From contig NW_003314299.1 of the NCBI RefSeq assembly GCF_000143415.4, positions 1,100,063 through 1,164,062 on the forward strand: a stretch of DNA of 64,000 nt, in the 5' to 3' direction. This document shows, piece by piece, positions 1 through 64,000 of this stretch. The number at the start of each line of letters is the position of its first letter. Within the stretch, counting starts at the first letter, position 1. Origin of the DNA: Selaginella moellendorffii (lineage: Eukaryota; Plantae; Lycopodiophyta). Both the position numbers and the translations under genes were made by a program. The notes below the pieces were generated by a model. The model was not told the DNA's origin. It saw only the letters and a list, made by a program, of their open reading frames with translations, and did not search any database.

Positions 1-3000
1 TCAAGTAAACTCAATGATAAAGTTTAACTATTAAAGATTGTAGACAGAATGCCAAACAACTTACGAAAGATAACCCAAAGAACACAAAGTATCATTGACT
101 GGCAAGCAAAATGCTCGCAAATGTATCACTCGGAGGAAATAACATCCCAATCTATCAGAACAAACTTAAGCAATAATCAACAGAATAGAATGAATGTGGT
201 AAGACCAACAAACACTCATTCCTGCCAACTATCACAAAAGCTAATTCGAATAGATCCCAGCCAACAATACCAAGGAACTCAAGTTGCCTAAACAAGTGTC
301 AGCAACATCCTATCGATGTCTCAAACCCAAGTGACCAATCCAGAGCAAACCACAAAAAATATGTGATATTGCGAAAAGCCATAAGCTATCAAAGAAAACA
401 ACTAACTATCATGAAAGATCATCAATCATCCCATCAATGCAGTGATGCATAATCATTGTCAAAGAAGGAATCCACCATCCCGAAAAATGGCAAATCATTC
501 GATATCAACAATAATCAAGCAAAACTCTTGACAAGGATAATCAACTATCTTAGATGATAGTCAATCATCACCAATGATTGCTAGATGCAAAGACTAACGT
601 CAACATCGAAGCTAATGAGCTAAAATGCCTTCCCCCAACAACTCCTAACAAATGGAACAATGAGCATGAAAACTCAAAGAACCAAAAGCTTGAAGAAGTC
701 TATAGCTAAGTCTTGCATAACAATGATCACAAGTCTCGCACGAACTAACTTCAATGCTAAAGAAGAAATCATGGTACAACCCACAATATCCTCCTCAACA
801 CATTCATAAGCTAAACTTCATAATGCAAAGCTAATAAAAAGCATGTCTGCATCAATCCAAAAGCTAAGTATAATGAAGCTATGCTCAACAAGTGATCACC
901 AAATGATCCTCCATGAATCCATCTATAGCAAGACGTAACTTCACTTCATAACAAGCACAAAAAGAATCATCAATGATCGATACATTCTAACTCAAATCCA
1001 ATAAGGATTCAAATATTCCAATACCAATCACTAACTCTCCCACTTGTAGAGTTAGTATAGTCCATGACTGAATCACTTTTCAAGGAAAAGCCAAAGCTCA
1101 ACCTCTACTAAATAATCTCCTCTAGAACACAACTAACTTAACTTGCCATTCAGTTCATTTGAACGTCAACATAATTGCTAACTAGCAAATGCACGAATGC
1201 TAATAACACAAAGCTATAGCCAAATCATCAACACTATCTTTATCAAAACTAATGAAACTCGATATCAATCTTGTAGAGAAACATCCCATTTCACTAAAAT
1301 TTCAATATCAACAATGTCAACGACAAGGCATCACTTCAATGCCATCAACACTAGAACAAAGCTAGAAGAAAGCAAGAGTGAATCACCACTCAAAGCTCTC
1401 TAGCAACCAAGCTAACCAAAGTCGGAGATACTTTACTTAGTATCCGAGACCAATCTCTCAACAATACTCAGTCACAGATAACACTTCCTCAAGGAGTGAA
1501 TCACCACGTCCAAGACTCCATGACATCCAACACTATGAACCAAACGCAACCAAATGATATCAACAGAGGTAGAGTCGACATGTCAACATGGAAAACCCAT
1601 ATAAGTCTAACGACACGATCCTCCGCAACACCATCCGGTAAAGCAAACCCATCACTGCTAAGTCATCATCGAGTGAAGCAAGTGTTAACGGTCCTTGAAA
1701 AAGTCTACAAGCGATCACTAGTCGCAAAGCAACCAACAATCACCTTTCAACTGGCCTTCACAAGACCCAAACACTAAACTCACGTCATCGAGTCATACAC
1801 TTGTCCAACATGAACGTGATACCTCCGGTATGAGATGAAAGTTCATAAACAAGCACAAACCAAATGACCACTCGAATCCAACTCAACTGCGATAAGCTCA
1901 CCAAGGCATTTAGCCAACAGCTCTGAGCATGCCTTGAAGAGGCTAGCTAAGCATGATCAACACTTAGTCGAAACTAAAGTGAAGACCATAAGATGGACTC
2001 ATATCGGTACACAACCTCCTCATAGACAAAGCTACAGTACGGGTACCAACATCTCAAACTCAAACAACTAAGTTGAACATCACCATCCTCAGCCAAGGCG
2101 CAGGGCCACCAAGACCAAGTCAAGATCAGTGAGAGCTCACTACTCTCATAGAGTCTAACGAAATGCAAAGTGCAACTTGCCATTAAGCATAACGCTATAA
2201 AAGAAAGGCACAAGGGTCACCTTTCCAGAAAAGTGCAACGGCCACTTTTCTACACTAACTCCAGACTCTATCCAACTCAATTGCCTTAGCCCCAAAAGTT
2301 AGCATCCCTTTCGGGCCGCATCATACAAATTACCTACTAAAGTCTAAGCCAACCGAAGTCAACTCCAACCCGTTCATTAGTTTGTACTGGCTTACGAAAA
2401 CGGAATGGTTTTCAGACAAAGTGATAATAGATCAGCCATTGGAAAAGTCTAAGAAAATTTGTGGAAAATTTTCCATCCTAGAGAAAGAATGGCTCTCAGT
2501 CCAGGAATGCAAACTTTCAAGACTCAACCAACTTCCTCCTACTTAACAATTTCACATAGGTTCACCTCAACACAAATTCTCGAGATCCATAGTATGCTTA
2601 AGCTTCGAACATCTTTTTGCCCATTCTTCCGACATCCAACATCGACATCCGCCAAAAATGCAAAGTGATCATCCAAGGCTTGATCATGGAGACCATATCT
2701 TCGGATATTCACATTGCACTAACACTCTTCTTCAACCACTTTCAAGATCCAATGTGAAGCTAAAACACTAACAAGAAAAATGACATGGAAAATCAAGCTC
2801 TAAGGAAAATTCCTTATCACTTGAAGTAACAATGCCACTTCCACTAACACAAGTGCTAGTGATGTCAATGCCCCAACTACACATCTTCTCCATCCAACAA
2901 TCTACTCCAAGTGTTAACGGATCAACTAATGAGCTATAGCAACTAAATGCTACAACCCTTTTCCAACACCTTAGTGGGCAAACTCAAGGAAACAAGGAAC

Positions 3001-4257
3001 AACGTACCAACTTAAGCTTAGCATAATGGACCACTATCGAGAATCCTGTCAAAGCTACTACAATGCTACTTCTTGCAAGTAGATTAGCTTCTCCATCAAC
3101 CACTTTGGGGTTGATCATCGTTTAACCAAGCAACTTCGTAAACTCATTGCTCATTATCACATGGATATGATATAAGTATCACAATGACTTGATCATCAAT
3201 TGAGCAACACCACGAACAATGCCAATGTCATTACTTCAAAGGTTCACATGAATATCAAGTGCCAACTCAACTTGACAGAATGCAACATAAATGCCACACT
3301 CTACCGATAGAGATTTACAACACCCAACACCACTAACTTTTGTTCACAACACAGACAAGTTCATGCCACTCACTATCCGATCAAACTCAAAACTTAACCC
3401 AATACCAAGCTACTCAAGGAGCAATAGCTAGGTTCCCCGGAAAAGAATTGAGCATTGTAACCCAAGTCTTCCAATAGCGAGCTTAGACAAAATGGTATAG
3501 CGCTTCATTGCTATCCATCCCATAACTCACCATTTGTAAGACCATCATCTCCAACATGCATCAAGATAGGGACTCTTGATTGCATGATGTGAACACGAGC
3601 AATGAGTCACCCCTCGTTGCAAATCATCCCTCCAAGAAGAGAAGATGATTTACGTGTTTGATCCTTCGTCCCCGACGACTCTCTTTTGGGTCTCATCTTT
3701 GACTACACCTCAAGCTTGCTTTCGCACTGCCTTCAGTCCAATCCAAGAAAAGTTTATGAGAGAGCACGGCAATGACTACCTAAACCAATAGACTAATTCC
3801 TACAGTCTTAGTTGATCCACTTGTAATCATGCCTAGGAAAGATCTACTAGTGCCGTGCTAAACAGCTACGGACCAGCCTATTTGCCACTCATAGCAAACC
3901 CAGGGAAAGTTTGCTTTCACCCACGGTACAAGGAACAACTTATGGAACCACCGATAGGCTAACATTAATCCCGCCAACTCAAAGTGTAACCTCAAGTTGC
4001 TAATGCGCCTCACTCACGAGCCCAAGCTCAAACTCGTGCTAACGGAGCATCTCAAATCCATCCTATGAGCCCAAGAGCAAGCTCACATTATTACGGTACA
4101 AAAAGGTAACCAAAACCATACCCAAGGAACAATTGCAAACCCTTTGCACCAAACGTGTACCCACTCGGATCATCGTTTTCATCTCTGCGTATGCAACGAG
4201 ACTAGTTGCCCAATCTCATTGAATAGTACTCGCTGAGACTCATCCTCTGATACCAAA
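1..4257 (-). mobile_element. Internal region of LTR retrotransposon A (no intact ORF; possibly non-autonomous/LARD-like), running off the window start
   Basis: Lies directly downstream (minus strand) of an LTR and a tRNA-iMet PBS. Strong A/C strand skew, no long ORF in 4.2 kb, and no gag/pol motif recognised. Confidence 0.65.
4245..4255 (-). other. Primer binding site, tRNA-iMet (TGGTATCAGAG)
   Basis: Plus-strand CTCTGATACCA lies 2 nt from the LTR end (TGT at 4258). Confidence 0.9.
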
Positions 4258-5389
4258 TGTAGCGCACGTGGTTTTGACCCTTTATCCTATGGTGATTTAC
4301 CATAGGATAACACCACGAAGCGGAACCTAAACCCTCTTTGTGCCACGTGACAGATGCCACATGTCACATGCCACGTGTCCATGCCACGTGTCCACAGGAA
4401 CCTGAGGTTCAGGGCCTTGGGCCACTGAACGAACGGTGCCAAACTCCCAAGCTTGGAGCCGAGGAGTGACAGAACCGAACCACGGAGCAACTCCTGAGCA
4501 TAAAGCCCAAGGAGCGAAGGGGCGGGAGCCCGGAGCGACTTGGAACAGTCCTGGAGCAACCAGCATCCCAATGCTAGGACCAGCACACAAAACGGAGCCA
4601 AACGGAGTCTAGCGCTATTTCGGCATACCGGTGGCCTAACGCGAGGATATGGGTACTCCACCAACTAGCATGGAATGGAACTTGGGCTTAGACTCAAGCC
4701 GGACGCAGAACAAGGACAGGCACGCAAGCGGGAGCTAGACTATGCCTCAGGTTGGTCGGCCATGCCCGACCTACCCACTATCCCTACTATACATTTGGAA
4801 CCCCCCCCCCCCTTGAGGAACACACGCTTTGGGCTTTCACCCCAAGCCTCCCTTAGTATCAGGAGTTAGTCTCTGGGACAAGCTCGAAACTTACTAAATA
4901 TGGAATGTCCCTACATTGCGAATTTGGACATGGGACAAACACCATTGTGTTCAGGACGATCTCTACATTCCGTAGATATGCCAAATGAGCAAATCTGGAC
5001 ACTTTCCATAAATAGCATTTGGGACCGAATTGAGACTAACACAAAGGGCATGATAGCGAGGGTGTTTGGTAGACACGGTAAGCTATCATCCGGCGATATT
5101 GAGGGACCAATCTCAATACGCGAGGGTTCTTGTCAAGCCAGTGCAAGACAGAGCAAAAGAGAACTAAGAGCCAGGCCGAGTATGCTCAGCTAGAAACACA
5201 TAGGAGTTCCTACTTTATGTCCATCTGGCTAAGTACAGGTGCTAAGCCCAGTAAACTAACACTTGAACAAGAGGGACTGAGAAAAGGAACTAGCAATACC
5301 GACCTCCTGCCATCGTGGCAGTAAGGTAAGAGTGTCCGTAAGGACTAGCCGACAGGTAACTTTCGATACCTGAAGTCACATTCGCGACA
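4258..5389 (-). mobile_element. 5' LTR of retrotransposon A (~1.13 kb)
   Basis: Termini TGTAGCG...CGCGACA form an imperfect inverted repeat. A PBS is adjacent and a second diverged copy lies at 14254-15290. Confidence 0.85.
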
Positions 5390-6690
5390 CTCACTCTCTC
5401 ACTCTCAATCTAAACTCATATTCACACTTGCATGCTTGATCTCTAACACTCTCCTGCACTCAATCTCTCCCACTTGTGTGCTCAATCTTTTGCACTCGTG
5501 TGCTCCATACTCAATCTTTCACACATTCAATCCTTCGATCTTTCACATGCTCAATTTTTCGATCTCTCACATGCTTCACTCATGGCACAAAAAGTAACCT
5601 AATTTTGGTAGCTACCCTAATCCTGACAGCTGCCCTTTTCTTTCAAGATGGAGAAGTTCTAGTGGCTAAATTCGTGTTTGGGGGATCTTTAGGATGATAT
5701 GAGGTCCTCCTTGCACAAATTTGGACTATAGGCTTATAGATATAAAGTTTTTACCATTGTTTTTCCACTTTCCTTTATTTTTCTTAGTTTCTAAGAGATT
5801 TTTGAGTGACAAAAGAATTTATTTTAGTTGTGTTTTGTTTGGGTCAAAGTGGCTTTTTCAACAAATTATTTTCAACAAGCTAAAGAACACATGATTTGGT
5901 GGAGAATCAAGCTGTATGCAAGTATTTTTCTCTTGTATTTTCCCATGTTTTTATAGCTTACTTCTAAAGGTTTAAGCTTGAGATCCTTGCACCAATTTAG
6001 AGAATTGTTTGTATGAGTGTTTAGATCTGATCATAAAGATTCAAAAGAGTGCTTTATTGATGAACAGAACACAAGAAGTTGAGAGATTTTTCATTCTCAC
6101 TCTCTTTTTTCTTTTCTTTTTATGGCTTTATCCTAGAGCTTTAAAAGCAAGATTTTTTGAATGTTCTCTAAAAGTTCTCTTGTTAGTCTCTTCTTTTGCT
6201 CCTTAGCTTTCATATAAGTCTTTTCTTGCAAGAGAATTTACCAAGAATTGTGAGTTTTATTGTTATTTATCTTATGTAGTACTGAACAATGACTTTGAGA
6301 AGTTTGTTATTTTTTGTTTCATCACCATTTTTATAATTTTTTGAATGCATTGGATAAATCTCTTTGAGAGCTTTCTACCATGTGCTTACATATGAAATCT
6401 GATGCCAATTTAAGGATTTTGAATCAATTTCCCACAATACTTTCAACTATTTTTGTGCATTTCTAAGTGGCTTGAGTAAATTTTTATTTATATGGTTGTG
6501 TAACTGGAATCAAAGGCTTTCCAGCACTCCTACTAATGATTTTTGGTGCTTACATATTTACTTTTTTGGCTTTGTGAGCTTGTGGATGGTGATTAGTGAC
6601 AATTTCTAAGTTTCTTCTTAGATTCTATAGCCATTTATTTTGGCAATGAAATCTTTGTATTAGACTTATAAGATTTCAAAAGCCATGAAT
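5390..6690 (-). mobile_element. Degenerate gypsy element B: integrase remnant, PPT and partial 3' LTR interrupted by element A
   Basis: Minus strand shows decayed integrase-like motifs (HG.., HPQ, NHVFFSLLK resembling HPVFHVSLLK), a purine tract GAAAGAAAAGGG at ~5632-5644, then TGTCAGG (LTR start at 5628). Degenerate ~24-bp CTCAATCT repeats occur at 5400-5580. Confidence 0.55.
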
Positions 6691-6699
6691 TTTTCACTT

Positions 6700-9600
6700 T
6701 TTGGGAGCATTTACTGTAGCTTTGCATTTGCAACAATTATAGGATTTTATACGTGTTCACACCAAATTTACACATATTCAACGCCTGCTTACTATCAATA
6801 TTATCCCATAGGTTGGGGGCCATTATTCATATATCAGCCACAATTTAGATTATCAAATAGCTCTCTCGGCTTCAGAGTCTTTGGTAGATAGTGAGTTTCA
6901 GCATCCACTACCTATGGCAATTCCTCCTCAAATCCATATTTTGGGATAGATTTGCCTTACTTATTAGGTAATAGGGACATTTATGCCAAGACCACATTCT
7001 TCACTTGCACATTAAATGGCATTAGCGATGATGATTAGAAACTTCAAGACTTCTCTAGATCACTTAATAGCCATGTAACAATCTGGACGAAGACTCATTT
7101 AGAGGCATATATAGTAGACTATGTCATATTTAAGGCCTCCTTCAAGTCACACTTTGATTAGCAATGGCCTACAAATCAATTACTCATGGACTTGTTCACA
7201 TTTTGGTAAGAAGCTTATTAGTTAGTGCTAGAGTATATGATACATTTTCATACCTACTAAGAGTGTGTGGAGTAATAGGTGATCACTAATGAGCCCCATG
7301 GTATCACTACATTCATCTTTAGGCTCAAGAAGAACCTCTAACACAAGATACTCAAAACGCAATTTTAAACATTTTGCAAGGTTTTTGATTTTGATTTAGA
7401 ACATGATTTCTCTAGAAGCTCAATATTTCCAAATTTGAGGAGGCTTTTCTCCCTCCCTCAGTGGAGTCTTCATGTGTAGCCATCTCTTGTTTAACTCCCA
7501 CACCTACCATTGTTGATGATAAAGTCCCAGTAGTGATTGAGAAGGCTTTCATAGAGCTTATAAGGTACAAAAAGATCATTTAATAGTAGTAACAAATGCA
7601 AGAGAAGATGCTCAAAGAGCTCTACACTTGTTTTTTTATAATAGGCCAAGAAGCCACAATGCATTCCAAGCTTTTTTTATTGCTCCCATTATAAAAACAC
7701 CACTCACAACATGGAGAGGTGCTAGAAGCTTCATCTAGAGTTGCAGCCACCATATTCCCAACGTATTTAAGAGCAACTATTCATTGATAATAACACTACA
7801 ACAAAAAGGAAGGATCACTACTAATAGCAGCTTGAGCAATATGCAATTGAGGACACACCTTCATCATCTTCTAACAAGGGAAGGCAAGAGGACAAGTTAA
7901 TGCTATCCAAATCATTGAGGAGGAGTTTGCAAAAACAACAACCACAAAAGCACAAAGAAGGAAGTGGCTGCTCAAAAGGAAATTGATGATGATCCAACTC
8001 CTTTAGTAATCACCGACCCAACACCCAAGGTGGTGTGCAAGCTCCCATTCATATATCTTCTTCTTGGATTTCCTTCACCTTTCTCTGGCAGTTCCTAGAT
8101 CCTTGAGAGTGCACTTCAACAGTTGATAGAAATATCCATCACCTTTTTAATACACAAGCTTTTATGCATAGTTCCTGGGCTTAGATAGCATTTGGAAGAC
8201 TTTACAAGGTCTACTAAAGCCATAGCCTCTCTCCCACAGAATGTCTACATCATCAACATTGCCTCCTCTTCCAATCCAAGTGCATTTTTTGCACCTATAG
8301 ACTTTGGCAATAGTTTTCCCATCATCAATGCTTTTGTTGACTCTAACTTTGGGAATAATATGTTGGAAGCATACCTCTAATTCTGAAGATATTTGCAAAC
8401 CACATTGTCATTCTTGCAAGAATTTGCCATAGAGTTTGAGTCTTTATCAACAGGGTGAAATCTTTTCTAGACTTTGTGGTGGTGGACTACCAAAAGCTTA
8501 GTTGCATACCTTTGAAGGATTGCTTAATCCTTAGACAAGTTTGGCATGATCAAGTCTGCACATCACAAACTAATCATTTAGCATGATCAAGATTAGTGAC
8601 GGTTGTTGGACTTCTTGTCTTTACAATGCTTGGAAACACTCTCTATTAGGAAAACTTTAAAGGCAACCTTCAAAATTGTGTCAAAGCCAATCAATCTCTT
8701 TTGAGCCAATATTCTCGTCCTTGACAGATTTTTCACACTTGTTGACCATTGTCTTCTCTAAGTTGATAAAAAATCCATCACAGCCCAAGTTCAATATGTT
8801 CCAATGCAACACTATCCTCACTGAGGCTTCCCTAATCATCACAATAAACACTTAACTTGATCATATTGATGGCCAACATTAGAAGGTGCCAATCTTTCAA
8901 GTGGAGGCTTTTCTAATGATGTCATTTCTTTTTTAGCATGGATCTAATATGGAGGATCTTCCCTCAGTTGTAGTTAAGTCTTAGGGACTTTAGAGTGGTA
9001 CACTAGTGAAGTATATGCAACTCATGGTGTCTACCACCTTTAAGTGGAAACAGCGATTGCAGAGAACAGTCTAGCCTCTTTATTTGAGGACCAAGTGGTG
9101 AGTGACCACGTGGTTAGTCCAGCCTTTTTATTTGAGTACCAAACTACTCTTACCTCAATAACTTTTCTTTTACAAGGCATTTTTTCCTAAGAATTGGTGT
9201 TTGGATTCATGACCTAGTAGAGACAAAAATGGCTCATCTTGCAACAACCCAGCCTGCAACTTTGGTGAATGAGGCCAAGTACCTTGTAGTGATCTTGGCC
9301 ATGCAAAATTGGCCAAATATCACAAGCTCAAAGGGATGGTTTTCATTGAGGATTCACATCTCATTGTTCGTCAGTTTAATAGAGAGTATGAGGTCCTCAA
9401 GGACAATCTCAAGGACCTTTGATAACATGCTATAGAACTCAAGGAATTCTTCCAACAAGTCAACTTCCCACAAGTAGAGAATTTCTGGGCTAACAAACTT
9501 TCTCACAAAATAATCACAGCAATGTGTGCCAAGAAGGAGAAAGCCTCTTCTCTTGTTTCTTTAGTGTAAGATGACCACACTCTTCTTGATCCTAAAACAC

Positions 9601-9910
9601 CCCTAGTTCCAGATTCTAGAACCCATGAAGTCCACCTTAGTGGTGACAAAGATCCGATCTTGATCACACATGCTCTTTCTCCCACATATACAACATGACT
9701 ATTGGAGCTTCTCCAGAGGTACAAGGATGTGTTTGCCTAGGAATATTCCCAGCTTCCAAGTGTTCTTATGGACACCATCACCTACCAACTCATTCTCATA
9801 AACAACACTAAACCTGTTTGGCAAAAGATCTAATAATTCATCAACTCGCTTCTTTTAGATATTAAGTTGGAGATTGAGAAGTGGCTGGTAGCAAACTTCG
9901 TCTGTAAACT
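6700..9910 (+). mobile_element. Degenerate Ty3/gypsy (Tat/Ogre-like) gag-PR-RT remnant
   Basis: Protease-like AFVDSNFGNN at ~8330. RT N-terminus LLQRYKDVFA*EYSQLP...KPVWQK...IKLEIEKWLVANFV at ~9707-9905. Many stops. Confidence 0.7.
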
Positions 9911-10619
9911 ATGAAAATTTGGCAGCTACAAAAAGATGAGTACCTAGCAATATCATTAGCAATCATAGTTACAATGGGTTAGTAACCTTTGGAAACAAAG
10001 TGTTATGCTTTTCAATTGAGCATGACAAACTATAACCATAATATATTGGGTACTTTAGTGCAATTCTATAAGTCATACATAATGACACTCAAAGATCATG
10101 ACTTCATTATTTGTATTTCAACATTGTAATCACCAAGAGAGATAAGATGTAAGTAGCTGTCTCTTTTGTTCTGGGTTTCTACATTACAACTTACATAATA
10201 TTATGCATGTTTTTTTTAAAAAACCAGTAAGGGTATTGAGTTGGTAATGAATATACCTATAATATGCTTAGATATTCTTGATATACATCTAAAATACTTC
10301 TAGGTATATTTTATGATCTAATGGTTCTAATATATTTAGATTAATCTTGTAGAAATTTTAAAATTAATTTATAATTCTAAATATCAAGTAAATTTGGTCT
10401 ACTACTCTAAATATTATTTTTTAAAATTTAGTTTCTTTCAGTAGCTATAAAATAAGTGTGTTTTTAAAAATTTCAAGGATAATTTGGGGCCTATGTCAAA
10501 TGGTGGCGTCCCAAACAAGGCATTCGTTAATCTTTAAAGCCCAATTTCTTTCTACTAGAGCACTTCAGCAATAAGTGGCAAGGTTAGGACATAGAGGCTA
10601 GCACTACCTGGATCAGTTG

Positions 10620-11430
10620 TGAGTGTCAAGTTGAGACCTTATGTCTTCCACAGAGGAGAGCATTTGCAGCTGGGGTCATTATGCCACCACAGTAGTATCA
10701 CTTCTGGAGCTCTATAGAATCTTGTGCCTTGCTTCAGTATTTTTTTCTGCAATGATGATGCTCGTGAGTAGCTGGTACGTTCCCTCAAGATAGCTGGAGC
10801 TTGAATTATTAGGACCATGACCTTGAGCAAGAGGCCACTTGGAGAAGAACCGATAGCCTGGGTCAAGAGGTGGAGCAAGTAAAGTACTGGAGTCATATCG
10901 ACACATACCAAGGCCAAGAAAGGTGGTGCAAAGCTTTTTTCTTGAAGTTGTTGATGTAACACTTGATTGCCACCTTCCATATGAGCTCTAGCAGCAATCC
11001 ATACTTGAGACCACTGTCAGCACCATTGCATAGGTGGCTGTGAATGCAAATTTGTTAACTCGGACACCTGCTCCAATGCCACTATATGTAGAAGGATATC
11101 ATGAGCCCAAGCAATATCATCGTATTTATACCTCTCCAAGGGTACCACACTTGCCATACATGTCGAGCAAAGTGTTGGAGACTGCATCATTTGTTTCCAA
11201 ACTCACACAATGACCATAGCATGAACTTGTCAAGCTTGCATAGCCAACTTCCTTCTCCTCCTTTGGCCAAGAGAGAGCTCAGGGTCATGCTTAAGATAGC
11301 CAGCTAGTTGGCTGCCAGATGCTTGTCATGCTATAGCCTTAGCCCCACAAAACCTGGTTATGAGCTTCCTCCTTGAAATTAAGCTGGCAAAGATGGTTGG
11401 ACTTTGAGATCACTCAATAGTGACACTATT
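10620..11430 (-). pseudogene. Degenerate protein kinase-like fragment
   Basis: SDLKSN (HRDLK-like) near 11400 and FYRAPEV (subdomain VIII) near 10710. Frameshifted and embedded among TEs. Confidence 0.4.
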
Positions 11431-12099
11431 GGCTAACATTGTTAATTTGTAATACTTGTTTATTATTTGTATAGCTACCTGTAGCATTATTTGTGCATGG
11501 TGCTGCACATTACAAAATTTAAGATGGATGACATGTGGCAGTATGCATACAAAAGTGTAGAATTTGATCAAGGCACTGATCATTGAAAGAGTTCCACAAA
11601 GGATGGTGGCTGGCTTGGAAACTTTTTTAAAAAAATTATTTATTCATTAGAATTAGATTCTTGTCAAAAGTATATTTTAAGGTTATAATGTTAAAAAATA
11701 CATTAAAAATAAATAACTATATTTGAAATAAAATAAAAATAACAAGTATTTTTGTAATGCTCAACAATTTATTTAATTTTAAAAAGTGAATTCTAACCTT
11801 TTTCTAATAAATATTTCAATCTATAAAATAACTATCTCTATACCCTTTCCCAACAAAGCTGGGATCCTTGCTAGTTGGAGATTCCCAAATGTTTTCTCCC
11901 ATTCTTTTATCCAGACATATAACTCTCCTTTTTTCAGCAATATGGTCTGCCTTTATTGCAAAATATGGAATCCACCTCTAGTAATAATTTACCATTTGAA
12001 GAAAGTTAAGAAGCATGTGAGATTCAATAGCTACTACAGCTCTTTTATACCCTAGTCTTCTTTGGATTTGGCTTGATTCTCTTGTTTGTCATCAGAATT

Positions 12100-14250
12100 C
12101 TCAAATATTCCACCTCACTTGTGAAGAAAAGGCATTTTTTTTCATTTTTGACTTATGCTTGTTCTACTCTAGAGCTTCCAATACTTGATCTGCATGCCCA
12201 AGATGAATCTGAATGTACCAAAATATCATTAAAGTAAGGATGAGCATAAGCATCACAAGGTGCCAAAATTCCATTCATCATCCTTTGAAATGTTGCTAGC
12301 AAATTACATAACTCGAATAATATCTTGGTAAATTGAAATAATCCTTGTTGAGTTGCAAAAGATGTCTTTTCCTTGCTACTTAGATGAAGTCCAACTTACA
12401 AAAATGTAGAATGAAGACTAATAAGCAAGAATACTTTATATTGCCTAATTCTGTCCAACATTGTGTTAACTCTTGGCATTGGATGAACATTTTTTGCTAT
12501 AATGTCGTTTAGTAGCTTATAATTGACATACATCCATAAAGATCTGTCAGATTTTAGTGCTAGTACCACGAGAAAGCACCATAGCAAGTTTGAAGGTTCA
12601 ATCACCCTTGCTCAAAGCATATTATCCATGTTTTTGTTAATCACCTTTATTTCCACCTCAAAATACCTATATACTAACTTTTTGATTGAAGATGGCCCCC
12701 TTTTCTCAATCTTATGTTCAACAAGTAGTGTTTTGCTAAGCTCCCATCTAGACTGATAGAATACTACTTGATGCCTTGCTATTATACTTTGTGCTTTCTA
12801 AATCACCTCTTAATTCACTATCTCCATCTTCCTAAATTGAATATTATTGAGGAATTGACTCATTTTGTCCTCCTCAGCTAGAGACTTTAGGCTCTTCTTC
12901 AATATTGCCTATTCTTCCTTGAGTTTAAATTATTGCAAAGATTTTCTATTTCCCTTTAGCAACCTCCATTTTATGTAGCTATCAAGGAATTTCATCCGAG
13001 GAAGCTTGGGAGAGCTGCTGCTTGGATTGCCTTCTCTATTGGAGTAAAGTTAATTATCCTACTAACCAAACACTTTGCATGCCCTTAGATGTTGTAGTGA
13101 TTGTGGATCATCACTAGAATTTGTAGCTTCTCTTAAAGAAACAAAATACCTTCTTGTAAGGTTTCAAATATTCATCTAGTAAGAGATGAGTGTCCAAACC
13201 AAATAGGAGAAAGTAGCAATCTTGGTAGTTAACCATGACTCTCAAGAAAATCTCCTCTAGTCCTACTTGAATTGGAATTTTTGATGAATTCAAATGACTA
13301 AGTTGGTTCACCATTAGTTCCAAACATTGTACAAGGCCATTCAAATACTTAATCTTAAACCTCTTTACCACTTCATAGTTTAAGGCTGATTGATTTACAC
13401 CAAAATCTAACAAAATCTCAACCTTCATTCCAAAAATGATTACTTTCATCCTTTATGTGGATGCATCAGAGACTAATCTTTGAAAAGAGCAAAGATTCCA
13501 CTCTTTTTCCCCTAAAACCTTTTCTAATCTATTTTGTCTCACCTTCTATCTTCATCCACTTGTTTTACCAACAATATTAATACTTTTCTTCTCTCACCAG
13601 TTTTTAAAGTCCAATTGAGTTGAATTGAATTGAAGATTTCTTTATGAACTTAGTCAAATTTGATATTTCCCTTTGGATCCTTGTTGAGATGATTTGATTT
13701 GCTTGATTGAACTTTCTTTTTATTTAGAGCCTTTTTTTCTCATCCATCTTCTATTGCTACTCACAAATGTACATTAGATATAGAAAAGAATCTTCCTCTT
13801 CTTCTTTTTGAGAATCTTGTGCCTTTGCCTCTTCATGATCCTTTTACTGATCTAAATCCTTCCATGTGATTTGCTAAACCAACTCAATAAGCAAATATAA
13901 TTCAATAAGCAATTCCTAGCCTAATAATCATCTTTTCCTCACTAAAAGCATTTCCTAGTTCTTAGAATCTCCAAATGCTTGATCCACCAGCTTCCTCCCA
14001 AAAGCTGCCATATAATGATCCACCTTGGTAAGTTGAGACTTAAGCTCTATCATCAAGATTCATCTTTGTCAAAGTATCCTCTTCCTTCTCACCTTTAGCT
14101 TGAGATTCCATTATAGGGATGGAATCTTGTAGTGTATCTACTACTTGAGTAACTCTCTAACCTCCAACTCTCAAGCATCTCTTACAGCATCTTGAAATAT
14201 CTCAAGCAATTGATTCTCCATCTTAGTGAACCTTGAGCCTGCCTATGCCA
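12100..14250 (-). mobile_element. Degenerate Ty3/gypsy gag-PR-RT
   Basis: Protease-like EILLDFG (ORF 13114-13449) and RT motif YVNYKLLNDIIAKNVHPMPRVNTMLDRI (ORF 12396-12605), followed by KTSFATQQG. Multiple stops. Confidence 0.8.
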
Positions 14251-14253
14251 ATC

Positions 14254-15290
14254 TGTAGTGTATGTGGTTTTTTACCCTTATTCTATGGTGATTTACCATA
14301 GGATAACCACGAATCAGAATCACATGCCACATGTCCAAAGGATAGTGGTGTAGAACCCAAGTTTCAAGGCCTTGGGCCACTAAATGAAAGAATAGTGCCA
14401 AACTCCCAAGCAATAACACTAGAGCATGGAACAACTCTTGAGCGTACAGCTCAAAAAGTGAAGGAACAGGAGGGTGAAACAACTTGGAATAGTCCTAGAG
14501 CATCTAGCATCCCAATGTCAGGATCAACACGCAAAACAAAGCCAAATGGAGTCTAGTGCTATTTTAGCATACCAGTGGCCTAACGCAAGGATATGGGTAC
14601 TCCACCAGCTAGCATGGTGTGGAACTTGGGTTTAGACCCAAGCTGGACACAAAACTAAGACAGGCACACAAGCGGGAATTAAACTATGCCTTAGGTTAGT
14701 TGGCCATGCCTGATATACCCATTATCTCTATTATACATTTGGAACCCCCCATATCCCCCTCACCCCCCTCCCCCCTTCCTCTAAGGAATAGATGCTTTGG
14801 GCTTTCACCCCAAACTTAGTATCAAGAGTTAGTTTCTGAGACTAACTCAAAACTTATTAATATGGAATGGTGTTAGAATGTGAATTTTGGACATGGGACG
14901 AACACCATTGTGTTTAGGCTAATCTTTACATTCCATAGATATGCCAAATTATCAAATCTAGACACTTTTCATAATTAGCTAATAGAACGAAATGAGTCCA
15001 ATACAAAGGGCATGATAGCGAGGGTGTTTAGCAGACACAATAAGCTATTATTTAGTGAATATTGAGGGATCAATCTCAATATTGTAGGGGTTCTTGATAC
15101 TAGCAAGTGCAAGCTAATGACACAAGTTTATCAAACTAAGCTGAGTAAGTTCAGCAAAAAATACATAGGGTTCCTACCTTATGTTTATCTAATTTAAGTG
15201 CATGGCCATTGACCAGTTTTTCAACTAACTCAAGTGGGAATTGATAACAGGTCCAACAATACTAACCTCTTGCTGTTGTGGCAGTAAGGA
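14254..15290 (-). mobile_element. Second, older and truncated copy of the LTR at 4258-5389
   Basis: Colinear similarity (e.g. CTATGGTGATTTACCATAGGATAA, GGATATGGGTACTCCACCA, GGGCATGATAGCGAGGGTGTTT) with many CG>TG/CA changes. Similarity stops at ~15290. Confidence 0.9.
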
Positions 15291-15299
15291 AAGAAGGCT

Positions 15300-17250
15300 T
15301 AGAAATCTTTCCCTAAACTTGCATTCTAGCCAATCCAAGCCTAGCTCCTATCCACCTATATGATCCAAGAATTTTTCCTTGTTGACATTCCACTAGATAT
15401 GTGCTAACCCAGTTGTCATTATAGATCTTATTTAGAGAATGATGTTGTATACAAACCACCCATTAACCTCTTTGGCTGTGAAAAGAGTGGAAAGCCAATC
15501 CTGATTTTTGTCTATCTGACCTTTGAAAGAAGGAAGTTTGAACTTTCTTGAAATCATAGAATCTCATGGAATGTAGTGACTCCACCTTTGAACACTCATG
15601 GAGGGGGAATTATTGGTCTCTTATGCATGGTTAGCTTGAATATTGAGCTATAAGCCATTGGGACATGTATATCCTCCTCTACAAGTCCTCGTGTGTTCCA
15701 TGGCACCTCAAATTCCTCCCAATTTGAATCATCTAACACCTCACTTTCCTTCTACATAGAATATTTGACCCGATGTCCTGCTCTTCTCCACTTGATGGAT
15801 GATTTGTTGGTGGAGAGTTTGTACATCACCCTCCAACATCCAAGAATCCACCATTACCACCATATTTCAAATTAAATATCTAATTCCATTCATCTTGACC
15901 TTCAGCATGCTAAAAACCCCTTTGCTTGATCAAAAGATGGTGTGGATCTTCCTCCTCAACTAGATCTAGTCGGGCATTTGAAGTTCCCATCTAGCCTAGA
16001 ATGTTGAAACCCTTGATGCCAATCTACTGCCAAAAGCCTCATTGATCTTCCTCCTCTTTCACTAGGCTTATTTGCTGCCTCTTGAGCTACTGCTGCCTTT
16101 TAATGAATTAATTACTTGTCTAAATCCAAGCTGGGACTGATCAATATGGCGGTAGTGGAAGGGTACCACATAGTGGCTAATTGTTACTTCTTTGTTAACT
16201 TCTAGCATTTCGCTGCCCTAGGCCTACCCAACTCTGATCTAGCCTGATAGTGGCCTTCCACCAGCTGGGAATGATGCAGCCTAGCTCCTAGTGCTGTGGG
16301 TATGCTTCAGACTGTAGCAAATGATGATTCCTGGTCACCCGAGTAGTATCAACTCCTTAAATCATTCTCCTTTGTTCACTGTGACTCCACTAACTCACTT
16401 CTGTCTCTCCTTGGGTGATGCCTCTCTACATTTGGGATCACCATGTTTCCATATCCAAGTAAGTCCCTCATCCAAAAGATGTCAGACCAGCCTTTTTCTC
16501 TTTCAGACTAGTGGGACAACTCTAAACACTCTTTCTGTACCTAGACAAGCTCAGGAACACTATGTTTTTGCGACTAATCGCAAGCTACACTAAGATTCTT
16601 CTCCAACTCATGGTGACTGAGTTCCTTCCTCACTCTGGACATGGAAGAATTGCAAAACACACTTAATAAACTCAAACAAACTCGGAAACACTATGTTGCC
16701 ATAGTTGATCTTGAGCCACACAAAGATTCCTCACTTCTCTCTGGAAGGAAATTCTCTTTACAAGATCTAAGAGCCAATGCTTGTAGTTGTTCAAGGACTT
16801 TAAACTCCTGCCTTTTATATTCCCAAATCTACCTTTTATACTCCCAAATATGAGATTCCTTTATGCTACTTGATGATGCTTTTCCATAAGATTCTTGTGT
16901 CTGGATCTCCCAATGCTGCAGTTTTGCTAAACCACAACTCCTTCTAGAAGCCAGCACCTTAATTCCTTGTGCCTAGCCCCCAAAATCTTTAATTTCACCA
17001 CCTAGCACTTCTTCCCTTTCATCTTTCACATCACAAGCCTTGTGGATCAAACCCAACTTTGATTTTTCTCCTGCACATTCCAAGAGCAAATTGTAAAAGC
17101 TTGTAAGATGTTATGGTTTGGTTTAAGACATGCTGCCACTTCTTGTAACATCTTGGAAGAGAGATTCATCTCCTTGCCCAACTATAAAGCATGGGACCTA
17201 ACTACATGGATGCAATGCAAGTTTTATTTGCTATGGAAGTCCATTTTGCC
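15300..17250 (-). mobile_element. Degenerate retrotransposon gag region
   Basis: Minus-strand KFKLPSFKGQID..QDWL (gag-like) at ~15490-15550. CpG-poor decayed sequence with no intact ORF. Confidence 0.45.
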
Positions 17251-17306
17251 CTACCTCCTACTATCAATAAGAAATTTCTCCCAATCAGGGACACTGTGCT
17301 TTCCAG

Positions 17307-17793
17307 ACAGAGATGCCGCTGTGGAATGCGAGGCAGAATTGACAAGAAAGAGCAAGGCAAGTAGTTTTCCTCTCTTGAACTGTCATCGATCGATCGAACT
17401 TGTGACTAATAGACGGTCAGAAATACTCCCCTGGGGTGGACATGGCGGTCTCGTTTCTCAAATTCTACAAGAGTAAGAAACGCGTGAAGCGATGCGATTG
17501 AAATTCCAGAACATTTCTAATAGCCCTCTTCTTTTCTTTAGGAGAGATTTCGCCGCTGCTGCCCGGTTCCTGTAGATTTGTGCCAACTTGCAGCGATTAC
17601 TCAATCCAAGCATACCAAAAGTATGGCGTCGTCAAAGGCACAATCCTGACTGGGTCTCGCCTCCTTCGCTGCAATCCTCTAGGTGGGTGGAGTTCAATCA
17701 ATTCTAAGGCTGCGATTGATGGTTTTCGACGCGACAGGCCCCTCCGGATTTGATCCACCGCGCTGGTTTGACGAGGAGATCAACGAGAAATGA
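17307..17793 (+). CDS. YidD/UPF0161 membrane protein insertion efficiency factor-like (5' end uncertain)
   Basis: Spliced [14 protein letters not shown]|[46 protein letters not shown]|[15 protein letters not shown] introns at 17473-17541 and 17683-17737; stop TGA at 17791. Confidence 0.88.
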
Positions 17794-18122
17794 GTGTGCT
17801 CTGTTTTTAGGGTTCTTCGTAACTTATAAAAAATCGGTTTTTTACCATTTCCAAAACATTTACAATTATCTCTTCTCTCAACGGCAGCAAATCATAGGGG
17901 AAAACCAAAGGAAAATAATGAAAGAGGAATTTACCTGCGAGGCAATTAGAAAAAGAAGGAAGAGATCGGCAGGGGGAGGAGAATTGGGATTTACACTTTG
18001 TGCCATCCAAAGAAGCAAAGGGGGAAAAAACGAAAATTAGCACCCGATTTTAATCGTCGCTCGATCGATCGCAAGAGGGACGCTCCTTCCTTCCATCCAA
18101 CAAGCTGGGCGATCTCCCCTCT

Positions 18123-19274
18123 TCAGTTGATTGCCACCAGCTCGTTCACCCATCCCAGATCGGGGCAATTCTCGCCGCCACACTCGGCCAGATTCTTCGA
18201 CTGATCGAATCGCTGCGCGTAGTACTCGTCGTCGATCGCAGTCCGGCTCCAAATGCTGGGCGATCCCATGCCCAGCGACGGCGAGAGCGATCGCGCGCAG
18301 TCATTCGATCGAAAGAGAGGAGATCTTCCATAGGGCGACGGCGACACGGGCGGGGACGAATATCCCCCAGGCGGCACGGAATATCCCACCCCGGGCTCGT
18401 TGAGTTCCATCTGCCTGTGCAGTGCCGCCACCAGGCTAGCGGCATTGCTAGTGCGCGAATTGAACGACAGCGATTGCCCCAGCAGCCTGGACCGTCGATC
18501 CGCCTCTACCGCCGCGGCGGCGGCGGCGGCCGCCGTGACGTGCGGCATCGACTTCATCCTCTCCAGCGCCGCCGCCACGTGCCGCTGCGGCACCGCGGCG
18601 GCGGCGGCCAGCAGCGCGTGCGCGTCCGCCACCGCCGCGGCATGCGCGATGGACTTGAGCAGCGCGGCGTCCCTCGGCGGCGTGCCGCGCGGCGTACCGC
18701 ACGGCGAGAGCGGCGGCGAGTTGTCCACCGGCGAGAGCGGCGGTGAGGAGGCAGAAGAGATCGAAGAAGCGGAAGACGAAGAAGTGGGCGATGGGAGGCG
18801 CAGCTGCTCGGGCGTGTGCGCGAAGAAGCACACCTTGCGCTTGCAATTCCGGCCGTCCTTGCAGGGCTGGGTGCGGTACCGCGCGGGATGCAGCCAGCAC
18901 TCGAACACGCCGTGCGCCAGATCGCAGCTGTCCCCGTTCTTGCAGCAGCCCTTGCGGAAGTCGGGGCACGACGTGCCCGAGTAGTGGAAGCGGCGGGGAT
19001 CCCTCCGCCGCGCCTTCTCGCCCGGATGCGCAAAGGGGCACTCTGTCCAGTCGTGGCTCCGCCCGCGCATGCACCGCCGGACCTTGAATTCGAACATCCG
19101 GAACTCGTCGCACGCGTAGAGGTGCTCCGGCGACCACGAATCCTCGTTGTTGGAGGGCAGGAATTTGTGGAGCGCCCCCATGCTTGTCGGGCTGTCGCAG
19201 CTCCCGCTGTCGGCCGACACCGATCCAAACGCATTGCCGCCGCTGCCGCCGCCCATCCCTACATGCAGATCCAT
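18123..19274 (-). CDS. Tandem CCCH zinc finger protein (plant RR-TZF family), intronless
   Basis: [36 protein letters not shown], two CCCH fingers and C-terminal [10 protein letters not shown]. Confidence 0.96.
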
Positions 19275-19384
19275 CCCCGCGCTCGAGCTCGCTCGCGCTG
19301 TTCTTCTTCTTGTGTGATCTTCTTCTAATCTACGCTGCCTCCCCTCTCTTCTTCTTTCTTTGCGAGCAAAGCACCGCGCGGTCT

Positions 19385-19497
19385 TCTTATCCGCGCTCTG
19401 CTTATAAACGGATCAAAACCCTTCCCGCTTGACACGTGGCGCGGTGCAGGCCCTCGGATTAAAGAGATCCGTCACACAAATGCCACGGACACGTGGC
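19385..19497 (-). promoter_or_regulatory. TZF promoter: TATA-like box and two identical ABRE/G-boxes (GACACGTGGC)
   Basis: GACACGTGGC at 19431-19440 and 19488-19497, TTTATAAG at ~19401-19408 and CTTATCC at 19385. Confidence 0.6.
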
Positions 19498-20870
19498 GGG
19501 ACGTACCATGTGCGATATGGCCAATCCCACGGCCGCGGATCGTTTTGCAGGTTAACGGCAAGGGGACGTACGCTAACGCCGCTAGTGCCAGACGCGTTAA
19601 CGACCTAGTAGTCAACAAAGCAGCGCCGCGAAGGTTCGAGCGGGCCTTAACGCGGCGTGCCCTAGCCCCAGGTGGGAATCGACCCCGCGACGCGCGACTT
19701 TCTCTTTTTCTTTTGCGGTCACGTTGATGTCGTGTCAAGTTTATAGGCGAGATTCCCCTGGAATCTTGACATTTATATTGGCTTCTTCAAGGTTTGGATT
19801 GGGTAAGCACACATCATCTTTTTTAACTTTCAAGCAGGCCATAGTGGAGAATACTATTGATACTGTGAGCCCCCGTCCCCGTGTCCTTCGCGAAGAAAAA
19901 AAAAAAGAAAACGACCTTGCTCTTAACATTAGTACTATAGCGATTATAATATCTTTTACTTCCTCCACGTAGTGCTTTGGATTTGATGACATCTCCACTT
20001 TGATGAAAGCTTTTACTTTCTATTTCTTTCTTATTCACCGGGTCAAGCTGACCAAACATCTCACATGACCCAGGCGATTAACTTATTCACTTAAAGGTGA
20101 AGGCCCCGCGTTATTCCATCTACTTTAACCGTGTCGCGTTTGTGCGCCACTCGCTAGCTAGCTAGTGCCAAAGTGAATGTTTGGACAAAAAAGTTTCCCC
20201 TTTATTATTTACCCCACACGTCCTTGTTTCCGCTAATGCAATGAACCTTGTATGCCCAATGTATGTCGGCTCATGGTTTGTATTAATCTCGTATAATCCC
20301 ATGTGGCCCTGAGGTTGTTTATATGTTCTATCAGCCTCACGTGCGCGTGGGCACTTATCCGCAACGTTGTCGCGGTGGAATATTCTCCGAGGATATCCTT
20401 ATCCCGGGCCTTGCATGGGGCCCGGGGGCCGGCGTACGGATATCGGTTTCGCGACAACGATAAAAAGTGAGGCCTCGTGACGTGGTTGTGGATAGGCACG
20501 AGGGCGGCCATACCTCCTCATTATTAACAAATATCTTCTTTAATTATGTTCTTATTTTTCCCTCCTGCCCCTTTTTTCTCCTCCTTGCGCATGAAAGAAA
20601 ATCTCATCCATCCAAGCCTGTCGCTCTCGGATTCGATTCGATTTGGTCCCCTGTTCCGGGACCCGCCAGGATCGCTACTACTACCAGGAATATGCTGCTA
20701 CCGGTGATGGAATGTGCGAGGCAGCGGAATATGCTGCTGGCGGAATGTCCTGCGCATGTTTTTGAAAGTTTGAAAGACTTGTGGCGCTAACTGCGGGGAT
20801 GGGCTCCGTTACAAAAAGAGAGTCGACACATTGAATGCCTCGCAGCACCAGATTTTTTGGAGATCGATTC

Positions 20871-21854
20871 ATGACACTCGGAGCTCTGGTGTTCTTCGCT
20901 GCTGTATTGGCTGTGATTTGCGATGCCAGGAGTCTGAATGAAACGCTGTTCAGATCGTCTGCAATGGAGATCAATGTGATCAATGCTAGCGAGTGGCAGA
21001 CCGGAAGGGGAACTTGGTATGGTCCTCCCCTTGGCACTGGAACAAACAGTGAGCTAGTTTGGTCGCATGTTTAAATGATGATATCATCGGTTCTGATCGA
21101 TTCTCTTTTGTGCAGCGGGTGCCTGTGGGTATGGCGAACTTGAGGGGACTCCTTACGATTCCAATATCGTCGCCATAGGAAGCGAGACCTTTAACAATGG
21201 CCTTGGGTGTGGAGCTTGCTTCGAGGTAAATTGCTAGCTCTAGCAGAAGAAGTGAAAGGTTTCCTGAATCTTGGTGAGAATTTGATTTGATCAATGATTT
21301 AGGTAAGGTGTGTCAATGACACGATTTGCCGAGAGGAGCCCACGACTGTGGTGGTGGTGACTGACGAATGCCCAGAGTGTCCCGCGGACCAGCTAGACTT
21401 CAGCGGCACAGCGTTTGAGAGCCTCGCAATAGAAGGTCAAGGTGACGCTCTTCGAGCCAGGGGCATCATTTCAATCGAGTATAGACGGTAAAACCATCTG
21501 GATATAGTCGATCACAAGAGAATAACACCTCTATATTGATCCAGGAAGTCTTGCGACTTTGCAGCCAACATCACCTTCGAAGTTGTGCCCGGATCAAACG
21601 AGTTTTGGATCGCGTTCGTGGTGAAGTACGTGCCAGGATACGGGGCGCTTCAAAGCGTGGAAGTCCAGAGCAGTGGAAGCAACACTTGGGAGAACGCCGC
21701 TCACCTGTGGGGAGCGGTGTGGCAAATCGATGGCCCTTTGACAACTCCAACTTCGGTGAGGGTGACGACCGTGGGTGGCGAAGTTGCCACTTGTGTTCTA
21801 ACCGGGATCACGAGCTGGTCGCCTGGGGAAACTTCTACTTGCGGTGAAAGTTGA
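20871..21854 (+). CDS. Beta-expansin-like protein (4 exons)
   Basis: Signal peptide, then GTWYG..GACGYG..FNNGLGCGACFEV, TDECP, LDFSGTAF and a CBM63-like C-terminal domain (WIAFVVKYV..WGAVWQ). Confidence 0.9.
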
Positions 21855-22277
21855 CTGACAATATAGTAGATATAAAAATTTAACTATTATTTAGAAGTAA
21901 TAATCATAATTAAGTAATTTAATCGCGGTTGTTCAGCATGCATCAATACCTATAGTTTCCTTTTTGTTATGGACGTTTAAGCTTCAAGATGCAGGAACTG
22001 TGATCCATCGCATTACTTTGGATGCTTGACCTTTAAGATTTGATTCCATGAAAGAAACAATTTAGTTTAATCATTATGTTTCCTTGTTTATAAATCACTA
22101 GATTTTTTCTTTCATGCAAAAAGTTTAAAGACTAAATTAAGCACTCGTTTTAGAGAAAAAATTAAAAATAAATCAAACATATATAAATTATTTGTATTAT
22201 ATAAATAATAAATAAATCATTATTAAGCCTTCTACCTTTTACTACTATAAAACTAAGTAATGTTATTTTAGGGCTAA

Positions 22278-22901
22278 ATGTTGAGAAAGTCTTTACATGG
22301 GGTGGTTTGTGATCTGGATGGAACGCTACGGATCCCGCCCTCGCTCGATCTCAAAGCCTTGCTATCCTCACTCGCAAATCGCAAGTTTCCATCCAAGGAC
22401 GAGGCCGAGCTAGCACGCCAGGCTGTAGAAAGGGCAAAGGCGCTCCGGAGCTCTGGCAAGGCATCACTCCCCGGGGCATTAGAGCTCTGCGACTTCATTG
22501 ATTCAATCCCACTGCCGCGCGCGATCATCACGTTGAGCAGCAGAGCTGACGTGCAGAAACACGAGGCGAAGGAGCTCGCGAGGGCGTCGAGGAGATTTTC
22601 ACCGATTTTTGGGGGGCAGGAGAAGGTGGTGAAGCCGTCGCCCGAGCCGCTGCTGCGAGTGTGCCACAAGTGGGGCGTGGAGCCAGGCCAAGTTTTGATG
22701 GTGGGCGATTCTGCGAAGTATGATGTCGCCTGCGGCAACAGCGCAGGAGCAATCACTTGCCTCATTGATCCGCTGTTTCGATACAGGATTGACGAGCTCA
22801 CCGGCGAGCGGCGGCCTGATTTCGTCGTCCATTCCCTCCACGAGATCCAAGAACTCATCAGAAAGATCGGCTACGTTCCCTTTGATTGTAAATTTGATTA
22901 G
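22278..22901 (+). CDS. HAD-superfamily hydrolase (At2g33255-like), intronless
   Basis: Motif I DLDGTL, KPSPEP, MVGDS..D, AGAITCL and PDFVVHSL. Confidence 0.85.
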   Translation: MLRKSLHGVVCDLDGTLRIPPSLDLKALLSSLANRKFPSKDEAELARQAVERAKALRSSGKASLPGALELCDFIDSIPLPRAIITLSSRADVQKHEAKELARASRRFSPIFGGQEKVVKPSPEPLLRVCHKWGVEPGQVLMVGDSAKYDVACGNSAGAITCLIDPLFRYRIDELTGERRPDFVVHSLHEIQELIRKIGYVPFDCKFD

Positions 22902-23179
22902 AGAGAAATATACTTACTTTGCGCTTTGATTATAGAGGACTTACTAGAACCCGCTAGAACCCTAGAGCGAAGTGGTCTCGATTTGTCGCGCAGACCCGAG
23001 GTTGGTTCTTATTTCTCGTTAGATGCAATGCCGCTATTGGAGATCATGGGTGTTTTCGTAGTTTCTTGTTGTGATTCTCAGCTTCGTTTTCTTGACGATT
23101 GACAATACTCTGCGATTTCCTGTTAAATTTTGTGGTTTTTAACACACTCCTCTAACGAGATTTTGTTCTTGGACGAAGA

Positions 23180-24147
23180 ATGTTCCGCAACCTGGTGTCT
23201 GCGGCTAAGAGAGGTTTGCTCGCTCTAAAATTTTCGCTTGGAGTTTAAAGTTTTTCCTGGCCTCTCTTGGTAGTGTTCCAGCTGCAGCCTCCGAGCCAGC
23301 AACACCTCTTCTCGCTCACCACAGAGAAGGAGCTTGCCGCATGGGAGCACTACTCGGATAAAAGCTTTGGAGGTTCGTGAAGAGCTGGTAAAGTTCTTCG
23401 CTACTCGTTTTTTTATTTTGCTTCAGGGCTGTCAACGAGCAACTTTGGACTGGGCAGCGAAGGCAAAGGTTTCGTGACACCTTCTTCGAAGTTCTAATTT
23501 TCTCACGGATCTTTCAGCTGTTTTCTGGGGAGATCTCAGCCTGGAGCTCGACCAGGACAAGGTCGTGCGGATCAAAAAGAGTGGATTCGCAGGACTCAAC
23601 ACGAAAAGGGTGAGTGAATCACTACTTCGAACTCAAACGTTTTTTTCTTGCTCCTAGGACTATGGAATTTTTGATCTTGCTCCATTCGATGTGATCGAGA
23701 TGCGTCTCAAAGGGGATGGACGCGCCTACATGACCAGCGTAAGAAACTCTTTTTTCGTCTTGAGTTTTTTCTCTCTTTTTTCATGCTTTTCATTGTAGTT
23801 GCGGACAGAGAACTGGGTTGACAGAGCTATCGCCGATGATAATAGTTGGCATCACGTAATTCACACAAGCAATGGCGAGTGGAAAATCTACAAGGTAAAT
23901 AGCTGCAAGCTAAACGATCCAAAAGCTTGTTCTGTATACGCAGCTTGCGATCAAAGACTACAAGAGGACATGGCACGGCCGAGTTTTGGAAGAACAATGC
24001 GAGATCAATCTTTCTAGGATTGTGGGAATGGGAATCCATGTCACGGCGAGAACAATGGCGGGAGAAATCCAGGGACCGGGTCCTTACAGGCTAGAGCTCG
24101 ACTGGATGAGAGCAGTGAGAACGAAAGACTTCCATAGAGATTTCTGA
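23180..24147 (+). CDS. Complex I intermediate-associated protein 30 (CIA30/NDUFAF1), multi-exon
   Basis: WEHYSDKSFGG, KSGFAG, RLKGDGRAY, LRTENWV and GPYRLELDWMRA across short GT-AG introns. Confidence 0.88.
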
Positions 24148-24309
24148 GACACTAGAGGTGAGCGAAGTTTTGTTTTGGATTAATACTTAGCTCGGAGTCC
24201 TACACATAGCAAAGTTTTCGGTCCAGCAATAAAAGGAAGGAAAAGTCGATGCATACCAATAGTTTTGCTTGCTCACTAGAATGAATCCAAGCCAATCGGT
24301 GAAACTATT

Positions 24310-27220
24310 TTACCACGAGCCGGAACCAGAGCCCGTGCCTGTCCAGCCATTCATGTCCTGAAAATCCAGAGAAAAAAGCCAGTAAGACACCAGAGAAACT
24401 TAAAAACTTAAGAGACGGACTCTGAAAAGACCTGAGACGTGCCATAGGCACTGTAAGCTGCCTGGCCCTGTTGAGTGCCATATGCCGTGTAAGAACCATA
24501 GCCATAACCCTGGAGAAAAGAGCATCAAATGGAGTGGAAGCCTTACAGAAAATAAAAGAAAAAACACAAACCTGTTGAGCGTACGCATTCCACTGTGCTG
24601 TTTGTGGAGCTTGCTGTTGCTGCCAGTTTTGAGGATAGCTCTGGCCTCCGTAGGCCGCGGCCCACTGTTGCTGCCCGTACGCTTGCATTGCCGCGGGGGA
24701 GCTCTTTAAGAGCTTGGCTCGATCGCTGAAGCTGGCGTCGTGTGCCAGGCGCCTCTTAAAATCAATGTATGATTTCCGGAACGGGAACAGTCCTTCGTGA
24801 CGGTATTCCGCTTCCATGACAGCGTTGATGTCTCCAAATGCGTCTACAAACTGAAAAGCACGGTCTCGCAATCATCCGGAGTGGAAGTGGACACGTACCT
24901 CTAGATGTAAGCTTGAAAGTTCTTCGCGATCAGTGTGAGCTAAGCCTGTCTCGGCCTTGGTTGCCTGCTGGATTAGAGAGGACAGTTTATCCAGTTGTTT
25001 AACTTCGCTACGGTACTCGTTATAGATCGCCGCCTGCGACAGTAAGAAAAAGACGCTTTTAAACACAAAACAAATCCTTCATGAATTTCCATACCTCAAC
25101 AGCAATCTTTGTTAGAGGAATTTCCATGGCGGCTTCCAGAACTTCCTTAGCTTTGGACTTGCGATCAATCTGCGACATAACGAGGACGTTTTAGCTCGTG
25201 GTGCTTGAGATACAATGCATACCCGACAGAGGAAACGATTATACTGGACATATAGTAATGATAGAGTCTTAGACTCCTCCTTGGCTTTCTCTACTTCAAT
25301 TGCAGACTCAAAGACGCCACAAGCAGCGTCATTGTCTCCCTGAAAAAACAAAGTCTATTCTTCTTGTGATATAACAAATGAAAGAGCTTACCTCACGCAT
25401 TTCAAAATGAGCCGCCTTTACAATCGCGTCAAGATGGCCCGGGACGAGCTCCGTGCTTATGTATTTATAAGTTTTACGAGCAGCAGTAGCATCACCGGTG
25501 CGCTCTTGAAACCTGGCGGCAAAAATATGGACATCTGGTACTTTCTGTAATATAAAGTCATAAACCAAACCAAGGCGTATCTCAAACAAGACAGACCTTG
25601 ACAAATATATGGGTCGCCCGGTGCAATGCATCGTTTGCCATTTCCAGATTGTTCTGCTTTTCTAAATATTCGACATACCGAATCCAGTACTCGGGATAAT
25701 TTGCACAGGCAATTAGGCACCTCTCAAAAAGCTTCACAACCTGCAAAAAGTGTTGATGAGCAAAGAAAATTGAGACTAAGAGCAAAACAGACCTTCTGCA
25801 TGTCTGCTTCCTTCTCAACGAAATCCAGGTACTTGTGCCAGTTTGCAAGCTGCGCGTCGTCCAGAGACTTGACGTGAAAATATGGCCTGCGAATCGAGTT
25901 CTCGAAGTCCCTGATTTTAGCGTCCCATTCCTTTGTTTTCTTATAAATGGCCTCTTTCGCTGATATCAGCTTCTCAGACTCGTGCGCATTTCTGGGAAGT
26001 GTTTCCGCCAAATGCCGCTTCTCTTCTGTTCTCACATCTAACCAATGTCTGTTGTTTGTGAACTGCTTAAAACTGTAGCAAGAGAAAATAAATAGTTTAG
26101 TCGACTATCAGAAAACTCTTTTCTAAACGCACCTCATAAAATACCGGTCTAGTTGCTGCAGAGGAACTTCCAAAATTCGCGTGCGCACTTGCATGAGCAA
26201 GCTATAGTCTTGCCTGGCCAATGCGTAGTCTATAAATTTGTCCCACAAGATATGCGATAGGTAGTCCGTCCCAACCAAAGAAACTCCTCGCTCAAACAGC
26301 CTGCGAGGAAAAGGGAAAAAAAAAAGAGTCATGCTACTTTCAAGGAAGAGAAGTAAAGAACGTGACTTGACACAATCAGCATAGAAAGAAAAAAGTCATT
26401 TATAACATTACAAAGTTACCTTCCTTCAGAAACACACTACGCCCGTAGTGTCCCCTTGAACTCTTCGCAGCATCGTTTCTGTTCGTTCTATAGCTGATTA
26501 AACATCTAAACTACATAGGAAAGGAAAACAAAACCAAACCGTATCGCCAACATTCTGAGAAAAAAAATTCATTCCCGAGAGGGAAACGCTGCAGCAAGGA
26601 TTACCCGATCGTTAGAAGGAAGCCAAGCAGACAAAAGTCTGCCAAAAAGCACAGGAAAGCACGAAAACTCATGCATTAAAGGAACAAAAGCCATACCTGA
26701 TGACTTCTTCCGGTGGAAACTTCTCGGTCGCGTAGGCACAGTAGTGCACCCAAATGTCCACGGAATGAGCCACAGCCTTCACAGCTCGCTCGTAAACTTC
26801 GATGATCTTCTCTGGCGAGCCAAGCCGCAACTCAAAGTCAGCATACTTCTTCCAGTAACCATAGCAAAGAGGAAACTCCGCGAGGAAAGTATCGTAGCAA
26901 ACACGAATGCGATCAATCTCATCCTGGAGAGACCAACAAAAAATGAGAAAAGAGAGAGCAAAGCGAAAGTTACCACTTACATGCTTCTCGGTTTCTTGGA
27001 TAAGCTCCGTCCACGCATTAAAATCCGCTGGATTCGCCTTGACAACGCTCCAAAGCCGTTCCTCCGGAGTGATCACTGCCATAGCAAAAATTTACACTCC
27101 AATGCCGGAAACCATCTAAACTCTCTTACCAGGAACCTCCTCAGCCTTGGGCGCTTGCTCCTCCTCGATCACTTGCTCGCTGGCATTGGCCTCCGAGGAT
27201 TCTGGAGCTGGAGCTTCCAT
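24310..27220 (-). CDS. PRP39: Pre-mRNA processing factor 39 (U1 snRNP HAT-repeat protein), multi-exon
   Basis: [55 protein letters not shown] and a Q/Y/A-rich C-terminus. Confidence 0.93.
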
Positions 27221-27658
27221 CGCGAGACTCCACTCACTGGCAATGCCGAATCGAAACGGATGATCGGGCGCGGAGGAACGTACCGGAGAGCAAACCTGAG
27301 AGAAGCTGGAGCGCCCTAATTTCAAAAAAGCTGAGGGCCGTCCGTTTCCAAAGAGGCCAAATCCCAGCCGTCGGCTAGTTCGTTGGCGATTACGCGATCC
27401 TGGCCGTTGATGATTTCGCCACGTGGCGAGATTGCTTTCATGGCTGGGATTGCTTGGCGGGGCGCTGGACAGATAACGAGGAAGAGCTTTGGGGGTTATG
27501 CGCGATTTTGGAGTGAGCGCGCATTCTTTCTTTCCTCGGTAGAACCCTAGGTTTTCTTGGCGCTTGGCGATCGGCGCGCTGGCTACCGAGGAAATCGTCT
27601 CAGGTATGATTTGCATTGTGGCGCTGGAATCTCCAGCTGACGAGATTTCTAGCTCAGG

Positions 27659-29341
27659 ATGGATAAGAATGTCAGGCGCAATGTCGTCACGAATGAGATC
27701 ATTGAATTGGAGCATCTTCTGCTGGAAAGAGTGCGATGATATTTCGTTTCTTCTATCGATTCTTTGTTCTTTCGCTCATTTCTTTTTCCTTGAACGTTAT
27801 CTTTCCAGTTGCAATATCGAACCGAGCGATCGGGAATTGGACTCACGAATGTCTCGATGCTACCGGAGCAAGAGTTATGCCAGAATTTGCTCGTGGATGG
27901 AAAACCACAGGCTTTTGTTGGTAAGAACTTTGTTTATTGTGTTTGATGGCACGCTTTGTATGCCGCAGAGCTCTTCACTATCACAACCACCTTAAAAATC
28001 GATCCCACTCCCAAAGAAGATGAAGAGGCTGGAATTCTCAATCCCATTGCAGAAGCCCAGAAAACCGTGAGCTTCCTTGCTTAGAATTTACTCCAGCTTA
28101 ACGTATTCTCTTTTGCAGCTTAAACGAAAGGAAACTCTAAGCAGTCTCAGTGAGAATTTAGCAGCAGCAGAGCTTGCTTCCAGAATTGGTATTCCTCTCT
28201 TCCTCGTTATAAATAAGTAAGCATTGCGCAGATTTATGTTCTCCTAGATTCACCTTTTTTTCTTTGCAGAAGACCACGAGAAAGTTTTTGAAGCAAATTC
28301 TGGAACTGGGGAAATTTTTGAGAAGACTTGCTACTTTGAAAAATCCATTGAGTATTATTCTAGAAGCCTTGCTGCGGCGATAAAAACCAAAAATGACACT
28401 CAAAAGTCTCAGGTAACGATTTATCGTGCTACTACTTCACCCACTTTTGTGTTGTAGGCCAAGTTCAATCTTGGTAAAATTTACTGGAAGATGCATAATA
28501 GCACCAAAGCAATCGAGAACTATGAGGAGTGCTTGCAACTCGCAAGAACAATTAAATACGACAAGCGCGTTGTGCAAGCTGCTAAAGAGCTTTTGGAGGT
28601 AACAAAAGCAGCCATACGAAACTTGTGATTTATGTAGTTTGTGTGAAACAGATATATTGGCACTGCGCTGAGAGGTCTCGAGCGCTGCAAGACATTACAG
28701 GAAGCATCGAATACTTTGAAAAGGTAAGCGATGCGTGCTCATCGAATTTTCCGTGACATTCTGAACAGGCTATTATGATGGCGGAGGCTTGCGGAAATGA
28801 ATCAATGGGTGCTGAAGCCAAATACAACATTGGAATGTTGTATGCAAAGCTACGGAATCTGGAGAAGTCGCTAGACTATCAGACGAAATACCTCGAGTAT
28901 TCATCACAGGCTGGAAACAAGGTACAGATATTCCAGGATGAGGATAATGACGGTTTTTCTTTTTCTTTTCAGGCTGGTGAATGCAAAGCAAGGGCTTCCA
29001 TGGCTGAAGCTTTTGAAGTTTGCGGAGATGTTTTAACAGCAGTCAGCCATCTTGAGCTATACCTTGAAGCAGCTGAAGACGTTGATCTCACCACACAAGT
29101 ATAAAAGTAAACTCTCAATGCTAGTTACTCACATTTTCTAGCATTGCAGGCGAGGGGTCACTGCTTGCTGGGATTGCTCTACCAAAGACAACACGAACGC
29201 GACATGGCATTCGACCAGTTCCAGAGATACTTTGCTCTGGCTCGCATCATCAAAGAGCCCGACCTGTTGGATGTTGCGCGAGTCAACATTGGCATTGTTA
29301 AGGACGTTCACGAGTTGTATTTTGGTGCATCTGCGGGATAG
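27659..29341 (+). CDS. TTC29: TTC29-like flagellar/sperm tetratricopeptide repeat protein, multi-exon
   Basis: QELCQNLLVDGKPQAFV|ELF N-terminal motif, TPR repeats (AEAKYNIGMLY, GHCLLGLLY) and C-terminal LDVARVNIGI. Confidence 0.7.
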
Positions 29342-29492
29342 CTGTCTCTAACGAGCTCAAACGTAAGCATTCGCTATTTGCATCTTCTTTCTCGTACATA
29401 CTGATCGATTGCTGTCATACCGACAAGTTTTCCAGATCACTATGATCTAAAATCTTATTTAGACACCCGGGGAACTTTACGCTCCTGGAAGC

Positions 29493-29882
29493 TCAAGTTG
29501 GAACTTCACGAGGAACCTGGTACCCTGAGACAACAAAACAAAGTCGTTCTGATCGCGGAGGTGAGCAAGCAATCTTACCAGCGCAGGTGTAGTCGGGGGG
29601 AACATTAAAGTTGACGTTGCAGCGCTTGGGAATGGTGAGCGCGGTGGGGATGTCCACATTGTACTTCTGAGCGAGACTGCTCTGGACGCTATCGCACAGG
29701 CACTTGGGAGTGAACTTCTTGATGTTAGAACAGCAGGATGTAGATGGAGTCTTGGTAGCTCCACCCTTTTGCACGGCACTGAGGCAGGGCGCGAGCTGGA
29801 TCGTGTTGCAAGTCGCCCCTTCGCTCCTTGCGATCGCGGCTAGAACAAGAACAGCGAGAACGAGAGCTACAAACTTCTCCAT
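29493..29882 (-). CDS. Non-specific lipid transfer protein (8-Cys motif), with an intron before the last codons
   Basis: Signal peptide, C-C-CC-CxC-C-C pattern and C-terminal YTCAG|YQVP. Confidence 0.92.
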   Translation of the reverse strand: MEKFVALVLAVLVLAAIARSEGATCNTIQLAPCLSAVQKGGATKTPSTSCCSNIKKFTPKCLCDSVQSSLAQKYNVDIPTALTIPKRCNVNFNVPPDYTCAGKIACSPPRSERLCFVVSGYQVPREVPT

Positions 29883-30563
29883 TGCCAAAGGCTGGAAACA
29901 AAGTTACGGTGCCAAAGCTACTGCATAGAATTGTTCTCGGCCTCTTTGCTCTTGCTTACCTTGTTTGTCCCAGTGATCGAGCCATGGAATGGAAGAGTGG
30001 GGGTCTTTTTATACGTGCCTGGGGGATCTTGTGAGTGAGAATTACAGTGATTCCTTCTAGCACTCACGCATAAAGCTAGCTCCACTTCCGAAAGAAGTAT
30101 TCACACTTGTCACCTTGGACATAACACTCTGGTACATACATGTCTATTGTAGTATTCACACTCGTCACCTTTCTGGCACATATGTCTTTAACTGATCTTT
30201 ATATTAAATTAACATTTCTTTATATAAATGTCCAATAATTTGCTGAGGCATGACTGCTTTTGCAGACTTACTTCAATTCTTTAATTTTTTTCCTAGGAAC
30301 CTTGCTATTGCTCCATTTGGTTTGCCTGTGTCACTCTTTCTTATCAAACTGAAAAGATAAAAAACATTATAATGAATATTATTTATAAGTTAAGAACTCA
30401 ATCCTTCTTCCAGAAGAGCCACACTTGAAACATTGATCTGCAATAGTGATGCAATTGCCCACAATTGGATGTTGTTGATCCAATCCCAGGGAGAATATAA
30501 ATTCGCCGAAAGTATAAACATGTTTATAGCAGAGGATGAGCATATCTAAAGACTATCACAGCT

Positions 30564-32375
30564 TTAACACGAATTAGATTTATACATATTTGCGAGCAAG
30601 AGGTAAGAGCCAGAATGTTTTGGTTCCAAGTCAATCGCGTTTTGGGCCGCCCGTGTACCTCTATCCACATCGCAGTACATCCTACTAGCACTCGACACCG
30701 ACTTCCACACCACATAGTTTGGAAGAAACGGCATATACCTCGCAAGCTCCTCGGCCTCGCCCAGCCTCCCAAGCCTGGCCAGAATGTCCACCATGCACGC
30801 AAAATGTCCACGCTCCGCCCTCACATTATGGTCCGAAACCATCGACGCGAAATAGCGCCAGCTCGTCTCCGCCATTCCGAGGTGGCTGCACGCCACCAGC
30901 ACGTTGGTGAAGGTGACACCGTCGGATGGGATTCCGTGGAGCACCATCTGGTGGAAATTCCGCAACGCAACCGTCCCCTGGCCATTCCGCGCGTACGAGG
31001 AGACGAGCGCGTTCCAGGCCACGGAGGAGCTCTTGTCGGGGAGGCGGCCGAAGAGATTCTCGGCGTCTTGGGCGTGGCCGTTTAGCGCGCTGGCGGTGAG
31101 GATCGCGTTCCAGGAGAAGGAGTTCTTGGCGGGCATGGCGTGGAAGATGTTGCGCGCCTCGCCCAGATCCCCGGCCTCGGCCGTGGCCGAGAGGAGGATG
31201 TTCCAGGCGATCACGTCCCAGGCGGGCATTCGATCGAAGCAAGCTCTCGCGGCAGTGACGGGCTTGTGCTCGGCGATCCCGGCAGCAAGATTGTTCCAGG
31301 AGGAGACGTCCCTCGCGGGCATCGCATCGAACACTGCCTTGGATCCGTCGAAGCAACCGCTGTGGAGGTGGGCGGCGATCATCGCGTTCCAGGAGCACAG
31401 ACTCTTGTCTTCTTCCGGGAGGGATTTGAAGAGACTCACTGCCTCGTCCAAATGCCCTTTTTGGGCATTTGCGGTGATCATCGCGTTCCAAGAGATTACA
31501 TTCCATCCAGGCATCCGTGTGAAGAGCTCTCTTGCAAAGATCAAACTAGAAGACACTGTGCTTGCTGTGATCATACATGTCCAAGAGATCACGCTGCGTA
31601 GCTCCATCCGATCGAACAAGACCTTCGCCTCTTCCAAATTCCCAAACCGGGCAAATCCCGAAAGAAGAGCGTTGAACGAGGCGGGATCCCAGCGCGGCAT
31701 CAATCCAAACGCGCATTGCGCGAGTGGAAAGTTTCCATTCTCCACATACGCAGTGACAATCGCATTCCAGGACACGGAGTTCTTCTCGGGCATTCGATCG
31801 AAGAGCGCGCGAGCGCCGGAAAGATCCCAGGACTGGGCGAGTGCCGCGAGAGCGTCTGTCCAGGAAACAACATCAAACTGCGGCATCCTATCCAGCAGCG
31901 CGAGCGCGTTCTGGATCAAACCCCGGTGATTGTACCCCAGCAGGAGCGAGTTCCAGGAGAGTATGCATCGCTCCGGCGCGCGATCGAAGAGAGCTTTGGC
32001 CTCCTCCGTCCTCCCGGACGATCCTGATCTCGCCCAAGACCCAAGAACAGTGTTGATCGAGACGACGCTCCAGCCGGGAGAGCGATCGAACACCTTCCAC
32101 ACGATCTCGCAGCCCCTGGCGGCAAATGCCGCGGCGAAGATGTTCCAGGAGACGAGATTTCGATCGGGCATGACATCGAAAAGTGCCTTGGCGTCGTCCG
32201 AGGCGCCGCATCGTGCGTACAAATGGAGGAGGAGATTGCCGAGGAAGAGATCGCCCTCCAAGCGATGCTCCCGGACAAGGCGATGGATCCTCCGGCCCTG
32301 CTGGAGATCCTTGGCGGCGGCGCAGCTCCTCAAGCGCGCCGCCAATTCATTCATAAATTGAAGAATATACCACAA
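30564..32375 (-). CDS. PLS-class pentatricopeptide repeat protein with E domain (no DYW), intronless
   Basis: Repeated FDRMP..VSWN motifs, FTNVLVACSHLG, HFACMVDILARLGRL and SYLLLANMY. Confidence 0.95.
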   Translation of the reverse strand: MWYILQFMNELAARLRSCAAAKDLQQGRRIHRLVREHRLEGDLFLGNLLLHLYARCGASDDAKALFDVMPDRNLVSWNIFAAAFAARGCEIVWKVFDRSPGWSVVSINTVLGSWARSGSSGRTEEAKALFDRAPERCILSWNSLLLGYNHRGLIQNALALLDRMPQFDVVSWTDALAALAQSWDLSGARALFDRMPEKNSVSWNAIVTAYVENGNFPLAQCAFGLMPRWDPASFNALLSGFARFGNLEEAKVLFDRMELRSVISWTCMITASTVSSSLIFARELFTRMPGWNVISWNAMITANAQKGHLDEAVSLFKSLPEEDKSLCSWNAMIAAHLHSGCFDGSKAVFDAMPARDVSSWNNLAAGIAEHKPVTAARACFDRMPAWDVIAWNILLSATAEAGDLGEARNIFHAMPAKNSFSWNAILTASALNGHAQDAENLFGRLPDKSSSVAWNALVSSYARNGQGTVALRNFHQMVLHGIPSDGVTFTNVLVACSHLGMAETSWRYFASMVSDHNVRAERGHFACMVDILARLGRLGEAEELARYMPFLPNYVVWKSVSSASRMYCDVDRGTRAAQNAIDLEPKHSGSYLLLANMYKSNSC

Positions 32376-32736
32376 TAGACAAATATACTACAATGATCTT
32401 AAAGAATATTCTATGTTATTTTTTACATTTATAATGTAACGAATATGCCACAATGGTGCTTAAGAATATACCGCAATGGTTATGCATGCCACCATGGTGA
32501 ATAGCGGATGTATCCTAGCTAGATGACGTAGAAAAATTGACGCCATGGTCGTCTAGTTTGTTACATTGCGGTAAAATATGTATTTATGATACACGGTCGA
32601 ATCTTGCAGTTCCAGTTCCAGCCAGTCTGGAGCATTCACATCGCCGCCGCACTGGCCGAGATAATATACCACCACGATGCCACCGCGCGCTGGAGGATAT
32701 ACCAAAGAATGTGTTCCTCGTTTGTTCTTCTTCGTT

Positions 32737-33893
32737 CTAGCATTCCTGGCGCACAGTGGATGCCACAGCCCTAGCCCAGAACTTGAGATGCGCCTTCATG
32801 TCCTCCACGCCCTGCCGGTTTGGATCCGGCATTCGCAGGTTGAGGAGCGGCGAATCGGGCCTCCGGATGCTCCAGGCGTGGGATGGATAGATCCGCTCGC
32901 GCCGGGGCGATGATCTGGCTGTGCTCGTCGCCAGGCTCACCACTCGCCGGGGCATGAGATCTCCCTCCCTGGGCTTGAAGCCCAGATCTCGCAACCCGCG
33001 GACCTCGTCGAATTCCAGCTCGCTCCAGCTCCGCGTGGTCTTGCTGCGCTGCGATGATCGCCGCCGCCGGCGCGGGTTTGGCGGAGACGCGGCGGTGGCG
33101 GCGATGGCGGCGGGCGAAGATTCGGAGCGCTCGAGCCCTTGGATTGTGGGCTCGTCGGCGACGAACAATGCCGATGCCGACGGGATCGTTTCCAGCTTCC
33201 GCGTCGTGAATTCGTCCTCCTGGATGGATCGATCAAAACAGACGAAACGAATCGATCAGTGCCTCTCCGGCGAGAAGAAAAAAACTTTTTTTTTTTGTGG
33301 AGATGCTTCGTGCAAGAGCCTCCAGCCAGGAATTGGGACAAAAAAATCGTGAATCGAGGAAACGAGTAAGAGTTTCTTATCGAAACGATCAATGCTGGGC
33401 AAAACCAAAGAGCCAAGAACACAAGCAACAAAAGGGGGGGAGCAAACAAACAAAGGAAGAAGAACTTCTTTCTTACCTCGTCAAGAACAACCACCCCTCC
33501 TCCATCCGAGACGCACTCCGGAGAGATCGCGCCTCCGCATTGATCCTCCTCTAGAGACTCATCCTTAAGAAGCTTGAATCCAGCGCCAGGGAGGTCGCCC
33601 GTGCTGAAAACCTTGCCAGTCTCTCGCAACGGCCGAATCACCGCCTCCATCTCCACGGACTGGATTTCTGGGGGAATCCACGATCTCTTGTTCTTCTTGT
33701 CCAGGGATTCCGGGGACTGCCAGCACTGATCCCACGACCAGCAGCAGCTCGATCGGATCCAGTCGCCCAACGGGAAGCTGAAAGCATTGTCGTGGAACCA
33801 CATCCGATCTAGCTCCGCGAGCAGCCATTGGAAATCGGTGAACTCCTTGCCGTGATCCTTGCTGTTCTTGCTAGTCGGTGGCGTGTCAATCAT
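32737..33893 (-). CDS. DUF1685 family protein (2 exons; intron 33220-33476)
   Basis: LDRMWFHDN N-terminal motif, RSWSELEFDEVRGLRDLGF and DMKAHLKFWARAVASTVR. Confidence 0.85.
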
Positions 33894-35141
33894 CTCTAGC
33901 TCCCCGATCTCTCGCAACGAGCTATTTCTCCTCCCGATCGATCGATCTGTGCGCGAAATTCCAAGATCCACGCGCTCGCTCGGTTCGCGACCTAGCACCC
34001 AATGCCGCCCACTGCCCGACCTCGCTCGACCGCCATAGCCAAGGCTGGATAGAGGAAGAAAGAATCAAAAGAAAAGGAAGAAAGAGAAAGAAAGCGTCCA
34101 GTGCCGAGGAAGAGAAGAAGCAAGCCCAAACTTTCTAGGAGAAGCCACACACACACAAAGACAAAGGGATTTTCCAAGCGTCCCAACACGCGATCGCGAT
34201 GAACTATTTCAACACGTTGCTGCTAAACCCTAAATGCCAGATCGATCGATCTCACATCTTCCTTCCAGCGAAAGAGAAATAAACGCCGAGCAAACGCCTT
34301 GATCGCGCTCACTGCGCCATGGAAGACCTGGACCCAGCCAAGCAACGCCAGGCCCACAGCCGTCGGATCCACACCATCCAACGGCCCTCTCTCGAACAGC
34401 TCAGCAACGCTCGGTCAAACAAACCACGTCAGCGCCAGCCTGGCCGTGACGTGGTGTAAGCGCCGCCTTCTACACAGCGGCGGCGCTCGGTGGGCGTACA
34501 GTGGCGCCGCTTCCACTCCGCCGCGTGATTGTGACATCGTAGCGCCCGCGTGGCTGACGACGGCCGTGATTTGTGCCAATGCCTGGAAAGGTGGCGGGCA
34601 AATCTCGTTGAGATCCAATGGCAGAGGACAGCTTGGACTCGACATCCAACGGCTGGCGTTCAAATTTTTGCGTATCCAAGGGGTATATATCTCGGTAGCT
34701 ACGCTATATACGACAAGCACTATAAAACAAACAAAGCGAGCTCGTCTGCCCATACAAGTGGGAGAAAAAACATGGCTTTTTTTTTTCCACATATGATGTT
34801 ATGTTTGTTGTGGGCATACAAATCTTTCCCTAGAAAATGGTGGCTACTTTGGACCCCAAAGTCTTGCTAACATTTTTTTCTCATGGAACTTATGATCGTA
34901 GAGAATCCATGGAGCTCCAATAATTTACAAGTCAACTGTTCTTCCTGCTGCTAAAAGGAAAAAGTGTTTTTAAGATGCTAGAAAAAAAAAGTAAAAAGAA
35001 AAAGAGCTTTTCCCCCCATTTTTCCTTCTTCCTGTATGCGTCGATCGACAAATCTATACAAGAGAGTTTGCAGGACGCCCACCTTTTAACCCAGCCTATA
35101 CATTGTTCAGTAGCAAATACGTAGAGCGTTGTTACAGTAAG

Positions 35142-36344
35142 CTACACAGTTACAGCCACCACTTCTCGTCCCATGGCCGCCACTGCCTTCATTGCTGGGA
35201 GAAACAAGAGGAAAACTTCAGCATCAAACTCAAAAAATTGAGAGAACGTACGTTTTTTCGTCCTGGTAGCTGCGAGCGCGACATCAGCAGCCGCTTGTTT
35301 CATCTCGAGGTCTTGATCCGCGAGCTCCGACTCTCTCGCGGCTTGCTCCGCCGCTAGAGCAGCCTGCTCGGCGGCAGCCACAGCCAGAGCCGCGACTCTG
35401 GCAGCCTCTTCGGCGGTTTTCCTTCTTTCCAAAGCGTCGGGGTCTAGCTTCGTTCGTTTGGCAATGGAGTCGGTTCTCAGCTTCCGTGTGATGTCCCTCG
35501 AGAAAGTCGGCTGTTTGTCATCTTGGTTGTTCCGAAGCCTTTGGAATTTGGCCCTTCCATCAGATGGAAATTCGTCATTAATCTTATAATTCTGATGCAC
35601 CTGTTACTCAACTCATGGCCCCGTACTTTTAGGATAAGATACAAACTTAGAAGTTATAAGCACAAGCATACAGCGGCATACCTTGATTAGCTTTCCCTCG
35701 AGCACCATCGACTTTAGCTTGGAAACCACGAGCTTTTTGAAACTCGGGGGTACAGACTGCCGCTCCTACATTACACAGCAGCCACAAAGCTCAAGATCAG
35801 GACACAAGAAAGAAAAAGATTGCAAACCTCTATATACTCCGCGATATCAGTTATGCTGGAACCATTTGGTTCTTTCAATGCCGAGAGCGCACCAAGTATA
35901 AGATTATCATACCTGACAAGAGGGAGTAACTCACGGCACTGGTAAGCTAGGAGCCAGAATAAACTCACTTGGTACCAAGCATCTTTTTTTCCGAGTCGGG
36001 AACGGGAGATAGCTCCTCCTTATCCGAGCCATCCTGGGACTTCGCTCGCCGTCCCCCGGTTTTTTGACCAGCGCCTTTGCCTCTATTTCTGTTGCCATTG
36101 TTCGTGGCACTTATGTTTCTCCATTTATCCTGTAGAACCCAAGCCAAAGAGTTAGAAGTTTCAAGGCAGATCTCTCGAAACTCCAAACCTTCAAGTCTAC
36201 GTTCGATCGGGACACGAGGACTGGCCCGAATTCCTCGTCCTTTTGAATCGCTCGCCATTTCCCAGCTCCATACTTCTCGACCCCAGCTCGAAGCGCGGCC
36301 TCCTCCTCAGCAGTCCACTTCTGCTTTTGTTGTCCCACGGTCAT
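35142..36344 (-). CDS. TRB: Telomere repeat-binding factor / single-Myb-histone protein, multi-exon
   Basis: Myb domain [38 protein letters not shown]1 domain [19 protein letters not shown] and coiled coil [17 protein letters not shown]. Confidence 0.93.
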
Positions 36345-36426
36345 GTTCCTGCGGTACTCCGAGTTAGAGATCACAGCCTGGGACGCACGAAATCGCGCGA
36401 ATTTTGCGAGAATTTCTAGAGCTGCT

Positions 36427-36633
36427 AAACCCTAGATGAAACTGAAGTACCTGGCGCGTTCAGCTGCTCGCGAAGCCGGTGAAGAACCCTAACCCTAACC
36501 TCTGCACAGACCTAATGCAGCAGAGGGAAAGCATGGAGAAGGAAAAACCATCGATCGCAGCGCGCAGAAAGCTTCCCGCGCTGGAGCTAGCACCTAGACG
36601 CCAGGAGAGCGAGAAGAAGAGCCCTAAACCTAA
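36427..36633. promoter_or_regulatory. Telo-box cluster in the TRB 5' leader
   Basis: AAACCCTAG (36427), AACCCTAACCCTAACC (36485) and CCCTAAACCTAA (36622). Confidence 0.55.
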
Positions 36634-36902
36634 TTCGCTTCTACCCTAGTGCTTGCATCTCCGCTCTGCCCTCTTCCCCCTTTCGCTGGACACCAAAAAC
36701 CCTATCTTGATCATAAATAGAGTACATCCAAAAACAGTACATATTCACACCTGTCACAACCTCAGCCGCTCAATCGGCTTATCTCCACGTGGCGCGATGG
36801 GAACCTTGGGATTTAACCGTTCTAGTCCGTTGGATGGAATTTTGAATTGACGAAGGGGATTGGTTCCAGGTAGGTGGGCATGTCTTCCAAAGAGCCCTAA
36901 GA

Positions 36903-37973
36903 ATGCTGGTGGCGGCGGATTTCTGGCGCGCTTCCGGTAAGATCGAGTGCTCGTCGATGCGCGTCACTGCGCTGCATTTCCCCGGGATTGCTGGATTCGC
37001 AAGCTTGCGCGGCATCGATCGCCGCAGGAGGCCAAGATTTTGCAGCAGGAGGCAAAGATTTTGTAGCGGAGCTGCGTCGATCGGGTGCATTCCAGGGCCA
37101 GGATTGAAAATCTGCGCGCTCGAGCAGGGCACGGAGGAATGGCTGGAAATTCGCAAGGATCGTCTCACGGCCAGCACATTTGCGAATGCGCTGGGGTTCT
37201 TCAAAGGCAAGAGGATCGAGCTGTGGGAAGAGAAGGTCGGGCTTAGAGGCGCTTTCAAAGGAAACCAGGCGACCAGATGGGGTGTGGAGAACGAATCCGC
37301 CGCGGTGGAGAGCTACAAGAGGATCACTGGCCATCTCGTGGATCACATTGGTTTTAAAATCTACAAGGAGGACGAAGAACAGCAAACACTCCGGGAAGAG
37401 AAAGGTGGTGGCGAGCAAGCTGAGAAGTTTAGCTGGCTTGGTGCTTCGCCGGATGGTCTCATCGAAGGCAACGAGTCCGACTTGTTCGAGAAGAAAGGAA
37501 TTCTCGAGGTGAAGTGTCCACACATGAGAGGGAGGAGAAACGCTGGAGTTCCATGGGCCAAAGTTCCTCACTACTACGTCCCCCAGCTCCAGGGGCTGCT
37601 GGAGATAATCGGGAGGGAATGGATGGATTTCTACGTATGGACCGGCAAAAGCAGTGCTTGCTTCCGGGTGACCAAGGATCCGGAGTACTGGACACTGATA
37701 CACGGGTTGCTCAGCGAGTTTTGGTGGGAGAATGTGATCCCGGCACGCGAGGCACAAGCAGCCGGAGAAACAAACTTGGATGCTTTCAAGCCTGGTGCTG
37801 AGCACCCAAAAACGGGGGCGGTGATCAAAAAGAGCAAAGAGCTGGGTATGTCGTATCCTTTGATATGGCGTGACGTTGGTGGCACTGTGCAACCCGTGCA
37901 GGCTGGACTTAACTTGACACTCTCCATCCTCTCGACCACCAAGGTGGAAAAAACTGCCAAGGAGGAAGCTTGA
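36903..37973 (+). CDS. YqaJ/lambda-exonuclease-like PD-(D/E)xK nuclease with a likely organellar transit peptide, intronless
   Basis: QGTEEWLEIRKDRLTAS, WGVENE, WLGASPDG, LEVKCP and YYVPQLQG. Confidence 0.9.
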   Translation: MLVAADFWRASGKIECSSMRVTALHFPGIAGFASLRGIDRRRRPRFCSRRQRFCSGAASIGCIPGPGLKICALEQGTEEWLEIRKDRLTASTFANALGFFKGKRIELWEEKVGLRGAFKGNQATRWGVENESAAVESYKRITGHLVDHIGFKIYKEDEEQQTLREEKGGGEQAEKFSWLGASPDGLIEGNESDLFEKKGILEVKCPHMRGRRNAGVPWAKVPHYYVPQLQGLLEIIGREWMDFYVWTGKSSACFRVTKDPEYWTLIHGLLSEFWWENVIPAREAQAAGETNLDAFKPGAEHPKTGAVIKKSKELGMSYPLIWRDVGGTVQPVQAGLNLTLSILSTTKVEKTAKEEA

Positions 37974-38660
37974 GCTGTGAGAGAGCCTTTCTTCTTTTGG
38001 GATACTCCAAGAGGTTTGTCACTGATCGTCCTCTTTCGGTTCTGACGACTTGTTCAAGCAGACTGGAAGGATCTAACGTCCTGAAGATCGTTTACACCAG
38101 ATCTAAGGTACTCATAAGCAAAGTAGAAGTTATGGAGCTGATGAAAAATTGCTTTGGTTCCCCGTGAGATGAACCAAAGCTTGAGGCTGCTGTTAGAAGA
38201 GCGATGCATCGCATCTAGACCTCTTTATATTGGTGCATCATAGGCAGTCTTCCTGGTTTCAGATAGAGATGACTCCGTGTACAAACTGTTTATGCTGTTG
38301 CTACGTCTTACTCCAAGCGTGAGCAGACAAAAACTGCCAGAGATGAACTTACATCAGATATTTGTTTTGTTTTTCTTTCGTCTAAACTTTTTTAGTGTGG
38401 GTCTTCTAAGCTTTAAAAGGCCTAAGCATTCTCTTGCATGACTTCATTGTGTGTTCTCATATGGACAAAGTTCGTGCCTTTGCTTGCTGTCAGTCGGTCT
38501 AGAATATTCCAAGGGACATATCCTTGGCTTGCCTCATGGGACGGACAGCTCTTTGCGTTCTTTAAGGGATGGATTGGAATGGCCTCTATCTAAACATTAT
38601 ATGTCTCCTCTTTTGTAGGCTCATTGCCATTGGAGCACAGTGAAGTTGTGAACCTGCACA

Positions 38661-40934
38661 ATGTATGTTCCACAGAAAGGCTACCTTCCCCAGCGCCAAT
38701 ATGCAGCACACAATAGTGATGTTGACGATGAAGAACAAGAAGAAGAGCAGGAGGAGTGCGATGAAGAAAAGCAAGATGAGGACGAAGTGACTCTGTGGCC
38801 TCAGAGCTACAGGTATGAAGTTAGGATTGTTAACATTGTTTCCAGATCCAAGTCTCCAGCAATGAGCAAATTCGCTCGAGAGAACTTCTCAATTTTGCTG
38901 TATGATTGATCTGCTGTTTTATGGCTGCAGGCAATCCATCGACGCTTATAGCTTCTTGACACCTCCAAAGCTCAGCATTCTTAGCCCCGCGAGCCTGACT
39001 CGATCGTTTTTATCCTCCTCGGCTGGCAAGCGGTCGTACTTGCAAGACGACGAAGAAAAGGATCTCAAAAGCCAACTCTTATCAGCGCAGGGACAAGATC
39101 AGGCAACTTCCACCGACACTACAACCTTGGTGGAAAGGAAACCTTCCATTGTTACGATCGCTCACGGATTTCCGAGAGAACCTCAAGATGAAGGCTGTGG
39201 CTTTACGCAGGCATTGCTGAATGGTACGTTTGTCTTTCATTTTCTTTAACTCTTTTTACATTTTCTGTTACAGGAATGAATGTTCTTGCTGGTGTTGGGA
39301 TCTTGACTACACCTTATGCAGTGAAACAAGGAGGCTGGATTGGATTGGTTCTACTTTTCTCACTAGCCGTCATTTGCTGCTACACCGGTATTATCTTGCG
39401 AAAATGTTTGGAAAGCAGGCCGGGGCTGAAAACATATCCAGACATTGGACAGGCAGCTTTTGGAAGCATTGGACGACTGATCATCTCGGTGAGCCACTCA
39501 ATCAAGTTCTCTTGAGTTCCAACGTTTTAATTTTTGTGTGTTTCACACTGGCCAGATTGTTTTGTACGTGGAACTCTACGTAAGTACACCCCGGAATGCA
39601 TTGGGATCTCTGACGTTAATCACGTTTTTGCTCACAGGCCTGCTGTGTCGAGTTTTTGATACTCGAAGGAGACAACCTCTCGGTATTATTTCCAGGAACA
39701 CAACTATCTTTGTTCGGGTATACGCTGGATTCACATAAGCTTTTTGCCATTCTTGCTGCGTTATTCATCCTTCCAACAGTCTGGCTACGAAATCTCCATC
39801 TTCTCTCTTATGTTTCAGGTAAGCGTGATCTTCTTGTCTTCAGGCAAGCATACTCTAAGCAATTTTCGTTCTCCAGCCGGTGGAGTTGTCGCGTCTCTTA
39901 TTGTTGTTTTCACGGTCTTCTGGGTTGGAGCAGTGGACGGAATAGGATTCCACGAAACTGGGAAGTTCATTGACATAGCTGGATTGCCAGTGTCGCTTGG
40001 TTTGTATGGATTTTGCTACTCCGGACACGCCGTTTTTCCAAACATATACACGTCCATGAAGAACAAAAGTCGATACAATCGCGTGCTAACCATCAGGTAT
40101 TCAATCTATACTCGCTTGTCTTCTTCTCTGACTGCCTCTCTTGCAGCTTCGTTTTGTGTGCTGGGCTTTTCGGTGCTGTGGCAGCCATGGGATACAAAAT
40201 GTTTGGCGATAAAACTCGGTCTCAGGTCACTCTCAACATGCCAAAGGAGTTTGTGGCTTCGAAGATTGCACTTTGGACGATCGTAAGCATTGCCGCGCTC
40301 TTTCTTTTCCTCTGAGTTACTCATGGTGCTTCGAATGTGCAGGTTATCAATCCTTTTACGAAGTATCCACTGCGTCATATCTTTTTACGTTTTATTTTTC
40401 TGGCTTAACTCGAAACAGATACGCACTGACGATCACTCCGGTAGCGCTTAGTCTTGAGGAGCTGTTGCCGATCAACAGCTCTCGCTTCCAGCAGCATCTA
40501 GCCTCCATTGTCATCCGTACCTTGCTAGTCGCCTCGACAGTTGTCGTTGCCATCTCGGTACCATTTTTCGGTAAACACAGCCTTTGATCGCTATAAGCGC
40601 CGATACGAAGTAACCGTGCAGGCTTTGTGATGGCGTTTATCGGATCTTTCCTTAGCATGGCAGTGGTAATGTTTCTTTTCCTCTTTTTGCTGTGGTAAAG
40701 CTTATGGTGCTTACGTCTCAGTCCTTAATTCTTCCTTGTGCGTGCTACATGAGAATCAGAGGCAGCAAACTAAGCTTGATGGAGGTAAGCTAAGTGTTTT
40801 TCTCAAGGCAAAAAGGCTTAAGCGTGCTTTTCCAGCTTACTCTTGGTATTGGTATAATGCTGGTTGGAATTGTTTGCGCTGTGGGAGGAACATTATCTTC
40901 CCTTGACGCCATCATCAAACAATTGAAGAACTAA
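38661..40934 (+). CDS. AVT1: Vacuolar amino acid transporter AVT1 family, multi-exon
   Basis: [56 protein letters not shown] and NPFTKYAL. Confidence 0.93.
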
Positions 40935-41493
40935 GTTACATCCTTTTAACGTTGCTCTCGGGCTTGATTCTCTTGAGAGATACTAATGCTCCACTCGCCA
41001 ATTATTAAAGATTGTGTAAGTTTTGTTCCATCGCGACAGTGAGCTTGCACGAGTCATCTCGAGCTTGCACGTTTGTTCTTGGTACGCTTCCCTTTGCAAG
41101 AAAATCTATGCTAATTGGCTTGTCTTTCCAGTTTTGCTTGGAAAGGTTCTCATAACGTATCAAGAGCTAAGATTGTAAGTTATCTACTTTCTACTTTACG
41201 AAAAAAATCCTTGTTTTCGTTTCACCTACGTCATTTCTAATTTTTTTTCTCAAAAAATATTTACATCACTTTTTCTCCTCCAATCCTCTTTTTTTTTTTG
41301 TTTTCGTTTTTCCTGATCTCTCTCACGCTAAAAGAATCTACCAGCCGCCCATGAGATTGCCTGGCGCTAACTTTTTTGAGTCCTCCAAAATCGAATCTCA
41401 CGATGAATCCTCCAAAAGAAAAAAGAAGCAAAGAAGAAAGAAAATGAAAAGAGTGCCTGACCTTCGCTCGCTCGCTTCGGGGGGGGGGCCGCG

Positions 41494-42966
41494 TTATTGC
41501 CTCCTTCCTCCTACAAAAGAATCGTTGATACTATGGTTGATTTTGTTGTTCTTGCCGATAGTAGTGTTGTTGGTGTTGCTGTAGCTATGGTTTTTGTTGG
41601 TCTTTTCTCTCGATGATCCCTCCATCGTTGCTAGTAGCATCATCCCATTCCTGCCGATCGAGCCATCGCCCAAGATCGCCCTCTTCTTCCCCTCTTCTTG
41701 TTCCTGCCGCTGCTGCTTTAGCCTCCACTCCTCCTCCACCGTCTTCTGGTCGTGGAAAGACAGCGATCCACACCCAAACCCCGTGCCTGGGAACGTCGCC
41801 TCCACCGGCAGCCTCGAGCACTTGAGGCACATAAAGTCGAGCGCGAACGTCTCCTCAAAGTCCCCATTCTCGAAGCATCCACCGCAGTTGTCACACCTGG
41901 GAACGCAGCTCAGGCAGCCCCGGCACTGCTGCTCCCCCGCGGACCACTTCTCGTGGCACTTGGTCCTCCAGCAGTCGTAAACCACCCGGAGAAGATCACA
42001 CCTCGGGCATGCTTCCACGTCCAGGACCCTGTCGCCGTAGCCCCTGTGCGTGAGCCTATAGTAGAGCGGCCAGCACTTGTCCGGGCAGAGCGCCTCGCGC
42101 AGCTCCTGGATGCGCTCCTTGGTGATGTCGTTCAAGCCCTCCACGCGCAGCCGCCGCAAGCGCTGGTATCCGGGCAGTGTGTGCCGCTGAGCCATCTTCA
42201 CGACACCCTCGATCGTCAATCCCTTGCAACAGGACACGTCCAACTGGAAAGAACAAGATCACCAACAAAGTGTGTAAGAAACGCAGAAAACAGAGAAAAC
42301 TTTGCTCACCTTTGTAAGCATGGTGTTGCCAGCGAGAACACTCTCCAGCGACGCATCCGTGATCCTCTGGCAGTTCGCGAGCTTGAGGCTCTGGAGGCGT
42401 CCCTGGGCTCGGAGCGCCAGGATCAGCAGCGCGGTGTCCGTGAGCTTCAAGTCCAGGGGCGGATCCAGCCTTAAGTTCTGCCAGTGTGGAGCCTCGCGCC
42501 TCACCATCTCCAGCAAAGGCTTGCAGACCATCTCCAGGGAAAGAAGCTCCTGGAGCCCGAGGTAGTGGATCACGTACCGGAAGGCCTCGTGTGGAGGGCC
42601 GGGAGATGGAAGAACCTCTCGCTCTTGTGCGCCCTGCTTGAGGATCTCCGCGGTGACCACCTCGGCTGGAAGTTGGCAGCAAATCGCTGGGTTGATCCCA
42701 AGCCAGTAGCAGTACCACTGGAGGACGGAGACGAAATCCCTCCCATCGCCACACCAGCCCAACTTCGTCCCATACGAGGAGAACTTCTCGGGCGGGCGCG
42801 AAGGAAATGGAGCAAAGTTGGCATACTCGAGACCGCCGCCATAGCTGTGATCGTAGTACGGTGGAGGAGGCTGCTGCCCGCTTGTGTCGAATTCCACCCA
42901 CGCGACATCGCCCCAGGAGTAACACGGTCGCTGGAACGCGAAGCCTTTGTCCAGAGATGACGCCAT
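41494..42966 (-). CDS. F-box protein SKIP14/SKIP28-like (2 exons)
   Basis: PHEAFRYV..LL..EMVCK F-box, LRR-like CQRITD and Cys-rich DVEACPRC..VYDC..CRGC..CVPRC..CGGC. Confidence 0.88.
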
Positions 42967-43499
42967 AGCCGCCTTAGGTCTCCAAAAGGGAGGAAAGGGA
43001 GGAGAGAGAAGAAAAAGGGAAATCTGGAGGGAATTGAGAGCTAGAGAGAGCGAGAATGAGACCCTTCCCCGCCGCGCACTGGAAACGCGCCGAAGAGCGA
43101 AACCCTAGGTTGGATCCGATGCGCCGGGCAGCAATACGCACCTCGATGGAACGGCCGCGCGGCGGGGAAGGCGTCAATCCGATCGGCGGGGGAGATTGGA
43201 GCGCGGCGCCAGTGGAACCGGCGGCGTAGCAGCAGCGAAGAACAAGAAGAGGGAGCGCGCAAACACGCAACGAGGGCGATCCACACGCACTGCCGGAGAA
43301 AAAGAATAAAATTATTAGGGCACTCTTGGTGACGTGGATGCCGTACGCTAAATGGGCAGTGCTTACTTCGCGAATCATTCAAGAAATGCTGGCGTGTTCT
43401 TTGGATCCCGATTGGGACGTATTCGAGCCGCAAGCCCTAATTTGCAAGCCCTAGATTTCAAAATCTTTTTTAAACTTCTGAGTTTGCGCGCGAAAGCTT

Positions 43500-44911
43500 T
43501 CACTTCGTCTGGAAGATGTTTTGGATCATCTTCTGGGGAGAATTCGCTGCTGCTGCTTCGATCTGGGCGATTTCGTCGCTGGAGAGCCGCCAGCCAAGCG
43601 CGCCCAGGTTCTCTCGTGCTTGATCCAGGGTCTTGACTCCGGGGATTGGGATCGTTCCCTTGCAAATGCACCAGTTGATGGCTACCTTTTGGACGAACGC
43701 AAAAGGCATAAGAAAGATCTCAGCAGTGGAATCGAATTTGATTACCTGTGACATTGTCTTCTTCCTTTTTCTCGCGATTTCTTCCAGGGCGTCCAGCAGC
43801 GGTGTAATTCCCGGCAAAACTCGAGAGAAGAGCAATCCCCTGCGCGTACGTGTTAACGTAATGGTGGATCAAAAGAGAATTTCTCAGATACCGCGGTCCC
43901 TGTGGAAAGATGGTTGACGACGCTTGGTATTTTCCCGTGAGCATTCCAAGTCCTAAAGGACTGTAAGCAATGACTTTGATTCCCAAGTCATCGCACACGG
44001 ATTTAACCTCCATTTGATCGGTCCCCATGCTTAGAAGAGAGAATTGGACCTGAAAATCAAACAAGAAGTTCCAAAGAAGAAAGGACTATCTAGACCTGGG
44101 CAGAGCTTAGAGGAACTCCTTGCTTTTCCAAATACTTGTGGATTTTTACCAGTTGCTTCGGTCCATAGTTACTTACACCCACGGCCTTCACAAGTCCCTG
44201 GCAGTAATTTTATCATGTTTTTTTCTTACCGTCGTAGCAAACTAACTTGGAGCATACCTCCTTGTAAATTTCCGCAAGGCCGGACCACAGTGCTTGTTCT
44301 TGGAATGGAGCATAATTTGCAGCTGACCAATGCAGCTGACCAATTCCAAGCTGTTCCAGTTGTAATCTTCGCAAAGATCCTCTGAAAACCAAAGAAAACA
44401 AACTTCCAAAATCACGTAAAAAGGAGAAAACTTACTTGCAAGCTTGAACCATTTGCCATGGTGTAACTCGCCATGGATAAGCTGCAAACTTGGTGGCAAT
44501 CACAATATCTTTTTGAGTGCCTGGGAAGAACAGAGTTTCATTGAGAGAAGCGCAAATGTGGATTAAGATCTTAAACCTTGTTGGAACTCCCGGATAAATT
44601 TGCCCAGAAGAATCTCGCTTCGCCCATTCAGTTTTCCTGTGCCATACGAATCCGCTGTGTCAAAGAAATTAACACCCTTGGAAGTTGCAAAGTTGAAGAG
44701 CTGCTGAAGCTCGTTGTCCATGGAGGGATTGTATCCCCACAGCAGTGTGTTACCCCATGCCCAAGTTCCCAATCCCATTGGAGAGACCTTTACAGGGCCA
44801 AGCTTCACCTTTGCCACAGAGAATCTCAGAATGGATTGATTTCTGGAATAATCTTCCAGTTACCTTGTCCCATGGCCAAAGTGCTGGCATGAATGGTAGT
44901 AGTGAAGACAT
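43500..44911 (-). CDS. PLR1: Pyridoxal reductase (aldo-keto reductase), multi-exon; 5' end uncertain
   Basis: [51 protein letters not shown] and C-terminal MIQNIFQTK. Confidence 0.88.
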
Positions 44912-45057
44912 AGATTCTTGAGGGAAGAAACTGTGAAATAAAAAAGACTTTAAAGGCTGCTTGGATAATTTAGAGGTTCTGTGAAACAAAGGTTATATAT
45001 CCAAATCTTGCTGTGCAGAATGAGATTTATTTTATCAAAATTGTGTGTGCAAAAGCC

Positions 45058-45939
45058 TTAATGAGACTTTGCAAAAGAATAATTAGTTCGTATTGTACAA
45101 AATCTGGTGCGCCAACACCTGAATAAAGAAGCCATAAGATGGATTTTATTCAGGAAAAAAACACTAGCATCCTTCACCCGTTCAACACCCCTCACTCTCG
45201 CACCGCTGGTAAACTTCCGCTTGCAGACGGAACATCTTAGGCGCTGTTGGTCATGCTCCTTGTTGTTAAAGTAATCAAATCTAGTCTCCTGGCCGCAAAA
45301 TATACACGGAACTAGCTTTTCAGTGTCTTGCTTAAACGCCATTGATCTCTTTCTCTTCAGGCTTTTCTCCAAACCGGGCTTGCCCAGCCCAATCGGCACC
45401 CTACAGTCACTCAAAATCTGAGCTTCACGAGGCCTTGGATTAGAAAAACTTGAGCTTTTGAGTGGCACAAGATCATGAAGAACTGCACTGGAAGATGAAG
45501 ATATGTGCATAAAATCATGTAAAACTGGCTGTGAAGTTGAAGATGTTATGTTCTTCCTGTGCATGCTTGAAACCTCCAAATCAGGCAGTGCCCTTAGTTG
45601 GCTGTTCATGTTTGCTATAAGAGCAAAACGATCCTCTTCATCCATTGCAGCAGCACCACCACTAGAACTTTCCTCTGTTTCATCTGATGACAATAACGAC
45701 GACTCCGGCGAGCCCCCAGATCCAGCAATGGCTTCCGGTTTAGCATCAAATCCTCCAGCTTCATCTATACCTAGCGCTTCATCGCGAGTTACGTTTCCTG
45801 TGATTACAGTTTTCACAATTATTGAATCCGTCTCCCTCCCCCTCAAAGATGTAATATGTTTGTGACAACTTTCGAGCGATGGGTGCCAGGTTTCCGTGAG
45901 AAGAATCACACCTCTGGCACCCCGATCATCTGGCCGCAT
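45058..45939 (-). CDS. Atypical Dof-like C4 zinc finger protein, copy 1
   Basis: CIFC-x20-CSVC with TRFDYFNN..Q.R and KFT.G..R, an upstream KRKR NLS and a paralog at 54390-54950. Confidence 0.7.
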   Translation of the reverse strand: MRPDDRGARGVILLTETWHPSLESCHKHITSLRGRETDSIIVKTVITGNVTRDEALGIDEAGGFDAKPEAIAGSGGSPESSLLSSDETEESSSGGAAAMDEEDRFALIANMNSQLRALPDLEVSSMHRKNITSSTSQPVLHDFMHISSSSSAVLHDLVPLKSSSFSNPRPREAQILSDCRVPIGLGKPGLEKSLKRKRSMAFKQDTEKLVPCIFCGQETRFDYFNNKEHDQQRLRCSVCKRKFTSGARVRGVERVKDASVFFLNKIHLMASLFRCWRTRFCTIRTNYSFAKSH

Positions 45940-46246
45940 CTCATCACCTATATAAACTTTTTGGAAACTTTTTGAGTGTAACTAGAAACCTTGGATTCAT
46001 AAGGTCCTAATTATAGTGAAAAAAAAGGAAACATAAGGCCATAAAACCTTTAGGCCAAAACCCAAAACCCTGAATTTTTTGTGTGTGTTTGTTCTTGTTC
46101 GTGTTCTTCGCTGCTTCGCCACTTTTTTTCGTCTTCCCCAAACCAGGTTTTGCTCTTGCAATCTCCATCACTCTAGTGAAACATAGCTGCTGCTCGATGC
46201 CCAGCCACCGGAACCAAAGCACCCCAACACAAAGGATCCCGCTTGT

Positions 46247-46854
46247 CTACTCGTCGACGACGTTGACAAGCTCGTACTCCACAGCGGATAGGTTGTTGTC
46301 TTCCTTGACTGTGAAACTCTCGTCGGCTGCTGGCTCCACCCTTCCCCATTTGTCCACCGCCAAGCGCATGGACCCCTTGAACATGTCGATCTTGGCGTTT
46401 CGGAGGTTTACTGTCACTCCTGGCTTCATTAGATCCACTGCAAAAAATCGAGAAAGAAACAAGGAGTTAGCAATCCAAAGAACTTGCAGACAGATGTAAG
46501 AACGAGACGATCCAAAGAACTTGTAAGAACGAAACTATCCAAAGAACTTGTAAGAATGAAACCATCGCACAAGAGCTAGATCCAATCCAAACAACTTGAG
46601 CGAAGCAAGAAAACCAAGCTGAAAGAACGAGTGAAAATACCTTGTTCGTTCCTGGCAGTGAAGATGATCACTCCAGTGTCATCACCGACGACACACTCCG
46701 CGATTCGGACCTGGCGAACGTTTTGGCCGTCGGGTCTCGCTTTCCTGAGCACCATTTTCGACGAGACCACCTTGACGACGAGCGTGTGCCCGGTGGTGCC
46801 CGGGCGGAGCTGGTCGACCTTGATAAACACGGGCTTTCGCAAGGAAGCGGCCAT
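46247..46854 (-). CDS. OB-fold nucleic acid-binding protein (At4g28440-like), 2 exons
   Basis: LRKPVFIKVDQLRPGT, IAECVVGDDTG and LRNAKIDMFKGSMRLAVDKWG. Confidence 0.92.
46472..46566. repeat. ~27-bp tandem repeat (ATCCAAAGAACTTGTAAGAACGAAACT) x3 in the OB-fold gene intron
   Basis: Three visible ATCCAAAGAACTTG units. Confidence 0.8.
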
Positions 46855-47699
46855 CTACACCACACTCGAGAGCAAAATTTCGCAAAGAACGGCGAATGCG
46901 GCGCTCAATCCTGGGGATCTAGCAGCGAATTTACCTGGACAGCGCCAAGAGATGGATCGATCACCGAGCGAGCGCCACGGACGAAGAAACCCTAACGCGC
47001 AAAATTTCCCTCTCGTGCGTGCCCTAAACGAAGCTTCGAAATGGATTATAAAAAGTGAAATCGGGCCGTTAACTTGCGTGGATTTACCCCTGACAAGGGT
47101 GAAAAAGGCCGTCCGAATATTCTAATCGTATAATTTTGTCATTTTCCCAGAGAGGTAGTGACGCATCAACATCGAAATCTTCTCTCCGTTTGGTAACAGG
47201 TACGTGTCCTTCTCTCTGGCGGCCCACTCCAAGAACCCTAAAAATCTCTGGCCCCATTGGGATGGTGGGAGAGGGGAGATTTTCACGGTAGCTCGCAATG
47301 CCACCAGCAGCGAGGGGGTCCACATGGAATTCGGGTAGAGATGCTCCCATCGATCGCTCGATCGGCATAAACAAAATGGAATGGAAGGTTGCTCGCTGTC
47401 TACTTCAAGAAGGTTAGGTTCTTGCGCGCCTCGCCCAGGGATATTTCTTGCCTTGAGCACGCAGATTTCCAGCGAGCAGCGCAGCGCCAGCGCCAGAGAG
47501 CCAATGCCGGCAGATTCTTAGCTTGCAAGGCCTCCTTGCGAGAGATTGCGGTCGATTCCAGGCGCCGGTAAGTGAATTGGCAGGGATTTCGGTTGTTCTT
47601 GGCGATATTTCGAGCGGATCTCACGATCTTTGGCAGCTGTCGGCGAGATTTGGGACCTGGAACACCGGCATCGAGAGAATCCCGCGATAATCCACCTCC

Positions 47700-48644
47700 A
47701 TGGCTCTGTTCCCGTCGCCAAATCCCAAGAACAAGCCGTCCTGGAAGCTCCTCCCGATTCTCATCCTCGTCGTCTTCTCCCTCGCCTTCTTACTCTTCCG
47801 CGACGCTAGCAATCCCTCGCAATCCCTCGCATCTTCTTCTTCTTCTTCTTCCTCCTCCTCTCCCTCCTCGCAGATCGTCCTCGTCCCCGTGAAGAACACA
47901 ATCTCGGTCCCAATGACGGTGGAGCGCCTCCCGCACGATCTCATGACCGCGCTCGTCCACTACGCCTCCACCGACACGACGCCACAGCAGACCCGCGAGG
48001 AGATCCTCATGACCGCCAAGGTCCTCGCCAGCCGCGGCCCTTGCAACTTCCTCGTCTTCGGGCTTGGCCACGATAGCCTCCTCTGGAAGATGCTCAACTA
48101 CGCCGGAAGAACAGTGTTCCTGGAGGAGTCCGAGGATTGGATCCGGCAGATCAGCGAGAAACATCCGGAGCTAGAGACCCATATCGTGGAGTACAGCACA
48201 GTTCTCACCGAGGCCGATCAGCTGCTAGAACACGCTCGATCCAATCGAAAGGGGAAGTGTACTGCCGTCCAGAATTTGCTACTCTCCGAGTGTAAGCTCG
48301 CGCTCAATGGGCTGGCGGACGAGCTCTTCCAGGTGGAGTGGGATGTGATCATGGTGGACGCGCCGCGCGGGTATTTCCCCGGCGCGCCCGGGAGGATGGC
48401 GGCGATCTTCAGCGCGGCGGTGATGGCGCGGAGCCGCAAGACTGGGAATGGGACGGATGTGTTCGTGCACGATGTGGAGCGCCCCGTGGAGCGCAGCTAC
48501 TCGGAGGAGTTTTTGTGCCGGGAGAATTTGGTGGAGGAATCGGTGACGAGCCATCTGTGGCATTTTAGGGTTCTTCCCAGCCCCGTGGGCAGGCACGAGT
48601 TTTGCGTTGCATCGTCTTCCTCGGGGGGATCTCCCGCCAATTGA
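47700..48644 (+). CDS. DUF579 polysaccharide O-methyltransferase (GXM/AGM/IRX15 family), intronless
   Basis: N-terminal TM anchor, PCNFLVFGLGHDS, WDVIMVDAP.GY..APGRM and DVFVHDV. Confidence 0.93.
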   Translation: MALFPSPNPKNKPSWKLLPILILVVFSLAFLLFRDASNPSQSLASSSSSSSSSSPSSQIVLVPVKNTISVPMTVERLPHDLMTALVHYASTDTTPQQTREEILMTAKVLASRGPCNFLVFGLGHDSLLWKMLNYAGRTVFLEESEDWIRQISEKHPELETHIVEYSTVLTEADQLLEHARSNRKGKCTAVQNLLLSECKLALNGLADELFQVEWDVIMVDAPRGYFPGAPGRMAAIFSAAVMARSRKTGNGTDVFVHDVERPVERSYSEEFLCRENLVEESVTSHLWHFRVLPSPVGRHEFCVASSSSGGSPAN

Positions 48645-48841
48645 GCTCGTGTGATCTTTCCTCCTTTCTAGAGAAATTTAGGGTTCTTCCAAAGGGCATT
48701 TCTCGATGCTATGATTTGTCGCATTTTTTTTATCAATCGTGCGCGCGTCTTCTCGACGAGAGAGCTAGATCTTCCTAGGACGAATCTTTCTTAAAGATAC
48801 CTTCTTCCCCTAGGACAATATTTTAGGGCTCTAGCGCGGCA

Positions 48842-52983
<4,142 letters not shown>

Positions 52984-53054
52984 AGCAAGGTTCGCTTTGT
53001 TCTGTAAACTAGATTTGTTTCTGACTCAATGTTTAGGGGTTTGCAGCTTCCACA

Positions 53055-53896
53055 ATGGCAGCAGCATGTCCTTGCGCTTCCGTCTCCCGGCCTGGAATGC
53101 TCTCGAGCATGGGTTTTCTCAGAAATCAATGCTATCAGCTCCAGAAGAGAGTGGCATTTCCCGCAAGAAGCTGGACACGCAGATTGGCTACTGTCGCATA
53201 TATGGAGAATTCGAGCAGCAACCCAGTCGCCAAGCTCGTTAGTTCACTCCCTATCGTGGGTCTGTTCATGAGGATACTCAGTGACGAAGGTGGAATAGGA
53301 GGTGATAGAGTGGATTTTCCGGACTTTTACACAAGGGTGCAGAAGAGATGTCCGGAGGACGCGTCAGGAGCGTTCGCTCGTTTTGTAGAGCGCCACGGCA
53401 AGGTAGATTTTTACTTCGCAACTAAGAACTCATTTTTTTTCCCTTTCTTCTTCCAGGTAGCGAAGCCAATGTTCGTGCTTGTTTGGTGCTGGGTAGCTGC
53501 AGTCGGCGCTGGTCTCCTTAAAAGTGAGGACATTGCAATGGCGGCTTCTCGTCTCAGAGTTTCTTACGACGTCCAGTACGAGGTCGACTGCTTTGGCCTT
53601 CTCATGGACGAAGCTCTACAGGTTCGGGAGCATCTCTGTCTTCACAGTTTCGTAATCTCACGCAGCTTGTTTTCGTTTAGAAACGAAGAAAGTCTAATTC
53701 ACCAGTTCCGGACGTGCCAATGATCACACGGATCGATAAAGCTCTAGACGGGATTTGTGCGTGCTCCATCGGGACAAAAAAAATCTCCAAGGAGGACGCT
53801 GAGCTGCTCTCCAAGATGATGTCGGCAGTCTTTCCGGGAGTCCCAGCACGCGAGATTGATGAGCTCGTCGAAACTCGAGTGTCCAGTGCAAGCTGA
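53055..53896 (+). CDS. PSA3: Photosystem I assembly factor PSA3-like, 3 exons
   Basis: Transit peptide, SSLPIVGLFMRILSDEGG and CWVAAVGAGLLKSE. Confidence 0.85.
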
Positions 53897-54389
53897 GCGA
53901 ACAAAACTAGAGGTACTTTTGATTTTTACACTATTATAATTTTTTTGCTCTCGCAGCACAGCTTGAGATCTCCGCTACTCACTTAATCCTTGATGTGTTT
54001 ACTTTCTCAAGGATTTTCTTGGGAACTAAGAGATGTTTCTCGATTTTAGTCTTGCAAAGCTGAGAGATTGAAGATCCTTTGCTTCTCAAGCGTTGTTTGG
54101 CTTTCCAGGTCTCTCAGCTTTGACGAGAAAACTGTCCCTGCGATTTCGTCGCTAAACAGGTTCGCAAAGCTTTCCTCGTTTTCTTTGCTTAAAGGTCACG
54201 CCATTCCTCTACAGGGAAATGCCATGCTTTGTACAAACGTCCTCTTCTACAAGAGCCTTCTCCTCCAAGACCAATGGCGAAAGCCAAGAACCACCGAGAG
54301 GGAAGTTGGAAAGCTAGCGAAAAACCAAGAACCTCCGAGAAAGGGGAAAAAATGGAAAAGGTAAATTTACACATTGCATTGATCGAAGC

Positions 54390-54950
54390 TCACGACTTTG
54401 GATCCATGGCGTGGAGCTTGGCCAGCCTCTTGCGCTCCTCCCCGCGCAGCTTGGCGCCGGGAGTGAACTTCCTCTTGCACCTCAAGCAGCGCCGCCGCGG
54501 TTGATCGTGCCGGTGATTGTTAAAGTAGTCGAATCGCGTCGCGGATCCACAAAAGATGCATGCCACCGCTGCCGGATCATCCCTGCGCCTCAAATCGCTG
54601 GCCGGAGGAGGAGGAGGAGGAGGAAGAGGAGGGCGAGGCAAATCCTCCGCGCTCGCTGGAGAAGTCACTGCGCTGCTCGATCCCAGAGGCGCTCCGGCAA
54701 ACCCCAGCGTGAGCCATGGTTTCTTGCCGCCAAGGTCGGGAGCGCCAGTGTCTCGAGACGAGGACGACGATGACGACCTCTCGCAGCTCGCGCTCGCGCT
54801 CGTCGATGGGCTCCCGCCCTTGCAGAGCGCGAGGCCCAGATCGAGCTCCTCCCCCGGACGATCCTTGTGATCTTGGGCGATCAAAGTCGCGATTTGGAGC
54901 TCTAGCTTGCGGAGGAGAGTGGTGTCCTGGTGGCGGCGATGATCATCCAT
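54390..54950 (-). CDS. Atypical Dof-like C4 zinc finger protein with EAR motif, copy 2 (intronless)
   Basis: LDLGLAL EAR motif, PWLTLG, poly-Pro and C-terminal CIFC-x20-CLRC. A TATA box (CTATATAAA, minus strand) lies ~60 nt upstream. Confidence 0.75.
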   Translation of the reverse strand: MDDHRRHQDTTLLRKLELQIATLIAQDHKDRPGEELDLGLALCKGGSPSTSASASCERSSSSSSSRDTGAPDLGGKKPWLTLGFAGAPLGSSSAVTSPASAEDLPRPPLPPPPPPPASDLRRRDDPAAVACIFCGSATRFDYFNNHRHDQPRRRCLRCKRKFTPGAKLRGEERKRLAKLHAMDPKS

Positions 54951-55002
54951 GGAAGAGAAGAAGAGAGGAAAAGGAAGAGAAAAAAGCAATGCATTACTTT
55001 AG

Positions 55003-55190
55003 CTTTAGGGTTTATATAGAGCCACCGACAATAAAAGGGAACTGACGTGTCTAGAAAGATTTATATGAGAGCTAATTTTTACTATGGAATTAAAGTCGTT
55101 ATGTGACTAGGATTTAGGGTTAAAGCCCAGGGGTTAAAGTAGTTTAGGGTTAGGGTTTATAGCTTTTTAAAGTCCTGGTTTAGGGCTTTA
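55003..55190. promoter_or_regulatory. Bidirectional promoter with telo-boxes and a site II element
   Basis: TTTAGGG at ~55004, 55113, 55143 (TTTAGGGTTAGGGTTT) and 55179, plus AAGCCCA at 55123. This combination is typical of translation/RNA-processing genes. Confidence 0.6.
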
Positions 55191-55196
55191 GCGGGA

Positions 55197-58398
<3,202 letters not shown>

Positions 58399-58999
58399 CA
58401 AAAACTTCATGACACACACACACACATGCTAGACTTGTTTTGGATCTTTGTGTTGATTAAACACAGGAAACTATGATGTTTTGGACTGGAGCCCTTGACT
58501 CTGACTACGAGCATGACAGTGGAAGTTACATTTTTAAATGGCAAAGCACACGAGAGAAGATTAAAGAAAATGGCCAGTGGGACTGACTGGAAGAACATGC
58601 ATCTCATCAGAGATAGAAAGTTACACCTCAATTTAAAATCTTTTTCTTTTTTACACAAACATTAAACAGTAGCATAAGGTGGGATGGTATCCATCCACAC
58701 TTTTTTTCATTTTGATGGGCAGACAACACAAAACTTGCAATAAATTAAAAGAATCCTCCACTACACAGAGAGGTGGCATGGTATCCATCCAAACCGAGGA
58801 TCTCCTGTGCAAATCCTACAGGCTCAAACGATACCTTACGCTCTCACTCTCTCCAGGCTCCCAAATTTTTACACTAGACCTCTACACTACACTCACCAAC
58901 AAAGCAAGAAATAAAGAAAGAGAGAGAAGGAGAGATAGGTAACTTACATCCTCCCTTTGAAGACGAAGAAAGCTCGAGTGTGTGTGGCTCCCCAAAAAT

Positions 59000-61829
59000 T
59001 TACACGCTGCTTCCAGGTGCGGTGGTGCGGTAACTGGCGACTCTGATCTTGGCCCGCTCACCGCTCGCCGCATTTATGTACACGAAAACGAAGCTCTCGA
59101 GCGGATTCAAGGAGCTCCGCCAGTGAGGGAAGGTGAATGATCCGTCGCCCGCGTCGCTGCTGCTGCTGCTGCTAGTGCTGCTAGTGCTCCTGCTAGTGCT
59201 GCTGCCGCTACTGGATGTACGCGTCAATCCCCAATACTGGCCCTCTTGAAGCCGATTGATTTGGAGAACGATGGCTTTTACCGTCCGCCTCCTCGATGTG
59301 TTCTTCACTGTCACCTCGTACTTGTACTGGACCTGGCCTTCCAAAGTCCACGAGCCCACCAGCCTTTGCCGGATGGACAGCACTGATTTCACGCCACCTT
59401 TTAGTGGAGAAAAGCAAAGCACGGAGTAAGTATACGATTGTTAAAAGAGAGTGGACTCTCTTTACGAAGAGAAGCTTACGTGGTATCGTCTTTAAAGCCG
59501 TTCTTACTGCTCCCACCAACGACGTCTTTGAGGCCTTGAGCTCTGCGAAACCAAAGAGAAAACGTAAGTTCTTGAGCACTCACTCACTCTAGCCGTAAGA
59601 AAGAGAGATAGATTCCTGCCTGATTGCTGGTAGCGGTGGTCTTGTAGCAATCTGGCCAGGATGCCGATAAGCGGCCCAGTGTTATACGTCGCGGGCTCGG
59701 TCTGCTCGAAGTTGTATCTCTCGTCGGCGAAGTTATCGTACAGGTCGGGACCGCCGACGAGCGCGCCAATGAGGACGTTTGGGTCGCTCATCTTGCGCAG
59801 GTACCAGCTGCTGTAGCCGCCCCGGCAGCTGACAAAGGCATTGTCGACTTTGATGGACACGATGGACGATGCCCGGTGGTGGACCTGGCGGGGATAGTTC
59901 TGACCAAAACCGATGAGGTAGCTCGTTGCTCTTGGATTGTCTCCTAGGATGTAGTCCACCTGGGGCAGCATATAACAGACTCGCATTAAAAACTTGGTCG
60001 AGGGGTTCTTGAAGAAGGGAATTGGACTAACCTGGGACTTTGCGAGTGCTAGAAGCTCACTGGAGTCGGAGCTCAGCCTGGGGCATTGCAGTTGCTGGCG
60101 TGACGACGCGAGGTAGTCAGAGTACACAGTTAACAAGAAAGATGCAGTTACAACGTACTGCATGTTGTTCCAAGATCTCACGTACATCAATCCGCCTGAG
60201 AGAGACAAAGAAATTAAAGAGCAATGGTCAGCCAGAGGGTGTACAAACTTGGAAGAAAAAAAACATGGGTCCAAAAAAAAGAAAAAAAAAACGAAGAAAA
60301 GCTCACCAGGCGTTCTTGGCAGGTGAAAGCCGTTATTTTTCTGAAGAGCAGCACAAAGGAAGAATTGTGCCTTGGATTGAAACAGCTCCAGCGTTGGAAT
60401 GTGTCGTGGAGAAGCTCGTCCTTGCATGAGAATCTGCAGCTCATGAATAAGCCATGTTCAATAGCCAGTTAAAAAAATGCTACCTTCGATGCAAGAACTT
60501 GAACTCCTGGATACTTCACGTCCCAGGAGAACTCCATAAGCCCCCAGATTGTGCCCCCCAACGCTCCGCCGTTATCGACAGCGTAATCGAGATACTGCTC
60601 GTCTCCAGTCGCTTCGTAAAGCCACAGGGACGCCCACAGAAGTTCATCCTGGAAAAGACCAGTTACCAGAATATCTCAGTCACCAGCTGTTGCTGAGACG
60701 TAAAGACCTTACCGCGTAGCCACTCTTGGAAGTGTAAAAATTTTGCGCGAGGCGGATGCTACTGTCGTACTTCCCGCGATACTTGTCCGCGAATTCAAAC
60801 AGCTGGTAAGACACCAAAATCGAAGGAACAGGGAAGTGAGTACCGAGTATACAAAGAAAACGCGAAACAGGAACAAAACAATGAAATGCCAGCCATGGGT
60901 GATAAGCGCTCCGGACCGACGAAAAGACAAGAATGACGAAAACAGAGCCGAAAACGAGGAGATACCAGCAAGGGGATATAGAGAGGTGACCTGTTTGGAA
61001 TGTTCTACGAGCAGATCTGAGTAAGTCGGGTCAGAGCTACGCAACGCGATAGATGCCGCGGCCATTGCTGCCGCCGTTTCGCCCGCAAGGTCGGATCCAG
61101 GGTTGCTGGTGTCGATCTTGTAAGCACGGCGCGAAGTGGTCATGTCTTCTGGCCGCTGCCAGCAACCATGGTCGTTCAGGCCATCGCCCACCTACAAAAT
61201 CGAGAACTTTGGGTAAGAACACGAATCCACATTCACCAAAGAAACGTGAGTAAAGTGAAAGATTTTAAGAATGTGAGCTCTAAAAATCTTAGCTACTGGC
61301 TAGTCTTTGAAAGAAAGGGGTTCTATACCTGGCCCCACAGCTCGAATGGCGCAGTGTGAGCTTTGAGGAAGTAATCGGTGCCCCATTTGATGGCTTCTTT
61401 CGCGAATCCCATCTGGCCGGCGCCATCGATCTGCTTGCCATACTCGATGGCGCTCCAAGACAGCATTGTGATCGTGAAGGCCATTGGGAGGCCAAACTTG
61501 ACATTGTCGCCGGCGTCGTAGTAGCCGCCGACTAGATCAACCTGGGCAAAGAAAGAAAGAACGAGGGGTGTGAGAAACCCGGGCAAAATATTTCGACGAT
61601 CGAGCAAGAAAGAAGCGCTTACGCCCTGGGATTTGCCGTCGTCGAGCGCCGAATCCCCCCGCCAAGACGCCCGCTGGCTCGGCGGCAGCCTCCCGGATCG
61701 CTGCGCCTCGTAATACAAGAACGTCTTGCCCAGCGCATCCGAGTAATCGAACGCCAGCGCCGATTCGAGCAATGCAGCTACCAGAACCGCGCCCAGGCAC
61801 GCGCAAATCGATGCATTCCTCCTCGACAT
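59000..61829 (-). CDS. GH9 class C endo-1,4-beta-glucanase with C-terminal CBM49, multi-exon
   Basis: [35 protein letters not shown] and CBM49 (YEVTVKN..WGL..FVYI). Confidence 0.94.
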
Positions 61830-62137
61830 CACTCCGCCGGCACGAAATTTCTGGAAATTTCCGCTCACACTTGCGAAATCTCTCACAGATGCGCGCGCCA
61901 GGCGCCAGAATATCACTGCACACGCCCGGATCGACAGCAAAACGATCGATAACGGGCAATGCTGGAAGAATCAGGGTAAAGAAAGATCGATCTAAAGCTA
62001 TAGCATCAAGAACCCTAAAAACACGACGATCGTGGAATGGTGTATAGAAGTAGCAGCAGTGGCTAGCTAACAGCTTCAGCCGACAACAATTTCCTTTCCA
62101 TCTATCTTTCTTTCTTTTTTTTACCGTGCGTGCTGGT

Positions 62138-62206
62138 TAGCCGTTAGACGACAATGCTGCGGTAACTTTATCTTTTCCCTCTCCAGTGACGGGTAGTTAG
62201 CCGTTG
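62138..62206 (-). promoter_or_regulatory. Two MSA-type (MYB3R) elements upstream of GH9C
   Basis: Minus strand TCTAACGGCTA (62138-62148) and CAACGGCTAA (62197-62206). Confidence 0.5.
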
Positions 62207-62869
62207 CGAGGGCGTGCGATACGACAATGAAGAAAATGTTTTGACCGGCAGATCCATCCGGGGTTAAACTTTATTTGGCAATTGACTTTGGGTAAAATAG
62301 ACAAGTCTGGAGAACTTATGGTGACCACGACGAAAGAAGGAAACTGTTGCATTTGCTAGCCATGTGAGGGGTTCCAGGTATCGCATGTGCCGGGCGCGAA
62401 TAAAATAGAATATCTCAGTGATGACTGGTGAATTTAAGTGCGAATATTATTTATTTTGTAACAGTATAATATTTTGCTTTAATTGGTTAATTTAATATTA
62501 TGCAAATAATTATAAATTAAAGCTGTGAATATACAATTAACCCAAAAACGTTAGCTTATATATAAAAGTGAGTGGTCCAGTGAGTGGTCCAGATTGAAAC
62601 TAATCAAATAACTATTAAAATCCTATAACACTAATAATAGTATATAACATTACTCACCATCCCCTTCTTTAAGAAGGATAGAAAGTAATTAAAATTCTTT
62701 GGTTGATGGGGATTTAAAGGAACATTAGGAGGAAGTATTGATAGTGCTATTTATTTTTTATCCCTTTGTATGAAGTGTTTTAGTTATTGTGTATATACAA
62801 TTTTTGGAGGATTGTTATGTTGAATGTTTTGTTGAACCTTATAAACTTGTGGTATAACTTGCTACAACA

Positions 62870-64000
62870 GTTAATAAGGTTAAATTTCTACATGGTGAGA
62901 GGAGAAGGGGTGATGGAATGGATTTTTGGCAATTTTCCAACAAAAATTGTGATCTTGGAGATTTAAAACAACCCAAAAACACAAGTTTTTTATCATTCAT
63001 CAGGCATACTTTTTTAATAAAATATAATTACAAACTTTTTGATACAGATATTGATGTGAATATCAAAAACAAGATGCTCATGAAACATCCTTTACAGTTG
63101 CTGAATCTACACTAAAGTCAAAACCTAGAAGTATAAGCGTGCAATTTTTTAGTCAAATAATTTTACAAATGGCTTGATTATGTGTTGAGTTGTAGTCATT
63201 GCAAATGGTGTTGAGTCAAACTTTTGACTTCATCTTTGGTATGGATTGGTTGCAGCACAATCATGCCTAATGTGACTTTGTATTATCATAGAAAGCATTG
63301 TAATAAGAATGGAATTTCTTGTTATGGTCAACTTAACCTGACTAGAGCAAAGTCATTATTTCCTCAAAAGCTTTCAGCAAATATTCGACATTATATGATT
63401 TATATGATCCATTAAGATTTCACATCAAATCAGATTTATAATAAGTATATACAGATTGTGGAAAGGAATAAGTCATCTGGTGAACCTCTTTGTCGAAATG
63501 ATTTTCTAACTATGTAGAATATTAACAATTTGCATAGAAAGTATTTGCTTTCAACTTATCAACTACATAAAAATGATGTACAAAGTGTATATATTTAGAA
63601 AAACACAAATCCTGAGAAAATATTTTCTTATCACAAAGGTGATCGAGGTAAAGATTATTTTAGCATTGAGATTCAAACAACTTAGCAACTGCAAAAGATG
63701 GTAGACTTTGCAAATAATAATTTGTTCAGTTTTGATGCAACTTTTAAAATTAATCGCTACAAAGTAAAATTTTATTTATTTTTAAGTGAATAACATTTAA
63801 TAATTTATAGTTCCCATTATATACCATGCTTATTTTTCATTATCATGGAAATGATCTTCCAATTGCATGGGTTTTAACTTTTAGTGAGAAAGGAGAACAT
63901 ATGAAGGATTGGATGATAGTTTTTAAAAAACAAGTTTTAAAACACATTTCAGATTGAAAACCATATGTGATAGTGATTAATGATGCTAAAGTAGAGATTA
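62870..64000 (+). pseudogene. MULE/SWIM-type transposase remnant, running off the window end
   Basis: IQTT*QLQKMVDF..FDATFKINRYK|FPLYTML..LPIAWVL. Stops at 63683 and 63955 replace probable Trp codons. AT-rich. Confidence 0.75.

Follow-up and report, generated by a model that had tools for sequence, protein, structure and literature searches.

Canonical Dof proteins, for example CDF1 (PDB 8xuf) and CDF2 of Arabidopsis, possess a single Cys4 zinc ribbon with the core F.Y(F/Y)NN....QPR..C..C, and outside this ribbon they are disordered. In the literature, the spacing CX2C-X21-CX2C is given as the hallmark of the family (for example PMC7076670). Mutagenesis of CDF2 has indicated that K166, R170, Y171 and W172 are required for binding to DNA, the motif being AAAG (PMC9477738). 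In the lycophyte Selaginella moellendorffii, a survey published in 2024 lists 34-37 Dof homologs, 25 of which were left "ungrouped". A literature search for papers on PDB 8xuf or on "SmDof" did not return any.

Two unannotated genes with a Dof-like finger

We examined a 64,000-nucleotide stretch of the S. moellendorffii scaffold GL377603.1, hereafter the window. An earlier note on this DNA had described two minus-strand open reading frames sharing one Dof-like domain, which we designate gene A and gene B. Their finger is referred to as the CIFC type, after the residues found in place of CPRC. Both frames are present and intact at the positions given in Table 1, and neither gene appears in the gene list of GCA_000143415.2.

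Table 1. Coordinates of gene A, gene B and their features in the window
Feature	Position	Strand	Description
Gene A	45058..45939	(-)	Intact 293-aa ORF, CIFC-type Dof-like; without EAR, without WLxLG
Gene A, alternative start M99	ATG at 45645	(-)	Product would be 195 aa
Gene A, Dof-type Cys4 zinc ribbon and tail LNKIHLM	45133..45312	(-)	C212-C215, C236-C239, x20; QPR replaced by QQR
Gene B	54390..54950	(-)	Single-exon CDS, 186 aa, CIFC-type Dof-like; ATG at 54950
Gene B, Dof-type Cys4 zinc ribbon and basic helical tail	54405..54566	(-)	C131-C134, C155-C158, x20; tail end LAKLHAM
Gene B, EAR-like motif LDLGLAL	54825..54845	(-)	Residues 36-42; predicted
Gene B, PWLTLG motif	54702..54719	(-)	Residues 78-83; predicted

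The 97-codon open frame upstream of M99 in gene A was matched in only 0.3% of shuffles. The tail of the gene A product, LNKIHLM, is accompanied by a 6-aa insertion. An intron at the 3' end of gene A was considered and rejected, because once this insertion is allowed for, the tail aligns in frame with the tails LAKLHAM and LAELHRM. A TATA-like element is located ~65 nt 5' of the ATG of gene B, and an exact look-up of the gene B protein gave no record. The finger domains are very basic, with pI values of 10.9 for gene B and 9.6 for gene A, and the finger and tail of gene B together contain 15 K/R in 54 residues.

In a position-by-position hand count, the two fingers shared 31 of 43 residues, the number that the note had given, and a scripted count found 28 identical residues over the first 39. 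BLASTP with the whole ORFs gave a single significant segment (37/67 identical, E 3e-16), which takes in the finger together with a short tail (L.K[IL]H.M) at the C-terminus. A second segment was not found, and the remark that the two proteins have nothing else obvious in common is correct. The nucleotide alignment is confined to 73 bp in the finger region (68%).

A third S. moellendorffii locus, situated on another scaffold among other neighbor genes, also encodes a CIFC/x20 finger with a tail like that of gene B (56% identity over 77 aa, E 8e-29). The gene consists of a single exon encoding 172-198 aa, and its N-terminus cannot be aligned with gene B apart from the motifs described below. The two records of this locus, P0001 and P0011, are haplotype alleles with identical neighbor genes and flanks that are 97.2% identical, and a search using P0001 as query recovered only its own allele. 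P0011 (XP_024541845.1) is named "dof zinc finger protein DOF1.3-like" in RefSeq. This label is misleading: it suggests that the gene is the ortholog of Arabidopsis DOF1.3, and our analysis gave no evidence of such a relationship. A, B and the two third-locus alleles all share the four Cys residues (CX2C...CX2C) of the predicted zinc site without exception.

Relationship to the Dof family

Scores against the Pfam profile PF02701 (Zn_ribbon_Dof) were 39.2 bits for A, 41.8 bits for B, and 45.5 and 45.1 bits for the third locus, all above the gathering cut-off of 26.6 bits. The match spans only positions 3-47 of the 59 in the profile, and a canonical Dof scores 107 bits compared with ~40 bits for the CIFC type. 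An AlphaFold2 model of the gene B finger (core pLDDT 86-90) was then compared with known structures. The best PDB match, comparing a predicted with a solved structure, was 8xuf_C, the Dof domain of CDF1 in complex with DNA (TM 0.73 by target, rmsd 1.9 A, 38% identity, probability 1.00). Among the Swiss-Prot AlphaFold models, the best 30 matches were all Dofs, including those from Arabidopsis, rice and maize. The profile scores and the fold match therefore identify A and B as diverged Dof homologs and not as a separate family. Like canonical Dofs, they have one Cys4 ribbon with the conserved core and are otherwise disordered. They are a lineage-specific offshoot of a known family, strongly diverged, and do not represent a new kind of protein. 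The proposal that the pair defines a family of its own, either apart from Dof or as its sister, is thus not supported. Nor would the type escape Dof surveys, as the note suggested: RefSeq already calls the third locus a Dof, and many Dof homologs of this species are listed in the 2024 survey. A tree built on 49 columns from 17 fingers, very few of them from canonical Dofs, united A, B and the third locus in one group with a support of 94/79.

An exhaustive HMMER search that covered 1.84 billion representatives gave 10 hits and found the CIFC/x20 type in S. moellendorffii only, its absence from other lycophytes referring to predicted-protein collections. Between the two alternatives in the note, a lineage-specific or an ancient sister family, this result favors the former. 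A metagenome scan with the CIFC-type alignment gave 124 pattern matches, none of which was confirmed; plants are scarce in such data and the evidence is weak. A word-index protein search with gene B returned nothing, the query probably being swamped by low-complexity words, and the same search with the finger gave 7 candidates without a match and also missed the relative P0001. Neither result is evidence of absence. A weak tblastn match of the finger at window positions 2036-2119 was rejected as due to chance; the segment is proline/arginine-rich, with stop codons and no cysteines. ESM Atlas features pointed to Dof clusters with a score of only 0.81, which we treat as a lead, not as evidence.

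Age of the duplication and selection on the finger

The claim that A and B are paralogs was borne out, and the pair is old. Synonymous differences in the finger are saturated (pS 0.93) while pN is 0.24, and finger codons gave pS values of 0.74-1.0 and pN values of 0.21-0.30. These values, saturated pS together with pN of ~0.2-0.3, therefore point to an old duplication and to purifying selection on the finger. The finger of the CIFC-type genes is under purifying selection, as the note had suggested. Comparing gene B with the third locus, the dN/dS in the finger was ~0.07, and for the two third-locus alleles it was 0.24; for pairs with gene A no dS is given, because pS exceeds 0.75.

Departures from the canonical Dof domain

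The x20 spacing pointed out in the note was confirmed in A, B and the third locus, and the hallmark spacing of the family is thus absent from all three. X21 is found in the 11 other proteins of the comparison set (P0002-P0006, P0008, P0009 and cluster members) and in PDB 8xuf, and P0010 has x22/x23. Relative to 8xuf, P0006 and P0008, the residue lost in the CIFC type sits just after the first CxxC. The other departures that had been noted, CPRC to CIFC, YW to KF and the position of the finger near the C-terminus, were likewise confirmed. In addition, FCY of canonical Dofs is FDY in the CIFC type, CK.C.RYWT.GG is C(L/S).CK(R/K)KFT.GA, and in place of the RNVPVGGG.RK extension (profile positions ~46-59) there is a helix, ERK.LA.LH.M. 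When aligned with CDF2, the CIFC type displays L/S, R/K, K and F at the positions of K166, R170, Y171 and W172, respectively, and only the R170 position is kept. With one out of four DNA-binding residues retained, the DNA specificity of the finger has probably been changed or weakened.

In the finger tree, the CIFC clade is flanked most closely, although with weak support, by fingers that we term FT type, found in Diphasiastrum complanatum KAJ7555101.1 (P0005) and in P0002-P0004, P0007 and P0010. A lycophyte origin is established for P0005 only, the others being metagenome or transcriptome contigs. In these fingers W of YWT is replaced by F (..FT.GG) and RNVPVGGG is missing. Unlike the CIFC type, they have x21 and mostly CP.C, often occur as 2-3 fingers per protein, and are without the L.K.H.M tail. 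They score ~55-60 bits per finger on PF02701.

Proposed function of the CIFC-type proteins

The CIFC-type proteins are short and mostly disordered, with a basic patch followed by a Dof-fold Cys4 ribbon near the C-terminus and then by a basic helix. The third-locus protein contains the motifs DLSLTL (EAR-like) and DWLRLG in the same order relative to the finger as in gene B. Both motifs in that order were obtained in 0 of 200,000 shuffles of the third-locus N-terminus, a figure that applies to motifs picked post hoc, and EAR-like LxLxL strings are short and common. The arrangement resembles that of EAR repressors recruiting TOPLESS (Aux/IAA domain I, NINJA and CDFs), as B and the third-locus protein also have an N-terminal DLxLxL and then a second L.L motif. 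They are likewise short disordered proteins and carry a single DNA-binding-type domain; the motifs are absent from A. The N-terminal motif of canonical CDFs, in contrast, is IKLFG (as in P0006 and P0008).

With an N-terminal LxLxL (EAR-type) and WLxLG in B and the third locus, repression would be the most likely mode of action, and the putative EAR motif suggests that both proteins act as repressors. They would be small nuclear transcriptional repressors in which the zinc ribbon and basic tail may tether the protein to DNA, either directly or through another DNA-bound factor, and TOPLESS-type co-repressors may be recruited by the EAR motif. We also infer that the proteins are located in the nucleus and that they bind DNA with a changed specificity. 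Our main reading, to which we give a probability of about 0.6, is that A, B and the third locus constitute a small Dof subfamily, so far seen only in Selaginella, with B and the third locus most likely being repressors.

We consider it unlikely that the fingers no longer bind DNA and that the proteins are microProtein-like decoys or adaptors on canonical Dofs or other transcription factors, to which B and the third locus would add a co-repressor. The replacements of K166 by L/S, Y171 by K and W172 by F, along with the loss of one residue from the loop that follows the first CxxC, raise the possibility that the finger does not bind DNA. Dof domains also mediate protein-protein contacts, and the proteins studied here, 172-198 aa in length and thus short, contain no further recognized domain. 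However, the finger and tail are strongly basic, an aromatic residue is kept as F and R170 as R/K, all of which fits nucleic-acid binding. Long-term purifying selection on these surface positions is compatible with either DNA binding or a decoy role.

Transcription and the status of gene A

That the genes are transcribed was found to hold for gene B, which is present with a word share of 0.74-1.00 in contigs assembled from 16 RNA-labelled runs, belonging to 7 studies; the basis here is assembled contigs, and the run labels are partly guessed ("RNA?"). The same could not be said of gene A, whose finger was not covered by any read in two raw deep RNA runs (depth 0, with a neighboring gene at ~100x). 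Short low-depth contigs over 45481-45931 from two RNA-labelled runs, one with an in-frame 3-nt insertion, were the only RNA found for gene A. Gene A is thus barely if at all expressed in these samples, and is either a narrowly expressed paralog or one that is losing its function.

It is improbable, in our estimate, that gene A, alone or together with gene B, is a decaying relic that is missing from the deposited annotation because it is non-functional and whose frame is open by chance. Besides the absence of both genes from the annotation, the zero depth of gene A would agree with decay, as would its loss of the proline in QPR and of the two N-terminal motifs, and the insertion in its tail. 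On the other hand, both frames are intact, the 97-codon stretch of gene A is seldom matched by shuffles, and the low pN of the finger with saturated pS indicates selection over most of the time since duplication. Moreover, gene B is widespread in RNA assemblies, and contigs of gene A, albeit short and of low depth, do occur in two RNA-labelled runs.

The possibility that A and B are pieces or cargo of transposable elements with a transposase-type ribbon, which the note had named as a refuting outcome, is very remote: IMG calls some distant multi-finger relatives "transposase-like protein" and some relatives match the IS1595 transposase zinc ribbon below cut-off (17 bits vs 25.4), but A and B lack terminal or flanking repeats, match no transposase family even with E up to 10, and each occupy a short interval flanked by ordinary host genes. 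Synteny of the third locus is maintained in both haplotypes, the few hits of the exhaustive search reveal no multi-copy family, and the synonymous saturation among the paralogs speaks against recent spread. Neighbors in the window encode an aldo-keto reductase, an OB-fold protein, an IRX15-like protein, a DEAH helicase and NSUN2. A transposon origin in this window is largely refuted.

Implications

The recognition surface of the CIFC/x20 type has been remodelled, with YW replaced by KF, K by L, a loop shorter by one residue and a new C-terminal helix. A more tentative proposal, which we hold to be possible but doubtful, is that the type is a functionally new, Selaginella-restricted class derived from Dof, whose surface would read a non-AAAG motif or no DNA and which, with the EAR motif, would serve as a repressor or anti-Dof module. 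It would then be one visible branch of a large radiation of Dof-like fingers in lycophytes that has not been described so far, in view of the many S. moellendorffii Dof homologs left ungrouped in the 2024 survey and of the occurrence of FT-type and multi-finger forms.

The wider significance is modest, as the fold and family are known, the type has been seen in only one species and the function is a predicted one. With A and B, the genome of a model lycophyte gains two genes that its annotation lacks. CX2CX21CX2C and the YW pair are regarded as invariant hallmarks of Dof factors, and here a clade without them has been kept by purifying selection. The CIFC clade is thus a natural experiment for asking which elements of the Dof domain DNA recognition depends on, and may represent a route to repressor or decoy forms.

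Two minus-strand genes sharing a single finger

The two minus-strand ORFs reported in the earlier note, genes A and B, were both present, and their 43-residue finger strings were exact as quoted, with 31 of 43 residues identical by hand count. The IRX15-like protein encoded between them has an exact counterpart on S. moellendorffii scaffold GL377603.1 (GCA_000143415.2), and 20,945 bases of that scaffold around it matched the window with 0 mismatches. BLASTP between the two products returned one significant segment (37/67 identical, E 3e-16), limited to the Cys4 finger with its short tail. On the DNA level, the alignable part was confined to 73 bp of the finger (68%). Ahead of an internal MDEEDR start in gene A, at 45645, 98 codons are open in frame; in a chance test, a 97-codon open stretch occurred in 0.3% of shuffles. 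The deposited annotation lists neither A nor B, and no search recovered either one as its own match; therefore both appear unannotated.

Features in the window
Feature	Position	Strand	Details
Strong strand asymmetry	1-4000		GC skew -0.28, AT skew +0.3
GC-rich block	18001-20000		0.605
Gene A ORF	45058-45939	minus	293 aa
OB-fold gene next to A, alternative bases	46292, 46403, 46678, 46759		~50% of RNA reads
OB-fold gene, 203-nt intron	46495-46548		27-nt tandem duplication, 93% identical
IRX15-like protein gene	47700-48641		single-exon
Annotated gene between helicase gene and gene B	53109-53896		224 aa, without Pfam family
Gene B ORF, from first ATG	54390-54950	minus	186 aa
Gene B ORF, from TTG	54390-54989	minus	
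WL.LG motif of B	54702-54719	minus	PWLTLG
EAR-like motif of B	54825-54845	minus	LDLGLAL

Domain identity and predicted fold

Scored against Pfam Zn_ribbon_Dof (PF02701), both domains exceeded the gathering cut-off of 26.6 bits (A, 39.2 bits; B, 41.8 bits), with matches over profile positions 3-47 only, of 59. On the same profile, a canonical rice Dof (P0006) scored 107 bits, an intermediate, partial Selaginella protein (P0009) 92 bits, a single Diphasiastrum finger of the FT type (x21 fingers with ..FT.GG) 59 bits, and the fingers of A, B and a third Selaginella locus, designated here the CIFC type, 39-46 bits. A PDB sequence search found the CDF1 Dof domain (8xuf) at E 5e-5, with a one-residue gap directly after the first CxxC. 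Residues 118-186 of B were modelled with AlphaFold2 from a 17-row alignment, giving two strands and a C-terminal helix with pLDDT 86-90 across the finger. Compared with PDB structures, this model came closest to 8xuf_C ('CDF1 Dof domain in palindromic-bound complex with DNA duplex'), with a TM of 0.73 by target and an rmsd of 1.9 A over 45 columns at probability 1.00. All of the best 30 Swiss-Prot AlphaFold matches were Dof proteins (30/30), aligned to model residues 1-53; the tail helix lay outside the match. The Pfam scores, the sequence match to 8xuf and the structure matches indicate that the CIFC-type domain is homologous to the Dof finger and has a predicted Dof fold. A separate family outside Dof, which the earlier note had proposed as lineage-specific or an ancient sister family, is not supported, given Pfam scores above the cut-off, the 8xuf match and Dofs alone among the 30 best Swiss-Prot matches; the CIFC type is a diverged Dof branch.

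Relatives and a third locus

In an exhaustive phmmer scan of 1.84 billion representative proteins, A had 10 matches in all. The best was P0001, a 172-aa protein from S. moellendorffii. P0001 and P0011 (XP_024541845.1, named 'dof zinc finger protein DOF1.3-like' in RefSeq) are found on two scaffolds. Because their neighbours are the same (SDR, BAH-PHD, SET, PPR, PPR, ICL) and their flanks are 97.2% identical, they represent a single third locus in its two haplotype alleles. The alleles (L001:5001-5519 and L003:5001-5597) are separated by in-frame duplications inside the gene, among them a repeated AEPDLS segment, and encode 172 versus 198 aa. The third locus carries the CIFC/x20 finger and tail as in A and B (ACIFCGG..RFDYYNN...QPRFRCLKCKKKFTPGASLRGAQRKKLAELHRM), and its identity to B is 56% over 77 residues (E 8e-29).

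The other matches form three groups: canonical Dofs, of which there are two; one partial Selaginella protein of intermediate sequence (CPRC...TRFDYYNN...QWTQGG); and FT-type x21 fingers, some with 2-3 per protein, in Diphasiastrum, a lycophyte, and on unassigned metagenome/transcriptome contigs. The partial protein, P0009 (SELMODRAFT_29567; CPRC..TRFDYYNN..QPRFACRACKKQWTQGG), stands between canonical Dofs and the CIFC type: it has RFDYYNN in common with the latter but retains the x21 spacing, W and GG. P0003, P0004, P0007 and P0010, as well as locus L004:1958-3898, from metagenome and transcriptome contigs, have two or three tandem FT-type fingers (x21, QPRY.C..C..FT.GG) and the IMG name 'transposase-like protein'. 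Contig L004, which bears split exons of ACBP and aldo-keto reductase, looks eukaryotic. Diphasiastrum complanatum CM055096.1 (L005:8001-8693) harbours several near-identical single-finger FT-type genes (KAJ7555099-101, KAJ7555200-201), annotated merely as 'hypothetical protein'.

A maximum-likelihood tree built from 17 fingers over 49 columns grouped the third locus with A and B (support 94/79) and left the rest poorly resolved. Lineage specificity is favoured, the CIFC type having been seen only in Selaginella among the predicted proteins searched, but the type is not out of reach of surveys, one of the three loci being already annotated as Dof. In 2024, a survey listed 37 Dof homologues for S. 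moellendorffii, 34 after filtering, with 25 of the 34 in no group (PMC10842470, Table S4), and no description of a Dof type with x20 spacing or CIFC, or of Selaginella Dofs individually, was found in the literature searched. Divergent Selaginella Dofs have thus already been collected by surveys, yet are without characterisation.

Departures from the canonical finger and selection

Alignment with canonical Dofs confirmed the non-canonical finger (x20, CIFC, FDY, KFT). Whereas the canonical finger has x21 spacing, CPRC and KFCY, the CIFC type has x20, CIFC and RFDY; canonical CK.C.RYWT.GG corresponds to C(L/S).CK(R/K)KFT.GA, and ERK.LA.LH.M, a helix in the model, takes the place of the RNVPVGGG.RK extension. 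Of the CDF2 residues needed for DNA binding (K166, R170, Y171 and W172; PMC9477738), only the R170 position is kept by the CIFC type in the alignment. The finger domain is still strongly basic, with a pI of 10.9 for B and 9.6 for A.

Over 54 aligned codons of finger and tail, pS and pN were 0.93 and 0.24 between A and B (saturated, dN/dS not estimable), 0.74 and 0.21-0.22 between B and the third locus (dN/dS about 0.07), and 0.093 and 0.023 between the two third-locus alleles (dN/dS 0.24). The duplications of A, B and the third locus are old, and the paralogue values (pN 0.21-0.24 against pS 0.74-0.93) show purifying selection on the finger in all three lineages, as the earlier note had suggested. 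The earlier observation stands and its interpretation was half right: the CIFC type is distinct and conserved as a non-canonical finger, yet a diverged Dof branch seen only in Selaginella and not separate from Dof.

Rejection of a transposon origin, and transcription

A transposon origin of A and B was rejected for the window: no direct or inverted repeats flank them beyond low-complexity matches, each is situated in a short gap between ordinary host genes, the Dof-like type has a low copy number among the phmmer matches, and neither matched transposase families.

A 581-bp stretch of B gave word shares of 0.74-1.00 in the contigs of 16 runs, from 7 studies, that carry an RNA label, the label being partly guessed. 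In two raw RNA-seq runs, depth for A was 0 over 44937-45937 and about 100x in the adjacent OB-fold gene; two contig runs contained only short pieces of A (45481-45700 and 45755-45931, depth 4-14) that left the finger uncovered. Thus B is transcribed, and expression of A is absent or very weak in the samples examined. The sequenced plants express the OB-fold gene from both haplotypes.

N-terminal motifs and proposed function

In B and the third-locus protein, the tail is preceded by four features in the same order, namely an EAR-like DL.L.L motif, WL.LG, a basic patch and the finger. Both motifs in that order occurred in 0 of 200,000 shuffles of the third-locus N-terminus, a result that is supportive and not decisive because the motifs were picked post hoc. 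Gene A has neither the EAR-like nor the WL.LG motif; the activity of this old paralogue is uncertain. The best mechanistic reading is that B and the third-locus protein would act as small EAR-type repressors, whose Dof-derived ribbon may target DNA with altered specificity, or may target other factors.
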